Shown here: positions 1 to 64,000 of the stretch, piece by piece | Position numbering within the stretch: the first letter of the stretch is position 1 | How the letters are laid out: each line of letters starts with the position of its first letter | Assembly (NCBI GenBank): GCA_964613815.1 | Contig: CAZTKG010000004.1 | Location: 25,892 to 89,891, forward strand | Origin: an uncultured Gammaproteobacteria bacterium | GTDB lineage: Bacteria > Patescibacteriota > Patescibacteriia > UBA9934 | Length of the DNA stretch: 64,000 nucleotides | Direction: 5' to 3' | Position numbers and translations under genes: made by a program | Notes under the pieces: model-generated | What the model was told of the DNA's origin: nothing | What the model saw: only the letters and a program-made list of their open reading frames with translations | Database searches by the model: none

Positions 1-1
1 T

Positions 2-739
2 CTCAAGCTCGCCGACGCCGAAGTCATCATCATGATCGAAGGCACCGCCCCGATCATCTTCGACGCCTTCCACCCCGAAGACGCCGAACGCGTCCTCCTC
101 AGAGGCGTCAAGGACGAACCAGACCGAACCTCCAGCATGGAGAAACGTGCAGACAAAGCACTCTACAAAGGCCCCAAACTCGGAAAAGACACGACACACC
201 TCGTCATCCCCACTGCCAATCTCTGGGCATCCATCCGAGGAGGCGGAAAAGGACTCAAGACGGCAAACAAAAGCGTCTTCACAACGAGCAAGGACAAAAC
301 CCTCCTTCCCGCCCTTCTCAGATTCACACACACCAATGTATTGCTTCTGAGACGAACCAGGGGGACAAGTGTCCGCTGGGTATCCAGCCAAGACCGCCTC
401 CCAGACGGCAGACTAGGTCGCAACCCCAACAACAATGCCGCAACCTTCATCGCCAGAGCAAGCCTCGAAGCTGGATGGCTCGGCCTCGCTCACGCCGTCG
501 TCACCGCCGGAGGCATCGAAGGCGTCACCCTCGGCACCATCCAAACCCTCCTCGAACGTGGCGGCAGACTCGAAGGCCTCTGCTCCTTCCGCCCCGCCTG
601 CTCCGGCAACTTCGGCACCTACCGCCCAGTCCATCTGGCTGTCCGCCCCCTCGCCGAAGACGCGCAGAGCTACAAGGGTCCAAACCTCACCTCCGTTCTC
701 GGCGGCCGAGGTATCGCAAACAAGACATTTGCCGCATAG
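2..739 (+). CDS. hypothetical protein, 5'-partial at window edge; paralog of 844..1602
   Basis: Frame stays open to position 2. It shares with the next ORF an H-x-V-I-P-x-x-N-L block and the C-terminal motif G-P-[ND]-L-[TP]-[ST]-V-L-x-x-R-G-[IV]-A-N-K. A hairpin plus T-run follows at ~757-778. Confidence 0.5.
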   Translation, partial: LKLADAEVIIMIEGTAPIIFDAFHPEDAERVLLRGVKDEPDRTSSMEKRADKALYKGPKLGKDTTHLVIPTANLWASIRGGGKGLKTANKSVFTTSKDKTLLPALLRFTHTNVLLLRRTRGTSVRWVSSQDRLPDGRLGRNPNNNAATFIARASLEAGWLGLAHAVVTAGGIEGVTLGTIQTLLERGGRLEGLCSFRPACSGNFGTYRPVHLAVRPLAEDAQSYKGPNLTSVLGGRGIANKTFAA

Positions 740-843
740 ACGCCCACACCCCCCTCAAAAAGGGGAGTTTTTTTATCCAAATCCATTGACATCACACACC
801 CAACCTGCTACATTCCCTCTCCGCTCATTACACAGGAGACTCC

Positions 844-1602
844 ATGCCAAAAGACACCTACCTACGCATCACCATGACCCTCTCAGCCCTCAACGGCTCC
901 CCCCTACTCATGGAACGCTGCGCCCCAGACCGCATCCCCATCCTCAAGCAAGACCCCCCAAAAAAGACAAAAGACGGCAAAAAAAGAAGGTATCGTAAAT
1001 CCGACCTCAAGCCCTCCCCCGACCCAACAGACATCCCGCCAGAAGAAATCGCACGAGCTAAACTCTACATCAACGAAACCGGCCACCCCGTCATCCCTGC
1101 CATCAACCTCCTCACCTGCCTCCGAGAAGCCGGTCGTCACATCAAGGTCAAAGGAATCCCCCTCACCCGAGCAAACGGAACATCCATCGTCCACAAGGTC
1201 ATCACCTTCAACGCAGAAGCCTTCCCCCTACACAACATGCTCGGCGATACCCCTATCACCGTCGACGTCATCCAAGTCGACAAACGAAAAGGTCAATCCG
1301 GCCCCATCGCCCGCCCCGTCTTCGACGAATGGCAATTCCACGTCACCATGACCGTCCGCACAAACGCTCTCGGCGGCACGCTCAGCAAATCCCTCATCCG
1401 CAGCCTCGTCGCCACCGCCGGCGCCAGAATCGGCATCATGGCTTTCCGCAAGATAAAAGGCCACTCTTCCCCCTTCGGCAAATTCGAAATCACCGCCTGG
1501 CACGCAGAGTCCTGCAACGGCCCCACCACCTCCTACACCGGCCCCGACCTCCCAACCGTCCTCACCGCCCGCGGCGTAGCAAACAAATTCGCCACCCACT
1601 AA
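844..1602 (+). CDS. hypothetical protein, tandem paralog of 2..739
   Basis: AGGAG lies 6-7 nt upstream of ATG 844. Shared motifs with the preceding ORF. Terminator-like hairpin+T at ~1606-1626. Confidence 0.6.
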   Translation: MPKDTYLRITMTLSALNGSPLLMERCAPDRIPILKQDPPKKTKDGKKRRYRKSDLKPSPDPTDIPPEEIARAKLYINETGHPVIPAINLLTCLREAGRHIKVKGIPLTRANGTSIVHKVITFNAEAFPLHNMLGDTPITVDVIQVDKRKGQSGPIARPVFDEWQFHVTMTVRTNALGGTLSKSLIRSLVATAGARIGIMAFRKIKGHSSPFGKFEITAWHAESCNGPTTSYTGPDLPTVLTARGVANKFATH

Positions 1603-1685
1603 CCACCAATCGGTGGTATTTTTCTTGCCAAATTCAATATTCACCGCTAACATTACTCTTCGTTCATTCAAAACAGGAGCACCAC

Positions 1686-3572
1686 GTGCAAAACCTCACC
1701 CTCCAAGCCCTCCTCGCAAACTTCCCGCACCCAACCCCGCGCCCCCTCCAGCTCGACGCATTCAACCAAATCGTCGCCACAAAAGGCCCCGGCGTCATCC
1801 TCGAAATGCCCACAGGAGGAGGCAAAACCGCCATCTACATCGCCGCCGCACGCACCATCGTGCAAGCCGGCAAGGGCCCAGTCATCATCGCCACCCCCAC
1901 AAAAGTACAACTCGACCAAATCGCCGCAAAATTCCCAAACGACGTCATCGTCACAAGCGGACGCAGCGACTACGAGTGCAACCTTTTCGCAGAAAAACAC
2001 GGCGAACCCGGCACCTCCGCCGCCGACTCCCCCTGCTACATGCTCGACTGCCCCCACCGCGTCAACATGGACTCCGGCAACGTCCAAGACCCATCGGCCA
2101 CCCCCTGCAACTACTACCAGGCCAAATGGAATGCACACGTCGCCATCCATCGCGGCAAGATCCTGCTGACCACCGTCGCATGGCTCCTCACAAACCGACT
2201 CCTCGTCAAACAGTGGCGCACCATCACCCCAGCCCTCACCATCATCGACGAAATCCACCGCCTCCCGCAAACTGTCAGATCCCTCTTCCGCCGCCAAATC
2301 ACCGACTACCACATCGGAAAAGTCGCCGAAGCCCTCGAGCCACACGCTCCAGATGAAGCCACAGAACTCCACGCATTCAGTAGACTCCTCGGCGAAATCA
2401 CAAGAACTCACGGTAGCAAGACATCACAGCCAGGGAAAAAGCACCTACTCAAGCAAGAGGACCTCAAAAAACTCATCACAGCCGCGCGCAAAATCGACAC
2501 CGCCAAAATCAAAAAAGCCACCAAGGCCGCCATCGATTCCGGCGCCCTCGATCCTACTCACGACAGAGCCGAACTGAACACCCTCGAGTCCATCGTCCTC
2601 GGCCTCCATCGCATCATTAGAAGCATGGAATACGGCACAACCGAGCACACGAAGCACCCAACAAACTTCGTCATCGCCTACTGGTACCCAGATTGGTACC
2701 TCGACAACACCAAAAAACGAGCAGCGACCACCCTGGTCATCCACTCGTACTACGTCGCCGGCGCCATCAACGCCGTCGTGGGCAGCCAAATCTTCGGCGC
2801 ATCCGCAACCCTCGGCAACCACAGAATCTTCGGCCACGAATCAGGCATCAAAGCCCCCATCGTCTCCATAGGCTCAGCATTTAACGCCGACAACACCCGC
2901 CTCTACCTCCCATCAGACGCCATCAGCCTGTCCCACCCCTCCGCAGCCACACGAAAAAAGAGACGAAACAAGGCACTCAGACGCATCATCACCGCAGCCC
3001 TCCGTTTCACCACAGAAGGCCACCGCTGCCTCGTCATCGTCCAGTCAGAAACAGAACGAGCCAAATTCGCAGAATTCGCCGCAGCATCATCACTCCAAGT
3101 GGTGACCTACGACGAAACCCAAAACGCTCGAGAGGCAACCGCCGCGTTCAAAAAAGGCAAAGGCAACGTCCTCCTAGGCACCGCCGCGCACCTCGCAGAA
3201 GGCTTCGACGCCCCTGGCACAATCGCCCCCGTCACCTTCTTCCTCCGCGCCGGCTTCCCGCCCAAAGATGCTCCCCAAGCCCAATTCGAACACCGCCGCT
3301 TCGGCAAAAACGGATGCTGGGCCATCTGGCAACACCGAGCAGCTATCCAAGCCATCCAAGCAAGAGGCCGAAACGTCCGCACAGCAACCGACCGCGGAGT
3401 CACCTTCTTCATCTCCGCCCAATTCCGCTCCTGGCTCTTCAACGCAATCCCCAAATGGCTCCAATCCGCCTACAAAGGCAACCTCATCATGGACACCTGC
3501 ATCGAAGACGCCCTCACGCTCCTGGCCACCCGAACCGGAACCCCAACCTCCGGCGCCCGCGAAGCCATCTAA
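1686..3572 (+). CDS. dinG: DinG/XPD(Rad3)-family ATP-dependent DNA helicase with FeS-cluster cysteines
   Basis: AGGAG then GTG at 1686. Walker A M-P-T-G-G-G-K-T, DEAH-like I-I-D-E-I-H, four Cys between the motor motifs (E-C-N-L-F, P-C-Y-M-L-D-C, T-P-C-N-Y-Y), and C-terminal V-L-L-G-T-A-A-H-L-A-E-G-F-D helicase motif. The upstream part of the long ORF (1329-1685) overlaps the previous gene. Confidence 0.7.
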   Translation: MQNLTLQALLANFPHPTPRPLQLDAFNQIVATKGPGVILEMPTGGGKTAIYIAAARTIVQAGKGPVIIATPTKVQLDQIAAKFPNDVIVTSGRSDYECNLFAEKHGEPGTSAADSPCYMLDCPHRVNMDSGNVQDPSATPCNYYQAKWNAHVAIHRGKILLTTVAWLLTNRLLVKQWRTITPALTIIDEIHRLPQTVRSLFRRQITDYHIGKVAEALEPHAPDEATELHAFSRLLGEITRTHGSKTSQPGKKHLLKQEDLKKLITAARKIDTAKIKKATKAAIDSGALDPTHDRAELNTLESIVLGLHRIIRSMEYGTTEHTKHPTNFVIAYWYPDWYLDNTKKRAATTLVIHSYYVAGAINAVVGSQIFGASATLGNHRIFGHESGIKAPIVSIGSAFNADNTRLYLPSDAISLSHPSAATRKKRRNKALRRIITAALRFTTEGHRCLVIVQSETERAKFAEFAAASSLQVVTYDETQNAREATAAFKKGKGNVLLGTAAHLAEGFDAPGTIAPVTFFLRAGFPPKDAPQAQFEHRRFGKNGCWAIWQHRAAIQAIQARGRNVRTATDRGVTFFISAQFRSWLFNAIPKWLQSAYKGNLIMDTCIEDALTLLATRTGTPTSGAREAI

Positions 3573-3692
3573 CCCGCCCAAACAGGCGGTTTTTTATTCG
3601 CCCACATCAAACAAACACTTCACAAGTTTAAACAGTTGACAATCATCAAAATCTCCGCTAATATTCCCAACCAACGTTCATTAGGAGCACCA

Positions 3693-3824
3693 ATGCCCGA
3701 ATCCGTAGAAATGTCCCGCGCCCGCATGCGCTTCATCATCTTCGCCGAACCCATCACAGGCGCCTTCGCTCTCATCTGCGCCATACTCGGCGTCGGCTTC
3801 TTCTTCACCCAAGAACCGTTCTGA
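3693..3824 (+). CDS. small hydrophobic protein (one TM segment)
   Basis: AGGAG is 6 nt upstream of ATG 3693. Hydrophobic C-terminal half. Confidence 0.35.
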   Translation: MPESVEMSRARMRFIIFAEPITGAFALICAILGVGFFFTQEPF

Positions 3825-3872
3825 GTCTTTCAAAACGACCTCTTCCTCCTCGGAAAAGGCGCTAGCTACGGC

Positions 3873-4109
3873 ATGATCGCATTCGCCATGATCACCGGCC
3901 TCCGAGAAAACCATCCAATCCTCCCCGGTATCCTCGGACTCTTCGCCCTCGTCACCGCCATCTTCACCGGCATGCAAATATTCATCCTCCGAGCCATAGG
4001 CATCCTCATCGGCTACATCATCGGAAACCTACTCCTGACAGTCATCGGCAATCAAGATGACCTCACCGCCGCCAAAACCCACAACTCCATGGACGCCCTC
4101 GGACTCTAA
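3873..4109 (+). CDS. small membrane protein (two TM segments)
   Basis: 78-aa ORF with two hydrophobic helices. Hairpin+T-run terminator at ~4112-4140. Confidence 0.4.
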   Translation: MIAFAMITGLRENHPILPGILGLFALVTAIFTGMQIFILRAIGILIGYIIGNLLLTVIGNQDDLTAAKTHNSMDALGL

Positions 4110-4207
4110 TATCCCCCAAAAGGGAGTTCTTTTTTTATTACCCATCCCCATTGACTTCCCCCCATTTTCATGCTACAATTCCCCGTCCTTTTCACAACGA
4201 GGCACCA

Positions 4208-5047
4208 ATGCTGAATCTCACCCTCCTGCTCCTGCTGACCCTCTTCTCCTGCGACGACAAAGAGGAATCCCGAACCCCTCCCCCCGCAGAAACCACTCAG
4301 ATCTCCCCCACCCCAAAAGCATGCGCCTTCGGAGAACGCGCAGAGGACACCAAAACCCCTCCCTACGTCGACACCGAGGCGATCTGCGCCAAACGAACCA
4401 AACTCCGCCCCATGGAAGCCTCCATGCTTCCCATCATCACGAAGCGCTACAACGCCAGACTCGCGCAACACGGCATCGACATATACATCGAACGCTGCCT
4501 CTCCTTCCGGGACATCTTCACACAGGTCGAATCCCTCACCCTCCTCCCCGCAGCCCTCATCGCCGGCTTCGCCATGAGCGAAAGCGGCGGCTGCAAACAG
4601 TCCGCAAGAGGATCAAACGGCGACATCAGCATCATGCAGATCTTCGCCTCAAGCGCCAAACACCGCCGAACCACCGCCAAGCTCCTCGACATCAAAGTCG
4701 ACAATCTCGACTACAGCGAAAACCCCCTCCACAACATCCTCCTCGGCGCCGTCATCCTCGCAGACTATGAAAACCGTGCAAGCTCCCGCTTCCACGGCAT
4801 CCTCTCCTACAACACCGGCCCCACCGGCATGCGCCGCATCGCCCGCAAGATCAAAAGAGGAACTCTCCCGCCCCTCATCGCCATGCGAGCCAAGGCTCCG
4901 ACGACGACCATCAAACACTACGTCGAACGCGTCATCGCCGACGCCACCATCATGATGGCCGCCCTAGAGGGAACCCTCATCCAGCCACACGACGCCCTCT
5001 CCCCAACCCAAATCCCCGGCTGGAACCCCGCCGATGATTGCAACTAA
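4208..5047 (+). CDS. lipoprotein, lytic transglycosylase (SLT domain)
   Basis: Lipobox L-F-S-C after ATG 4208 (AGGCACCA-ATG). E-S catalytic motif A-M-S-E-S-G-G-C and an S-Y-N-T-G-P-T-G block typical of family-1 lytic transglycosylases. Stem-loop cccccgcacccgcggggg plus T-run at 5058-5098. Confidence 0.65.
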   Translation: MLNLTLLLLLTLFSCDDKEESRTPPPAETTQISPTPKACAFGERAEDTKTPPYVDTEAICAKRTKLRPMEASMLPIITKRYNARLAQHGIDIYIERCLSFRDIFTQVESLTLLPAALIAGFAMSESGGCKQSARGSNGDISIMQIFASSAKHRRTTAKLLDIKVDNLDYSENPLHNILLGAVILADYENRASSRFHGILSYNTGPTGMRRIARKIKRGTLPPLIAMRAKAPTTTIKHYVERVIADATIMMAALEGTLIQPHDALSPTQIPGWNPADDCN

Positions 5048-5211
5048 CAATCATCAAAACCCCCGCACCCGCGGGGGTCTATCTTTTCTATCTATCGTCC
5101 ACAGGACCCAATCGCCCCAAAGGGGCCCTATCGTTTCGATTCATCGAAATCCTATCATCATCCCATCTCGACCAACACAAAGAAATCTCTCCAATCCAGT
5201 CAAAACAAAAC

Positions 5212-6282
5212 CTATGCAATACGAAAATGCATCACATCCCCATCCTTCACAACATACTCCTTCCCCTCAACCCTTAACTTCCCCTGCTCCTTCGCCCCAT
5301 GCTCCCCACCACAAGCCACAAAATCCTCATAAGCCACAACCTCCGCCCGAATATACCCTTTCTCAAAATCCGTATGAATCTTCCCCGCCGCCTGAGGCCC
5401 CGTCATCCCTTTCGTCACCGTCCAGGCCCGCGTCTCCTTCTCACCAGTCGTTAAATACGTAATCAAATTAAGCATCCCATAACTCTCCCGAATCACCCGA
5501 TCAAGCCCACTCTCTTCCAACCCTAAATCCCCCAAAAATTCTTTCGCCTCATCCCCATCAAGCACCGCAATCTCACTCTCAATCTTCACACTAAGCGGAA
5601 TAACCCGCCGATCATCACCAAAATCAAGCCCATTCCCAATCTCACCTTCATCCACATTCCCTACATACAAAATAGGCTTCATCGTAATCAAACTGCTGCT
5701 AATCCCCTTCACAACTTCTCGCTCCAAATCAGAAATCTCCACCTCACGAACCATCTTCCCAGCCTCCAAAGCCCCTTTAAACCGCTCCATGACCCCCTTC
5801 TCCATTTCCAAATCCTTATCACTCCCACTTCTTAATTGCTTTCCCAAATTCTCGACCCGCTTCTCAACAATAGCCAAATCCGCAAGCATCAATTCCATCT
5901 CAATCACCTCAATGTCCCGCCCAGGATCAACACTCCCATCAACATGCGCCACATCCCCCTCTTCAAAAGCACGAACAACATGTAAAATCATATCCGTCTC
6001 GCGAATATTAGCCAAAAACTTATTCCCAAGCCCCTCCCCCTCACTCGCCCCCTTCACAAGCCCAGCAATATCAACAAACTCAATAGCCGTCGAAATCACC
6101 TTCTCCGACTTCGACATATCCGCCAAAACACGCAAACGATCATCCGGAACTTCCACAATCCCAACATTCGGCTCAATCGTACAAAACGGAAAATTCGCAC
6201 AATCCACCTGCTTTTTGGTGAGTGCGCTAAACAACGTAGATTTCCCCACATTTGGGAGTCCAACAATACCAACTTTTAACAT
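5212..6282 (-). CDS. ychF: ribosome-binding ATPase YchF (Obg-like GTPase family)
   Basis: M-L-K-V-G-I-V-G-L-P-N-V-G-K-S-T P-loop, D-I-A-G-L-V, TGS-like C-terminus, full-length collinear match to YchF. Confidence 0.9.
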   Translation of the reverse strand: MLKVGIVGLPNVGKSTLFSALTKKQVDCANFPFCTIEPNVGIVEVPDDRLRVLADMSKSEKVISTAIEFVDIAGLVKGASEGEGLGNKFLANIRETDMILHVVRAFEEGDVAHVDGSVDPGRDIEVIEMELMLADLAIVEKRVENLGKQLRSGSDKDLEMEKGVMERFKGALEAGKMVREVEISDLEREVVKGISSSLITMKPILYVGNVDEGEIGNGLDFGDDRRVIPLSVKIESEIAVLDGDEAKEFLGDLGLEESGLDRVIRESYGMLNLITYLTTGEKETRAWTVTKGMTGPQAAGKIHTDFEKGYIRAEVVAYEDFVACGGEHGAKEQGKLRVEGKEYVVKDGDVMHFRIA

Positions 6283-6398
6283 ACCGCCCAATCATAAACG
6301 TCAATCACCAATCAAACAAGTCCAGAGATTGACACAAAGCCATTTTTCTGGTTGGATTAGCAGTGTTCATTCACAATTTTCTTCTATTCGGAGTCACA

Positions 6399-6914
6399 AT
6401 GCTCATCGCATTCTTCACCCTGATACTCTCCATCATCTCCCCTGCAGCTGCGTGCCCTACCGGCACCACGAACAAGGATCTCATCGCACCCATCCAGGCC
6501 GCCATGATCGCCGCCTTCAAGCAGGTCGACATGGAAGCCTTCAGCGCCTCAGCAAGCAAAGCTCAGACGACCTTTCTCTGCCTCCAAGAACCCATCAGTC
6601 ACGAGGCCGGAGCGGCATACCACCGCCTCCAAGCCGTCACGCTCATGGTCTCAGGAGATGAAGAAGGAAGCCGGCTCGCTTTCGCTGCAGCCATCCGACT
6701 CGATCCAACCTACCGTTTCACCATTCTTCCAAGTGGCCACGCCGTTCTCACGGCCTACGGAGCGGCAAGATTCATCGAAATCGGAGAAAAAGTACAGGTC
6801 ACAGATGACCTTATCGACGGCTCATCACAAGGCGTTGCCCTCTCCGACCTCCCCTACATCGGCCAACAAGTCGACGAAGAGTCCATCGCCAAAACCACCT
6901 ACCACAAACCATAG
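6399..6914 (+). CDS. hypothetical secreted/membrane-anchored protein
   Basis: GGAG upstream of ATG 6399. N-terminal hydrophobic segment ending A-A-A-C. Confidence 0.4.
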   Translation: MLIAFFTLILSIISPAAACPTGTTNKDLIAPIQAAMIAAFKQVDMEAFSASASKAQTTFLCLQEPISHEAGAAYHRLQAVTLMVSGDEEGSRLAFAAAIRLDPTYRFTILPSGHAVLTAYGAARFIEIGEKVQVTDDLIDGSSQGVALSDLPYIGQQVDEESIAKTTYHKP

Positions 6915-6923
6915 GAGTAGCAC

Positions 6924-8498
6924 ATGCAAGGCCTCAAGCCACACAGACGCTACAAGCTGATTCAAGAAATCGGCTCAGGCGGAATGGCATTCGTGTGGCT
7001 CGGTGAAGATAAGCGGTTCGGTGTACAGCGAGCCCTCAAGATTCTCCAGCCTCACGTCCTCCAATCCGACATCGTCATCGAGCGTTTCAAGCGGGAAGCG
7101 GAGCTACTCATGCAACTCGCGCACCCGAATGTCATCACACTCTACGACGTCGGCGCCTTCATCGACGAAACCGGACGCGAGCACCCCATGCTCATCATGG
7201 AACTCGCCAAAGGAAGTCTCGACAAATTCGTCGGGCGCGGAACACGACTTCCAGACCATCAACTCGCAAGAGCTATGATCGACGTCCTGGAAACGCTTGC
7301 CTACATCCACGAAGCAGGAGTCATCCACCGGGACATCAAACCCGGCAACATCCTCATAGACCGCTGGGGCGTCTACAAGCTTTCCGACTTCGGTGTCGCA
7401 CAAGACCCAAAACACTTCGGAGAGCTCACCGGCATCAATCTCACCATGGGATCCGGACGATATCTCTCGCCAGAATCGTTCAAAGCCGCGGCAAGCATGG
7501 GACCACGCGCAGACATTTTCGCGCTCGGCATCACCATTCTCGAACTCGCGAGCGGAAACATCGCAACCCCAGGAACCGCCAATATCGCCGAACAACTGCC
7601 AAATTTCATCGATTCCGTTCCACCTCCATGGCGCGAAATCGTCCGAAGAGCAATCCGAGTCAATCCAGACGACAGATTCCAGACGGCAGAAGAGATGCTC
7701 GCAACAATCCGGGAAGCAACAGGTATCCAAACGTCGGATCCAAGGCCAATCGTCATCCTGCAAGAAGCTCCTACTTCAACAACGATCACGACACCGCGCC
7801 ACGAACCGACTTCAAAACCTCTACCTCCACCAAAACCGCTACCCCCATTCCGTCCACAGCCAGGAGATGCCTGGCGCGCCCCGGAATGCACAATCCCAGG
7901 AATCGCCATGTCACCGCCAGCAGACCGAAGACCCTTCATCCGTCTCAGCGCGGCAACAAGCATCCTATGCTTTCTGTGCACGCTAATCGCTCTCTTCATC
8001 CCAGAAGCCGAGCGAAGCGCCGAGGCAGCACAAGTCGAAAAGCCAAGCGTTATCGAAACAGTCGCTAGCCTCATCGTCGATACCGGAATCATCCCCCCAC
8101 TGACCCCGACCATCGACACCGGAGAGCACCCCAAGATCATCGCACCCCCCGCCCCAAAGGAAACCCCTTCCCCAAAAGCGAATGCAAAGCCTCCACAAAA
8201 GGCAAAACAAACGCAAAAACCGGAAGAAGTCCCAAAGGCCATCAAGCGCAGGTCAACCCTCCGAAGCGTCACACTTCATCAAGACACGCAAGTAGCCGGC
8301 ATCAAAGTCTGGCTCGCCGACGCCGACACGGGTGAGGTCCGCAATCTGGGAGCAACGCCCAAAGGCAGATACTTCATCCTCGCCGACTTCGGAAACGGAA
8401 GAAAACCCGCAGGCGAAGTCGACGTAACAATCGGCGCTGCCAATTGGCGCGTCAAATGCGTCAAAGCCTTCCAAACCTGTACCACCGAACATCGGTAA
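6924..8498 (+). CDS. Hanks-type Ser/Thr protein kinase with C-terminal TM and extracytoplasmic domain
   Basis: AGGAG upstream. G-S-G-G-M-A-F-V, A-L-K, H-R-D-I-K-P-G-N, D-F-G-V-A motifs. Pro-rich linker and hydrophobic segment. Terminator hairpin 8499-8530. Confidence 0.85.
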   Translation: MQGLKPHRRYKLIQEIGSGGMAFVWLGEDKRFGVQRALKILQPHVLQSDIVIERFKREAELLMQLAHPNVITLYDVGAFIDETGREHPMLIMELAKGSLDKFVGRGTRLPDHQLARAMIDVLETLAYIHEAGVIHRDIKPGNILIDRWGVYKLSDFGVAQDPKHFGELTGINLTMGSGRYLSPESFKAAASMGPRADIFALGITILELASGNIATPGTANIAEQLPNFIDSVPPPWREIVRRAIRVNPDDRFQTAEEMLATIREATGIQTSDPRPIVILQEAPTSTTITTPRHEPTSKPLPPPKPLPPFRPQPGDAWRAPECTIPGIAMSPPADRRPFIRLSAATSILCFLCTLIALFIPEAERSAEAAQVEKPSVIETVASLIVDTGIIPPLTPTIDTGEHPKIIAPPAPKETPSPKANAKPPQKAKQTQKPEEVPKAIKRRSTLRSVTLHQDTQVAGIKVWLADADTGEVRNLGATPKGRYFILADFGNGRKPAGEVDVTIGAANWRVKCVKAFQTCTTEHR

Positions 8499-8599
8499 CA
8501 TCCGCATCATTCGATGCGGCTTTTTTTATCAAACCACTTGACATTTCCCCAAAACAAACATAATCTACCCCCTCGTTCATTTCATTCATCGGAGCCACC

Positions 8600-9664
8600 A
8601 TGCATATCCTCCTCGCAGCACTTTTGCTGCTCACACAGGCATTCGCAACCCCACACGCCCGAACCATCATCGTCGGCGTCCCAGGTTACGCAAATGCCCC
8701 CGAGGCATACGCAAGCCTTCCAAACGCCACCAACCACTGCCTCGCAATTCGAGGCATCCTCAAGAGAGAATCTCCACTCGCCCTCTGCACCACAGAACTG
8801 ACCGAAAAAGAGGCAATCCTCAAGGCCACAACAGTCTTCATCCAAAACCCAGAAGACACGACTCCAGTCGCCATCTTCTGGCGAGGACTCGCCCTCTCCG
8901 GACCAAGTCTCGCCGCAAGCGACACAAAGATCTACGAGCCCCCAAACGGCTCCGAAATCTCCCTGAGCACCCTCAGTGACACACTGGCACGCGCCGCTCC
9001 AAACGCAGTCCGTGCCATCATCACAAACACGGCGCCAGGCGAAACCACAGACGAATTCCTCATCCCAGACGGACACGAAGACATCAACATCCCCGGAGCA
9101 CTCGTACTCCACATCACTGCAAGAGGCGAAGGAATCACCGAGGAGACAACCAGAAACGCAACCATGGACTGCTGGCTGAACGCCGGAGACTCCATCACTG
9201 CCGACGGCAACCTCCAGGCAAACGAATACGCCTACTGCATCTCGCGAGCACTCCCATCTTCGACCCTCCACTTCATCGGAAACTGGCGCGAACAAACCCT
9301 CACCGGCCCAATCACGCCTCCCCCTCCACCACCTCCGCCTGAAGTCATCGAAGACGATCCACCGGAAATCAAAACCCGACGAATCACCCACTCGGCAGTA
9401 AAGCCAGTCACGATCTCAATCGGTACCGCCAGCTTCATCGCTGCCGGCACCCTCACTGCGATCGCTGAACTGGAACGACTGCGCCTCATCGATGCGAACG
9501 CTTCCTACGGCTCCTTCCGGGAAACAAAAGAAGCAGCAGCTCGCTACGATCGCATGCGATTCGCAAGCTACTACCTCTTCGCCACCTCCGGCGTCACGCT
9601 TTCCCTAGGCACCACGAGCATCATCGTTTCCGCTCGCCAGGCGCGCATCAAGAAAGCCTTCTAG
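8600..9664 (+). CDS. hypothetical exported protein with poly-Pro linker and C-terminal TM
   Basis: Signal-like N-terminus, P8 run, C-terminal hydrophobic helix. Immediately downstream of the kinase. Terminator-like hairpin at 9667-9695. Confidence 0.5.
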   Translation: MHILLAALLLLTQAFATPHARTIIVGVPGYANAPEAYASLPNATNHCLAIRGILKRESPLALCTTELTEKEAILKATTVFIQNPEDTTPVAIFWRGLALSGPSLAASDTKIYEPPNGSEISLSTLSDTLARAAPNAVRAIITNTAPGETTDEFLIPDGHEDINIPGALVLHITARGEGITEETTRNATMDCWLNAGDSITADGNLQANEYAYCISRALPSSTLHFIGNWREQTLTGPITPPPPPPPPEVIEDDPPEIKTRRITHSAVKPVTISIGTASFIAAGTLTAIAELERLRLIDANASYGSFRETKEAAARYDRMRFASYYLFATSGVTLSLGTTSIIVSARQARIKKAF

Positions 9665-9688
9665 CCACCCATCAGGGTGGTCATTTTT

Positions 9689-12019
9689 TTATTCTACAGG
9701 CTCAATCGGTTCAATATCATCAACCACATCATCACCAGCTCGCAATCGATCAAGCCGCTGCAAAACCGCCGTATCATCCGGATTCAACGTCTGCACAACC
9801 TCAACCTCCGCAATCGCTCGATCAATATCCCCACGATCTTCATAAATAGAAGAAAGATACCACCGCGCATTACTATAATACGGAGAAATCTCAATCACCC
9901 GCACAAACTCAGCCTCAGCCTCATCAACCTTTCCTTGCTGTAAATACAGAAGCCCAAGCTGGAACCCAACCCCAACATCCTGAGGATTCGCAAGGCGCAA
10001 CGTTTCAAGTCGAGAAACCGCCTCCGAAAGATTTCCCTGCCGAGAATAAGCAAGGGCTAAATAATAAAACGCAGGAGCATAATCCCCCTTCAATGCAAGC
10101 GCACTACCCAAAACCTCAACCGCCCGATCAAGCGCAGCTCCTCGCTCTTCAATTGCCCCTCGAGCAAAATCCTCATCCTCACTCGTCGCATAAACCGCAA
10201 GCTGATCAGCACGAATCAAATGCGCCCGCCCAAGCGCAACATAATACTTCGGATTCTGCGGAGAAAGCGCCACCGCCTCCTCATAAGCCGCGATAGCAAA
10301 CAAATCAGCATCAGCAACCACACTCGCAACATCTCGATAAACATCTCCAAGCGTGGACCAGTTCACGACATTATTAGGCGAAAGCTCCACACTTTTCTGC
10401 CCAGAAGAAATCGCAAGACCCACGACATCACGAAGCACATTCGGAGCCATCACCCCTTCCGAAACTTCCGTCGCGGCAAGTAAGTACGCGTGACTCAAAT
10501 TCCGATAATACGCATCATTCCATCGATTAAACCGAACCGCATCCTGCAAATAAGCAATAACCTCTTCCTTCTCAGCTCCTGCACTATCCGCACTAATCGC
10601 TCGAGCAAAAGAAATTTCCGCCGCATAACGAGAACTCGTCATAAACAAAAGCGTCACCACCCCAACCGACACGATCATAAATCCAAGCGATACGCCAAGT
10701 GCCATGCGAGGACTCCGTCTAAAGGCAATCACACGCTCCTTAGCAGGCAACCGACTCATCAAAAACGCAGACAAAAACCAAAACACAAACCCGAGCGTCA
10801 AATTCGAAGAATAGACAACCATCGCAAACATCAAAACCGCCCACCCGGAAAGCCCAATAACCGCAAGCATCCACTCCCGATCATCCCGCTCCCGAAACAC
10901 ATGCATAAGCGTCTCCCCAAGCAAAAATCCAACAAACAACAAAAACAACCCAACACCAACAATTCCCATCGTAGAAACAAGCGTGAACAAATGACTCACA
11001 CTCCGATCAAACCGCACATCCCAAAGCGCGGTAGAATTCACCTCCGCCACATGATGCTTCGCATAATCAATCACATACGTCCCAGGTCCAGACCCAAACA
11101 GCCATCCAAAGTCTCGAAGCGATTCCTCAGCAACATGCCAACTAGCTCCATAAGAAGGCGAAACCTCCGCCGGAAGCACTCCAGAAAGCGGCGAATCAAT
11201 AAACAAAAACAAAAGTGAAACAACAAACAGCACCATCACCGCCACAAGCCGACGAACCTCATCAAACACCCGCGGACGAATAAACCCAAACACGAACATA
11301 CACCCAAGACCAACAAGCACACTCATCCAAACAACCCAATAATCAAGCGCAAGCGCAACCAAAACAAACCCCAAAATCGAAATCCACATCAACCCTTTCT
11401 GCAAAACCCCCTTCCATCCCTCCGCAACTAAAACACCAACAGAATCATCACGAGACAAAACAAACACACCTCCAGCAATCACCGCCATGCAACCCAAATA
11501 CAACCCAAGCGCATGCGGTGTTCCAATCAAATTAAAAACTTCACCGCCAGAAAACACACCAAAAATCGAAACCAATCCAACGATTCCCGCGCCTCCAAAC
11601 AACGACCCAAAAAACGGCACCAAACTCTCCTCATCCCGAAGCATCCGAGCACCAACCAAAAACACCACCAAATAAGCAGCGATCGTCAAAAAACTCGTAT
11701 ATTCCTGCATCCCCTGACCAATAAAACTCGTCACCGGAGCAAGAGAAAATAACGAAGAAATCAAAACTCCAAGCCCAAACAACTTCGCAAGAACAATCAA
11801 ATTCAATTTCCAAACCCGAACCTTCTTCTCCAAAACCGACCCAGCCAAACTCCCGAGAAGTGCAAACAATCCAAAAACAAGCAAAACCGTCTGCTTATTA
11901 ATCTCCAAAGGATCCGTCGTCCAAGGCAAGTAAACAATTGGAATCAAAAAAACCAAAACAAAAATCGAATACCGCGAAAGAGAAGCAAAAAGCCTCTCAA
12001 AAGAAACACGAGTGTTCAT
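9689..12019 (-). CDS. O-antigen ligase-like (Wzy_C/WaaL family) polytopic membrane protein with C-terminal TPR repeats
   Basis: About 440 aa of multi-TM N-terminal region followed by tetratricopeptide-like repeats (A-x-x-Y-Y-x-L-A motifs). Confidence 0.6.
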   Translation of the reverse strand: MNTRVSFERLFASLSRYSIFVLVFLIPIVYLPWTTDPLEINKQTVLLVFGLFALLGSLAGSVLEKKVRVWKLNLIVLAKLFGLGVLISSLFSLAPVTSFIGQGMQEYTSFLTIAAYLVVFLVGARMLRDEESLVPFFGSLFGGAGIVGLVSIFGVFSGGEVFNLIGTPHALGLYLGCMAVIAGGVFVLSRDDSVGVLVAEGWKGVLQKGLMWISILGFVLVALALDYWVVWMSVLVGLGCMFVFGFIRPRVFDEVRRLVAVMVLFVVSLLFLFIDSPLSGVLPAEVSPSYGASWHVAEESLRDFGWLFGSGPGTYVIDYAKHHVAEVNSTALWDVRFDRSVSHLFTLVSTMGIVGVGLFLLFVGFLLGETLMHVFRERDDREWMLAVIGLSGWAVLMFAMVVYSSNLTLGFVFWFLSAFLMSRLPAKERVIAFRRSPRMALGVSLGFMIVSVGVVTLLFMTSSRYAAEISFARAISADSAGAEKEEVIAYLQDAVRFNRWNDAYYRNLSHAYLLAATEVSEGVMAPNVLRDVVGLAISSGQKSVELSPNNVVNWSTLGDVYRDVASVVADADLFAIAAYEEAVALSPQNPKYYVALGRAHLIRADQLAVYATSEDEDFARGAIEERGAALDRAVEVLGSALALKGDYAPAFYYLALAYSRQGNLSEAVSRLETLRLANPQDVGVGFQLGLLYLQQGKVDEAEAEFVRVIEISPYYSNARWYLSSIYEDRGDIDRAIAEVEVVQTLNPDDTAVLQRLDRLRAGDDVVDDIEPIEPVE

Positions 12020-12039
12020 GTAAAAAATTACGAGCTAAT

Positions 12040-15000
12040 TTACAAAGCTATAGTAGCACCCTCATCAGAAACCTGCTCTACCTCATCAACAATCTCCGGA
12101 GCAAGAACCTCAATCACAGGCTCATCAGCACCTTCAGAATCAACATCTTCAACCACATCAACCTCCTCTTCTACAAGAATCTCCTCAACCTCAGAATCAA
12201 CCACAATCTGCCCATCATCAGAAACCTCATCTTGAACACCAACCTCTTCTACAGGCTCTTCTTCCAAAATCTCCTCAAGAACCTCAACCTCTTCAACCAT
12301 CTCTTCATCAACAATCTCCTCATCCGCCTCCGGATCAAACACCGGCGCATAATCCTTATGATAAGCCACAACCATCCAATCAACCTTCGCATCACTATCC
12401 GTCTCAACCTCCTGAATCACAAACCCTCCATTATCCCGATCCCGAACATACAACTGCCCAGTCACAGAATCCGCCGTCAAAAACACACGATAATCATGAA
12501 CATTAGAAATCACATCATTAAACAAAGGATCAACCCGATCAAAATCAACACGAGCAAATCCATCCTTCAAATCAGACGTCCCAGACAAACTCACCGTCGC
12601 CTCACGAGAAAGCGCAGCATAGGTCTCCACATCTTCCCCTTGATAAGACTCAACAATCTGCACAATCTGCCCTTCAGTCGTAAAGTTCCCATTCTCATCA
12701 ATCGCCCAAGAAGTCCCAATCCCACTAATCGACCCAACAGAAATCACAGAACCTCCAGCGACATTCATATCAGTCGTATTCAAATCCGCAACAGCAACCA
12801 CAGAAGAAACCGCACTCACATCATCATCCGCATCAAAATACGAAACACGCACAAAACTCACAATAGACCCTTCTCCACCCTCATGAGCCTCCATCGCATA
12901 TCCCAAAATCACCCCACTCTCCGTCGCCTTCATCGCATACCCAGCCTTCGAAGATGTCGTAATAGGATCCCCGACCGCAATCGCCCCATTCTCATCCGTC
13001 ACAAGCGTTGGCACACGCCCAGCAAGCGCCACGGCAAAATGCCCCTCAATGTTCTCACCAGCGACAAACCCCGGCCGCGTAGAAATCACACCAACCGACG
13101 CCTTGTCATACACATCCCCATCAGACCGTTTCACACTCTCATCACCCCCCGCAAACACCACAACCTCTCCAGCCTGCAAATCATCATCAGACGGGAACAT
13201 CTCCGCAAAATCATAAGACCCAGTTCCCCATCCACCAGCATTCGTCCGCATCAAATCACCACCAGGCCCAGAAGAACCATCATAATAAATATACTTATCC
13301 GTCTGCATCACGCCCCTATCAGACGGATACAACCGACCCGCAAGTGCCAAATCGCCAGACTGATTCACATACGCAACCTCACTCCCAGCCGTATCAAGAA
13401 CCGACAACCGATAATCAGAAACCGTATCCACCTGCACCAAAAGTCCCATATCAACATCCTGCACAACCGACCCATCAAAACCAGAACCACGAAGCGTAAA
13501 CAAATTCGAATCAACACCGACATCACCAGCACTCGCCATGCCAGATGAGGCAATCTGCAAGTCTGTCAAAATAGACGTCGCGCTACCATCCTCCACAATC
13601 ACATCAACCGCCTGCCACTTAGGCTGCACAAACACCATGATCGTCCCATCGCCGCTTGAATGACCTTCAAGCGCTCGCCCAAGAACATACCCAGCTCCAG
13701 TAGCCTTTCTAGCCACGCCAGCCTCACTCGCAAGCGCCAAATAATCACCAGCAACAATCGCCCCACCGTCATCCGTCACATTCACAGGAACTTGCCCCAA
13801 AAGCGCCACCGGAACCGCATCCCCATCCGCACGCCAACCATCACGCCAGTTACCCAAAACATTCGGGGCGATCGAAAGAGCTCCAATCACCCGATCTGCA
13901 TCAATCGCTTTCACAATTTGCCCAGCCGCATTAAGCGCAACCACATCCCCTTCTGCAAAATCAGCATAAACTCCAGGGAAAAGCTCCGCATAGTCACTAC
14001 CAGAACTCGCATTTGTCACACCTCCAGCCCCATCTCCCTCAACCGCACCAACCGTCGTCCCATTCCCATCCCGAAACAGAATAAAATCACAATCAGAACT
14101 AGGATTCGTATCTTCACAAGCCGAAATACTAATTCCATCCTGGTCACTCGTATCCCCATCATTCGAAAGCTCCATAATAAACGCATCCGTCTCGGCATTA
14201 ATATCCACCGCCGAACCATTCGAAGAAACAGCCTGGTTCACCTGAAGTCCAATCGCATCATTTCCCGTATTCTCCATATTCACAACCAAAGCAGTCGCAT
14301 TTCCATCCTGATTCAACCGCAACACAGAAGAATCAAACAAAGAATTGTCAGCCGTAAACGCAACAAGCGGCTCCTCAGAATCCCCATCTTCATTCGTATA
14401 AACCGTCAAACCGTAATCCTGATTCCCCGTATTTGTAATATGAAGCGCTCCCCCAGCCGTGTCATCAAACGTAGATCCTGTATTCCCATTCTGATCCACA
14501 AAAACACCACTACCCGTTCCAGAAGAAGCAATATGAACAACATGTCCACTCGCACTCGCATAATTCTGATCAACTTCCAAAATGCTAGAAGAATCCGTAA
14601 CCGTTCCCGCCGTAATAGCCATCGAATTCTCAAGACTCAAAATCGACCCTGTCACCGTCATCGTTTCACCACCAGCATTCATTCCAAGCGTTCGCGTAAT
14701 AGGAACCGTATCTCCACTAACCGTATGTGTCGTCGTATGTGTTCCGCTCTGATAAATCTCAAGCATCTTCGCAGAAGTATAATCAGCAGAAGAAGTCGTA
14801 ATCGACAAACCAATCCCGCTCGTCAACGCATCAACACTAAGCGACTGCCCAAATCCAGACATAACCGTATCCGCAAGAACATTAAACGCCGCACTATTCG
14901 TCACCCCAGACGTATACGTAATCTGAGAATCATCAGCAATCGTCAGTAAGTCACTCCCATTATCCTGAATCAAAAAGTCTCCAGTACTATCCAAATTAAA

Positions 15001-16641
15001 CGTAATATTATTCGTCCCCATCGCTAGCGAAGTAGAAGCATCCAAACTAAGCGTATCGCTTAACTCAGAAAAATCTAAACAATCCGTACAATACAAATCT
15101 CCAACCTCAACATCTCCCTCCACATAAAGATCACCCGCCCCAGTCGCATTCGTCGGCGAATCCGGAGTCGAATCAGCTTCAATATGAACTGCCGATCCAC
15201 TAAAATAACCTGCAAAATTAGCTGTCCCACCACTCGCTTGAGCAAAAACTCCATATCGATTTGTCCCCTCAGAAATAGCATCAAACCGCCCTCCATAAGC
15301 CGTTCCAATACTTCCACCACCCGATTCAACGCTACCCAAAACCCCAAAAGCACTCGTCAATGTTCCACTAGAAGTAACCGCAAGTCCCTCAAGTCCAGCT
15401 GCAGTCGTCACAATCCCAGAACCATCATGCATCGCAGATCCAATCACGCCACGCAAAGAATTCGCCGCATTTGATCCGGAGATACGACCAATCCCCTTAA
15501 ACCCAGTAAAATTGTAAACATTCCCATCCGGATCAACACTACTAGTCACATACACAAATCCTCCATAATCACTCCGATCATCAGTCAACGTACCAGTAAA
15601 TTCCCCAGAAGAATCTCCATCAATCAAAAACTGCGATTGAGAAGCCACCGGACTCGTCTGGTCAGTAAAAGCCGAAATCCCACCAAATTCAAGCCCCCCA
15701 CCAGTCAAAACCAACCGATCGTCCGTCGTGTACGTCAGCGTCCCTTCATCCGCATCAGAAGCATTAAGCACAATCACCGCATTCGCCGTCGACCCAGTCC
15801 CAACCTCAATCTGATTCGCGCTCACATCCACCGCAAACGCCGCACTCGCAACCGTAGACCCCCCAATCGCCAAATCATCTGTCGTGCTCGTCAAATAACT
15901 CACCGTCCCCCCATCAGTCCAAAGCAAATCCCCGCTATAAGCCACCGTCCCATCCGCATCCTGAAACGTAATCACCCGATCAGCCGTAGGATCCGTAAAC
16001 GTAAAACTCGTCTCAAAATCATCATCAGTAGCCCCTTCAAACACCAGAGGACTTCCATCCCCCATCACCGCTCCAGAAAAATCATAAACCCCCGTAGCCG
16101 TCTGCGTCCCATCAAGCTGCAACAAATTACTAGAATCAATCCCATCAACCGTCTCCGCATTGAGCGCATAAGGCGCCGCAAGCAGCTGCTTCCGCGGCGT
16201 CAACGTCTCACTCTCAATGTAAACCTGCAAATAAATCGCCGCATTATCGCCAAAAACACTATCCGCAATCGCCGCATAAGGACTCACATCCCCCGTATCA
16301 CCAAGCTGCTCAGAAAAAAGCCCATTCGTCAGCGTCACCGTCCGAGCAACAGTCGAGGCCGGCGTATTCGTGTCACAATTCGCAGAAGAGTTAGACCAAA
16401 CACACGTCCCCCCAGTCAAAGCATCATAAAGCTCAAACTTCATACTAGCCGTAGAACTAGCAATCGGCGTCGAATTCGTATTCAAAACCCGCCCCTGATA
16501 CCCAATAATATTCGGCGCACTAGCAGCACCCACAAAACCCGCCCCCTGCAACTGCACCCCAAACAAAAAAGCAACCAAAACAAGTATCGCAAACCCACTT
16601 GCGACCCGCCTTAGTCGATATAATAAAAACTCCTTTTCCAT
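12040..16641 (-). CDS. giant (1533 aa) secreted/cell-surface protein, tail-fibre-like repeats, acidic C-terminal tail
   Basis: N-terminal signal/TM. N-terminal block I-I-G-Y-Q-G-R-V-L-N-T-N...F-E-L-Y-D-A-L-T-G-G and A-E-T-V-D-G-I-D-S-S-N-L motif. Two copies of a ~90-aa G-x-V-P-x-L-V-T-D-x-G-A-I-x-x-G-D...K-A-T-x-x-G-x-x-L-G module. C-terminal Glu/Val/Asp-rich tail. Confidence 0.6.
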   Translation of the reverse strand: MEKEFLLYRLRRVASGFAILVLVAFLFGVQLQGAGFVGAASAPNIIGYQGRVLNTNSTPIASSTASMKFELYDALTGGTCVWSNSSANCDTNTPASTVARTVTLTNGLFSEQLGDTGDVSPYAAIADSVFGDNAAIYLQVYIESETLTPRKQLLAAPYALNAETVDGIDSSNLLQLDGTQTATGVYDFSGAVMGDGSPLVFEGATDDDFETSFTFTDPTADRVITFQDADGTVAYSGDLLWTDGGTVSYLTSTTDDLAIGGSTVASAAFAVDVSANQIEVGTGSTANAVIVLNASDADEGTLTYTTDDRLVLTGGGLEFGGISAFTDQTSPVASQSQFLIDGDSSGEFTGTLTDDRSDYGGFVYVTSSVDPDGNVYNFTGFKGIGRISGSNAANSLRGVIGSAMHDGSGIVTTAAGLEGLAVTSSGTLTSAFGVLGSVESGGGSIGTAYGGRFDAISEGTNRYGVFAQASGGTANFAGYFSGSAVHIEADSTPDSPTNATGAGDLYVEGDVEVGDLYCTDCLDFSELSDTLSLDASTSLAMGTNNITFNLDSTGDFLIQDNGSDLLTIADDSQITYTSGVTNSAAFNVLADTVMSGFGQSLSVDALTSGIGLSITTSSADYTSAKMLEIYQSGTHTTTHTVSGDTVPITRTLGMNAGGETMTVTGSILSLENSMAITAGTVTDSSSILEVDQNYASASGHVVHIASSGTGSGVFVDQNGNTGSTFDDTAGGALHITNTGNQDYGLTVYTNEDGDSEEPLVAFTADNSLFDSSVLRLNQDGNATALVVNMENTGNDAIGLQVNQAVSSNGSAVDINAETDAFIMELSNDGDTSDQDGISISACEDTNPSSDCDFILFRDGNGTTVGAVEGDGAGGVTNASSGSDYAELFPGVYADFAEGDVVALNAAGQIVKAIDADRVIGALSIAPNVLGNWRDGWRADGDAVPVALLGQVPVNVTDDGGAIVAGDYLALASEAGVARKATGAGYVLGRALEGHSSGDGTIMVFVQPKWQAVDVIVEDGSATSILTDLQIASSGMASAGDVGVDSNLFTLRGSGFDGSVVQDVDMGLLVQVDTVSDYRLSVLDTAGSEVAYVNQSGDLALAGRLYPSDRGVMQTDKYIYYDGSSGPGGDLMRTNAGGWGTGSYDFAEMFPSDDDLQAGEVVVFAGGDESVKRSDGDVYDKASVGVISTRPGFVAGENIEGHFAVALAGRVPTLVTDENGAIAVGDPITTSSKAGYAMKATESGVILGYAMEAHEGGEGSIVSFVRVSYFDADDDVSAVSSVVAVADLNTTDMNVAGGSVISVGSISGIGTSWAIDENGNFTTEGQIVQIVESYQGEDVETYAALSREATVSLSGTSDLKDGFARVDFDRVDPLFNDVISNVHDYRVFLTADSVTGQLYVRDRDNGGFVIQEVETDSDAKVDWMVVAYHKDYAPVFDPEADEEIVDEEMVEEVEVLEEILEEEPVEEVGVQDEVSDDGQIVVDSEVEEILVEEEVDVVEDVDSEGADEPVIEVLAPEIVDEVEQVSDEGATIAL

Positions 16642-17110
16642 AAGCTGAAATCTGGAAAGAAAAACTTCTACCCAGAAACCAACCTACAGACAAAATTATA
16701 TCACACACGCCCCATCAAGCACCGATAACTACACACATTGACAAACAAGCAAAATTATGCCAATATATTTCAGATTCAAACAAAGGAATCTCGGAGCCTA
16801 TCATGCCCGCAAATCTCGAAAACATCTCCATCCGCACACACCATACAGCCGAATTAAACCACAGAGCATTCATTATCATAATGATGGCCATCCTGATGAC
16901 CGCCCTCATCGCACACCCACCGTTCACCGGCAAAGGAATTCCGCTCATGGCATGCGCTGCAATCTGCATCCTGAACTGCCTCAACTACGGATATCACAGA
17001 AGAGAGCTCAAAAAAGCCACCCCGGCCAACCATCCCGTCTAACTCGCCAACCAGCGAGTCATTTTTTTTCAAAACGCTTCTCAACTCTTCCACCCCTCCC
17101 CCTCTCTCTC

Positions 17111-17152
17111 CTTGATACAAAAGTGGTCCGTACGGACCACTTTTGTATCAAG
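17111..17152. repeat. 42-bp perfect palindrome CTTGATACAAAAGTGGTCCGTACGGACCACTTTTGTATCAAG
   Basis: Read directly; lies just 3' of the stop of the minus-strand gene 17172..19859. Confidence 0.9.
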
Positions 17153-17171
17153 CAAAATATCAAAATCCCAA

Positions 17172-19859
17172 CTAAGCCCCACCTTTCTGCAACCGCACAT
17201 CCACCGAAATCGGCGCCGGCTCCGTATTCGCCGTGTAATCAATCGGCCGCACTTCTTTCTTTGCAAACCCAGGCTTCTCAAACGTCACATAATACTCATT
17301 CGGCCCCACAAAAAACGCATACCGCCCTTTCTTATCAGACAACGTCGTCTCAATAAGCTTATTAAACTTCGGCTCAAACAACCGAACCACCGCATCCTTA
17401 ACCGGCTTCTTCTCCCCAGCCCAAACCATCCCCCACCCACGCTTCTGCTTCGGCCGAATCAAGTAAAACGTCACCCCCAAAACCCCAACCTGGAACCCAA
17501 ACAACAACTGTGTCACGAGCGTCGGATCAACAAACAACACAAATCCACTCAATCCCAATCCCGTCACCGAAACAACGTACTGAAGCACCCGCATAAACCG
17601 CTTCAAAGAAGCCTTCCGAGACCCAACGGCCCCCTCAACCTGCGCCGGATCAACAGGAATATTCGCCGCAATCACCGCATTCGCATCTGTCACCTCAACT
17701 TCTCCCCCATCATAAACATCCAAATACTGCCCATCCGCCTTCCGTCCCTTCACATACGCAGACGGCGAACGAAACCCTTGCTTCAAAACCTCCATCCGAT
17801 ACCGCCCATTATCAACCTTAAAGAAATACCGCCCCTCCTGATCTGTCACCATCGTTTTCACCAACTTCCCATCCGCGACATTAAACAACCGAACAATAGC
17901 CAAATCCACCGGCATCTTCGTCATCGAGTTGTACACGAGCCCAAACGTCTTCCGCTTCCGCCGAGCAAAAAACAAAATCGGTGACGTGAAGAAATATTGC
18001 AAAAATGGAAGCAATTGGAACGAACTCGTCAAAACAACCGCGCTCCCCACAGACGTCGCCACAACAACCGGCGTAGAAACCGTCGCCGCCACTTGAACCT
18101 CCGGCACCTCCCGAATCTCCTCAACAATCTGAGCCACATCATCAACAATTTCCTCAACAACCGCTACAGCAGCCTCCGGCACAATCACCTCCGCGATAGG
18201 CAAAGCCTCCGTAATCGCCTCAAAAACCGCCCCAACAACATCCTGCTCCACCATCTTAATCCGCGGCGCCAAAACCCCATGCGTCACCCGAATTTCAACC
18301 GAAGCATCATCAAAATCCACCTTCCCAGCCGTCACCCTATAAAGCCCATCAGGGACATACCAACCAACACCCCCACCAGAACTCGTCATCACAGGATTCG
18401 CTTGCCCATCAATCGCAACCCAAGGCGTCCAACTCCCGCCTTCATACACATATGCAATCACCGTAACCCCATCAAGCGGCTCCACCCCCTCTTCCCCATC
18501 AACATAAACAAGCCCTATCGAAGTTCGAATATCAAAATCCTCCGTCACCTGACGGCCATCATCAAACGCAACAACAACCTCCAAATCAAAACCAACATCA
18601 CCAATATCAATCGCCCCAACAAACGCCCCATCAACCTCCTCAAGCACAATCACCTCCCCGCCAGCCTCAACAACAGCCGAATCAACCTCATCCGCATCCT
18701 CCACCCGAACAACGACCTCAACCTCCCGCTCACCAAGAACATAAAAACTATCCCCCTCAGCATCAATAACGGCTTCACCAACAATCAAATCAACCCCTTC
18801 AATATCAACCCCATCAGAAGAACCACGAGATCCACCACCGTCAGACCCCCCAGATGATCCAGACGAACCTGAAGACCCTCCAGACGACCCACTCGACGAT
18901 CCAGACCCACTACTTCCACCCCCATCTCCGCTCCCACTATCACTACCAGACCCACCATCTGACCCCCCACCATCACCTCCGCCATCAGATCCACCAGAAT
19001 CCCCCCCACTTTCAGAACCTCCATCACTACCACCCCCCTCATCACCTCCACCCTCATCACCCGAATCGCCATCACCACCTTCATCAGAACCCTCACCATC
19101 ACCTTCTCCATCACCAGAATCCCCTTCATCCCCCGAATCACCTTCATCACCACTATCACCTTCTTCATCACCAGAATCATCACCAGAATCATCTCCAGAA
19201 TCATCACCATCACCACTATCACCATCCCCATCAGAATCACCGCCACCATCACCTCCTCCATCACCACCGACCCCACCTCCACCTCCGCCGCCACCGCTAG
19301 AAGGCACCGTAGCCGAAACCTGCCCATCATCATCACTCACCACAGGCACAGGTACCGTCCCAGAATCCCCAAAAGTCCCTGCCAACGCCAAATAATACGT
19401 CCCAATCGAAGAAGGATTCGTCACCTGATTCGACCCAGATCCGCTCGCCGTCGCATTCGCCCCAACCTCAATCGTCACCTCACTCGCAGCCGCCACCGCC
19501 CCACCGTCACCACTACACCAAGTCAGCGTCAGAACACTCGAAGCCATCACCACACTCACCGCCTCACTCCCGCTACAGTCCGCCGCCGTACTCAAATCCA
19601 CTCCATCGTCCGCCACATCAACATCATCCTCAACAACAGAACTCGTCGTAAATCCAGAAGGAAACGTCAACGTCAACGTCTCCCCTTCAGCAACCCCTCC
19701 AGGCGTCGTAAAAACAACCAAATGATTAGACCCCGTGCTCGTCTTAAGCGAACTCGGCCGATCATAAACACTCGTCACCGTCGCCGCCTCTACCCAAAAA
19801 CCGCTCATCGAAAAGCAAATGAGCAATGCAAAAATAAATGAAAACACCCTCCGCAACAT
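17172..19859 (-). CDS. large surface protein with Gly/Asp/Ser-rich low-complexity tract and carboxypeptidase-regulatory-like (transthyretin-fold) repeats
   Basis: Signal peptide. ~180-aa G/D/S/E low-complexity region. Three V-R-L-F-x...D-x-x-G-R-Y-x-F-x-V-x-x-G-x-Y repeats. Hydrophobic segments between them. Confidence 0.6.
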   Translation of the reverse strand: MLRRVFSFIFALLICFSMSGFWVEAATVTSVYDRPSSLKTSTGSNHLVVFTTPGGVAEGETLTLTFPSGFTTSSVVEDDVDVADDGVDLSTAADCSGSEAVSVVMASSVLTLTWCSGDGGAVAAASEVTIEVGANATASGSGSNQVTNPSSIGTYYLALAGTFGDSGTVPVPVVSDDDGQVSATVPSSGGGGGGGGVGGDGGGDGGGDSDGDGDSGDGDDSGDDSGDDSGDEEGDSGDEGDSGDEGDSGDGEGDGEGSDEGGDGDSGDEGGGDEGGGSDGGSESGGDSGGSDGGGDGGGSDGGSGSDSGSGDGGGSSGSGSSSGSSGGSSGSSGSSGGSDGGGSRGSSDGVDIEGVDLIVGEAVIDAEGDSFYVLGEREVEVVVRVEDADEVDSAVVEAGGEVIVLEEVDGAFVGAIDIGDVGFDLEVVVAFDDGRQVTEDFDIRTSIGLVYVDGEEGVEPLDGVTVIAYVYEGGSWTPWVAIDGQANPVMTSSGGGVGWYVPDGLYRVTAGKVDFDDASVEIRVTHGVLAPRIKMVEQDVVGAVFEAITEALPIAEVIVPEAAVAVVEEIVDDVAQIVEEIREVPEVQVAATVSTPVVVATSVGSAVVLTSSFQLLPFLQYFFTSPILFFARRKRKTFGLVYNSMTKMPVDLAIVRLFNVADGKLVKTMVTDQEGRYFFKVDNGRYRMEVLKQGFRSPSAYVKGRKADGQYLDVYDGGEVEVTDANAVIAANIPVDPAQVEGAVGSRKASLKRFMRVLQYVVSVTGLGLSGFVLFVDPTLVTQLLFGFQVGVLGVTFYLIRPKQKRGWGMVWAGEKKPVKDAVVRLFEPKFNKLIETTLSDKKGRYAFFVGPNEYYVTFEKPGFAKKEVRPIDYTANTEPAPISVDVRLQKGGA

Positions 19860-19868
19860 GAATCTCCG

Positions 19869-20861
19869 TTATCGAGATTGAAAAAAACGCACACAAACGA
19901 TCGATCCTCCAAGTAAAACACTAATCAAAAGCAGTACACGCCACGGCACCATCACAATATGAATGGCATCAATCGGCATCACCGCTCCATCAATCGATGT
20001 CCGCAAATCAGGCTTAACACGAAACAGCCCAATCATACCAAGAGAAACTTCTCGCTTCAGCCCATCAAAAAACCCATCAGGACTCCCAGAAGCCTCCCCC
20101 TGCACCCATTGTAATCCGAATTCCCTCTCACCTCCAGGCAGAACCCGATGCAAATGTGCATTAAATGGAAGCCGCGCCCGTTCCTGACCAAACAAATTCT
20201 CTATCACAATAGTCCCATAAGGCTGCAAAACCTGCTCCCCAGAATTCCTCACATCAAGCAAAATATCAACCGGCTTCACAGATGTCATCACAGGCGTTGC
20301 CAAAAACTCCGTCACACCATACCCCTGCACCAACCGTTCCCCATCAATCGTCAAAAACACAAGCGGCATCACCCCAGACTGCACCGTCACTCCCCCTCCT
20401 CGTTCTTCAAGCTCCTCCACAATCTTCACCCCAAATGAATAAACCCCAGGCTGAACCCCCTCAAAAGGCCCCATCGCAACCAAAACCTCCGTTTCCTCAC
20501 CAGGGTCAAGAAAAAAAGCTTCAGTAGAAATCAAAATCTGCTCCAAAACCCCCTCCGGAAACTCCCCATCCATCAAATCCCCCCCAGCCAAAACCTCCGC
20601 AGCATCCACCGGCACCAAAGAAACCGTATAAACCCGAGAATACACAGAATTATTAGCAACAAAAAAAGACCGCTCCGCCCCAAACCCCTCTTCAACCTCC
20701 ACATCCTCCACAAGCGGAGATGCCGTAACAGCAAAACAAACATTAAAACCTGCAAAAAACAAAAAACAACTACCAAGCATCACAACAATCCCCAAACCAA
20801 ATCGCTCCAAAAAAACTGACATAAACATGCAAAAAGTATAACACGCTACGCTCAAACACAT
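19869..20861 (-). CDS. hypothetical exported protein with C-terminal TM anchor (start uncertain)
   Basis: Hydrophobic N-terminus and C-terminal helix followed by a basic tail. Sits in the surface-protein block. Confidence 0.45.
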   Translation of the reverse strand: MCLSVACYTFCMFMSVFLERFGLGIVVMLGSCFLFFAGFNVCFAVTASPLVEDVEVEEGFGAERSFFVANNSVYSRVYTVSLVPVDAAEVLAGGDLMDGEFPEGVLEQILISTEAFFLDPGEETEVLVAMGPFEGVQPGVYSFGVKIVEELEERGGGVTVQSGVMPLVFLTIDGERLVQGYGVTEFLATPVMTSVKPVDILLDVRNSGEQVLQPYGTIVIENLFGQERARLPFNAHLHRVLPGGEREFGLQWVQGEASGSPDGFFDGLKREVSLGMIGLFRVKPDLRTSIDGAVMPIDAIHIVMVPWRVLLLISVLLGGSIVCVRFFQSR

Positions 20862-20902
20862 TGATACAAAAATGGTCCGTACGGATCACGCCTCATACAA
20901 AG
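20861..20902. repeat. degenerate copy of the 42-48 bp palindrome
   Basis: TTGATACAAAAATGGTCCGTACGGATCACG... keeps the left half-site; the right half is decayed. Confidence 0.6.
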
Positions 20903-20956
20903 AGAAACTTTTATAAAAAACAAAAACGGTAAATATTGGCAAATATTATGAATATC

Positions 20957-21004
20957 CTGCCTGATACAAAAGTGGTCCGTACGGACCACTTTTGTATCAG
21001 GCAG
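20957..21004. repeat. 48-bp perfect palindrome CTGCCTGATACAAAAGTGGTCCGTACGGACCACTTTTGTATCAGGCAG
   Basis: Read directly; shares the same 38-bp core as 17111-17152. Confidence 0.9.
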
Positions 21005-21041
21005 ACAACGTCTACCAACGCACCAAATGCTCAAAGATCAA

Positions 21042-21968
21042 TTAAAAATCTCCAACATAAATCACCGAAATTGTGTGGGAATAACTCCCATCATCCGTCC
21101 CAGCAGCAATCGCCGCCTTTAGTGTTAAAAAATCACGCGACCGAAGCGCCACAGCAGAACGATCAGCCGCAATCTGCGCAGTCGTCGTAATCGCGGTATC
21201 AGCAGTATCGAAAGTCGTGGACGCAATCGAAGAGTCGCTAGACCTAGCGCCATATTCCTCACTTCCAGCACTCACCGTCCCGTCACTCACATCCGTAATC
21301 GTATTCGAAAGATCATTACTATGCGCCAAGCCTCGATTTTCTTCTACATAAACCGAATATCCATCCGGCACATCTGTAGAAGCCTCCCAACCAACGATCG
21401 ACGTAGCAACAGCGCTGCTAGAAAGCGACCCCAAACTCAAACTAGTCCCATCAAGCGCATAAACATAGTCAGAAGTCCCATCAACACTAACCGAAGTATC
21501 CCCCTCAGCGAGCCAATCAAGCACCAAATCCGATCCAGAAACACTAGAAATCTTTCCCATCGCGCTCACCTGACTCGCCCCCTCATCCTGAACCACAGCA
21601 ACATAATCCCCAACACTAAATCCAGTAGCATCAGAAACCGTCACAGTGCTCCCACTAAGCGCACTAGCCCCTACCTGACTCGTCGCGTCTTGAAGCAAAA
21701 CCTCAAAAGCCACCGTTTGATCATAAATTCCACCACGGTAACCTCCTCTCACATCATAAGAAGTACTCGTAATCCTCCCAAGCGCCTGCCCGCCAACACT
21801 ATCCCTCAACTCATAATTCGACGAACTTCCGGTGTCTCCACCCCCTTGAGACAGGTTGTCCCAATCAATCCGAAAATTACTAGACGTCATCTGCGCAAAA
21901 CTAACACTTCCAGGAGCAAGAACGACCCCCAAACAAACCACTACACCAACAAGACGCGCTAAATTCAT
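21042..21968 (-). CDS. hypothetical secreted Ser/Thr/Gly-rich protein
   Basis: Signal peptide ending S-F-A. Low-complexity S/T/G/D-rich body. Confidence 0.45.
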   Translation of the reverse strand: MNLARLVGVVVCLGVVLAPGSVSFAQMTSSNFRIDWDNLSQGGGDTGSSSNYELRDSVGGQALGRITSTSYDVRGGYRGGIYDQTVAFEVLLQDATSQVGASALSGSTVTVSDATGFSVGDYVAVVQDEGASQVSAMGKISSVSGSDLVLDWLAEGDTSVSVDGTSDYVYALDGTSLSLGSLSSSAVATSIVGWEASTDVPDGYSVYVEENRGLAHSNDLSNTITDVSDGTVSAGSEEYGARSSDSSIASTTFDTADTAITTTAQIAADRSAVALRSRDFLTLKAAIAAGTDDGSYSHTISVIYVGDF

Positions 21969-21999
21969 ACACATTCATTATACATCGAGCACAATTCTT

Positions 22000-22740
22000 G
22001 GTCAAAGAAATATTAAGCCAATCTTAGCCACAAATCGAACATTGTGGAAGCTTTCAAAACCCACAAAAAACAGATCAAATCCAAATCTGTGGATAAATAG
22101 CTCATTTTCCACACCAAAAACACACATCAAAAAACCGCATGACACCTCACCAAAAAAATGCCCAACCATGACCCGAAAAAAAGACAAATCACTGATCTGC
22201 CTCCTCAACCAACACAAAAACCACCCAGGCCTCAATCAAAAGAAGCGGAGAAAATTTCTCAAAACTCAAAAACCCAAATTTGTCTACGCAATTCTCGACA
22301 TTCATCACAAAAAAAAATACACGTCTCGTTCCTCACAACAAAAACACAAGTTCTCAATCACAAAAAAATAACAACCATTTTTTCCTCGCGAAACACATTC
22401 TGTAGATAACCTGTAAATAACCCTGTGAACTTCTTGTAGATACACACAATCAGTCCACACCCAAAAAAATCAAAAAACACCAATAAACCATCAATTTTCC
22501 ATCGATACTCACACCAAAACCACAACGTTATCCACCGAACCAACGATCATAAACCAATCAAAACAACCAAACCCAAACAGGGCAGGGCACCAAACCAAAA
22601 AAATCCACCCTCATCACAGTGGACAACTCCCCACTTCTCCACAGTCAATACACAAAACAACCATCAACAAAATCAAAACACCAAAAAAACGGCCCACAGC
22701 CGAAAAAATAATGTCTTCCAGTTACTTTTATCAAACACAG
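22000..22740. promoter_or_regulatory. ~0.75-kb non-coding A/C-rich tract with DnaA-box-like 9-mers
   Basis: No ORF with usable codon structure. Motifs CTGTGGATAAA, TTTTCCACACC, CTGTAGATAAC, GTTATCCACCG, AGTCCACACC, GTGGACAACT. Confidence 0.4.
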
Positions 22741-22770
22741 CCTGTACAAGACCAGAAACGACGCCGAGCT

Positions 22771-22892
22771 CCCAGAGAGGGTAAGTCGCTCTGTGGTGGT
22801 GATTCTTTTTAGAAACCGCAGTAAAACGTACTCATAGTACGTAGTCGAGGATTTCTAAAAAAATCGCCGCCACAGAGTGACTTGGCCCTCTC
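22771..22892 (-). ncRNA. 122-nt imperfect long hairpin in the tRNA-Arg(CCT) 3' trailer (copy 1 of 2)
   Basis: Gapless alignment to 37341-37462 with compensatory changes on both arms (details in findings). Confidence 0.55.
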
Positions 22893-22969
22893 TGGAGGCC
22901 TCGAAGGGGGTCGAACCCTTAACCTTGTCCTTAGGACGGACCTGCTCTATCCAATTGAGCTACGAGGCC
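22893..22969 (-). tRNA. tRNA-Arg (anticodon CCT), CCA encoded
   Basis: Manual fold: acceptor GGCCTCG/CGAGGCC, D-arm GCTC-AATTGGATA-GAGC, anticodon loop GTCCTAA, T-arm AAGGG-TTCGACC-CCCTT, discriminator T then CCA. Confidence 0.85.
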
Positions 22970-23120
22970 AAATCGCTGTCTACGTTCTTTATCTTCCCAC
23001 TTGTTCCTCAAGAATATTTCTTTCACAAGCGTCGTAAAATAAAAACATATCTAACAACGTAAAAATGATACAATACCCAAACTCAAAAAACCACCTAAAC
23101 AACCTAAACCCCTACAAACC

Positions 23121-24233
23121 ATGGAAATACTCTACATCGCGCTCATCATCGCCGGATTTGCCGCAACAATTTTTACCATATTCAAAGTCACCCGAGACAA
23201 GGGAACAAACGAAGATGCGTCGCAAAATATTTTACAAAGACTTGATTCAATGAGAGAGGAGCTTCAAAGAACGAATAGCTCGCATAGAAAAGAGGTTCAA
23301 GACAAATTGGAACGCGTTCAAGACAAACTCAGCCAAGGAATGCAGCATTCCCACTCCTCCATGCAAAAACAGTTCGACCAAACCTCCAAAATCATCAAAG
23401 ACGTTACCCACCAACTCACATCCCTCGACAAAACAAACAAACAGGTCCTCGACTTCTCCTCCCAACTAGAAAACCTCCAGCACATTCTCAAAAACCCAAA
23501 ACAACGTGGAGTTTTAGGCGAATATTGGCTAGAAACCCTCCTCGGCAACGTCCTCCCAGCTTCAAGTTACAAAATGCAATATCACGTAGGTGACGACGAA
23601 GACACCAAACAAAAACTCATCGCAGACGCCGCTATCTTCATCCGAAACCAAGTCATCCCAATCGATGCCAAATTCACCTTAGAAAACTACAACCGAATGA
23701 TGCAGGAGAAAGAACCAGAAAGAAGACTAAAAATAGAAAAAGACTTCAAGACAGACGTCAAAAAACGCATCGACGAGACATCGAAATACATCCAACCAAA
23801 CTTCGACACCATGAACTTCGCCTTTATGTTCATCCCAGCAGAAGGCGTCTACTACAACCTCCTAAACGCAGCAGTAGGCTCAGGCGTAAACAGTAAAAAC
23901 CTCGTAGAATACGCCTTCGCAAAACACGTCATGCTCGTATCTCCAACATCCTTCTACGCATATCTCCAAACCGTCCTCCTCGGCCTCAGAGAACTCCAAC
24001 TAGAGGAATCCACCCAAGACATCATCAAAAGAGTAGGGGAGCTAGGGAAACACGTACACGCCTACCGCGAATATCACGAAAAACTAGGCAAAAACCTAGG
24101 AACCGTCGTCAATCAATACAATCAATCCAGCAACGAACTCAAAAAAGTCAGCAAAGACGTCATCAAAATCACGTCAGGAGAAAAAAAAGACATCATAGAA
24201 CTAGAAAACCTGACAAAGCCAGAACTAGAATAA
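23121..24233 (+). CDS. rmuC: DNA recombination protein RmuC
   Basis: N-terminal TM, long coiled-coil, conserved K-Q-R-G-V-L-G-E-Y-W-L-E-T-L-L and F-M-F-I-P-A-E-G-V-Y blocks. Confidence 0.8.
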   Translation: MEILYIALIIAGFAATIFTIFKVTRDKGTNEDASQNILQRLDSMREELQRTNSSHRKEVQDKLERVQDKLSQGMQHSHSSMQKQFDQTSKIIKDVTHQLTSLDKTNKQVLDFSSQLENLQHILKNPKQRGVLGEYWLETLLGNVLPASSYKMQYHVGDDEDTKQKLIADAAIFIRNQVIPIDAKFTLENYNRMMQEKEPERRLKIEKDFKTDVKKRIDETSKYIQPNFDTMNFAFMFIPAEGVYYNLLNAAVGSGVNSKNLVEYAFAKHVMLVSPTSFYAYLQTVLLGLRELQLEESTQDIIKRVGELGKHVHAYREYHEKLGKNLGTVVNQYNQSSNELKKVSKDVIKITSGEKKDIIELENLTKPELE

Positions 24234-24282
24234 ACCTTGACAAAACCCCCCGTTTTCCGTACCATCTCCTCATCAAATACCT

Positions 24283-24549
24283 ATGCCAAATCTAGACAAC
24301 GCCAAAAAGGCTCTGCGACAAGCAGCAAAACGAGCAGAACGAAACAAAGTCACACGCGACGAAGTTCACTCAATGCGCCGAAAATTCCGAAAACTCCTCG
24401 AGACAGGGAAACAAGACGAAGCAAAAACGCTTCTCTCATCCCTCTACAAAAAACTCGACAAGTCAGCAAAAAAAGGAATCTTCAAACAAAACAAAGTCGC
24501 TCGCATCAAATCACGAGCAACCCTCAAGCTAAACAAGGCATCAAAATAA
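24283..24549 (+). CDS. rpsT: 30S ribosomal protein S20
   Basis: M-P-N-L-D-N-A-K-K-A-L-R-Q-A-A-K-R-A-E-R-N start, basic 88-aa protein. Terminator cgggcaaaacccg+T7 at 24550-24569. Confidence 0.9.
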   Translation: MPNLDNAKKALRQAAKRAERNKVTRDEVHSMRRKFRKLLETGKQDEAKTLLSSLYKKLDKSAKKGIFKQNKVARIKSRATLKLNKASK

Positions 24550-24585
24550 CGGGCAAAACCCGTTTTTTTGATATCATCACAACAT

Positions 24586-25098
24586 ATGAAACGAGCATTC
24601 ATCGCAATCGGCACAATCATCATCATTGCCGCAGCATACTATCTCCTATCACCAATCTGGCGAGTCATTGAAGTAAACGAGGAAATCCCATTCGAGGAAC
24701 AAGTACCTATCTCACAAACAGAAGCTCCAACTGAACAACAAGAAAACGAACCGGAAAACATCGAACCAACACCAGCACCAACCACCATCGCCCAAACAGA
24801 CTTCACTCCAGCCGACCACGACGTATCAGGATCAGCCTCCATCATCACAGACGGCACCCAAACCATCCTCCGCTTCGAAAACTTCGAAACAATCAACGGC
24901 CCAAACCTCCACATCTACCTCGCCTCAGACACCTCAGCAAGCGACTACATCGACTTAGGACCCATCAAAGGAACCAAGGGCAATATCAACTACGAAATCC
25001 CATCAGACGTCGATCTAGCAACCTATAACCAAGCCCTCGTCTGGTGCGTCCCCTTCAAAGTCCTATTCAGCTACGCAGACCTCCAAATCAACGACTAG
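24586..25098 (+). CDS. DM13-domain protein with N-terminal TM anchor
   Basis: T-I-N-G-P-N-L-H-I-Y-L, G-T-K-G-N-I-N-Y-E-I-P and V-W-C-V-P-F-K-V-L-F-S-Y-A-D-L blocks match the DM13 pattern. Confidence 0.6.
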   Translation: MKRAFIAIGTIIIIAAAYYLLSPIWRVIEVNEEIPFEEQVPISQTEAPTEQQENEPENIEPTPAPTTIAQTDFTPADHDVSGSASIITDGTQTILRFENFETINGPNLHIYLASDTSASDYIDLGPIKGTKGNINYEIPSDVDLATYNQALVWCVPFKVLFSYADLQIND

Positions 25099-26080
25099 AA
25101 ACCATCTCCCCAACAAGCAAATCCACCGCAACATCCGGCGCAATCCCGCCGGATTTTGCTTTCATATCAAATTCATACAATTTGTCATGCCACCGCTCCA
25201 AATCCACCATCTCAACCTTCCGAGCTTGCCCTACGGTCTTACTTGCCACAAACGGATGCAACCCAAGCACCTTAGCCGCATCCCGCTGATTTCCGCCCCC
25301 ATCAAGAAACGCCCTCGCATTCATCAAAAGCCGAACCTGCCGAGCAATCATCGTCATCAAATAAATATCCGCCGCCCCAAACCCCCGCTGCTTATCCAAA
25401 AGCCCCAAAACACGCGCAGAATCACCCCCCACAAGCCCATCCATAAGCGCAAAAATCACATCATCACTTCGCGTCCCACCCAATAAATCAACCATCTCCC
25501 GCGTCACCGCCTCACCACCAGCATACGCACACAACTTATCAATCTCCGCACGGAGCATCCAAAGCTCCCCGCCACTCGTCGAAACAACCATCCGCAAAGC
25601 CTCATCATCAAACCGCCCCCCAATCTTCGCAACATACTCCCGAGCCCATCCATTCAAACCAGCCCCCTGCAAAACATCAAACGCATAAGAATGCACCCCT
25701 TCCTGTCCATCAAAAGCCTTAAAAAACGAATGCTTCTTCACCGCAGCAGATTTCATCCCACTCCACAAAATCACAATCGTACTCTCCGGCACCCGCTCAA
25801 ACGCCGTCACCCAAGGCGCCGCATCCGCCTTCTTTTTCTTCTCCTCCAAAAGCCCCCGAACCACAACCATCCGCTTCGCACGCAAAAAAGGCGGACTCTG
25901 CACCGCCTGCATCACCTCCCCAAGCACATTCCCACCACGCCCCAGCTTCAACTTCTCCCGCAAATCAACCTCAAGCAAATTCATCCCCGCAGCATCAAAC
26001 TTTTCCTTAAAAGCATCCCGCATCACACGAACCTTTTCCTGCGACCGATACCCATCTTCCCCAAAAACAAAAATAATCAT
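25088..26080 (-). CDS. holA: DNA polymerase III delta subunit
   Basis: M-I-I-F-V-F-G-E-D-G-Y start typical of HolA, AAA+-lid-like architecture, length ~330 aa. Confidence 0.65.
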   Translation of the reverse strand: MIIFVFGEDGYRSQEKVRVMRDAFKEKFDAAGMNLLEVDLREKLKLGRGGNVLGEVMQAVQSPPFLRAKRMVVVRGLLEEKKKKADAAPWVTAFERVPESTIVILWSGMKSAAVKKHSFFKAFDGQEGVHSYAFDVLQGAGLNGWAREYVAKIGGRFDDEALRMVVSTSGGELWMLRAEIDKLCAYAGGEAVTREMVDLLGGTRSDDVIFALMDGLVGGDSARVLGLLDKQRGFGAADIYLMTMIARQVRLLMNARAFLDGGGNQRDAAKVLGLHPFVASKTVGQARKVEMVDLERWHDKLYEFDMKAKSGGIAPDVAVDLLVGEMVSSR

Positions 26081-26146
26081 GCCAAGATGGTACCAAAACC
26101 AAGCCCCTCTTGACAAAACAACCAAAAAAACCTAAATTAACCCCTT

Positions 26147-26397
26147 CCATTTGCTCGTTCGACACCAGTCAACATCTGCGGACGCCCCGTCCCCAGAGAC
26201 GCCACCACCCAAAGCGTCAATCCGCTCTGCATATGCAACGATTGCTCAGATTTCATCAGAAATCAGAAAATCGCTGCATATGCACGACGTTCGTTTGCCC
26301 GAACCCCTCTTTCGGCACATACCTGCATCAAGATTCCCGCAAACGCACTCTAGATCAAACGAAATGGAACCCACCCCTAATAAAGGGGTAATTTTTA
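26147..26397 (+). ncRNA. small structured RNA unit A1 (family defined in findings)
   Basis: TTGACA 26110-15, 17 nt, TAAATT. 5' CCATTTGCTCGTT pairs with 3' AACGAAATGG (26358-67). Internal hairpin cTGC-GGACG-CCCC-GTCC-CCAGA. Terminator CCCCT..AGGGG plus T-run. Confidence 0.5.
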
Positions 26398-26433
26398 TTG
26401 ACAAATACAACCAAAACATCTAGAGTCCACTTT

Positions 26434-26648
26434 CCATTTGCTCGTTAGTCATCCGCTAACACTGCGGGCGCCTCGCCCCCAGAAAAAAGCATACCTGACA
26501 CGACCAGGCACGCTGCAAATATGCGACTTTTACCCGCTTCGCTCCAGTAAAAGTCGCATATTTGCCACTCAAGCTGCGCTCGAAGCCATCACGCAACTGT
26601 CATCAAGCGAAATGGAACTCACCCCCTAACGAAGGGGTATTTCTTTTT
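26434..26648 (+). ncRNA. small structured RNA unit A2
   Basis: TTGACA 26398-403, 17 nt, TAGAGT. 5' CCATTTGCTCGTT / 3' GCGAAATGG. Internal hairpin GGGCG-CCTC-GCCC and a perfect 19-bp stem GCAAATATGCGACTTTTAC/GTAAAAGTCGCATATTTGC. Terminator CCCCT-AACGA-AGGGG plus T-run. Confidence 0.5.
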
Positions 26649-26682
26649 GACAAATCCCCAAATTCCGCTAACCTAACCCCAT

Positions 26683-26937
26683 CAACTTGCTAGACGTCCT
26701 CGTCAACCTGCCCGCACCCCGCGGCCAGACCCAGACACACCCCCAAAGACCCCGAGTACAGAAAATCTCGCCTTAACGGAAATTTTGCTCCCAAACTCGC
26801 AAAATTATCCAACCAGTCAAGATTTTCTGCCGCTCCCGAGAGAAATCCGCCACTCGCCACAAGCGGCTTCACTCCGATTTCTCACGCTCCAAGTACCAAG
26901 CGAAGTTGACCCTCCCCGCCCAAAAGGCGGTTTTTCT
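26683..26937 (+). ncRNA. small structured RNA unit A3
   Basis: TTGACA 26647-52, TAACCT 26669-74. 5' CAACTTGCTAGACG / 3' AAGCGAAGTTG. Internal hairpin CCGCA-CCCC-GCGG-CCAGA. Terminator CCGCC-CAAAA-GGCGG plus T-run. Confidence 0.5.
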
Positions 26938-26941
26938 GTCC

Positions 26942-27024
26942 CATCTATCGCTCCGGCTCCGCCGAGCCCTATCGTCGAGCTCAGCTCGACCCTATCGTTC
27001 AGCTTTGCTGAATTCTATCACTCA
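26942..27024 (+). repeat. iteron-like direct repeats of (C/T)CTATCG spaced 23-28 bp, containing GGCTCCGCCGAGC
   Basis: Four CTATC(G/A) repeats. The same module recurs at 40001-40078 and partly at 40582-40640. Confidence 0.5.
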
Positions 27025-27035
27025 TGCTTAAAAGC

Positions 27036-27142
27036 TTGACAAATCACCCAAATTCCGCTAATCTCCCCCTCTGAATCAATCCCGATTCACCCCCGCTCCT
27101 TTCGCTTCGAATTGAGTACCACCCCGCGCAAAAGAGGCTATC
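27036..27142 (+). promoter_or_regulatory. promoter and leader of the RT gene
   Basis: TTGACAAATCACCCAAATTCCGCTAATCT is nearly identical to the unit A3 promoter TTGACAAATCCCCAAATTCCGCTAACCT. AAAGAGG RBS before ATG 27143. Confidence 0.55.
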
Positions 27143-28408
27143 ATGGCCAAGAAACCCCAAAAGGGACCCAAGCGCCCAGGTCAAAAAGGCTACAAGGACA
27201 ACAATTTCCAGTTGATCCTCGCCCTCCCGGCCCACTTCGCAGAGATGCTCCGCGAACTGCTTCACATCCATCAGTCCGACTGGGAAGTCCTCATGGACAT
27301 CCTCCGGCAAGGACACGAAGCCGCCTACAGAGAAGAAAAACGCCGAAAGGGCAACGGTGGCACACGCTACATCCATGCCCCCTGCGACACCCTCAAGGAC
27401 GTGCAGCGCAAGATCCTCAACCAGTTCCTCTCCCAGATCCCGATCCACTTCATTCGCTGGGGAGGCCGGAAGGGCAGCTCTGTCGTGAAGGCCGTCGACA
27501 ACGCCATCGGCGCTCGATACGCCTTCAGCATCGACATCATGAACGCCTTCCCGTCGGTCTTCCGAAGCCGAGTCCAGGCAGCCTTCATCGAGCCCGTACG
27601 CCACATGCTCCGCATGTACAAAGGTCTCGAGATATCCGAAGACGACATCAAAACCCTGGCCTACGCCCTCGCCGACCTCTGCATCCTCCACGACCGCCTC
27701 CCGCAGGGTCCACCTTCTTCGCCGCGAATCCTCGACATCGTCTCCTTCGGCATGGACCGCGACATCGGAGCCCTCGTCGGAGAGTACCGCACCCCCATCA
27801 ACAAGATGCATGCGTTCATCTGGGTCGACGACATCAACATCGTCAGCCACGAACCCATCCCAAAAATCGTGCAGGAAAAGCTGAAGGCAATCATCAGAAA
27901 GTACAAGTTCATGCCACACCACCGTCCTGGCAAGTGCGACTACTTCTCTGTCGAAACCGGCAGGTTCCCAATCCTCCTCGGGATCAACATCTTCACCGGA
28001 ACCCTCGCGCCCAAAACGGTCAGACGCTTCCGCAGCAAGCTCAACTGGCTTCTCAAGCAGAACACCTGGGGCGTCAAACAACTCCAAACGGCAGCCGGCA
28101 TCGTTGCCTACCTCGACCAGATCTACCCATCAACCGGTCGTCGTCGCAAGCGTCTTCCTTCAGCTCTCCGAGTCCTCGTCCCCCGCACTCGCGCCCGCAT
28201 CAAGGCCGAACGCGCCGGCGACCCGGTGACCATCAACATCACCGAAGTCGTCGAAGAGCTCCTCGCCGAAAAAGAAGAAAAAAACGGTCAGACCGGACGC
28301 AAGATCATCGACACCATCGTCCACGACGCCTCCGCAACCGGAGACCCCGACCACGACATCGAGATCCGCATCGCACTCGCTCAAGAGGCGCTCGCCGAAG
28401 CAAGCTGA
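27143..28408 (+). CDS. reverse transcriptase (stand-alone, retron-like fingers/palm; unusual V-D-D motif C)
   Basis: G-G-T-R-Y-I-H-A-P-C-D-T-L-K-D-V-Q-R-K-I-L (retron-like motifs 1-2), F-S-I-D-I-M-N-A-F-P-S-V (motif A), L-P-Q-G-P-P-S-S-P-R-I-L (motif B'), F-I-W-V-D-D-I-N-I-V (motif C), L-L-G-I-N-I-F-T-G-T downstream. Confidence 0.8.
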   Translation: MAKKPQKGPKRPGQKGYKDNNFQLILALPAHFAEMLRELLHIHQSDWEVLMDILRQGHEAAYREEKRRKGNGGTRYIHAPCDTLKDVQRKILNQFLSQIPIHFIRWGGRKGSSVVKAVDNAIGARYAFSIDIMNAFPSVFRSRVQAAFIEPVRHMLRMYKGLEISEDDIKTLAYALADLCILHDRLPQGPPSSPRILDIVSFGMDRDIGALVGEYRTPINKMHAFIWVDDINIVSHEPIPKIVQEKLKAIIRKYKFMPHHRPGKCDYFSVETGRFPILLGINIFTGTLAPKTVRRFRSKLNWLLKQNTWGVKQLQTAAGIVAYLDQIYPSTGRRRKRLPSALRVLVPRTRARIKAERAGDPVTINITEVVEELLAEKEEKNGQTGRKIIDTIVHDASATGDPDHDIEIRIALAQEALAEAS

Positions 28409-28823
28409 TCTCCTCAATCTCACCCTGTCGCTCGCCTACCTACCGAAAGGTAGAAGCAGCGACAGGGGATCCTATCTCGCCCTTCACCCAAAAGTGGAGA
28501 TCGAGTACGATCGAAACCTTCCCTGCAGTTTGCTTGAAAATCGGTCACCAAAAGACATTACGCGCCTAGCGTCATGCCGACCAATCACCCAAGACGACTA
28601 AGCCTCGCTGACAAAGACAAGCTTTGTCAGACGCGGTCAGGTACTCCGGTGAACAATGGGGGACGCGAGCTTCCCAATACGCCCACCTCCATACCTGACA
28701 GCGCTACCTCGTCAGTCGAAACTGCACCTTCCGGAAGTCCAACCAACTTCCGGGTTCTTATATCGCCCTTCTCCAAGCAGAAGGTCGGCAAAGGAACACC
28801 GAACATTTCATCAGGAGCACCCA

Positions 28824-29936
28824 ATGCTACAAGTCCGCGCCGTCGAAACAAACGGCAACATCACCTGGGAATTCCTCGACGAATCCCAAAGACGCTACTA
28901 CTTCGCCGAACTCGACGAACCATCCCATGACGCAGCCCCCACCCCAGATCACATCCCAAAACAACGATTCAACGACGGCGACATCTGGAACGCCGAGATC
29001 GTCCGCGCTGTAAGAGAAGGTCGCGACCGAGTCGCCTACATCCGACTCATCTCCCAAGTCCGAGACCTCTCACCCTGGGAATCCATCACCGAACTCCCTG
29101 GCTTCTGGACCGACCCAGACATGCTCAAGTCCGTCCTCGCTCTCTTCCATCTCAAAGCCTGCGTCCTCCTCAAAGGCTCAAAGGGAAGAGGAAAAACGAC
29201 CTTCATCTTCATGGTCGCCGAGCAGCTCGGCTGGCAGCACCCGTGCAAAGTCGACATGGCCGCCATCAAACGCGCCACCGACATCGCCGGCCAAAACGCC
29301 GCCAAGAAGGGAAGTACCCTCTTCCAGGGCTCCGAACTGTTCCACTTCCTCAAGCGGGCAGAAGCCGCCCACAAAGCAGGCCTCCTAGACACCTTCCCAG
29401 TCCTCCTCGACGAAATCGGCCGCGTCCACGCCAAAGCAACCGGCGCGCTCCACGGCCTGTTCGACGACACCCGCATGATCACGCTCACGACCGCAGAAGG
29501 CAGCATCACCTTCCGCATCCCCCCAAACGTCGTCATGATCGGCACGGCCAATATGGGATACGCCGGCAACTTCGAAGTCGACGAGGCACTCAAAGATCGC
29601 TTCATCGCGATCAACATGCCTCGCATCCCCACCGAAGAAGTGGCCAAGATCCTTATCGCAGAAGCCGGCATCACGCAACAACAAGCCCTCGACATCGCCC
29701 GCATGGGAGAAATCCTCGAGGACCTCTCTCGTCACGCCATCAGCTTCGCACCAAGTCTACGCGCACTCAAAGTCCTCGCCCAAATGGTCGCTCTCGGCTT
29801 CAACATGAAACAAGCCGCCTTCACCTGCCTCACCGGCTGGCTCGAAGGTGAGATCACCGACCACAGCTCAGAAGCCGGCAAAGCCTGGGTCGCCATCACC
29901 ACAAAGGCATCCGTCGACCCCGACGACGAAGAATAA
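28824..29936 (+). CDS. MoxR-like AAA+ ATPase (AAA_5/CbbQ/NorQ-like)
   Basis: CAGGAGCACCCA-ATG at 28824. Walker A L-L-K-G-S-K-G-R-G-K-T-T, Walker B V-L-L-D-E-I-G, sensor-1 I-G-T-A-N-M, Arg-finger region A-L-K-D-R-F. The upstream part of the 426-aa track ORF lacks an RBS. Confidence 0.75.
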   Translation: MLQVRAVETNGNITWEFLDESQRRYYFAELDEPSHDAAPTPDHIPKQRFNDGDIWNAEIVRAVREGRDRVAYIRLISQVRDLSPWESITELPGFWTDPDMLKSVLALFHLKACVLLKGSKGRGKTTFIFMVAEQLGWQHPCKVDMAAIKRATDIAGQNAAKKGSTLFQGSELFHFLKRAEAAHKAGLLDTFPVLLDEIGRVHAKATGALHGLFDDTRMITLTTAEGSITFRIPPNVVMIGTANMGYAGNFEVDEALKDRFIAINMPRIPTEEVAKILIAEAGITQQQALDIARMGEILEDLSRHAISFAPSLRALKVLAQMVALGFNMKQAAFTCLTGWLEGEITDHSSEAGKAWVAITTKASVDPDDEE

Positions 29937-29984
29937 CCCAACCTCCAGCAGAATCTCTGCTGGCTCATATCCTGAGCTCGATAC

Positions 29985-31440
29985 ACCACATCGAACCCAG
30001 GCCACGAGCAAATTGCTAGAACCTCTTCAAGAGACGGTCGCTAACCTTCTTGCGCCTCGCATCAAGTAGACCATTCACCCAACTCGACCAGCCCGGTCCA
30101 TCACGCCACTCTCAAGCGACGTGATCCCCGGATCGATACCATCCTACGTCAGGTATCGATTTCGACACCTCAGATTTCAATTACACACTTCCGGCTTCCA
30201 GCCTCCGTCGCGAAATCAAAATCAGAGGTGTCAAAACTATCGATCTCATTCGAATTTGCTTTTCACATCTTAACGGTTTGCTAGACTCCCAAAAGGGAAG
30301 GCCCCTCATCCGCACGCGCTTCGCGTCCGGTAGGCCAGTCACCCCTCGTGACCACGCATGACAGAAATCTGTCATGTCCTGTCATGTTGCTACTCACTCA
30401 TCGTTGAATGAGCAACATAATAACTTCCTCGCTCGCCACAACATGACAGAACCGAGCACGACAAGCGAAACCGTCCTAAACCACGCAACCTAAACACCGT
30501 GGTTTACCACGTCGCTCGCGCAGCGACGTGGCTCTTATCCCGCCCCTGAACCTCTCAGAGTCGGGAACCGAGTAAACTGCTAGAACCTCTCATCGGAGAG
30601 TCGGTCATTCATCTTCTTGCACCCAGCATTAAGTAGACCATTCACCCAGCTCGTCAAGCCCGGCCTCATCACGTCGCTCAAGAGCAACGCGACGAGGTCA
30701 TAACGTCACGACGTCACGATACCGTTACGGTAACGTCACGGTAACGTCACGTCATCAGAGGCCGTCGCCGAGTAACATCAACGCGCCGTAACGTCACCGT
30801 GACGTTACCGCAACGGCACTGTCGAGCTCTTACGAGTTTACTTCCTAGCGACTTGCTAGACACCCCGAAAGGGAAGGCCCCCTCATCCGCACGCGCCTCG
30901 CGTCCGGTAGGCCAGTCACCCCCAGAGGCCATGCCAGGGACAAACAAGTATGTCCCTGCTGGTCCCCTATCGCATTCGTCAGATGCATGGCGAACACGCT
31001 ATCACATCATGACTCACCGCGACAGGGACAAGCCAAGGCCATCCAGCGAAGTCGTTCCACCGTCGCCCACGCGACACCCTCCGGAGAATTCTCCGGGCTC
31101 TTATTCCGCCTCTGACCCAATCAGAGACGGAACATGGGCAAACTGCTAGAACCTTCTCGCAAGAGAAACGGCCATCAATCTTTCTGCGCCGTGCACCAAG
31201 TAGGCCATTCACCCGACTCGACCAACCCGGTCCTCCGGAAATGTCGGGAAACCCGATGCATTTTTACACGAGCTCGCGCGATATCGCGCGACCTTCCCTC
31301 CACTCGTTCGCGCGATATCGCGCGATCTAGCGCAAACAACGGGTCCTCACGAGTTTGCCACGCCAGAGGCCAAGCCTCTGGATTCTTCTATCGAGCTCCT
31401 CCCCGAGAAGCCCGACAAAAGAATCCCTAGCCCTTTCAAA
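29985..31440 (+). repeat. structured non-coding spacer: three diverged tandem composite units (modules E-C-var-D-var) plus perfect palindromes
   Basis: C modules 30010-30099, 30574-30665, 31139-31234 begin AAA(T/C)TGCTAGAACC. D modules 30278-30345 and 30852-30922 begin TTGCTAGAC. E modules 30530-30568 and 31095-31133. Palindromes GTAACGTCAC-c-GTGACGTTAC at 30788-30808 and TCGCGCGATATCGCGCGA at 31274-31291 and 31308-31325. Confidence 0.7.
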
Positions 31441-31451
31441 AGGAACCCAAA

Positions 31452-33269
31452 ATGCCCCTCTCTCCAACCGAAATCGCCCGCTCCCGCGCCATCCTCACCG
31501 CCATCTTCCCAGAACTCGTGAGCATCCTCCTCGCCATCACCGGAAGACCCGTCAAACTTGTCTGGGACCCCAACATCAGCACCGCAGCAACAGACTGCAA
31601 AGCAATTGTCTGGGCCAGCCCAAATCCATTCCTAAACGGATTCCCCGACGTTGGCAGAGGATCCACCATTCACGAAGGCGGCCACATCAAATGGTCACGC
31701 TTCGGCTCCCGTCTCATGCGCCAAGCCAAAGAAGAGGGAGGAGAAGGCCTCAGCCACCTCCTCAACCTCATCATGGACCGCCGAGACGACACCCTGAACG
31801 CAGACCATAACCCCGGCATAGCAACCTGCCTCCGCGCCCGCCTCGCCTACCTCTGCACCATGCAACACCGCCTCATGATGAAAGCCGCGGTGGACAGAGT
31901 CATGGCTCGCGAAGAAAAAAAACGATCATCGCCGTCACCACGCGCGATCAGAATCGCCGAACTTCGCAAAAAAAGAGACATGGACCCACGCGAAGTAGAC
32001 ACCCCTCGCCTCGAAGGCCGCGAAGCCGAAGACAAAATCACCAAACTCCTCTCCGGCGTAAAGCCAAAGGACGCTTGGGAAGACTTCTTCTTTGCCTGCA
32101 AGTGGCACAAAGGCGCCAGAACCCGCCGAGGCCGTAAAGCCATCAACATCATCGGCACCCAGCGCCTCCTCAAGGCAACCCCAGGTCAACTCCTCGGCCT
32201 CGCCAAACGCGTCCACACCATCCTCGGTGACCGCCCAAGCGAGCAAAAAACTCCACCACCCAAAGGATTCCAAAACCTCATCACAATCGCTCGCGCGATC
32301 GAACGAGGCGACAAAGAATCCATGGCAGCCCTACGCGCCATCGACCCCGACATGCACGCCGCAGTCATCCTGCTGCACACCATGGACCCAGGCATCGCCA
32401 AACTGCTCGGCAAGATGGCCAAACAGCATACGGCAAAGTCACGCGCAACCGGCATGGAGAAACTCAAAAAAATTCTCCAAACCGGATTCCGCCACCCAGG
32501 CCCAATCTCCATCGGAGACCCCGGAAAGGTCAAGGTCATAGAGCTTCCTCACAACGAAATTCACCGAGCAACGCACCGAGCTGTTCTCGCCGAAGTCGCA
32601 CATCTCAAAGACCAACTCGTCCGCACTCTCAGAAAACTCGACTCTCCAAGTGAATTCACGCTCTACGCCCAAGACGAAGGCGACGAACTCGACTTTGACG
32701 AAGTGGCCTCCATGGCATGCGGACTCGGCGGCAACTGGCAAGAAACCGTCATAGAACGCGACATCGACGCCCTCATCGCCATCGCAGCAGATATCAGCGG
32801 CTCCATGGGAGGAGAAAAACTCAGAGCGCTCCGAAGACTTCACGCCCTCCTCACAGAAGGCATCGAAGTTCTCGGCGACAGCGCAGAAGGCTACGCCTGG
32901 GCGTATCACTCACAGACCATCTTCGACCTCGGTCGCACCGCCCCAACAAGCGCCTTCCACACGCTCAAAGCAGACTACGGCAACTCTGACACCACCATGC
33001 TCACCATCGCCGGCACCCGCATGGCCATGTCCAAACGTCGCCAAAAAATCCTCTTCGTCATCACCGACAACGGCCCAGACAACATCCAGACAGCAGGGGA
33101 GAGAGCAAGACAACTCCTCGCAAGAGGCGTCCTCGTCATCCACATCATGGTAGACGTCCACGGCATCCCCGACATCTACCCAATCGAACTCCCATACGTC
33201 TCCATAGACGACCTCATAAACGGCGAGTTCAACAAACTCCTCACCCTCATCTTCAAACACTTGAAGTAA
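31452..33269 (+). CDS. two-domain protein: N-terminal HExxH (zincin-like) region plus C-terminal von Willebrand factor A domain
   Basis: I-H-E-G-G-H-I-K-W near the N-terminus. vWA MIDAS D-I-S-G-S-M-G-G-E then F-V-I-T-D-N-G. Terminator ATCCACGCACAACGTGGAT+T7 at 33270-33297. Confidence 0.7.
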   Translation: MPLSPTEIARSRAILTAIFPELVSILLAITGRPVKLVWDPNISTAATDCKAIVWASPNPFLNGFPDVGRGSTIHEGGHIKWSRFGSRLMRQAKEEGGEGLSHLLNLIMDRRDDTLNADHNPGIATCLRARLAYLCTMQHRLMMKAAVDRVMAREEKKRSSPSPRAIRIAELRKKRDMDPREVDTPRLEGREAEDKITKLLSGVKPKDAWEDFFFACKWHKGARTRRGRKAINIIGTQRLLKATPGQLLGLAKRVHTILGDRPSEQKTPPPKGFQNLITIARAIERGDKESMAALRAIDPDMHAAVILLHTMDPGIAKLLGKMAKQHTAKSRATGMEKLKKILQTGFRHPGPISIGDPGKVKVIELPHNEIHRATHRAVLAEVAHLKDQLVRTLRKLDSPSEFTLYAQDEGDELDFDEVASMACGLGGNWQETVIERDIDALIAIAADISGSMGGEKLRALRRLHALLTEGIEVLGDSAEGYAWAYHSQTIFDLGRTAPTSAFHTLKADYGNSDTTMLTIAGTRMAMSKRRQKILFVITDNGPDNIQTAGERARQLLARGVLVIHIMVDVHGIPDIYPIELPYVSIDDLINGEFNKLLTLIFKHLK

Positions 33270-33413
33270 TCCACGCACAACGTGGATCTTTTTTTAAACC
33301 AGCGAACAAATATCCATTCCCATTTCGACCAACGCGGAGAAATCTCTCTCAATAACAACATATAAATTAAACCAATCACTTGACAAAACAACCAAACCAT
33401 GCTAAATTCCCTC

Positions 33414-33650
33414 AGTGCTACGTGGCCCGACCACACCTCTTCTCGCGCCTCGCGACAAGTTTACGCACAACCTAAGCGGACCAAGCCTGGCGCTTGCGCG
33501 TCTCATGAGTTTGTCGCACTACGTCGCGACCGCACTTCATGACGCCCTTCGCCCATCATTGCGGACAGCTCTTATCCCTACGGGGACCTGTCCGCAACGT
33601 ACGCTCAATCTCAACGCCCGCCGTGCATGCACGGCGGGCGCCTTTGATTT
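33414..33650 (+). ncRNA. small structured RNA unit F (same family, variant ends)
   Basis: TTGACA 33379-84, 17 nt, TAAATT 33402-07. Internal hairpin cTTCTCGCG-CCTC-GCGAcAAG matching the family motif. Terminator CGCCCGCCGTGCATGCACGGCGGGCG plus T-rich tail. Confidence 0.5.
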
Positions 33651-33773
33651 AACAAACATTTCCACCCTCCCCCATCTCGACCCCGTGGAGAGATCTTGCA
33701 GCCCTGTCACATTCAAATTACGACAAAATTAAAATGGAGACGTCTCATTTTCTAAACAATTTCTCTAACGTTT

Positions 33774-36368
33774 TTACTTATCCCAACTATCTCCAACCAC
33801 TGGCTCTACCACAAGCGGAACCCCTCCCTCCGGCCAAACCCCCTCCATAATCCGCTTAATCTCCCCCATAGCCTCATCAACATCCCCCTCCGCAACCTCA
33901 AACACCAACTCATCATGCACCTGCACAAGCATCCCAACATCCAAATCGCTCTTCCTAGCCCATTCTTCAATCGCAATCATCGCCCGCTTCACCAAATCCG
34001 CCTGCGTCCCCTGAATCGGCATATTCACCGCCATCCGCTCCGCCTGCGCCCGAAGCATCCCCACGCCACTATCAATTCCCGGTAAATACCGTCGTCGCCC
34101 AAACGAAGTCTCAACATATCCATCCTCATGCGCCTTAACCTTCGTCTCATCAATATACCCCTGAATCCCAGGATGCACCCCAAAATATCGCTCAATAAAC
34201 CCCTTCGCCTCCTCCGCCTTCATCCCCGTATTCCGAGCCAAACTCCGCGACCCCATCCCATACAAAATCCCAAAATTAATCCCCTTAGCCGCCCGCCGCT
34301 CATCACTCGTAACAGCGCCCAACTCCTTATCAAGCACCTGCGCCGCCGTCAGCCGATGAATATCCGCCCCCTCCCGAAATGCCTCCAGAAACGCCTTATC
34401 GTCCGCAAGTACCGCAGCAACTCGAAGCTCAAACTGACTATAATCAGCCACAATAAACTTCTTCCCCTCATCAGCGACAAACGCCTTCCGAACCTCCCGC
34501 CCCATCTCCGTCCGAATAGGAATATTCTGCAAATTCGGATCATGACTGCTCAATCGACCAGTTGCCGTCACCGTCTGATCAAACGTCGAATGCACCCGCC
34601 CGTCACCGCCAACCATCGTCGGAAGCGCATCAACATACGTACTCTTCAACTTCGCCAGCTCCCGATACTTCCGCACAAGCCCCACAATCACATGCTGATC
34701 CGCAAGTTTATCAAGCTCACTAGCAGCCGTAGAAAACCCAGTCTTCGTTTTCTTAATTCCCTTCGTCGGAAGCGCCAAATCAACAAACAAAACATCCGCA
34801 AGCTGAGAAGGGGACTTAATATTAAACTCTCGCCCAGCAGCTTCATAAATAGTCTTCGTCAAAACCTCAAGCTCATCTCCAAGCCGCACAGAAAACGCAC
34901 CCAAAAACGCAGAATCAAGCAAAATCCCGCGCCGCTCCATCGCATACAAAACCCCAAGAAGCGGCATCTCAATCTCCTCAGCAAGCCGCAAAACCCCATC
35001 CTCCTCAAGCCGCTTCCGCAAAACATCCGCAAGCCCCTTCACACTCCGAACCGCATCCTCACCTTTCTTCAACTTGCCCCCAGGCAAATAATGATCCAAA
35101 AGCTCCTCCATCCCAAACGACCGATGATGATTCGCAACCAAATACCCCGCAACCTTCACATCAAAAACCTTTCCAAGCTCCCCGTCAAAATCAACCAAAT
35201 GCAAAATCCCTTTCAAATCATGAGCAACAATCACCTCAGCCCCATCAAGAACCTCCCGAAACACTCCCAAGTCAGCATCTTTCGGATCATCAACCACACA
35301 AACATCTCCACCACTCATCAGAGCAATCCTCCCAACCCGCTCTCCAAAAAGCCCAGGCTCCCGCTCCTCAACCCAAACAACAACTTCATCCCGCCCAACT
35401 AAATCACTCATTCCAACAGCCTTCCCACCTACAGGCTCCTCGCGTACATCACTATCACCACCCTCACCATCTTTCACGACAACCTCAACAGAACTCACAT
35501 CACCCTCATACTTCCGCGCAAGCGTCCGAAATCCTAACTCACCAAACATCTTCACAAGCCCCGCCGCATCAACCCCATCACAAACCGCATCTTCCAAATC
35601 AAACCCAGGCAACGCAACATCCCGCACAATCGTCACCAACTTCCGCATCGCCTCACACTCCTCCTGCTTACCCATAAGCTTCTTCTCCCACTTACTAGGC
35701 ATAAGCCCCTCATCAATCGCTCTGTAAACCCCCTCAATATCCTCAAACCGCTGCAACAACTCCATCGCACTCTTCTTCCCAATCCCCGCAATCCCCGGAA
35801 TATTATCACTAGAATCACCCATCAAAGCCTTATAATCAATCATCTGATCCGGCCGAATCCCATACCGCTCAACCACCGCAGCCGCATCATAAATCTTCGT
35901 CTCAGAAACCCCTCGCACAAACGAAACAACGCTCACCTGATCATCAACAAGCTGAAGCGCATCCATATCACCAGTCACAACAAAAACATCAAACCCTTTC
36001 TTCGGCCCATACTCCGCCGCAAGCGTCCCAATCACATCATCAGCCTCAAACCCAGGCGCCGAAAGGGAAGGGATGCCATACAAACTCATCACATCCTGAA
36101 TAATCTCAATCTGCGCATACAACTCATCAGCCTTTTCCTCGCGCCCAGCCTTATAATCCTCATAAAGCTCATCCCGAAACGTCCCCCCAGGCAAATCCCA
36201 AGCAACCACAAAATAATCAGGCGTGAACAGCTTCCGCATTTTCTCCACAATATTCGTAAACCCAAAAACCGCATTCACCACACGTCCATCATCTGTCGTA
36301 AGCGGAGGAACCGCATGCCAAGCCCGATGCAAAAGCGCATTCCCATCCAAAATCAAAACCTTTTTCAT
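33774..36368 (-). CDS. polA: DNA polymerase I (5'-3' exonuclease plus polymerase domains)
   Basis: N-terminal L-I-L-D-G-N-A-L-L-H-R-A-W-H. Pol motifs R-R-A-A-K-G-I-N-F-G-I-L-Y-G and Q-V-H-D-E-L-V-F-E. Confidence 0.9.
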   Translation of the reverse strand: MKKVLILDGNALLHRAWHAVPPLTTDDGRVVNAVFGFTNIVEKMRKLFTPDYFVVAWDLPGGTFRDELYEDYKAGREEKADELYAQIEIIQDVMSLYGIPSLSAPGFEADDVIGTLAAEYGPKKGFDVFVVTGDMDALQLVDDQVSVVSFVRGVSETKIYDAAAVVERYGIRPDQMIDYKALMGDSSDNIPGIAGIGKKSAMELLQRFEDIEGVYRAIDEGLMPSKWEKKLMGKQEECEAMRKLVTIVRDVALPGFDLEDAVCDGVDAAGLVKMFGELGFRTLARKYEGDVSSVEVVVKDGEGGDSDVREEPVGGKAVGMSDLVGRDEVVVWVEEREPGLFGERVGRIALMSGGDVCVVDDPKDADLGVFREVLDGAEVIVAHDLKGILHLVDFDGELGKVFDVKVAGYLVANHHRSFGMEELLDHYLPGGKLKKGEDAVRSVKGLADVLRKRLEEDGVLRLAEEIEMPLLGVLYAMERRGILLDSAFLGAFSVRLGDELEVLTKTIYEAAGREFNIKSPSQLADVLFVDLALPTKGIKKTKTGFSTAASELDKLADQHVIVGLVRKYRELAKLKSTYVDALPTMVGGDGRVHSTFDQTVTATGRLSSHDPNLQNIPIRTEMGREVRKAFVADEGKKFIVADYSQFELRVAAVLADDKAFLEAFREGADIHRLTAAQVLDKELGAVTSDERRAAKGINFGILYGMGSRSLARNTGMKAEEAKGFIERYFGVHPGIQGYIDETKVKAHEDGYVETSFGRRRYLPGIDSGVGMLRAQAERMAVNMPIQGTQADLVKRAMIAIEEWARKSDLDVGMLVQVHDELVFEVAEGDVDEAMGEIKRIMEGVWPEGGVPLVVEPVVGDSWDK

Positions 36369-36435
36369 AAAAAATAATCTAAAATCAAAACAAAACTACC
36401 CACACTTTACCACGAAAAAAGCCGCCATTGGCGAC

Positions 36436-36966
36436 TTATTTCTCAATCTTCTTTCCTTTGATAAGCGCAGTAATCATCCGCCTCGTAATCCGCCGCTTTC
36501 CGCGCTGACTAATCTCATCCGCAATCTTCAACGCATCAACTCCAGTACACCATTGATGATCATCAAACTCCGACTTCTCAATATCAAACTCAGAAGAAGC
36601 GACATCGCACACAACCGCGTAATACCGCTTACCTCGCATCATAACTTCCGACCCATCGTCAAGATTCATTGGTCGTGTTCCTCGTTTTTCAGCAAGAAAC
36701 TCTACCTCATCCTCATGAATCAACGTCCCAAAAGTAATCTGACCACCAAAATCCTCTCCAAGCTCCTCTTTCATCTCTCGACAAAGCGCCGTATTCAAAT
36801 CCTCTCCATTTTCAATCCCACCTTGCGCTAATTGCCAAAGTTTATATTCTTCATGGAAAACCATCAAAAGCTTCCCATCATGAACAACACAACCGACAAC
36901 AACCGGACGAAATCCGCGCTGTCGAACTGAATCAATTTGCTCCAATGTTGGCATTTTCATGCCCAA
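36436..36966 (-). CDS. Nudix hydrolase
   Basis: Nudix box G-G-I-E-N-G-E-D-L-N-T-A-L-C-R-E-M-K-E-E-L-G. Confidence 0.75.
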   Translation of the reverse strand: MGMKMPTLEQIDSVRQRGFRPVVVGCVVHDGKLLMVFHEEYKLWQLAQGGIENGEDLNTALCREMKEELGEDFGGQITFGTLIHEDEVEFLAEKRGTRPMNLDDGSEVMMRGKRYYAVVCDVASSEFDIEKSEFDDHQWCTGVDALKIADEISQRGKRRITRRMITALIKGKKIEK

Positions 36967-37197
36967 ACGCTAGCACAAATAGCCAATCTTGGCAAGAATA
37001 CAACAAAATCGAGTACAATCTACTTGACCACACGCAATTCACCTGCTAATATCCCACAGCTCATTACTCTTTCTGTCCCTCTGGCGTCAGTACCTCTACA
37101 GAGGGACAGGCTCCCACAACCCCCCAAGGCATGACGCTGCCAAAGGGGGTTATTTTTTTCCAAACGAAAAAGACTTCTCTTACAAGAAGTCTTTTTC

Positions 37198-37273
37198 TGG
37201 GGCGACTAGAGGGAATCGAACCCTCACTAGGGGCACCACAAACCCCTGTGCTAACCGTTACACCATAGCCGCC
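37198..37273 (-). tRNA. tRNA-His (anticodon GTG) with encoded G-1 and CCA
   Basis: Manual fold: G-1, acceptor GCGGCTA/TAGTCGC (one G-U), anticodon loop TTGTGGT, T-arm GAGGG-TTCGATT-CCCTC, discriminator C, CCA. Terminator hairpin follows at ~37155-37195. Confidence 0.8.
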
Positions 37274-37340
37274 ATGTTTTTTTCTTACTCTTCGAATGAG
37301 CCGTGCCAACAACCTAACCAAACTCACGCGTGAGAGGCCT

Positions 37341-37462
37341 GCCAGAAGGGGTAAGTTGCTGTGTGGTGGTGATTCTTTTGTACAACCGCAGTAAGACGTA
37401 CACATAGTACGTAGTCGAGGATTGTACAAAAAATCTCCGCCACACAGCAACTTGGCCCCTTC
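37341..37462 (-). ncRNA. 122-nt long hairpin in the tRNA-Arg(TCT) 3' trailer (copy 2 of 2)
   Basis: Collinear with 22771-22892. Arms differ from copy 1 at paired positions. Confidence 0.55.
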
Positions 37463-37539
37463 TGGTGCACCTGGCAGGACTTGAACCTGCAACCTTGAGG
37501 TTAGAACCCTCCTGCTCTATCCAATTGAGCTACAGGTGC
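37463..37539 (-). tRNA. tRNA-Arg (anticodon TCT), CCA encoded
   Basis: Manual fold: acceptor GCACCTG/CAGGTGC, anticodon loop GTTCTAA, T-arm GCAGG-TTCAAGT-CCTGC, discriminator A, CCA. Confidence 0.85.
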
Positions 37540-37662
37540 TCATTGCGTGCAGCAAATATACATGAATTAACCAAATAAATCAACCCTACTCACCCAAAAT
37601 CACCCTCAACTTGAGACTGACAAAAATAAAACGACTTCCATCCATCCAATCACCTGCAACAC

Positions 37663-38595
37663 CTATTCCTCCTTTCCATGATGCTTCTGATGCACCTCTT
37701 TCAAACGCTTATCCGTCACATGCGTGTAAACCTGCGTCGTCGTAATGGACTCATGCCCAAGCATGCTCTGCACACTCCGAATGTCCGCCCCGCTCCGCAA
37801 TAAATCCGTCGCAAATGTGTGCCGAATCGTATGCGGCGTAATCCGTTTCGCAATTCCTGCACTTCTAGCATACTTCTCAATCGTCCGCTGAATCGACCGA
37901 GGAGTAAGCGCTCCAGGTTCCCCGCGCCCAGCCTTAGCCCGATCATGACTCACAAATAAATGAGGCGACAAATCCTGCCGAGCTTCAACATAATCACGCA
38001 CCGCATCCTTAGCAGTTTCGCTCATAAACACCACACGATGCTTACTACCCTTGCCCTTAACCGTAAACTCATCCCTCTTCAAATTTAAATCATCAATCAA
38101 AAGCTTAGAAAGCTCACTAACACGAAGCCCCGTACTAAAAAGCATCTCCAAAATAGCCGAATCCCGAAGCCCAATGATCCCCGGCGTCTTATCAACCGCC
38201 AAAAACATCTCCTTCAAATCCTCTGGCTCCAAAAACTCCACCTTCCGAGTCTCATGTTTCGCAAGTTCGATCTTCTCCGGACTAAGCGTCTTCACATCAA
38301 TCTTGTGCAAATACTTCAAAAAAGACCGTAAAGCAATCAAATGATAATTCTGCGTCGTCTTTTTCAAATTCACATCATCCCGCCCCTCAACCTCACGATT
38401 CAAAAACAACCGATATTGCCGAACCATCTCCAAATCAATCTTATCCGGGGCAGGATACTTCGCCCATTTCCCAAACCGACTCAAATAAAAGTCATAATTC
38501 TGAATAGTATTCGCACTTCGACCACGCTCAACCTCCAAATACTCCAAAAATTGCGTAATAAGCTCCTGCAAACGACTCTTTTTTCCCATAAACAA
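37663..38595 (-). CDS. xerC: tyrosine site-specific recombinase XerC/XerD family
   Basis: R...H-T-I-R-H-T-F-A-T, L-G-H-E-S-I-T-T-T-Q-V-Y-T-H-V catalytic tyrosine region, N-terminal SAM-like domain. Confidence 0.8.
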   Translation of the reverse strand: MFMGKKSRLQELITQFLEYLEVERGRSANTIQNYDFYLSRFGKWAKYPAPDKIDLEMVRQYRLFLNREVEGRDDVNLKKTTQNYHLIALRSFLKYLHKIDVKTLSPEKIELAKHETRKVEFLEPEDLKEMFLAVDKTPGIIGLRDSAILEMLFSTGLRVSELSKLLIDDLNLKRDEFTVKGKGSKHRVVFMSETAKDAVRDYVEARQDLSPHLFVSHDRAKAGRGEPGALTPRSIQRTIEKYARSAGIAKRITPHTIRHTFATDLLRSGADIRSVQSMLGHESITTTQVYTHVTDKRLKEVHQKHHGKEE

Positions 38596-39036
38596 TAATC
38601 AAAACTTCAATACCAACATTATACGACACAAAACTACCACCTCCTAATTCCCATCCTGAGGCGCGCCAGCCCTAGCGCGCCGGAAGGATCTCACAGCAAA
38701 ACCATCGAATATTAGCCAAATAAGTCAAAAACACCCAACATCTGCCAATCATCACTTGACAAAAACCAAAAAACAAGCTAGTCTATAGAGTCAGTATCAA
38801 AATTCCTCACAAGCAAGCTAGAGAAAAATCCCATGCATGTTTTTCTCCAGCTCACTCATCAAAAGGGAATATCAATATTCCCATCCCCTCAAAGGAAATC
38901 ATTTCGAATGATGTCTTCTAAGGGGATCACGTTCGACACCAACAACGGGCCCGTCCAGCCCAAAAAAACAAAATCACCGCAAGGAGGTGACAGGACAAGC
39001 ACGACGAATTTACATTCCACAACCCAAGGAGTAGGA

Positions 39037-39408
39037 ATGTCTCGTCGCGATGCCCGGTGCCAGGGCCAATGGCACACAATCACCGTCAACGTGATCAACA
39101 TCCCACGCGAGGGAGGGAGAATGATCGTTACGCAAGAGCAGAGGTCAATTTGCACCTGCTGGCTCTGCGAAGACCATTTCTACCTCACCGGATGTCCAAT
39201 CCTTCGTCCAACCATGCATGCCAAGAAGAAGCCGTTCACCACGGCCGAATCCAAAGCGCGCATCGGAGACGAGAACGGATTCATCCCAACCCCGCAAACC
39301 CCCCGCGTCCGAACGCCAAGCGCAGAGCTCAAACTCAAGCGCAGGCGCAAAGAACGCGGATCAGATCGCCGCTATCACCGCCAGTGGCTCCTCTCCCAGC
39401 GAGACTAG
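39037..39408 (+). CDS. small Cys-rich protein (possible zinc ribbon); start may instead be ATG ~38908
   Basis: AGGAG 6 nt before ATG 39037. C-x-G-x-W-H...C-T-C-W-L-C-E-D-H...C-P cysteines. Consensus promoter TTGACAAAAACCAAAAAA at ~38757 with a ~250-nt leader. Confidence 0.4.
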   Translation: MSRRDARCQGQWHTITVNVINIPREGGRMIVTQEQRSICTCWLCEDHFYLTGCPILRPTMHAKKKPFTTAESKARIGDENGFIPTPQTPRVRTPSAELKLKRRRKERGSDRRYHRQWLLSQRD

Positions 39409-39483
39409 CAGCGATCCGTCCCCTCGGCTAACACCGAGGGGTTTCGCTTTACAAAAAACCAAAAAATCGCTAATATCATCACC

Positions 39484-39744
39484 TCGATTTGCTAGATCAA
39501 AAAACCTGGTCCCTTCCCGCGCCCCGTGGCAAGACCCTCAAACACACCAATCGACCCCGACATAGACATTCACGAGACCAAAACTCTCGACAAGCTCAAC
39601 TTTTGGTCCCTAAAATCTCTATTCAAATCTCACTGTGACGAGCTCTCACGCCGTGACCACGGCACTCGAGATCGTGCAAACGATATTTGACTCTGGTCAA
39701 CAAGCGAAATCGAGCTTCAACCCTCACAAGGTTGCTTTTTTTTG
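39484..39744 (+). ncRNA. small structured RNA unit B1
   Basis: TTTACA 39448-53, 17 nt, TAATAT. 5' TCGATTTGCTAGATC / 3' AAGCGAAATCGA (39702-13). Internal hairpin cTTCCCGCG-CCC-CGTGG-CAAGA. Terminator CAACC-CTCAC-AAGGTTG + T8. Confidence 0.5.
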
Positions 39745-39766
39745 ATCGAAATGCTAATTTTGCCCT

Positions 39767-40000
39767 TCGATTTGCTAACCGCCGCTGGCCCCGGCACTCT
39801 CGTATCGACATACTAGATAAATCGATATGCCTCCCCGCGCCCCGCGGCGAGAAAAGCGAACACCCTACCAGATCAGGGGAAAGTTCTTCGATCCTTTCCG
39901 AAACCGTTCCGCGATGCTGACCACCTACGGCACTCACCAGCACAGAACGTTCCCAAGCCTCAAGCGAAATCGAGCATCAACCCAATCGGGTTGCTTTTTT
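39767..40000 (+). ncRNA. small structured RNA unit B2 (weak promoter)
   Basis: 5' TCGATTTGCTAACC / 3' AAGCGAAATCGA (39962-73). Internal hairpin cTCCCCGCG-CCC-CGCGG-CGAGA. Terminator CAACCCAATCGGGTTG+T6. Confidence 0.45.
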
Positions 40001-40137
40001 CTATCGCCCGGCTCCGCCGCGCCCCTGTCGTCGAACTCAACTCGACCCTATCGTTCAGCCTCTGAACCCTATCGCCCAAAACCTCCATCATCAACATCAC
40101 CATTGACGCATTTCACCATTACTGCTAAATTCACCCC

Positions 40138-40559
40138 TCGATTTGCTAGATCGACACCCTTCGATCCCTCTCCGCGCCTCGCGGCGAGACCCCGAAATAC
40201 ACGGACAGACCAAACCCCGTACACAAAAGGACAAACTCTACGCGTTAGTCCTTTCATGTACGGCCCGAGTCGCGCACAGACCTATCGTTACCGATTCTAC
40301 GGTCAATGCGCGCCTTCCGGTACTAGTATCAAGCGAAATCGAGCCCTTACAGCTTGTTAGATGTAAACCGCATCACCTCCCGCGCCCCGCGGCAGGACCA
40401 GCGCACACACCGCGCGACCAGGATTGCCCATAAATGGGAAAGTCCCGAAACTGACGAGTTTATGTCACCCGCCTTCGGCAAACTCCAGAAACTCGATCAG
40501 TTTCGGCACTCAAGCCCTTCATCGAAGCTGTACCCCCTCGCAAATGCGAGGATTTTTAA
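40138..40559 (+). ncRNA. small structured RNA unit B3 plus a degenerate promoter-less half (B3b)
   Basis: TTGACG 40103-08, 17 nt, TAAATT. 5' TCGATTTGCTAGATCGAC, internal cTCTCCGCG-CCTC-GCGG-CGAGA, 3' AAGCGAAATCGA 40331-42. Second internal hairpin cTCCCGCG-CCC-CGCGG-CAGGA at ~40375. Terminator CCTCGCAAATGCGAGG+ATTTTT at 40535-59. Confidence 0.45.
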
Positions 40560-40682
40560 TATGCCGGGGGCATATTAACCCTTCGTAGCTCGGCTCCGCC
40601 GAGCGAAGAACGGGTAATCATCGCAAAACTCTATCACCCCCTCCATTGACACGTAACCCAATCCACTCCAAACTAAATCCAT

Positions 40683-40960
40683 TCGATTTGCTCTCAGTTG
40701 CTAACTGCAACCGCCACGCTTCTTAGTCCGGAATAAGCAGCGATCGTCCTCGCGCCCCGCGAAGACAGGCACCTACACAAAACGCCAATGCCGAAAGCAT
40801 TGCTCCAATGCGCGCATTGGTTCAATTATTTCGCACAAACGAACACTCAACTGACAGAATCGCATGCCACAAAACCATACGACACCTGTCAGTCAAGCGT
40901 CAGTTTGACCAAGGGCAACAAGCGAAATCGAACCTCAACCCCAACGGGTTGACTTTTTTT
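40683..40960 (+). ncRNA. small structured RNA unit B4
   Basis: TTGACA 40646-51 with a weak -10. 5' TCGATTTGCTCTC, internal gTCCTCGCG-CCC-CGCGA-AGACA, 3' AAGCGAAATCGA 40920-31. Terminator CAACCCCAACGGGTTG+T7. Confidence 0.45.
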
Positions 40961-40983
40961 CACCAAACCGCTATATTCACCTC

Positions 40984-41264
40984 TCGATTTGCTCCCCCGT
41001 TGCTAGCTACAACCGCTACGCCACTCAGTCTAGAATGAGTAGCAAAAGATCCTCGCGCACTGCGAAGACAGAGCAACCCACATCAAAAGTCCATGGCACT
41101 AAATCCGTGTAGCCAATTCTTGTCTCAACTGATTTAGTTGCTTTCTACGCCCGAATGAATGCATCAGTCGCTCAAATACCGCCAAATGCATTTACATCCC
41201 AGTCGCAGAAAGCACAGGACCAACAAGCGAAATCGAGCCTCAGTCCTCACGGGCTATTTTTTCT
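40984..41264 (+). ncRNA. small structured RNA unit B5
   Basis: TTGACT 40949-54, 17 nt, TATATT. 5' TCGATTTGCTCCC, internal TCCTCGCGC-ACT-GCGAAGACA, 3' AAGCGAAATCGA 41224-35. T-run at 41258-64. Confidence 0.45.
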
Positions 41265-41299
41265 TGACAAAAAACCAAAAAAACACTAACCTAACCTCT

Positions 41300-41551
41300 T
41301 CGATTTGCTAGATCGACCCTCCTCGATCCCTTCCCGCGCCCCGCGGCAAGACCCCGAGCTGGACCCCAAGTCCATACCTGACTAAGCCTGACATTCCTAC
41401 GTCTGTCAGCTTTGTCAGTAACCCGTCAGCAGATAAGTCGCTCACTATGCGCAGAATATTTGCACACCAATCGCGACTGCATACTACTGACGGCTTACCT
41501 CCGAACAACAAGCGAAATCGAACTCTCCCGCCAAAAACGGGATCTTTTTTT
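41300..41551 (+). ncRNA. small structured RNA unit B6
   Basis: TTGACAAAAAACCAAAAAAACAC-TAACCT promoter 41264-92. 5' TCGATTTGCTAGATCGACC, internal cTTCCCGCG-CCC-CGCGG-CAAGA, 3' AAGCGAAATCGA 41510-21. Terminator CCCGCCAAAAACGGG+T7. Confidence 0.5.
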
Positions 41552-41609
41552 CAAAACAAATCACCCCACCCCATTGACAAAACACAAAAACCATACTATC
41601 TTAACCACC

Positions 41610-41850
41610 TCGATTTGCTAGATCGACCACCTCGATCACTCCCTGCGCCCCGCAGCGAGACCCCGAGCCAGACACGAAGTCCGTACCTGACCGTCGCGGA
41701 CAACCGCTAAGCGTCCGTCCACGCCCTTCAAGTCCCGTCAATGGACTGCCGGCTCACCGAGCAATAAATACGCCCGCTCACGACAAGTCCATTGACCGTC
41801 CTCAAGGGCAACAAGCGAAATCGAACTCTCCGCCACCGGCGAGTTTTTTT
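41610..41850 (+). ncRNA. small structured RNA unit B7
   Basis: TTGACA 41574-79, 17 nt, TATCTT. 5' TCGATTTGCTAGATCGACC, internal cTCCCTGCG-CCC-CGCAG-CGAGA, 3' AAGCGAAATCGA 41813-24. T7 run. Confidence 0.5.
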
Positions 41851-41945
41851 ATCCCATAAACCATCTTTCACCTCTTAAAAGCATTTTTGTTATTCATTGA
41901 CAAATACAAACAATTAAACTAGTATTAGCAATTGTTCATTCATCA

Positions 41946-42238
41946 CGACTTGCTAGATCGTCTCAACCGATCCCTTCCCGCGCTACGCGGCAAGAATAAC
42001 GGATACACACAACGTCCATAGGCGTCCGTCCTCTCATCGACTATTCAATCGAGCAAGTAAACCATAACTTGCTCTCAAAAAATATTCGCTCGAGGAGGAC
42101 TTAAGCGGACGGCTGGGGCTGCCCTTCTGTCCGTACAGGACAGAGGCTGTCCTTATGTAAGGACAGAAGGTTTGCCCCCTCCTGCTTATTCCCTATCATT
42201 CGAAGTCGTGCCGTCCGCCAATACTGGCGGATTTTTAA
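41946..42238 (+). ncRNA. small structured RNA unit B8 (variant terminal helix CGACTT/AAGTCG)
   Basis: TTGACA 41897-902, 17 nt, TAGTAT. 5' CGACTTGCTAGATCG, internal cTTCCCGCG-CTA-CGCGG-CAAGA, 3' CGAAGTCG 42201-08. Two tandem hairpins TCTGTCC-GTACA-GGACAGA and CTGTCCTTA-TG-TAAGGACAG. Terminator CCGCCAATACTGGCGG+ATTTTT. Confidence 0.45.
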
Positions 42239-42357
42239 ATGAAACAACTTGACAAAAACCAAAAAACCCCGTACATTCCTCTTCATAAACAACCCTACGA
42301 TCTTCCCGGTCACGGAATGAGCCCCGTAAACTGAGATCATCGTGAATAATCGATTCT

Positions 42358-42636
42358 ATGCTCAGCAAAAAGCAAAAGCAAAACATCATTGCAAAATACA
42401 AAACCCACGAGTCCGACACCGGCTCACCGCAGGTCCAAATCGCCATCCTCACAGCAGAAGTAAAAGACCTCACCGGCCACCTCCGCATGCACAAAAAGGA
42501 CTTTTCATCACGACGTGGACTCGTCAAAAAGGTAACCGAGCGACGACGCTTGCTCAAATACCTAGAACGCGAAGACGAAGCAGCATTCCTAGCACTCGTC
42601 GAAGCCCTCAAAATCCGATTGCCCAAAAAGCAATAA
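42358..42636 (+). CDS. rpsO: 30S ribosomal protein S15
   Basis: L-S-K-K-Q-K-Q...G-S-P-Q-V-Q-I-A-I-L-T...H-L-R-M-H-K-K-D-F-S-S-R-R-G-L. Consensus promoter TTGACAAAAACCAAAAAA at 42250. Terminator at ~42640-42665. Confidence 0.9.
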   Translation: MLSKKQKQNIIAKYKTHESDTGSPQVQIAILTAEVKDLTGHLRMHKKDFSSRRGLVKKVTERRRLLKYLEREDEAAFLALVEALKIRLPKKQ

Positions 42637-42717
42637 TTTCCAAGCAAAACCGCCAAAAGCGGTCTTTGCTGTATAATAGAATCAAGTTATTTTTCTTAAT
42701 TTCAGTTTTTTTACAAT

Positions 42718-43443
42718 ATGTTGAAAACTTCAACACGCCGCGTTGGCGTCTTCATTGACGTCCAAAACATGTACTACAGCGCGCGCAACATTTTCAATCG
42801 CAAAGTGAACTTTGAAAACATCGTCAAACACGCCATAGGCGACAAACACCTCATCCGAGCCATCGCCTACACCATTTCAACCAAAGGAGGAGACGAATCA
42901 GCATTCTTCGAGGCCTTGCGCCAAAAGGGAATAGAGGTAAAGTCTAAAGAGCTCCTCGAATTCAATACAGGTGCCAAAAAAGGGGACTGGGACGTCGGCA
43001 TCACTGTCGACATCATCCGCATGCTCGACATGCTAGACGAAGTCGTTCTCGTTTCAGGCGACGGAGACTTTGTCCCGCTCGCAGACTTCGTTCGAAGCCG
43101 AGGACGAACCTTCTCTGTCATCTCTTTCCGAGAATCCACCTCCACATCCCTCGTACACGCAACGGACACGTACACAAACATGTCCGAAAACCGTCGCAAA
43201 TTCCTCATCCCAGACAAAAACGCACCACGCACAACGCCAACACGCAAAACAACGACATCAAAACCAACCACAACAAGAACCACGACAAAACCAACAACAC
43301 GAACAGCCAAAACAACAAAAACAGCAACAAAAACAACGACATCAAAATCCAAACCCCCGTCCGGACGAATCACCCCTATCACCACAGAAGACCTCGGAGA
43401 AGACGAAATCGAAGAATCCCGAACCCGCCGTCTTTCATTCTAA
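42718..43443 (+). CDS. NYN/LabA-like (PIN-fold) domain protein with Thr/Lys-rich C-terminal tail
   Basis: V-G-V-F-I-D-V-Q-N, L-V-S-G-D-G-D-F-V-P-L acidic residues. ~70-aa T/K/P low-complexity tail. Confidence 0.65.
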   Translation: MLKTSTRRVGVFIDVQNMYYSARNIFNRKVNFENIVKHAIGDKHLIRAIAYTISTKGGDESAFFEALRQKGIEVKSKELLEFNTGAKKGDWDVGITVDIIRMLDMLDEVVLVSGDGDFVPLADFVRSRGRTFSVISFRESTSTSLVHATDTYTNMSENRRKFLIPDKNAPRTTPTRKTTTSKPTTTRTTTKPTTRTAKTTKTATKTTTSKSKPPSGRITPITTEDLGEDEIEESRTRRLSF

Positions 43444-43594
43444 TTGTCTCCCTTAGGCAGATCTGCCCTGATCAGATCCGCCAACTGGCAAGATAATTAA
43501 CGCGCCTCGGCACGAAATCAGAGATCATCAAGCGCTCATCAAAACAGCGTAAAACCAATGATCTTAAATCTCGTGCTGAGCTAAGCATCTTTTT

Positions 43595-45808
43595 ATGCAC
43601 AAAGAATTCTCAGCTACCATCGCCGGAAAAGAAATCACCATCGAAACCGGCAAATTCGCCCAAGCAGCAAACGGACAATGCACCGTGCGTTGCGGCGAAA
43701 CCGTCGTCATGGCAACAGCAGTCATGTCCTCAAACACACGAGGACTCAACTACTTCCCGCTCATGGTCGACTACGAAGAAAAACTCTACGCAGCAGGCCG
43801 CATCAAGGGCTCACGCTTTATCAAAAGAGAAGGAAGACCAACAGACGAAGCCGTCCTAACCGGTCGTTTTATCGACCGAGCAATCCGCCCGCTTTTCGAC
43901 ATGCGCATCAAAAATGACGTTCAAGTCATCGTCACAGCACTCGCATTTGACGGCGAAAACGACCCAGACATTCTCGGTCTTATCGCAGCATCCTGTGCAC
44001 TCCACATTAGCGACATCCCATGGAACGGACCAATCGGAGCCATCCGAACAGCCAAAATTAACGACACCTGGATCGCGAATCCAAGCTACGAACAACGACA
44101 AAAATCAGAATTTGACCTAGACATCGCAGGAACATCAGAAAAAATCATCATGATCGAAGCTCGCGCAGATGAAGCCACAGAAGACGTCATGCTAGAAGCC
44201 TTCAAACGTGGAGCAAAAGAACTCGGAGCAATCACCGACCTCCTAGAATCAATCAAAAAAGAAATCGGAAAAGAAAAAAATACAACTGTCTTGGAGCCAC
44301 AAACAGATGAAGCCCGAGAAACACTTGTCCGCCAAGAAAAAATCAAAACAAAAGCAATCGAATTCCTCCGACCAATCTTCCACGAACTCTGCTTCACCTC
44401 CCCAACAACATCAAAAACTGCCATCAACGCGGCAAAAAAAGAGCTCGCAAAACGCCTAGACGAGTCATGGGGACCAAACGAAGACTACACAGATGACGAC
44501 ATCAAATTCGCCAAAAACCTCATCTACAACTTCACCCAAGACGAAGCATCACGAAACATTCTAGAAAACGATCACAGAATCGACGGACGAAAAATTACAG
44601 AAATCCGCACACTCGTCTCAGAAGTCGCACAGCTCCCACGAGTCCATGGCACAGGACACTTCATGCGCGGAACAACACAAGTCCTCTCAATCTGCACCCT
44701 AGGGGCTCCTGGAGACAAACAAACCCTAGACGGCATGGAAACAGTAGGAGAGAAACGCTACATGCATCACTACAACTTCCCACCATACTCAGTCGGGGAA
44801 GCAAAACCGCTTCGAGGAGCATCCAGACGAGACATCGGTCACGGAGCACTCGCAGAAAAAGCCATCGAACGCATGCTCCCATCCGCAGAAGAATTCCCAT
44901 ACACCATCCGAGTCGTATCAGAAGTCTTCAATTCAAACGGATCAAGCTCAATGGCATCCACCTGCGGATCAACACTCGCCCTCATGGACGCAGGTGTCCC
45001 AATCAAAACGCCAATCGCCGGAATCGCAATGGGTCTCGCATCTAACGACAAAGGCGACTGGAAAGTCCTCACAGACCTCCAAGACATCGAAGACGGCAAA
45101 GGAGGCATGGACTTCAAAATCACCGGCTCACGAGAAGGAATCACGGCCATCCAAATGGACACAAAGACAGAGGGAATCACCATGGAAATCATCAAACAAA
45201 CCCTCTCACAAGCCAAAGATGCTCGAATCCAAATCCTCGATGTCATGGCAGAAGCAATTGCAGAGCCCCGTGCAGAACTATCTCCGCACGCACCACGCAT
45301 CATCACCATCGAAATCCACCCAGACAAAATCCGAGATGTCATCGGTCCGGGCGGAAAGATGATCAACGAAATCATCGAAACAACAGCAGTGGACGCAATC
45401 GACATCGAACAAAGTGGACACATATTCATCACATCAAAATCTGCCAAGTCTGCAGAAAAAGCACGTGAGTGGATTCACAACCTTACACGCGACATCGAAG
45501 TCGGAGAAACATTCAAAGGAAAAGTCGTACGACTCATGGACTTCGGCGCATTCGTAGAAATCCTTCCAGGAAAAGACGGAATGGTGCACGTATCTGAACT
45601 AGCCCCATGGCGAGTCGCCAAAGTAGGGGACATCGTCAAACTGGACGACGAGGTGAACGTAAAAGTCATCGAAATCGACGACATGGGAAGAATCAACCTC
45701 TCCATGAAAAAAGCAGAAGGCAACGTCTACACGAACGAAATGAAAGAAAAAGCACAAAAACAACCACCACGATCAGACCAACGACCACCGAGACGCTCAC
45801 GAAGCTAA
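43595..45808 (+). CDS. pnp: polynucleotide phosphorylase
   Basis: Two RNase PH-like domains, KH (V-I-G-P-G-G-K-M-I) and S1 (F-K-G-K-V-V-R-L-M-D-F-G-A-F-V) domains, collinear full length. Confidence 0.9.
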   Translation: MHKEFSATIAGKEITIETGKFAQAANGQCTVRCGETVVMATAVMSSNTRGLNYFPLMVDYEEKLYAAGRIKGSRFIKREGRPTDEAVLTGRFIDRAIRPLFDMRIKNDVQVIVTALAFDGENDPDILGLIAASCALHISDIPWNGPIGAIRTAKINDTWIANPSYEQRQKSEFDLDIAGTSEKIIMIEARADEATEDVMLEAFKRGAKELGAITDLLESIKKEIGKEKNTTVLEPQTDEARETLVRQEKIKTKAIEFLRPIFHELCFTSPTTSKTAINAAKKELAKRLDESWGPNEDYTDDDIKFAKNLIYNFTQDEASRNILENDHRIDGRKITEIRTLVSEVAQLPRVHGTGHFMRGTTQVLSICTLGAPGDKQTLDGMETVGEKRYMHHYNFPPYSVGEAKPLRGASRRDIGHGALAEKAIERMLPSAEEFPYTIRVVSEVFNSNGSSSMASTCGSTLALMDAGVPIKTPIAGIAMGLASNDKGDWKVLTDLQDIEDGKGGMDFKITGSREGITAIQMDTKTEGITMEIIKQTLSQAKDARIQILDVMAEAIAEPRAELSPHAPRIITIEIHPDKIRDVIGPGGKMINEIIETTAVDAIDIEQSGHIFITSKSAKSAEKAREWIHNLTRDIEVGETFKGKVVRLMDFGAFVEILPGKDGMVHVSELAPWRVAKVGDIVKLDDEVNVKVIEIDDMGRINLSMKKAEGNVYTNEMKEKAQKQPPRSDQRPPRRSRS

Positions 45809-45889
45809 CATCAAAACAACAAAGCAGCCGCAAGGCTGTTTTGTTATTCCCAAAAAAAAGCTACAGTAAAACAAACATGGAAAAAACGT

Positions 45890-47080
45890 ATGACAAAACT
45901 GGAAATCCCGCTCTCGCAGTCACCCTACACAAAAAAACGTCCAAAAATCACCCTCACAGCTGTCATCATCCTCGCCACATTCGCCATCAGCTGGTGCTCC
46001 TTTCGACTTTTTACGTACAAAGACACAACCTCTCATCACAGACCGCAAAACACCCTAGCAACAATCCAAGTCTACAAAACAAAACAAACAACAAATCTCA
46101 TCAACCAAAAAATAGGCCATCTAGCCGCCATACCAGGGGAACCTTGGACATTCCAAGACATCCTAAACGCGACAAATAAGTCCTTCAGCATTCACATCAC
46201 AGACCAAGGAATCACAGGAATCACCGTAGATACGTCAAGCAGCCAAACAGAACCAACAACATTATTCACCTCAAATCAAACAAAAACTGAGACAATCACA
46301 CCGCAAAGCACATACACCTTCAAGTCCCTCTTTCCACAAACAGACGCGATTCTCAAAACACAGGAAAAAAACCAAACAACAAAAATCTCCATTTCAAACA
46401 ATCAAATCTCTTTAAAGACAAAAACAGAAACTCCCAACCTACCCACTCACACATTAAAAGATGCAAACATTTTTTCAAACATCTATATTGATCCAAAAAC
46501 CGCGCAAAACAACAATCTCATCCCTCAACTTCTTCAAATTTCACCAACAGACATGCTTTTCTCAGAACTTTCACAATTCGGAGCATTTCTTCAATTAGGA
46601 ACCTCGGAAGGGAAAACCAAGTTCCTCATAAACATTCCTTCAACAAATCTCCAAACAGAGGATCTAGCAAAAATCACAAAGTCAGCCCTCAAAACAACAA
46701 GTTTGGCAACGGTTCCGTTGACAATCACGGACAAAATCACCGTTCAAGAAATCAAAACAAACAATAAAGACTTAAACATCAACATTCAAAACGAAAACAA
46801 CACAAACATCATTACAGCCACCTCATCAAATGGAAACAAAATCACCGCAATAAAAACCCAAACAAATACACTTTTGACAAACGGAGAGCTAACATTAGAT
46901 AAAAATCAAAACAACACAACGTGCACAGACAACCACCAAAATACAACAAACATGAATGCACTAACTGCTATCACTCTGAACGGCCATCAAAAAATTCTCG
47001 CTCAGGCTACACAAATACATTCCATCAAAACCACTGAACAAATCAATGTCTCATCCAAAAACCTAACGTTTTGCTGGTAA
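45890..47080 (+). CDS. hypothetical membrane-anchored Asn/Thr/Lys-rich protein, compositionally atypical (AT-rich)
   Basis: N-terminal TM. N/T/K/Q-rich low-complexity body. Codon composition unlike neighbours. Confidence 0.45.
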   Translation: MTKLEIPLSQSPYTKKRPKITLTAVIILATFAISWCSFRLFTYKDTTSHHRPQNTLATIQVYKTKQTTNLINQKIGHLAAIPGEPWTFQDILNATNKSFSIHITDQGITGITVDTSSSQTEPTTLFTSNQTKTETITPQSTYTFKSLFPQTDAILKTQEKNQTTKISISNNQISLKTKTETPNLPTHTLKDANIFSNIYIDPKTAQNNNLIPQLLQISPTDMLFSELSQFGAFLQLGTSEGKTKFLINIPSTNLQTEDLAKITKSALKTTSLATVPLTITDKITVQEIKTNNKDLNINIQNENNTNIITATSSNGNKITAIKTQTNTLLTNGELTLDKNQNNTTCTDNHQNTTNMNALTAITLNGHQKILAQATQIHSIKTTEQINVSSKNLTFCW

Positions 47081-47165
47081 TGTCCACAAAACTGTGGATA
47101 AACCAGTTTTTATCACAACCTTATCCACAGCACACCCGACATCACACAAAAAAATTATCCACACC
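47081..47165. promoter_or_regulatory. cluster of four or more DnaA-box matches outside the dnaA locus
   Basis: TGTCCACAA 47081-89, CTGTGGATAA 47092-101, TTATCCACAG 47121-30, TTATCCACACC 47155-65. Confidence 0.5.
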
Positions 47166-47200
47166 ACCATTTAACCCAATAAAATCAGGTATTTCCCACG

Positions 47201-47677
47201 TTGACATTTAGTGTTCAACAAGTTATCATAAACATGTACCTAGCTCTTTCAACAACTTCGATCGTGTCTATATTTAATAGGCACATGACTCGGGGGAAGT
47301 TTCCCGAAGGACCCACTTCTTCGGGAAAGATCTCACTTCTTTACTGGATCGTTCATTCTTTAGGGGACACAGCGAACCAGGCAAGATTCTCACAATCGAT
47401 CTTTCTATTACCTTCATTTCGTGAGAACAAAGCCAAGATCTGGTAAAGCAGATAGTCACAACGGCCATCGGTTGATGCCACCGAAGAGTTGAGTTTTGAA
47501 GACATTGCCAAATTTCTCTAAAACCCAACTCTTCGAGAGATATCCCGACGCCACTTCTTGAGCGCAACAGCGCAGGATTCATTTTTATAAGCCTGCTCGC
47601 AACCGCGCTCTTCTTCTTTTCCAAAAAACCAACCCAACCATTGTCATTTTCCACAAAATCGCGTATATTTACTCCAT
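47201..47677 (+). promoter_or_regulatory. strong promoter (TTGACA-17-TATCAT) plus ~450-nt structured leader or ncRNA upstream of the DksA-like gene
   Basis: Hairpins GAAGAGTTG..CAACTCTTC at ~47492-47545 and a CAGG..CCTG hairpin+T-run at ~47575-47600. No coding signal on either strand. Confidence 0.35.
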
Positions 47678-48028
47678 ATGGTAAAGAAACTGAACGGATT
47701 CGAAGCAATCCGCATCAAAATCGAAGAGGATAAAACAAAACTTGAAGACGAACTCGAAGCACTAAAACCAACAGGCGACGCAGTCGAATTTGGCGATGAC
47801 GAAGACGAAAACGCCACCGAAGTCGCAATACAGGGCGACCGCTCCGCAGTCGCAGAACAACTCGAAAAAGCCCTAAAAGATGCCAACAAAGCCCTAGATC
47901 GCATCGAAGATGGCACATACGGAATTTGCAAATACTGCAATGAACCAATCGAAGAAGGAAGGCTTCAAATCCGCCCAACCTCATCATCCTGCGTAAAATG
48001 CAAAAAACAACTCCAGCAAGAAATCTAG
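47678..48028 (+). CDS. DksA/TraR-family C4 zinc-finger protein
   Basis: C-K-Y-C-N-E-P-I-E-E-G-R-L-Q-I-R-P-T-S-S-S-C-V-K-C zinc finger preceded by a coiled-coil region. Confidence 0.7.
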   Translation: MVKKLNGFEAIRIKIEEDKTKLEDELEALKPTGDAVEFGDDEDENATEVAIQGDRSAVAEQLEKALKDANKALDRIEDGTYGICKYCNEPIEEGRLQIRPTSSSCVKCKKQLQQEI

Positions 48029-48465
48029 CAATCATCATTGCAACATCAGGAGCGCTCATCACTGCAACAGATCTAGCACTAAAACACATCGCAATCAAAA
48101 CCCTGCCTGAATCAGGCGGGTTTTTGCATCCAGTCATCGACTTTGCCCTCCACAAAAACGCCGGAATCGCATTCAACCTAGCGATTCCTCTCGCAATTGT
48201 CATCCCACTCACACTAGCAATAATCACAATCCTCACCATCACAGCCATCAAAACAATCAAATCTAACCCCATCCAAACCGCATTTCTTTCCCTCGTCATC
48301 TCCGGAGCCGCAGGAAACCTCATAGACCGCATTCTGAACAACTTCACCACAGATTACATCATCCTCTTCCGTACAAGCGCCATCAACCTCGCAGATGTCC
48401 TCATCATAACTGGCGCCATCACAACACTGTGGTACAATAAACATACAAACACGAAGCATTCCTAA
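47998..48465 (+). CDS. lspA: lipoprotein signal peptidase II
   Basis: H-K-N-A-G-I-A-F-N, S-G-A-A-G-N-L-I-D-R and I-N-L-A-D-V motifs. Four TM segments. Confidence 0.8.
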   Translation: MQKTTPARNLAIIIATSGALITATDLALKHIAIKTLPESGGFLHPVIDFALHKNAGIAFNLAIPLAIVIPLTLAIITILTITAIKTIKSNPIQTAFLSLVISGAAGNLIDRILNNFTTDYIILFRTSAINLADVLIITGAITTLWYNKHTNTKHS

Positions 48466-48488
48466 TTTCTCCTACAAACATATATTGT

Positions 48489-50006
48489 ATGGGGTCTTTT
48501 TTTGTTTACGCCTGCGCCAACATAGGCATCGAATCACACATCATCGAAGTAGAAGCCGACATTTCTGGTGGCTTACCCAAATTAAACATCGTCGGCCTGC
48601 CCGACGCCGCCATCTCAGAATCCAAACACCGAGTCCGCGCCGCCATCAAAAACAGCGGCGCCCCATTCCCAAGATCAAGAGTAACCATAAATCTCGCCCC
48701 AGCCGACATCAAAAAATTCGGCCCGTCTTTCGATCTACCCATCGCCATCAGCATCCTCTTCGCAGCAGGAGCAATCAAACCACCTCAATCAATAAAATCC
48801 ACCATATTTCTAGGTGAACTAGCCCTAAACGGAACCATCCGCCCCATAGATGGCATCCTTTCGGCCGCCCTACAAGCAAAAAAAGAAAACTTCAACGCCA
48901 TCATCACCGCCCCGCAAAACGCCGGAGAGGCCGCGCTTGTCAAAACACTAACCGTGCATCCCATCAAATCACTGCAACAACTCATACATCTCTTCAAAAC
49001 CCAAACCCAATTTCCGAACCACACAAAAAAACACGCCAAAACAAACAAAAAAACCTACACCCACGACATGTCTCACATCAGAGGCCAGGAAAACGCCAAA
49101 AGAGCCTTAGAAATAGCAGCAGCAGGAGAGCATCACATTTTACTAAAAGGCCCACCAGGCTCGGGCAAAACCCTCCTCGCCAAAACCATCCCCTCAATCC
49201 TCCCACCGCTCTCATTCGAAGAATCCCTAGAGGTAACCAAAATCCACTCTATCGCGGGAGAAAAACCAAAATCCGTCCCTCTCATCACAACACGCCCATT
49301 CCGCACCCCACACCACTCCTCTTCATCAGTAGCTCTCGTCGGAGGAGGCGCATGGCCCCGCCCAGGAGAAATCTCCCTCGCACACAGAGGCGTGCTATTC
49401 CTAGATGAATTCCCAGAATTCACCCGAGGCACCATAGAAAACCTTCGCCAACCACTAGAAAACGGCACCGTCACAATCTCAAGAGCCGCAAAGACCCTAG
49501 AATTCCCAGCAAGATTCATGCTAGCCGCAGCCATGAACCCTTGCCCATGCGGCTTCAACTCAGACCCAAACAAACCCTGCATCTGCACCCCGCACCAAGT
49601 CGCCAAATACACACAAAAAATTTCCGGACCAATCCTAGACAGAATCGACATCACCATAGAGGTCCCACCGATCAACGCCGAAAAACTAACAAACGCATTC
49701 CAATCAGAACCATCATCAAACATCAGAAGTCGCGTATCAAAAGCGAGAGACAAACAAACCCTCCGATATCAAAACACGATGACAAGAGTAAATAGCGAAC
49801 TCACATCAAACGAGATCAAAACTCACTGTGCCCTAACTCCTCAAACAAAACAACTTCTAAAAGCAGCCATCAAAACCCACGCCCTTTCAGCAAGAGCTTT
49901 CACCAGAGTCCTAAAGGTAGCCCGGACAATTGCAGACCTAGACTCATCAAAAACAATAAAACCCCTGCATTTAGCAGAAGCAATTAACTTCAGAATATCC
50001 AACTGA
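48489..50006 (+). CDS. yifB: YifB/ComM-family Mg-chelatase-like AAA+ ATPase
   Basis: N-terminal Lon-like I-V-G-L-P-D-A-A-I-S-E-S-K-H-R-V. Walker A L-L-K-G-P-P-G-S-G-K-T-L. C-terminal ChlI-like region with Cys cluster. Confidence 0.85.
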   Translation: MGSFFVYACANIGIESHIIEVEADISGGLPKLNIVGLPDAAISESKHRVRAAIKNSGAPFPRSRVTINLAPADIKKFGPSFDLPIAISILFAAGAIKPPQSIKSTIFLGELALNGTIRPIDGILSAALQAKKENFNAIITAPQNAGEAALVKTLTVHPIKSLQQLIHLFKTQTQFPNHTKKHAKTNKKTYTHDMSHIRGQENAKRALEIAAAGEHHILLKGPPGSGKTLLAKTIPSILPPLSFEESLEVTKIHSIAGEKPKSVPLITTRPFRTPHHSSSSVALVGGGAWPRPGEISLAHRGVLFLDEFPEFTRGTIENLRQPLENGTVTISRAAKTLEFPARFMLAAAMNPCPCGFNSDPNKPCICTPHQVAKYTQKISGPILDRIDITIEVPPINAEKLTNAFQSEPSSNIRSRVSKARDKQTLRYQNTMTRVNSELTSNEIKTHCALTPQTKQLLKAAIKTHALSARAFTRVLKVARTIADLDSSKTIKPLHLAEAINFRISN

Positions 50007-50038
50007 CACCAATCTCAATTGGACAAAACAATAAAATC

Positions 50039-51340
50039 CTATCGAATATATTCAAGCGGATTCTTGAATCGCCCATTAACAATCACCTCAAAGTGAATAT
50101 GTGTCCCCGTTGATCGTCCAGTCGATCCACAACGCCCAATAGGCTGCCCCTGACTCACCGCCTGACCAGCAACGACATAGTTACTGGAATGGTGAGCATA
50201 ACGAGTCATCATCCCATTTCCATGATTGACTTCAACTGTGTACCCATATCCACCCCGCCATCCAGAATATTCAACAATCCCATCAAGTGCAGCAAAGTTA
50301 TCATGCGTATACCCACAATCAATATCAAGACCCGTATGACGCCAGCCGTAGTACTGTGTAATCGTACTAAGCTCCGTCGGCCAAATCATATATCCCGTTG
50401 TAGTTGCGGGCACGCCCGAACTCACTGGAGCACTAACCACTGCAGTCGGAGTAGGAGAGAGCACCTGACTAATCGCTTCAGACCGAGAAACCGGCGCAGC
50501 TGCCACAATCTTCCCACCAGGAATCAAAAGCTCATCACCAATAGAGAGCATATTTGCACTCGCAAGAGCATTACGATCCAAAATCTCCGTCTGCGTCACA
50601 GAATACGTATTCGCAATCGTGGAAAGCGTATCCCCACTTTTCACAACGTGCCGAACCCCACTCACTGGCAAAATCACAAGCTCATCTCCAAGCCCAAGTA
50701 CGCTGCGAACACTCAAGTCATTCGCCCACAAAAGCGTATCAAGCGAAATTCCAAACGCTTCAGCGATGGTAGAAAGAGTATCCCCGCTCTCAACCACATA
50801 CATCTCAACACGTTCACGAGGCGCGACAGAGCTATCACCATCACGCGCAGCAGGAGCAGAAATAATACTTCCACCAATCAAAGAAAACCCATCACTATCT
50901 CCAAATCCGATATCATCAACCCCAAGCGAAGCCTGAAGCGCAAACGTCTCTCGATAATGCACAGGTACAACCTCAATCGCAGCATATTCCGTCGCATATT
51001 CCTCAATCACTTCACCAGCATCCGGTCCAACTAAACGATAAAGCATACTCTTTTCCCCAAACGCCTCAGCTCGCACCTGCGTCGTCTGCAAATTCAAAAC
51101 CCCAACACCAACCACAATCATTGCAAGCACAAAATGCACCAAAAAACGATTCGTCACAATCGCCATAAACCGATTTTTTGCGGGACCAAAAATCAAAACA
51201 AATCGCCGTCTCACACCATAATAAACACCATAAACAGGCATTCCTAAAAACAAAACGAAACGACTAATCGCCGCAAAAACAGTAGTCAAAACACGCACAA
51301 ACGCCCGCTTAACCCAAACAAAAAGGCGAACAGCCTTCAA
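50039..51340 (-). CDS. membrane-anchored peptidase M23 with two LysM domains (start uncertain)
   Basis: LysM Y-V-V-E-S-G-D-T-L-S-T-I-A and H-V-V-K-S-G-D-T-L-S-T-I-A. M23 H-T-G-L-D-I...H-H-S-S...G-S-T-G-R-S-T-G-T-H-I-H-F-E. Confidence 0.8.
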   Translation of the reverse strand: MKAVRLFVWVKRAFVRVLTTVFAAISRFVLFLGMPVYGVYYGVRRRFVLIFGPAKNRFMAIVTNRFLVHFVLAMIVVGVGVLNLQTTQVRAEAFGEKSMLYRLVGPDAGEVIEEYATEYAAIEVVPVHYRETFALQASLGVDDIGFGDSDGFSLIGGSIISAPAARDGDSSVAPRERVEMYVVESGDTLSTIAEAFGISLDTLLWANDLSVRSVLGLGDELVILPVSGVRHVVKSGDTLSTIANTYSVTQTEILDRNALASANMLSIGDELLIPGGKIVAAAPVSRSEAISQVLSPTPTAVVSAPVSSGVPATTTGYMIWPTELSTITQYYGWRHTGLDIDCGYTHDNFAALDGIVEYSGWRGGYGYTVEVNHGNGMMTRYAHHSSNYVVAGQAVSQGQPIGRCGSTGRSTGTHIHFEVIVNGRFKNPLEYIR

Positions 51341-51599
51341 ACCAATAGCAACGAAACGTTGTTTAAATCGGTCAAAAATAAGTCAAAACAGAGAAAAATA
51401 AACCATTTTTTGCTCACTTCACCTACGTTAATCGTAGCAAAAAAATTAGCACAAATCTGCATTTACGTCAATTGACAATTTCAGCCGAAAACGCATATAA
51501 TCACCATGCTTTAACATAAAGACTTGCGAAGTTCAGATCAACCCATCGTGGTCCGAACCTCGTAAGTCATTACGTTTATTTAATAACTGACATCATTTT

Positions 51600-53591
51600 A
51601 TGGATGTAACCACGTATGCATTAATCGTGGTCGCAATCGCGGTTGCCTACACACTTCTTCTCATTAGATGGATCCTCAAACTTCCATCCGGAGAAGGAAA
51701 AATGAAAGGCATCGCACTCGCGATTCAAGAGGGAGCAAACGCCTACCTCGCACGACAATACCGAGTCATCGGAATTATCGGAATTGTCATTTTCTTCATC
51801 CTAGCATTTCTCCTTAGCTGGAACATTGCCTTCGGATTCCTCGTCGGAGCAGTCCTCTCAGGACTCACCGGATACATCGGCATGATCATATCCGTCCGAG
51901 CAAACGTCCGCACAGCGGAAGCCGCAAAGAAGGGCCTCAAAGAAGCCCTAGAAGTTGCCGTAAAAGGCGGAACAGTCACAGGAATGTTTGTCGTAGCCCT
52001 AGGACTCCTCGGAGTAACAGGCTTCTACATGGCAACAGGAGACGTCTACGCCCTCATCGGACTCGGATTCGGAGGATCTCTCATCTCTGTATTTGCACGT
52101 CTTGGCGGAGGCATCTTCACAAAAGCAGCAGACGTCGGAGCTGACCTCGTCGGGAAAGTCGAAGCTGGAATTCCAGAAGACGACCCACGAAACCCAGCCG
52201 TCATCGCAGACAACGTAGGAGACAATGTCGGAGATTGTGCAGGAATGGCAGCAGACCTATTCGAAACATACGCAGTAACACTCGTCGCGGCAATGCTCAT
52301 CGGAATGCTCACATTTGGCGAAATCGAAGCCATTATTACATTCCCAATCGCAATCGGCGCAGTCGCAATCCTAGCCTCAATCATCGGAACACAATTCATC
52401 AAACTAGGATCGTCCGGCGCGATCATGCCAGCACTCTACAAGGGACTCATCGTCTCGGGAGTACTCTCAGCAGCAGCATTTTACCCGCTCACAAACTGGG
52501 CACTAGGAGACGTTGCAGGCATCGACACCATGGCCATCTTCTGGTCACTCATGGTCGGACTCATCGTCACAGCTGCCCTAGTCTGGATTACCGAGTATTA
52601 CACCTCAACAGAATACAAACCAGTACAACGCATCGCTGAAGCCTCACAAACAGGCCACGGCACAAACGTCATCGCAGGACTAGCCCTATCAATGCGCTCA
52701 ACCGCGTACCCAGTCCTCGTCATCGTTGCAGGAATCCTCGCAGCTCATACGCTAGCAGGAACCTACGGAGTCGCAATGGCAGTCATGTCTATGCTTTCCC
52801 TCACAGGAATCATCGTAGCCATGGACGCCTACGGCCCAATCACAGACAACGCAGGAGGGATCGCAGAAATGGCCAACCTCCCAAAGGAAGTACGTGAAAT
52901 TACCGATCCGCTAGACGCAGTGGGGAACACCACAAAAGCCGTCACAAAAGGATACGCGATCGGATCAGCCGGCCTAGCCGCAACCGTCCTATTCGCATCC
53001 TACACAGACGAACTAGCCCTACGAGGAGCTGAATTCGACTTCTCCCTCGCTGACCCATACGTTCTCGCTGGACTCCTCATTGGAGGACTTCTCCCATACA
53101 TCTTCTCCGCATACGCCATGGAAGCAGTGGGAAAGGCAGCAGGAAAAGTCGTAGAAGAAGTCCGCCGCCAATTCAAAGAAATTAAAGGCATCATGGACGG
53201 CACAGGAAAACCTGACTACTCGCAAGCCGTAGACATCGTCACAAAAGCAGCAATCGGCGAAATGGTCGCTCCAGCCCTCATCCCAATCATCGTGCCAATC
53301 CTCGTCGGATGGTTCCTAGGCCCAGAAGCCCTCGGCGGACTCCTCATCGGATCCATCGTCACAGGAATCTTCCTCGCAATCAGCATGACAACAGGAGGAG
53401 GTGCATGGGACAACGCCAAAAAATACATCGAAATGGGCAACTTCGGCGGCAAAAAATCAATCGCTCACGAAGCAGCGGTGACCGGAGATACAGTAGGAGA
53501 TCCTTACAAAGACACAGCAGGACCAGCGATCAACCCGATGATCAAAATCATCAACATCGTCGCCCTTCTACTTGTCACATTCATTGTCTAA
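51600..53591 (+). CDS. hppA: membrane-bound proton/sodium-translocating pyrophosphatase
   Basis: [19 protein letters not shown] and [13 protein letters not shown] motifs. 15-16 TM segments. Promoter TTGACA-18-TATAAT at 51474-51503 with a ~95-nt leader. Confidence 0.9.
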
Positions 53592-53700
53592 AACAATCAA
53601 AAACACTCTCGAAAAAATCGGGAGTGTTTTTTGATAGAAAACATTGACACCAAACCACAAAAACCCTATACTTTTCGCCTAAACGACCCAGAATATATCT

Positions 53701-54987
53701 ATGCCATACACCGTAGAAATCGCCGAAAACAAGGCAACATTCACCCTCACCATCCCACAAGAAAAAGTCATCGAGGGCATGCAAAAAGCAGCGAAACAAA
53801 TTTCACAAGAATCAAAAATTCCAGGATTCCGCCCAGGAAAAGCAAACTACGAAGTCATCAAAAAACGCATTGGTGACATGAAGCTCCTCGAAGCAGCAGC
53901 GGAAGACCTCATCCGCGCAGAATTTGTTGCAGCAATGATCGAAGAAAACCTAGAAACCTGCGGTCAACCGTTTTTCGAGACAGTAAAAATGGCTCCAGAA
54001 AACGAAATGATCATCAAAGCAACAGTCACAATGTTCCCAAAATGCACCAAACTTGCTGATTACAAAAAACTCGAAGTCAAAAAGAACGCAACAAAACCAG
54101 AACAAAAAAGCATCGATCGAGCCAAAAAAGACCTCGCACTCATGCGAACAAAAGAAACAGCAGCACCAAAAGACCACAAAATCACAAAAGGCGATAAAGT
54201 CATCGTAAACCTCCTCATGAAAGAAAAAGGCGTGGTTCTCGAAGGCGGAGAAGGCCAAGGTCACGCCATTTACACCGGCGAAGACTACTTCATCGAAGGC
54301 TTCGTAGACAAAATCACCGGCCTAAAGGCAGGGGAAACACCAAAATTCAAACTCCCATTTCCAAAAGACCACTACCTCAAACATCTAGCCGGTAAAAAAA
54401 TCGACTTCGAGGTAGAAATCAAAGAAATCTTCCTCCTAGAAGCCCCGGAACTAAACGATGAATTCGCCAAAAACCTAGGACTCAAAAACACGAAAGATCT
54501 AGAAGAAAAACTCGTCGAAAACCTCACCCTGGAAAACGAACGAGAAGAATCCGTCCGCCAAGAAAAAGAAATCATCAAAACCCTCGCAGACAAATCCAAA
54601 TTCGACGAAATTCCAGACCTCCTCGTCAACCAAGAAATCGCCAAGATGACACACGAAATGCAAACAAACATCGAAGCAAAAGGCGGAAACTTCGACGACT
54701 ATCTCAAATCCATAAACAAAACAATCGCGGACATCAAACTAGATTTCGCCCCAGCAGCCCTCATGCGAATCAAAGGCGCAATCGTCCTCAAAGAAATCGC
54801 AGAAACCGAATCAATCAAACCAACAAACGAAGAAATCGACGCAGAACTAGACGCAATCGCAGACCGCTACAAGGAAAACAAAGACGCCCAAAAACAAATC
54901 TTCGAACCAAGATTCCGCGTCTACACAGAACAACGTCTAAGAGACCAAAAAACCATGCAAACCCTCAAAGAGATCATGGTCAAATAA
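53701..54987 (+). CDS. tig: trigger factor
   Basis: N-terminal ribosome-binding G-F-R-P-G-K motif, PPIase-like middle domain, C-terminal arm. Terminator 54991-55020. Confidence 0.85.
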   Translation: MPYTVEIAENKATFTLTIPQEKVIEGMQKAAKQISQESKIPGFRPGKANYEVIKKRIGDMKLLEAAAEDLIRAEFVAAMIEENLETCGQPFFETVKMAPENEMIIKATVTMFPKCTKLADYKKLEVKKNATKPEQKSIDRAKKDLALMRTKETAAPKDHKITKGDKVIVNLLMKEKGVVLEGGEGQGHAIYTGEDYFIEGFVDKITGLKAGETPKFKLPFPKDHYLKHLAGKKIDFEVEIKEIFLLEAPELNDEFAKNLGLKNTKDLEEKLVENLTLENEREESVRQEKEIIKTLADKSKFDEIPDLLVNQEIAKMTHEMQTNIEAKGGNFDDYLKSINKTIADIKLDFAPAALMRIKGAIVLKEIAETESIKPTNEEIDAELDAIADRYKENKDAQKQIFEPRFRVYTEQRLRDQKTMQTLKEIMVK

Positions 54988-55054
54988 CACAAAAGACCCT
55001 GCCAAAAACAGGGTCTTTTGCTACACTGACGTAAACAAACGTAACAACAAGACT

Positions 55055-55903
55055 ATGTTCATCGGCGGACACGTATCAGCAGCAGGCGGACTCCACAATG
55101 CAGGACCAAACGGCGCAGAAATCGGCTGCGAAGTCATCCAAATATTCTCTCGTCCCCCACAAGGCGGAAAACCAAGAGAAATCACCCCAGAAGTGCAACA
55201 AGAATTCAAAACCTCCATGCAAAAAAATGGCATCAAAGCCGTCTACATTCACGCGCCATACTTCATCAACCTCGCCTCCTCAAATCCCAGAATCAAACAC
55301 AGCTCCATCGCCGTCCTTCGCCAAGAACTAGAACGAGGGACCCTCCTAGGCTGCAAAGGGATGATGTTCCACCCAGGCTCCTCAAAAGACCTCTCAGAAG
55401 AAGAAGCCCGCAAAACCGTCATCGAATCCATCAACAAAATCATGGACGGCTACACCGGAACCTGCCAATTCCTCATCGAAATTTCCGCCGGAGCAGGAAA
55501 CGTCATGGGAGACACATTCGAAGAAGTCGCCCTCTTCCTAAACGAAGCCGAAAAGGGAGAAAATATCGGCGTCTGCTTCGACACCCAACACGCCTTCGCC
55601 TCAGGCTACGACCTCAGCACAAAAGAAGGCCTCGACACGGTCATGACCAAATTCGACGACCTCATCGGCCTAAACCGCATGCCAGTCAGTCACATCAACG
55701 ACTCAAAAGTAGAACTAAACGGCAAAAAAGACCGCCACGAACATCTCGGAGAAGGCCACATCGGCCTAGACGCCTTCAAGCACTTCATCAACCACCCAAA
55801 ACTTGGGCACCTAGACCTCATCCTAGAAACCCCATTCAAAAAAGGAGCCATGGAAGGCCGCCTAAACGACATCAAACTCCTAAAACAATTCCGAAATAAC
55901 TAA
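55055..55903 (+). CDS. nfo: endonuclease IV (AP endonuclease family 2)
   Basis: M-F-I-G-G-H-V-S-A-A-G-G start, H-A-P-Y-F-I-N-L-A-S, H-P-G-S and D-T-Q-H-A-F-A-S-G-Y motifs. Confidence 0.85.
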   Translation: MFIGGHVSAAGGLHNAGPNGAEIGCEVIQIFSRPPQGGKPREITPEVQQEFKTSMQKNGIKAVYIHAPYFINLASSNPRIKHSSIAVLRQELERGTLLGCKGMMFHPGSSKDLSEEEARKTVIESINKIMDGYTGTCQFLIEISAGAGNVMGDTFEEVALFLNEAEKGENIGVCFDTQHAFASGYDLSTKEGLDTVMTKFDDLIGLNRMPVSHINDSKVELNGKKDRHEHLGEGHIGLDAFKHFINHPKLGHLDLILETPFKKGAMEGRLNDIKLLKQFRNN

Positions 55904-55943
55904 ACGACATACGCTATCACGATAACAAATCCTATTGCCAAAA

Positions 55944-56180
55944 CTAGGGCTGATCAACCCCACCCTCACAAAAAGGATGACACCTCAACACTCTGCCACC
56001 AGCCTTCATCACGCCTCGAAAAACCCCATACTTCATCACCGCCAATCGCCCATACTCACTACAAGAAGGGAAATAGGGACAATACCCATGCGAATAAAAC
56101 ATCTTCAGCGGACCATGATCAAAACTCAACGTCTTCTGATAAACACCAATCAAAAAAACCACCCCGTCCCTCACCCTCAT
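55944..56180 (-). CDS. yidD: membrane protein insertion efficiency factor YidD
   Basis: L-I-G-V-Y-Q-K-T-L-S...C-P-Y-F-P-S-C-S-E-Y, 78 aa. Overlaps rnpA by 4 nt. Confidence 0.85.
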   Translation of the reverse strand: MRVRDGVVFLIGVYQKTLSFDHGPLKMFYSHGYCPYFPSCSEYGRLAVMKYGVFRGVMKAGGRVLRCHPFCEGGVDQP

Positions 56181-56515
56181 AAAAGCCCCGCCTTCCGCAA
56201 AACCACCTCAAACGCCTCATCCTTATCAGGATAAGACACATCAATCGCCTTCTTACTCGTCAAAAGCACCACATCATACCCAGCCTTAATCATCCCAAGC
56301 CGCTTCCGCACAATCTCCCGATACTGTCGTTTAACCTTATTCCGCACAACCGCCGACTTATCAACCTTTTTCCCAACAACCACAGCAAATCGCGAAACCC
56401 CCTCATCATTTTTCACAAACTTAACACCACAAACCGGATGAAACACGCTCTTCCCGCGCTTCACGACCCGTTGTATATCAGCATCTTTACAAAGACGATG
56501 TCGAGATCGAAACAT
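56177..56515 (-). CDS. rnpA: RNase P protein component
   Basis: Basic 112-aa protein with R-N-K-V-K-R-Q-Y-R-E (RNR-like) motif. Downstream of rpmH on the same strand. Confidence 0.8.
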   Translation of the reverse strand: MFRSRHRLCKDADIQRVVKRGKSVFHPVCGVKFVKNDEGVSRFAVVVGKKVDKSAVVRNKVKRQYREIVRKRLGMIKAGYDVVLLTSKKAIDVSYPDKDEAFEVVLRKAGLL

Positions 56516-56559
56516 AATAAACTTAGTGTACCAAAAAACGAGGCAAAGCCCCGTTTTTC

Positions 56560-56709
56560 TTATTTAGCAAGAGCAACAGCGAGTCGCTTCCGCCCCTTCG
56601 TGCGACGGCGCTTCAACACATTTCGCCCTCCCTTAGTAGCCATCCGCGCTCGAAACCCAAGTCTCCGCACACGCTTAAGCTTTTTTGGTTGATATGTTCG
56701 TTTAGGCAT
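56560..56709 (-). CDS. rpmH: 50S ribosomal protein L34
   Basis: Manual translation of the minus strand: [44 protein letters not shown]. Not in the ORF track because it is under 60 aa. Confidence 0.85.
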
Positions 56710-56916
56710 ACAGTAATTTCAGAAGGAACATATCAAATGCATACACATTTGTCAACAAAAATAAATCACGCATTTTATCCACTCTATCCACAGCTATTCC
56801 ACAGTTTAACCAAACCTAACCACCTTGATAACTGTGGATATCCGTAATAAAATGCTGAATGTCGTCCAACATCAATCAACGTCACTCTGGTGGTGACCTT
56901 TTATCAAAGGAGCAAT
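56710..56916. promoter_or_regulatory. candidate oriC (rpmH-dnaA spacer) with clustered DnaA boxes
   Basis: TTATCCACT 56776-84, ATCCACAG 56787-94, TATTCCACAG 56795-804, CTGTGGATAT 56832-41, followed by an AT-rich stretch. A compositional skew inversion occurs nearby. Confidence 0.55.
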
Positions 56917-58305
56917 ATGAATACGCACGAACTATGGCAAGCAACACTTGGAGAATTAGAGTTGAAACTCACAAAAGCGCATTTCACCACCTGGTTCCGT
57001 AAAACCTTTATTGCAAACTATAACCAGGGAGACGTCATCATTGGCGTTCCAAACACATTTACAAAAAGCTGGCTCGAGAAAAAATATCACCGAGACATTC
57101 TAAATTCATTACAGGAAATCACCGAACAACACATAAAAAGCCTGCAATATCGTGTAGAAACAAAAACATCTCCTCCGTCACCAGTCATCCTAAAACCAAC
57201 AGAAGTAGAAGCGCCAGCAGAACTATCAGAAGAATCCCTAGGATTCACAACAGGTCCAGCGGTACAAAAACCACAAGAAGAACTTCTCATTAACAACTAC
57301 TACACCTTCGAGACATTCGTTGTAGGAAAACAAAACGAACTCGCACACGCCGCAGCGCAAGCTGTAGCAGCACAACCCGGCGGAACCTATAACCCGGTAT
57401 TCATCTATGGAGACGTAGGACTAGGAAAAACCCATCTACTGAACGCCGTGGGGAACGAAATGCTGAAACGAAACCCAAACACAAAAATTCTCTACGTAAC
57501 CTGCGAACGCTTCACAAACGAATTCATCCAAGCCGTCCGAACAGGAAGAGCCAAAGAATTCAAAGACCTCTACAGAAACGTCGACCTTCTCCTTATAGAT
57601 GACATCCAATTCATCACAGGGAAAGAGGGGACTCAAGAAGAATTCTTCCACACATTCAACACGCTCCATCAAAACAACAAGCAAATCATCATCTCATCAG
57701 ACAGACCACCAAAAGCCATCGCCGCACTAGAAAAACGCCTACTTTCAAGACTAGAATGGGGCATGCTCGTAGACGTCGGCGCACCAGATCTAGAAACACG
57801 TGTCGCAATTCTCCAAATTAAGTGCCTCAAAAAAGGAATCAAACTCGAACGAGAATTCTTGCATTACATCGCATCAACAATCCAATCAAACGTCCGAGAA
57901 CTCGAGGGAGCGCTCAACAAAATCATCGCCGTCCACCAATTCAGAAACATCACTCCATCAATGGAGACAATCAAACCAATCGTAGAAAGCTTCGAAATCT
58001 CCAACATCAAAAAAACCGTCTCAACAAAGCAAATTATTCACACAGTTTCAGAGTATTTCGACGTAAATATCGAAGGAATCATGGGAAAAAGCCGAGAAAA
58101 ACGACTCGCATTCCCACGGCAAATCATCATGTTCCTTCTCCGAGAAGAAATGAAAAGCTCCTATCCATCAATCGGCGCAGAACTAGGCGGGCGCGATCAC
58201 ACAACCGCAATGCACGCCTATTCCAAAATCAATCGCCTCCTCAAAGAGAACGAACAACTAAAAAGAGACCTCGATCTCATCAAACAAAAGATGTACTCAG
58301 GTTAA
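56917..58305 (+). CDS. dnaA: chromosomal replication initiator DnaA
   Basis: AAAGGAG then ATG 56917. Walker A G-D-V-G-L-G-K-T-H-L, Walker B L-L-I-D-D-I-Q-F, C-terminal DNA-binding I-G-A-E-L-G-G-R-D-H-T-T-A-M-H-A. Confidence 0.95.
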   Translation: MNTHELWQATLGELELKLTKAHFTTWFRKTFIANYNQGDVIIGVPNTFTKSWLEKKYHRDILNSLQEITEQHIKSLQYRVETKTSPPSPVILKPTEVEAPAELSEESLGFTTGPAVQKPQEELLINNYYTFETFVVGKQNELAHAAAQAVAAQPGGTYNPVFIYGDVGLGKTHLLNAVGNEMLKRNPNTKILYVTCERFTNEFIQAVRTGRAKEFKDLYRNVDLLLIDDIQFITGKEGTQEEFFHTFNTLHQNNKQIIISSDRPPKAIAALEKRLLSRLEWGMLVDVGAPDLETRVAILQIKCLKKGIKLEREFLHYIASTIQSNVRELEGALNKIIAVHQFRNITPSMETIKPIVESFEISNIKKTVSTKQIIHTVSEYFDVNIEGIMGKSREKRLAFPRQIIMFLLREEMKSSYPSIGAELGGRDHTTAMHAYSKINRLLKENEQLKRDLDLIKQKMYSG

Positions 58306-58587
58306 CAACAGAAGACAAACAAGTTATCAGCATCTTAAACACATATTCAGAGCCTACACACATGTAAACAAACCCGGTATACAAAAGGGACAACCCTCGA
58401 AAAACTGAGGAAACATCCGTGTATAAATACGGCCCCAAAAACACCCCCTAAATTCCTCCACATGAATTACACAGATCCATCCAAAAGTTCCCCACAACAA
58501 AATACCAAAATTCATAACCAACCTTAGACCTAATTCCAAACAAGCCCACACCATCCACAGACCTATTACTACTATTAACTTATACAT

Positions 58588-59736
58588 GTGAAACTATCTT
58601 GTACGAAAGAAAACCTTGCTCAGGGACTCGCGGTCACATCGAACATCGGAACAAAAAACGTGAACCTTCCTATCCTGAACAATGTTCTCATCAAAGCCGA
58701 CAACGGAGGAATTCATTTCACAGCAACAAATCTTGAGATTGCTGTGAAAGTAAGTATTCGAGGAAAAGTGGAACAAGTAGGAGAGTACACGATTCCATCA
58801 AAACTATTCTTTGACTTTGTTAACTTACTTCCAGACGAACGCGTAGACATCGACCTACACGACGACGGGGCATTCATTGCATGCGCAACGGCAAAAACAA
58901 AACTAAAAGGCGTCGCATCATCAGAATTTCCATTAATTCCATCAGTAACAGACGGATCCATATTCACCGTATCCGTATCAGAGCTACGAAAAGTCCTCTC
59001 ACAAACACTATTCTCAGCAGCAAACAACGAATCAAGGCCAGAGCTATCGGGACTAAATTTCAATTTCGAAATCACGGAGACGACAAAGTCGCTCACAATT
59101 GCATCAACGGACAGCTATCGACTAGCAGAAGCAAAAATTGGAGTAAAGACGGACGTCATGACAGGACGATCCGTAATAATCCCAAGCAGAACACTCTCCG
59201 AACTGAATAGGATTTTCGGCGTATTCAAAGACGATGTTGAAGCATCTGACACGGTGGATATAGAAATCTCCGACAACCAAATCGTCTTCCGTTATGGGTC
59301 AGTAGAGCTCATCTCAAGAATCATTGAGGGTCAATATCCAGATTACAAACAAATCATCCCAACAGAATTCAAAACAAGTGCAACGGTAAACCGCCAAGCG
59401 CTCATCAAGGCCGTAAAAAGCACAAGTCTCTTCTCAAAAAACGGACTATACGATGTCGAACTCGCCGTATCTCCAGAAGGAGGAAAGATCGAGCTATCTG
59501 CAAGCGATGCAACAAGAGGGGAGCATTCGCTAACGCTCCCAGGAACATTCACTGGCGAGCTAAACAGAATCGTTCTCAACTATCGCTATGTCCTAGACGG
59601 TCTCGGCGCAATGAATGCTGACGAGGTAGAGGTGCGAGTCATTGACGCATCTAACCCATGCTTAGTCGTGCCAAAAGCATCAGAAGAGCAGGAAAAGGAA
59701 GGGTACAAATACGTCGTGATGCCAATCAGAAGATAA
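58588..59736 (+). CDS. dnaN: DNA polymerase III beta sliding clamp (GTG start, no clear RBS)
   Basis: Three-domain ~380-aa clamp collinear with DnaN, immediately after dnaA. Bidirectional terminator AAAAACCGCCCCTGTGGAAAAGGGCGGTTTTTT at 59816-59852. Confidence 0.85.
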   Translation: MKLSCTKENLAQGLAVTSNIGTKNVNLPILNNVLIKADNGGIHFTATNLEIAVKVSIRGKVEQVGEYTIPSKLFFDFVNLLPDERVDIDLHDDGAFIACATAKTKLKGVASSEFPLIPSVTDGSIFTVSVSELRKVLSQTLFSAANNESRPELSGLNFNFEITETTKSLTIASTDSYRLAEAKIGVKTDVMTGRSVIIPSRTLSELNRIFGVFKDDVEASDTVDIEISDNQIVFRYGSVELISRIIEGQYPDYKQIIPTEFKTSATVNRQALIKAVKSTSLFSKNGLYDVELAVSPEGGKIELSASDATRGEHSLTLPGTFTGELNRIVLNYRYVLDGLGAMNADEVEVRVIDASNPCLVVPKASEEQEKEGYKYVVMPIRR

Positions 59737-59857
59737 GAAACAAGTTCCTCAGAAACAGAAAAAGTTATCCAAACTATCCCCGACTTATCCTCATTGCAAG
59801 GAACGAGCCGGGTATCAAAAAACCGCCCCTGTGGAAAAGGGCGGTTTTTTACACAGG

Positions 59858-62674
59858 TTATTCCACGTCCTCGATCAAGCTGAATTGAGAGGTATCAACT
59901 GTTTCTTGGATCTTCACCTGAACAGGCGTCGCTTGGACATTATCTCCATCAGAGCTCTCTGCAGTCGCGGAAATGAGATAGTCGCCAGCTTCGGGTAGTG
60001 CCCAAGGAACAATGGTGACCGCAGATGCATCTCCGGCATCAATGACCTCAATCGCGATCCCGGTCCATCGCTCAGAAATCTCAACCTTTAAATCACGGAG
60101 CCGACTTGAATTCGACATCTCCAGCACAATATTATACGCATCCGAAGAGCGTTCAATGATCTGATTATCAAACGGATTCGTAATCGAGATCCGCTCACTA
60201 ACGGCGTCATTCTTCACCGTGATTCGAACAGAGTCACTTCCAGCATTATCAACATCGTCATAAGCGGTCACGGTCAATGTATGCGACCCACCATCAACCC
60301 AAGAGGGAAGAGTCAGCTTCGCGCCAGTCGTCCGAGAACTGACAGCAATAAGTGTCCCATCGATAAAATATTCCATGCGGTCAATCCCGCGCCGAGAGCT
60401 CGCGTCAACAGAAACGCTAAAGGTTCGATCAACAGAACTATTCTTAGACGGCGAATCAATATCAACCTTCGGCGCATTCGCCTTCACATGCACATCGTCC
60501 TCATCAGTCGGGACCTCACAGTTCTCTAGAGGTGCCTCACCCTCCGTCAGATTCGCGTTATACGTCTCAAGGTAACTCTGGACCCCAGCCTCCCAAGATT
60601 CGTAATCTGGGTCACTCTGAGGGTTTTCAGGAATTCCGGCAAGAGGATCATTACGATCAACGAAATGCAGGATCGTATGATACTCCCCACAAACAACCGT
60701 TTCCTTAAACCGATCCGGAGTCAGATCCGTCGCAAGCTGACCAGAAGCACTATCAATAACAACAAGCTCGCTAGGAATCTCCCCATCCAAAATCGCATTC
60801 CCAGTCACAGGAATTTCCGGCTCAACAAAACTCTCTACACCTTTCCCGGCATGAGCACTCTCCATAAACGCATTCCAAATCGGCGCAGCAACGGCGCTAC
60901 CACCAGCACCACCGCGCATCTGTGATCCATCCGTGTTCCCAGTCCAAACCCCAGCGACAATCTGCGGAGTATATCCAACCGTCCAAGCATCTTTGTAGTC
61001 ATTTGTCGTACCGGTCTTCGCGGCGGCAGCACGACCACTCAGGGTTAAGTAATTATTCTCCCCAAAGTACGGCGTCCGCGCAACATTGTCAGAAAGCACA
61101 TCAGAAATCATCGCCGCAACATTACTATCAAGAACCTCCTCACCTTCATTCTCTTCAGCCTTCCAAACAAGAAGCTCTTCACCATCAGGATCCTTCACCT
61201 CCAAAATCGAAACCGGCTCAAAGTACATTCCTCCAGTCGCAAACACGCCATACGCACCGACATGCTCCAACAGCTCAACCTCCGCCCCACCAAGAACCAT
61301 AGAAAGTCCAAACCGAGATCGATCTTCAAGTGTCGTATACCGAAGTCTCTCAGCAAAATCAGCGCCAGCATCAGTAGAAATAAGAGACAGAAGCTTCACT
61401 GCAGGAATATTCAAAGACCCCTGAAGCGCACTCCGAAGTGTCACCGGACCATGCTCCTCAAGATCATAGTTATGCGGTTCATACGGGTCGGTATCCGTCG
61501 CAAACGTCGTTAGCGTGTCCCACAAAATCGAATTCGGCGTATACCCAAGCTCAAACGCGGCAGTATAAATAATCGGTTTAAAACTAGACCCTGGCTGAAG
61601 TGGTCGCATCGTCACATTCACCTGCCCATCAATGTCATCATCAAAATAATCCGCAGACCCAACCATAGCGAGCACCTCTCCAGTATTCGGATCAAGCGCA
61701 ACAAGCCCAGAGTTATTAAACCCGTATTCTGCACTCCGTTTTTCTCGATTCGCCTCCACAGCCTCCTCAGCAGCCTGCTGCATCTCAAAATCCAAACTCG
61801 TTTTCACAATGAGCCCTCCTTGCTCAACCGTTCGCTCTGTATACAGCTCCTCTAACTGCTCCTTCACCCAAAGCACGAAATGCGGCGCCTCAATATTCGA
61901 AATAGAAATGTCAACCGCAGTATCACTCGCGATCGCAGCATCAGCCTCCTCCTGACTCACATATCCAAGCTCAGCCATGCTAGAAACAATCCAGTCACGC
62001 CGTGCCTTCAATTCATCAGGGTTATTGAGAAGGGTAGTAGGAGCCTTCGGAAGCGCAGCAAGCGTGGCAGCCTCCCCAAGCGAAAGGTCTTTAGCCTGCT
62101 TCTGAAAATACGCAAGCGCCGCAGATTCAATCCCATAGTTCGTCGACCCATAAGGGATTTCGTTCAAATACAACTGCAAAATCTCATCCTTCGTATATCG
62201 CCGCTCAAGCGCAAGCGACAAAATAACCTCCTTCAGCTTTCGTGTATACGTCTGCTCATTCGTCAGAATCGCATTCTTCACAAGTTGTTGCGTAATCGTG
62301 CTTCCTCCCTGTCCGGTTGGGTCAAACGTCGTAATGTTCACAAACATTGCTCGCAAAATACCCTTAATATCAATCCCGCTGTGCGTATAAAAGTGCCGGT
62401 CTTCAGCGGTGATGGTCGCATATGGGACATACGAAGGAAGTTCTTCAAGTGTTACAAGCGTCCGCTTTTCATCCCCGGCAATCTCATAAAGGAGGTGCTC
62501 GCCACTTCGATCATAAATCTTCGTAGACTGCGCAACTTCGCGCTCGGTAAGCGAATTCGGGTCCGGCAAGTCACGTGAGAGCCAGGCAAACAAGCCTAAA
62601 AATAAAATAGATCCGAGTAAGATAACGGCAATGCTAAGCAAAAACAGATTTTTTGCAAAACGAGCTTTATTCAT
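59858..62674 (-). CDS. class A penicillin-binding protein (PBP1A-type glycosyltransferase plus transpeptidase) with ~250-aa Ig-like C-terminal extension
   Basis: GT51 E-D-R-H-F-Y-T-H-S-G-I-D. Transpeptidase S-G-S-S-F-K-P, S-x-N, K-T-G-T. Start chosen at ATG 62674 (M-N-K-A-R-F, best RBS); the frame is open to 62812. Confidence 0.8.
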   Translation of the reverse strand: MNKARFAKNLFLLSIAVILLGSILFLGLFAWLSRDLPDPNSLTEREVAQSTKIYDRSGEHLLYEIAGDEKRTLVTLEELPSYVPYATITAEDRHFYTHSGIDIKGILRAMFVNITTFDPTGQGGSTITQQLVKNAILTNEQTYTRKLKEVILSLALERRYTKDEILQLYLNEIPYGSTNYGIESAALAYFQKQAKDLSLGEAATLAALPKAPTTLLNNPDELKARRDWIVSSMAELGYVSQEEADAAIASDTAVDISISNIEAPHFVLWVKEQLEELYTERTVEQGGLIVKTSLDFEMQQAAEEAVEANREKRSAEYGFNNSGLVALDPNTGEVLAMVGSADYFDDDIDGQVNVTMRPLQPGSSFKPIIYTAAFELGYTPNSILWDTLTTFATDTDPYEPHNYDLEEHGPVTLRSALQGSLNIPAVKLLSLISTDAGADFAERLRYTTLEDRSRFGLSMVLGGAEVELLEHVGAYGVFATGGMYFEPVSILEVKDPDGEELLVWKAEENEGEEVLDSNVAAMISDVLSDNVARTPYFGENNYLTLSGRAAAAKTGTTNDYKDAWTVGYTPQIVAGVWTGNTDGSQMRGGAGGSAVAAPIWNAFMESAHAGKGVESFVEPEIPVTGNAILDGEIPSELVVIDSASGQLATDLTPDRFKETVVCGEYHTILHFVDRNDPLAGIPENPQSDPDYESWEAGVQSYLETYNANLTEGEAPLENCEVPTDEDDVHVKANAPKVDIDSPSKNSSVDRTFSVSVDASSRRGIDRMEYFIDGTLIAVSSRTTGAKLTLPSWVDGGSHTLTVTAYDDVDNAGSDSVRITVKNDAVSERISITNPFDNQIIERSSDAYNIVLEMSNSSRLRDLKVEISERWTGIAIEVIDAGDASAVTIVPWALPEAGDYLISATAESSDGDNVQATPVQVKIQETVDTSQFSLIEDVE

Positions 62675-63017
62675 CTTCCGTTTCCCCTTGCTCGAGGAGC
62701 TTCGTCGCTTTTTAGAAAATTGACTCTTTTTCTTGCTAGAAGCCCAAGTTTGACCGCGTCTCGCCATAAAACACAAGTTATAAAGGGGTTTTGCACAAAA
62801 AACTGTACACACCCAGGGGAAAAGTATGTGGATAATCTGGGGCTATCTTACCAGTTTTTACCAAATTAGACAACTTTTTAAGGGAAAAAACAGGGCTAAT
62901 TTTAGGCAAGAATCAGACTTATCCGTTGACGAAAGGGCAAAAATATGGTATAGTGCTCTTACTCGTGAAAGCGGGTTTTTTTGTTGCCCAGGGTTCGTCT
63001 CCTGGAAAACATCGTCT

Positions 63018-63578
63018 ATGAACTATAAGCGCATCCAAAATACGCTTGAGCGGCTTTTTATTATTATAAAGTCGTCTCCAATCGAAGCAGGCATTATTGC
63101 AATAATGCTAATACTATTGTGTTACGCCACATTTCTTGGAGAGGTACATGCAGATGCTCCCGCAGTATCAAACTCCGTAAAACAGGCAACAGCACTACAA
63201 GTAAAGGCAATCCAGAACAGCTTGGCTGATTTCGGAACATTGCCGGTTGCTTCGTATCGAGGACCAGACTACTCCATGGAGGTCGCAGTGACAGCGTATA
63301 ACTCAGTGCCGTGGCAAACCGATGACACGCCATGTATTGGAGCGCAGGGAACAGATATTTGTGCCTTTCTAGAGGCCGGATACAACACATGTGCAGCAAA
63401 CTTCGTACCACTGGGAACGGTCATCGAAGTCGACGGACTTGGTCTTTGTACCGTTCGTGACCGAATGAACGCCCGGTATTGGTACCGAGTCGACTGGTAC
63501 ATGGGAATGGACATCGAATCCGCGAAACAATTTGGACTCAAGGTCCTTGACGTAGATGTCTACGCATCAAATTCATAA
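63018..63578 (+). CDS. membrane-anchored 3D-domain protein (MltA/YocH C-terminal-like cell-wall hydrolase domain)
   Basis: T-A-Y-N-S-V-P-W-Q-T-D-D-T-P-C...F-V-P-L-G-T-V-I-E-V-D-G-L...R-V-D-W-Y-M with three conserved Asp. Promoter TTGACG-17-TATAGT at 62924-52. Terminator 63581-63609. Confidence 0.65.
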   Translation: MNYKRIQNTLERLFIIIKSSPIEAGIIAIMLILLCYATFLGEVHADAPAVSNSVKQATALQVKAIQNSLADFGTLPVASYRGPDYSMEVAVTAYNSVPWQTDDTPCIGAQGTDICAFLEAGYNTCAANFVPLGTVIEVDGLGLCTVRDRMNARYWYRVDWYMGMDIESAKQFGLKVLDVDVYASNS

Positions 63579-63646
63579 CAAAAGCGACCCTCCGGGGTCG
63601 TTTTTGCGTTGATTAGAAAGGGGTGCTCTGATAGCATCAAAGGCAT

Positions 63647-64000
63647 ATGAAAAAACTCTTCACAACAATAGGACTCGTGCTGCTCATGGGAGCAGGGTGC
63701 ATGGGCTCATTCGGATCAGACGCGCAATCTGAGCCAGAGCGTGAAACATGGTGGCTCACATTTGACCTCTCATCAGAGTGGGTAATAGCTCCAGCATACG
63801 ACGACGAGCAATTAATCGACGTCCAAGACGCGATCAGGAAAGAAGTAAATGAAATTTACATTCAAAACACGTCAAAGAACATATGGCTCACAGAAGGACA
63901 GTCTCCAACAGAAGAAGAAATTCAAAAATTAGGGGGCGATGAGGCAATTGTTTACGAAGATTTTACACTCATCCACATCATGCGCTTAGACAAGCGACGC
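63647..64000 (+). CDS. hypothetical lipoprotein, 3'-partial at window edge
   Basis: AAAGG RBS. Lipobox L-L-M-G-A-G-C. Confidence 0.45.
   Translation, partial: MKKLFTTIGLVLLMGAGCMGSFGSDAQSEPERETWWLTFDLSSEWVIAPAYDDEQLIDVQDAIRKEVNEIYIQNTSKNIWLTEGQSPTEEEIQKLGGDEAIVYEDFTLIHIMRLDKRR

What the first reader, a model, noticed from the sequence alone, without database searches (positions are those of the whole stretch)
29937..31451. 1.5-kb structured non-coding spacer between the AAA+ and vWA genes, built from three diverged tandem composite repeats plus perfect palindromic operator-like sites
No ORF. The region is three tandem, diverged ~565-bp composite units with module order (E)-C-variable-D-variable. 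C modules occur three times at ~30010, 30574 and 31139 and begin AAA(T/C)TGCTAGAACC. Each C has a hairpin whose stem covaries (TCTTCAAGAGA / CTCTCATCGGAGAG / TTCTCGCAAGAGAA) and ends ...TAGACCATTCACCC-CTCG-C-AGCCCGG. D modules occur twice (30278, 30852) and begin TTGCTAGAC then ...GGGAAGGCCCCTCATCCGCACGCGC(T/C)TCGCGTCCGGTAGGCCAGTCACCCC. E modules occur twice (30530, 31095): GGCTCTTAT-CCGCC-CTGA....TCAGAG-CGG. All C and D modules begin with the same TTGCTAGA motif that starts the sRNA-like units, which links this spacer to that family. The variable parts carry unrelated perfect palindromes: CATGACAG-AAAT-CTGTCATG (30359-30378); five or more ACGTCAC repeats including GTAACGTCAC-c-GTGACGTTAC (30788-30808); and two copies of TCGCGCGATATCGCGCGA (31274-91 and 31308-25) 34 bp apart just upstream of the vWA gene. 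This looks like a set of embedded small RNAs and/or a dense array of dimeric DNA-binding-protein operators controlling the third gene.
Basis: seen in the sequence. Interest (0 to 1): 0.75.

Follow-up and report, generated by a model that had tools for sequence, protein, structure and literature searches.

The report
Natural array of retron-like RNA genes
The 1.5-kb "spacer" is five tandem genes for structured RNAs of the kind that retron reverse transcriptases copy into small DNAs. They belong to a set of at least 18 such genes serving one reverse transcriptase in an uncultured ultrasmall marine bacterium, an arrangement I could not find described in the literature available to me.

Summary
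The spacer holds three ~565-bp composite repeats with C, D and E modules and unit-specific palindromes.

The interpretation needs changing. The gene two places upstream is a retron-clade reverse transcriptase, so the operon is RT, NorQ/CbbQ-type AAA+, spacer, NorD-like vWA protein. Each C or D module is the conserved 5' half of a ~200-275-nt RNA unit. Each unit is closed by a covarying 7-9-bp end-to-end stem (a1/a2), with an invariant G after a1 and an invariant CG before a2. This is the retron msr-msd layout. The "variable parts with palindromes" are the msd-like hairpin regions.

The spacer holds five units. One more lies between the RT and AAA+ genes, three lie upstream of the RT, and nine are stand-alone cassettes 8 kb downstream.

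Related RT-AAA+-vWA operons, all from Patescibacteria at 35-41% RT identity, carry 2-5 such units in their intergenic gaps, with compensatory changes.

No Rfam family matches, and no paper I could read describes this. Reverse transcription itself is inferred, not shown. The window's RT lacks the retron NAxxH motif. The operator-array reading is not supported.

The parts
26145..26369 (+). Stand-alone ncRNA unit U1. Promoter TTGACA 26110 / TAAATT 26133. Terminator 26373-26395.
   Evidence: a1 TTCCATTT / a2 AAATGGAA. Fold. Promoter and terminator. R1 hit at 20.3 bits.
26432..26617 (+). Stand-alone ncRNA unit U2. Promoter at 26398-26426. Terminator at 26621-26650.
26682..26909 (+). Stand-alone ncRNA unit U3. 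Promoter TTGACA 26647 / TAACCT 26669, read by eye. Terminator at 26916-26935.
   Evidence: a1 TCAACTT / a2 AAGTTGA
26954..27064 (+). Upstream element (CGGCTCCGCCG followed by two CCTATCGT repeats) plus the RT-operon promoter (TTGACA 27036, TAATCT 27059).
   Evidence: Sequence. The element recurs at 40009-40080, upstream of the S3 promoter.
27143..28408 (+). Retron-clade reverse transcriptase, 421 aa. It has VDD at the catalytic site, lacks NAxxH, and has LLG in place of VTG.
   Evidence: Pfam RVT_1. PADLOC retron RT models at about 1e-26. NCBIfam retron St85 RT at 91 bits, below the 235-bit cutoff. A profile of the family hits only retron RTs in the PDB. Motifs.
28524..28726 (+). In-operon ncRNA unit B, in the RT-AAA+ gap.
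   Evidence: a1 TGCAGTTT / a2 AAACTGCA. Member of alignment A2.
28730..28800 (+). E-type punctuation element E0: a GC hairpin, then TTCTTATATCG, then a second hairpin.
   Evidence: Terminator-like call. Alignment A4.
28824..29936 (+). NorQ/CbbQ-type MoxR AAA+ ATPase. The mechanical ORF starts at 28656. Homologues begin at the equivalent of ATG 28824.
   Evidence: Pfam AAA_5 and CbbQ_C. PDB NorQ 2e-9 and CbbQ. Homologue N-termini in L004 and L001.
29946..30005 (+). E-type element preceding C1: hairpin CCAGCAGAatctCTGCTGG, then CTCATATCC, then a second hairpin.
30006..30261 (+). ncRNA unit C1. The 5' module is 30006-30096. The variable msd-like part is 30097-30252.
   Evidence: a1 GAGCAAATT / a2 AATTTGCTT. 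Module structure. The predicted DNA copy (reverse complement) of the variable part folds with z = -7.2.
30273..30474 (+). ncRNA unit D1. The variable part carries CATGACAG four times.
   Evidence: a1 ACGGTTT / a2 AAACCGT. z = -4.3. Motif count.
30506..30569 (+). E-type element E1.
   Evidence: (family D5)
30570..30843 (+). ncRNA unit C2. It has a 30-bp hairpin built from ACGTCAC repeats with an 11-nt period.
   Evidence: a1 GAGTAAACT / a2 AGTTTACTT. Repeat families I1 and D3. z = -6.4.
30847..31056 (+). ncRNA unit D2.
   Evidence: a1 AGCGACTT / a2 AAGTCGTT. z = -3.2.
31080..31136 (+). E-type element E2.
31137..31359 (+). ncRNA unit C3. The two TCGCGCGATATCGCGCGA copies pair with each other in the variable part.
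   Evidence: a1 GGCAAACT / a2 AGTTTGCC. z = -5.7.
31363..31400 (+). E-type element E3, ahead of the vWA gene.
31452..33269 (+). 605-aa partner protein. It has an all-helical N-terminal region with an invariant HExxH, and a C-terminal vWA domain with an intact MIDAS motif (DxSxS).
33380..33650 (+). Promoter, sRNA and terminator. The sRNA has the family's second stem-loop, but I found no a1/a2 closing stem. Possibly a degenerate unit.
   Evidence: Promoter. Sequence. R1 hit at 33393-33489, 20.8 bits.
39483..42210 (+). Array of nine stand-alone units S1-S9. Most have their own promoter and terminator. Coordinates: 39483-39714, 39766-39974, 40137-40343, 40348-40532, 40683-40935, 40983-41237, 41299-41522, 41610-41824, 41944-42210.
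   Evidence: Sequence. a1/a2 pairing. Folds. R1 hits.

Best explanation
**What it is.** The spacer is a tandem array of five retron-type non-coding RNA genes (C1, D1, C2, D2, C3), separated by weak hairpin/U-poor punctuation elements (E). It sits inside an operon that encodes three proteins:
- a retron-clade reverse transcriptase;
- a NorQ/CbbQ-type AAA+ ATPase;
- a NorD-like vWA protein with an HExxH motif.

**Unit layout.** Each unit folds so that its two ends pair (a1/a2). An invariant C-G precedes a2.

**How it most likely works (inferred).**
- The RT binds the conserved 5' hairpins.
- It primes from the 2'-OH of the invariant G.
- It copies the variable stretch into a small hairpin DNA.
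- One enzyme would therefore make a panel of at least 18 different small DNAs. The templates are the five spacer units, unit B, three units upstream of the RT, and nine stand-alone cassettes 8 kb downstream.

**Role of the protein pair (more speculative).** By analogy with other retrons, these RT-RNA-DNA complexes are read by the AAA+/vWA pair acting as an effector or remodeller. This is probably in defence against mobile elements.

**Shown versus inferred.**
- Shown: RNA units, their structure, their homology, their link to the RT operon across lineages, and the protein classes.
- Inferred: reverse transcription, 2'-5' priming, and the biological role.
For: **RT class**
- Pfam RVT_1.
- The best PADLOC models are all retron RTs, at about 1e-26.
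- A profile of the family hits only retron RTs in the PDB: Ec86 1e-19, then Ec67, Kva2, Ec83 and Ec78.
- 9/9 relatives carry NAxxH and 8/9 carry VTG. Both are retron RT signatures (PMC7736814).

**Unit architecture**
- By eye, 18/18 units have a 7-9-bp complement anchored exactly at the conserved motifs, with CG before a2 in 18/18.
- As computed, 94% of the 8 anchored positions pair. Partner-permuted controls give 70% (maximum 82%). One unit, S5, was anchored 1 nt off in that run and so scored unpaired at most positions.
- For the six in-operon units, 98% pair. The maximum over derangements is 83%.
- The 5' module structure shows 93.8% pairing and 5 compensatory pairs. Slid controls give 28-49%.
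- Every unit's minimum-free-energy fold closes the ends and gives two 5' hairpins plus long hairpins.
- The would-be cDNAs fold with z from -2.0 to -7.2.

**Strand and RNA level**
- Promoters and terminators flank the stand-alone units on the + strand.
- All covariance-model hits are on the + strand.
- G-U pairs are kept in the stems.

**Conservation across lineages**
- RT-AAA+-vWA synteny holds in Patescibacteria loci.
- Those loci carry 2-5 units in their intergenic gaps.
- Selecting sites by motif alone, 17 of 69 have a Watson-Crick complement of at least 8 bp at the anchored position. Reversed and shuffled controls give 0-1. All 17 are on the operon strand.
- RNAalifold on 22 units from relatives finds compensatory changes in 12 of 15 pairs.

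**Pattern of evolution**
- The 5' modules are 77-88% identical between paralogues.
- The variable parts are near the random level, 53-65% against 51-58%.

**Feasibility**
- Engineered tandem msr-msd arrays are reverse-transcribed independently by a single retron RT (PMC10370050).
Against: - No msDNA, transcript or biochemical data exist for this system. Priming and reverse transcription are inferred from layout alone.
- The window's own RT lacks the His of NAxxH (KAVDNAIGA) and has LLG for VTG. It could therefore be impaired or work differently. Four of the ten aligned RTs have xDN instead of xDD.
- The msd-like parts fold into 1-3 hairpins rather than one long stem.
- No Rfam retron or other family matches.
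- Every described retron type I could check has a single ncRNA and other effectors.
- Within the window, the covariation comes from paralogues of common descent, which inflates shuffle tests.
- Nothing ties the AAA+/vWA pair mechanistically to the RNAs beyond conserved synteny.
Confidence: 0.65

Rival explanations
1. The units are real structured RNAs tied to this operon, but they act as RNAs and are not reverse-transcribed. They might serve as scaffolds, decoys or ligands for the RT or the vWA/AAA+ pair, in the way Y RNAs are bound by the vWA-containing Ro60/Rsr protein.
For: - The window RT has lost the NAxxH His and the V-T of VTG.
- The partner protein has a helical N-terminal region plus a C-terminal vWA domain, superficially like Ro60.
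- The units are closed by a terminal stem, like Y RNAs.
Against: - The RT catalytic Asp residues are intact, and relatives keep all retron signatures.
- There is no TROVE Pfam hit.
- The invariant G beside a1 and the C-G before a2 match the retron priming junction.
Confidence: 0.18
2. The in-operon units are mainly cis-regulatory. Reverse transcription, RNase H processing or attenuation at the E hairpins would set how much vWA (and AAA+) mRNA is made or translated. The small DNAs would be by-products or regulators of effector expression.
For: - Units and weak terminator-like E elements lie exactly between the genes.
- No internal promoter is found in the spacer.
- A type VI retron was reported to use reverse-transcribed DNA to derepress translation of its effector (abstract of 10.1101/2025.10.22.683967).
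Against: - Twelve homologous units are stand-alone cassettes with their own promoters and terminators, far from the genes.
- In relatives the arrays sit in different gaps: RT-AAA+, AAA+-vWA, or both. Position relative to the vWA gene is therefore not conserved.
Confidence: 0.1
3. The palindromes are operators for dimeric DNA-binding proteins that control the vWA gene.
For: - There are perfect palindromes, including two copies 34 bp apart about 130-180 bp upstream of the vWA start.
- Each unit reiterates its own 7-8-mer three to eight times.
Against: - The palindromes lie inside a1/a2-bounded RNA units and differ completely between paralogous and orthologous units.
- The same layout occurs in cassettes that are not upstream of any gene.
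- Stems keep G-U pairs.
- Short palindromes are not enriched over shuffles.
- No promoter is found near them.
Confidence: 0.04
4. The repeats are decaying copies of a small mobile or REP/MITE-like repeat with no function linked to the operon.
For: There are many copies in one 64-kb window.
Against: - All copies are on one strand.
- Many have their own promoters and terminators.
- Compensatory changes keep the stems.
- Units are associated with the same three-gene operon in distant lineages.
Confidence: 0.03

Closest known systems
Retrons (msr-msd ncRNA + retron RT + effector; types I-XIII of Mestre et al. 2020, PMC7736814)
   Same: - The RT falls with retron RTs.
- Relatives have the NAxxH and VTG signatures.
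- The ncRNA has terminal inverted repeats that pair, a conserved G next to a1, two msr-like hairpins and a strongly self-complementary msd-like region.
- Accessory genes sit in the same operon.
   Different: - There are at least 18 ncRNA genes for one RT instead of one.
- Units lie between the protein genes and in separate promoter/terminator cassettes, not just upstream of the RT.
- The msd-like part often has several hairpins and a reiterated 7-8-mer.
- The partner genes, a NorQ/CbbQ AAA+ and an HExxH-vWA protein, are not mentioned in the retron type survey I read.
- The host is Patescibacteria.
- The window RT lacks NAxxH.
- The RT scores far below every typed retron model: 91 bits against a cutoff of 235.
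Engineered retron arrays ('multitrons', PMC10370050)
   Same: Several msr-msd units in tandem on one transcript, each used independently by one RT.
   Different: - Those arrays are synthetic, built from retron Eco1 for multiplex genome editing.
- This array is natural, and its units have diverged msr parts and their own closing stems.
NorQ-NorD and CbbQ-CbbO (MoxR-class AAA+ with a vWA-domain adaptor)
   Same: - The AAA+ is closest to NorQ/CbbQ.
- The partner's C-terminal vWA domain with MIDAS is closest to NorD.
   Different: - No nitric oxide reductase or Rubisco client gene is nearby.
- The partner has a different N-terminal region with an invariant HExxH.
- The pair is coupled to an RT and ncRNAs.
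vWA-MoxR conflict systems (Kaur et al. 2020, PMC7159879)
   Same: A MoxR-vWA couple in a predicted biological-conflict locus. Some of those systems are linked to a reverse transcriptase.
   Different: - There the RT is a diversity-generating retroelement acting on a protein-coding target.
- Here the RT is retron-clade, and the repeats are non-coding RNA units.
Ro60/Rsr with Y RNAs
   Same: A vWA-containing protein encoded near small RNAs whose ends pair.
   Different: - No TROVE domain was detected by sequence or fold.
- An RT is present.

Membership tests
Retron | RT belongs to the retron RT clade | tested here: met
   - The best PADLOC hits are all retron RT models, 1e-26 to 1e-15.
- The NCBIfam best hit is retron St85 RT.
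- A family profile hits only retron RTs in the PDB.
Retron | Region X NAxxH motif (H the most conserved residue; PMC7736814) | tested here: not met
   - The window RT has KAVDNAIGA at the aligned place, with no His.
- 9/9 relatives have NAxxH.
Retron | Region Y VTG triplet in RT7 (G the most conserved residue) | tested here: inconclusive
   - The window RT has LLG, so the G is kept.
- 8/9 relatives have VTG and one has VLG.
Retron | ncRNA next to the RT whose terminal inverted repeats (a1/a2) pair | tested here: met
   - By eye, 18/18 units have a 7-9-bp anchored stem.
- As computed, 94% of anchored positions pair, against 70% when partners are permuted, with compensatory changes.
- Relatives: 17/69 motif sites have at least 8 bp, against 0-1 in controls.
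Retron | msr region with one to three hairpins | tested here: met
   - Two conserved hairpins with covariation.
- The equivalent two-tier stem in relatives has 12/15 pairs compensatory.
Retron | msd region forming a long stable stem-loop | tested here: inconclusive
   The variable parts are strongly structured (z -2.0 to -7.2) but fold as 1-3 hairpins, usually one of them long.
Retron | Conserved branching G used as 2'-OH primer; msDNA joined 2'-5' to the RNA | not testable with these tools
   An invariant G directly follows a1, and an invariant C-G precedes a2. No data on DNA products are available.
Retron | Match to a curated retron ncRNA model | tested here: not met
   No Rfam family matches the window units or the relatives' units.
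MoxR AAA+/vWA pair (NorQ-NorD, CbbQ-CbbO) | CbbQ/NorQ-type AAA+ ATPase | tested here: met
   Pfam AAA_5 and CbbQ_C. PDB NorQ 2e-9 and CbbQ 1e-6.
MoxR AAA+/vWA pair (NorQ-NorD, CbbQ-CbbO) | Partner with a C-terminal vWA domain and an intact MIDAS motif | tested here: met
   Invariant DxSxS. NorD vWA is the best fold match.
MoxR AAA+/vWA pair (NorQ-NorD, CbbQ-CbbO) | Encoded with its metalloenzyme client (NOR, Rubisco) | tested here: not met
   The neighbours are the RT, polA, holA, rmuC and tRNAs.
Diversity-generating retroelement | DGR-clade RT with a template/variable repeat pair in a target gene | tested here: not met
   - The RT profile hits only retron RTs.
- The repeats are non-coding paralogous RNA units.
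- Adenine-specific mismatches were not tested.
Ro60/Rsr-Y RNA | TROVE domain N-terminal to the vWA domain | tested here: not met
   - No TROVE Pfam hit in 10 family members.
- The N-terminal part of the model has only moderate confidence.
CRISPR array | Short (about 23-50 nt) near-identical repeats, unique non-self-complementary spacers, cas genes | tested here: not met
   - The conserved modules are 70-95 nt and 77-88% identical.
- The variable parts are self-complementary.
- No Cas domain was found in the seven ORFs scanned against Pfam.

The most novel reading that the evidence does not exclude
This is a natural 'multitron'. A single retron-type RT in an ultrasmall Patescibacteria genome makes a panel of 18 or more different small hairpin DNAs. 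Each one displays its own reiterated 7-8-mer (ATCGATA, CATGACAG, ACGTCAC at an 11-nt period, CAGGGACA, CGCGCGA). The panel would act as a multiplexed set of decoys or sensors, read out by a MoxR-type AAA+/vWA-metallopeptidase machine. That would be a retron immune system with many specificities instead of one.
Probability: 0.3. Interest if true: 0.9.

Novelty: new variant of a known kind. Interest (0 to 1): 0.8.

Why it matters
**For retron biology.** Retrons are understood as one RT, one RNA and one small DNA guarding one effector. A natural system in which one RT is served by a large, diversified array of template RNAs would change that picture in three ways:
- It would show that retron-type systems exist in the Candidate Phyla Radiation, where the RT census I read reports DGRs as about 80% of all RTs.
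- It would tie reverse transcription to a MoxR/vWA remodelling machine, a pairing I did not find described.
- It would make the question "what does the msDNA sequence do?" directly testable, because paralogous units keep the RT-binding half and vary only the copied half.

**For tools.** A compact RT that naturally accepts many tandem templates, with natural punctuation elements between them, is relevant to multiplex retron genome editing. At present that relies on engineered arrays.

Tried and rejected
- **Rfam.** No family explains the units at gathering threshold or at E<5. Only tRNAs and chance microRNA-like hairpin hits appeared. Seven related loci also gave nothing.
- **msDNA stems as displays of restriction or methylase sites.** Rejected. 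Palindromes of 4, 6 and 8 nt are not enriched in the 18 variable regions against dinucleotide shuffles.
- **Similarity of the spacer to phage genomes.** None found.
- **Closer relatives, to compare orthologous spacers.**
  - A single-protein scan of metagenome contigs found none.
  - The profile scan found only relatives at 47% identity or less.
  - Four other contigs that carry the locus are identical to the window, apart from one base outside the spacer, so there is no population variation to use.
- **Host name from exact protein look-ups.** No names were returned. PolA homologues were used instead. The nearest named ones are Patescibacteria / Ca. Uhrbacteria at 52-57% identity.
- **Fold of the AAA+ N-terminal domain.** The single-sequence AF2 model was unusable, with pLDDT 39.
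- **Ro60/TROVE-like partner.** Not supported.
- **Cross-lineage detection with model R1.** R1 was built from the window's six in-operon modules. It did not detect the relatives' units apart from one marginal hit. Cross-lineage homology of the RNA therefore rests on the shared a1-TTGCTWGA start, the GGYC...GRCC two-tier stem and the operon context.
- **Unreadable preprint.** 10.64898/2026.09.22.753630 mentions 'ncRNA array' together with reverse transcriptases, and I could not open it. Term probes show that it lacks vWA, MoxR, AAA+, Patescibacteria, msDNA, von Willebrand, candidate phyla and retron-like.
- **ORFs in the spacer.** No Pfam hits.
Full report
**1.

- C modules start at 30013, 30577 and 31143. 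They are 79-82% identical over 67 nt, with 564-567 nt spacing.
- D modules start at 30278 and 30853, 84% identical over 73 nt.
- E modules start at 30530 and 31096.
- The palindromes are at the stated places. One is 2 nt off: CATGACAGAAATCTGTCATG is at 30357-30376.
- TGCTAGAMM occurs six times in the window against 0.85 expected.
- Mechanical ORFs of up to 116 aa cross the spacer. None has a Pfam hit.

**2.

The ORF at 27143-28408, just upstream of the AAA+ gene, is a reverse transcriptase.
- It matches Pfam RVT_1.
- Its best PADLOC matches are all retron RT models, at about 1e-26.
- Its best NCBIfam match is the retron St85 RT, at 91 bits. That is well below the family cutoff of 235.
- A profile of the RT and its nine homologues hits only retron RTs among all PDB chains: Ec86 at 1e-19, then Ec67, Kva2, Ec83 and Ec78.

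The AAA+ protein is of the NorQ/CbbQ type.

The 605-aa protein after the spacer has two conserved features.
- It has an invariant HExxH near the N-terminus.
- It has an invariant DxSxS MIDAS motif in a C-terminal vWA domain.

The operon is therefore RT, NorQ-like AAA+, spacer, NorD-like vWA protein.

**3. What the modules are**

Each C or D module begins with a short variable stretch followed by (T/C)TGCTAGA. For every module, the 7-9 nt just before the GCT are the exact reverse complement of a stretch 200-270 nt downstream, and that stretch is always preceded by CG.

| Unit | a1 | a2 |
|---|---|---|
| C1 | GAGCAAATT | AATTTGCTT |
| D1 | ACGGTTT | AAACCGT |
| C2 | GAGTAAACT | AGTTTACTT |
| D2 | AGCGACTT | AAGTCGTT |
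| C3 | GGCAAACT | AGTTTGCC |

The spacer therefore resolves into five discrete units: 30006-30261, 30273-30474, 30570-30843, 30847-31056 and 31137-31359.

More units of the same build lie elsewhere in the window.
- A sixth in-operon unit, B, lies at 28524-28726 in the RT-AAA+ gap. This gap is larger than the ORF list suggests, because homologues of the AAA+ protein start at the equivalent of ATG 28824.
- Three cassettes lie upstream of the RT (U1-U3, 26145-26909).
- Nine cassettes lie at 39483-42210 (S1-S9). Most have a TTGACA-type promoter and an intrinsic terminator.

Statistics for the closing stem:
- Across the 18 units, 94% of the eight anchored positions pair. Permuting partners gives 70%, with a maximum of 82%.
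- That figure includes one unit, S5, which I anchored 1 nt off in that run. It pairs when read by eye.
- For the six in-operon units, 98% pair. The maximum over all derangements is 83%.
- Several positions show full compensatory changes.

**4. Internal structure**

The six in-operon 5' modules align well and support a small first hairpin plus a two-tier second stem, GGYC...[inner stem]...GRCC.
- 93.8% of cells pair.
- Five pairs change on both sides.
- Slid controls give 28-49%.

Minimum-free-energy folds of all 18 units close the ends, form the two 5' hairpins and put one to three hairpins in the variable part.

The reverse complements of the variable parts, which are the would-be cDNAs, fold far better than dinucleotide shuffles, with z from -2.0 to -7.2.

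Between paralogues, the 5' modules are 77-88% identical. The variable parts are near the random level, 53-65% against 51-58%.

A covariance model built only from the six in-operon modules finds 11 further hits at E<1 in 388 kb.
- All are on the + strand of the window.
- Ten fall on the U and S units.
- The eleventh is the RNA just after the vWA gene.

This layout is the retron msr-msd layout as summarised in PMC7736814:
- paired ends;
- a conserved G right after a1;
- one to three 5' hairpins;
- a self-complementary region;
- then a2.

From my own knowledge, retron Ec86 also has the branching G directly after a1, and an unpaired G between the first templated C and a2. The invariant a1-G and C-G-a2 seen here would match that.

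**5. The E elements**

E-like elements occur five times, starting at 28730, 29946, 30506, 31080 and 31363.
- Each is a GC-rich hairpin, followed by (C/T)TC(T/A)TAT..., followed by a second hairpin.
- Three are called terminator-like by the scan.
- They sit before the AAA+ gene, before each C unit and before the vWA gene.
- No promoter-like site is found inside the spacer.

I read them as weak terminators or processing signals that punctuate the operon transcript. This is an inference.

**6. Relatives**

The RT has few homologues: nine clusters at 35-41% identity among 5.8 billion proteins. The 14 genome loci found are all labelled as, or resemble, Patescibacteria groups: Andersen-, Uhr-, Yanofsky-, Falkow- and Saccharibacteria.

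The window's PolA is closest to Patescibacteria / Ca. Uhrbacteria proteins, at 52-57% identity. The host is therefore a marine member of that group.

The RT-AAA+-vWA order is conserved, and the intergenic gaps hold the same kind of unit. A unit starts with a1-TTTGCT(T/A)GAC and ends with ...C(C/G)-a2, and a1/a2 covary freely. Examples are AGAAGGCATTTT/AAGATGCCTTCT and AAAGGGGTGTTT/AAACGCCCCTTT.

Unit counts and positions vary between loci.

| Locus | Units and positions |
|---|---|
| L004 | four between RT and AAA+, one between AAA+ and vWA |
| L014 | four, then one |
| L013 | at least four between AAA+ and vWA |
| L021 | one after the RT, three directly after AAA+ |

Further support from the relatives:
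- Selecting sites by motif alone, 17 of 69 non-redundant sites have a Watson-Crick complement of at least 8 bp at the anchored position. Controls give 0-1. All 17 are on the operon strand.
- RNAalifold on 22 units from relatives predicts the two-tier stem, with compensatory changes in 12 of 15 pairs and many G-U pairs.
- Nine of nine relatives have the retron NAxxH motif and eight have VTG.

The partner protein family is rare: 43 representative clusters at E<=1e-30 among 1.84 billion.

**7. Points against, and open issues**

- The window's own RT lacks the NAxxH histidine and has LLG for VTG, although the catalytic VDD is intact. Four of the ten aligned RTs have xDN.
- The msd-like parts are often multi-hairpin.
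- No Rfam model matches.
- Nothing here shows DNA synthesis.
- Each spacer unit reiterates its own 7-8-mer three to eight times in both orientations. That is more than one hairpin needs, and I cannot explain it.
- Short palindromes as a class are not enriched.

**8. Literature**

- The retron type survey (PMC7736814) has no vWA, AAA or MoxR term.
- The prokaryotic RT review (PMC8632793) mentions CPR only for DGRs.
- A 2026 metagenome retron survey has none of these terms.
- Full-text searches joining retron with MoxR, vWA, NorQ or CPR found nothing relevant.
- Engineered tandem msr-msd arrays do work with one RT (PMC10370050).
- One September 2026 preprint that uses 'ncRNA array' with reverse transcriptases could not be read. 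Term probes suggest it does not deal with a vWA/MoxR/Patescibacteria system.

**9. Verdict**

The finding is real. It is best explained as a natural tandem array of retron-type template RNA genes inside, and around, a new kind of retron-like operon.
- Confidence that these are structured RNA units tied to the RT operon is high, about 0.9.
- Confidence that they are reverse-transcribed into a panel of small DNAs is moderate.
- Overall confidence in the full statement is 0.65.
- The operator-array reading is not supported.

Noticed in passing
window 1-64000: The + strand is strongly C-rich and A-rich throughout, on both + and - strand genes. GC skew runs from -0.62 to +0.03 and is negative in all but the last 1-kb window. 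AT skew is positive throughout. This is an unusually strong asymmetry over 64 kb.
   Followed up: no
window 26954-27030 and 40009-40080 (partial copy at 40591-40601): A ~75-nt element, CGGCTCCGCCG followed by two CCTATCGT repeats 23 nt apart, sits just upstream of the RT-operon promoter and again upstream of the S3 cassette promoter. It may be a shared regulator site that couples the operon and the distant array.
   Followed up: partly
window 33380-33650: A promoter, sRNA and terminator lie right after the vWA gene. The sRNA has the family's second stem-loop (CTTCTCGCGCCTCGCGACAAG) and a weak model hit, but I found no a1/a2 closing stem. It may be a degenerate or specialised unit.
   Followed up: partly
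window 37023-37160: Another small promoter/terminator-flanked RNA on the + strand, without the TTGCT motif, lies next to two tRNA genes on the - strand.
   Followed up: no
window 30097-31351 (variable parts of C1, D1, C2, D2, C3): Each unit reiterates its own 7-8-mer in both orientations: ATCGATA three times, CATGACAG four, ACGTCAC six (11-nt period), CAGGGACA three and CGCGCGA eight. That is more than a single hairpin requires.
   Followed up: partly
alignment A1 (RT family), window RT residues about 118-122 and 229-230: Four of the ten RTs have xDN instead of xDD at the catalytic motif. The window RT alone lacks the NAxxH histidine.
   Followed up: partly
proteins P0160-P0165 and similar: A second group of 600-770-aa proteins matches only the C-terminal two-thirds of the vWA-partner profile (positions about 190-575) and has a different N-terminus. 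Their gene context could not be looked up.
   Followed up: no
window 39827-40360: A 177-aa mechanical ORF overlaps units S2 and S3, so it is probably not a gene.
   Followed up: no
L004 527-1104 and 9660-10474: In one relative the RT-AAA+-vWA locus is flanked by transposase fragments (HTH_Tnp_1, DDE_Tnp_1/4). This hints at mobility of the system.
   Followed up: no
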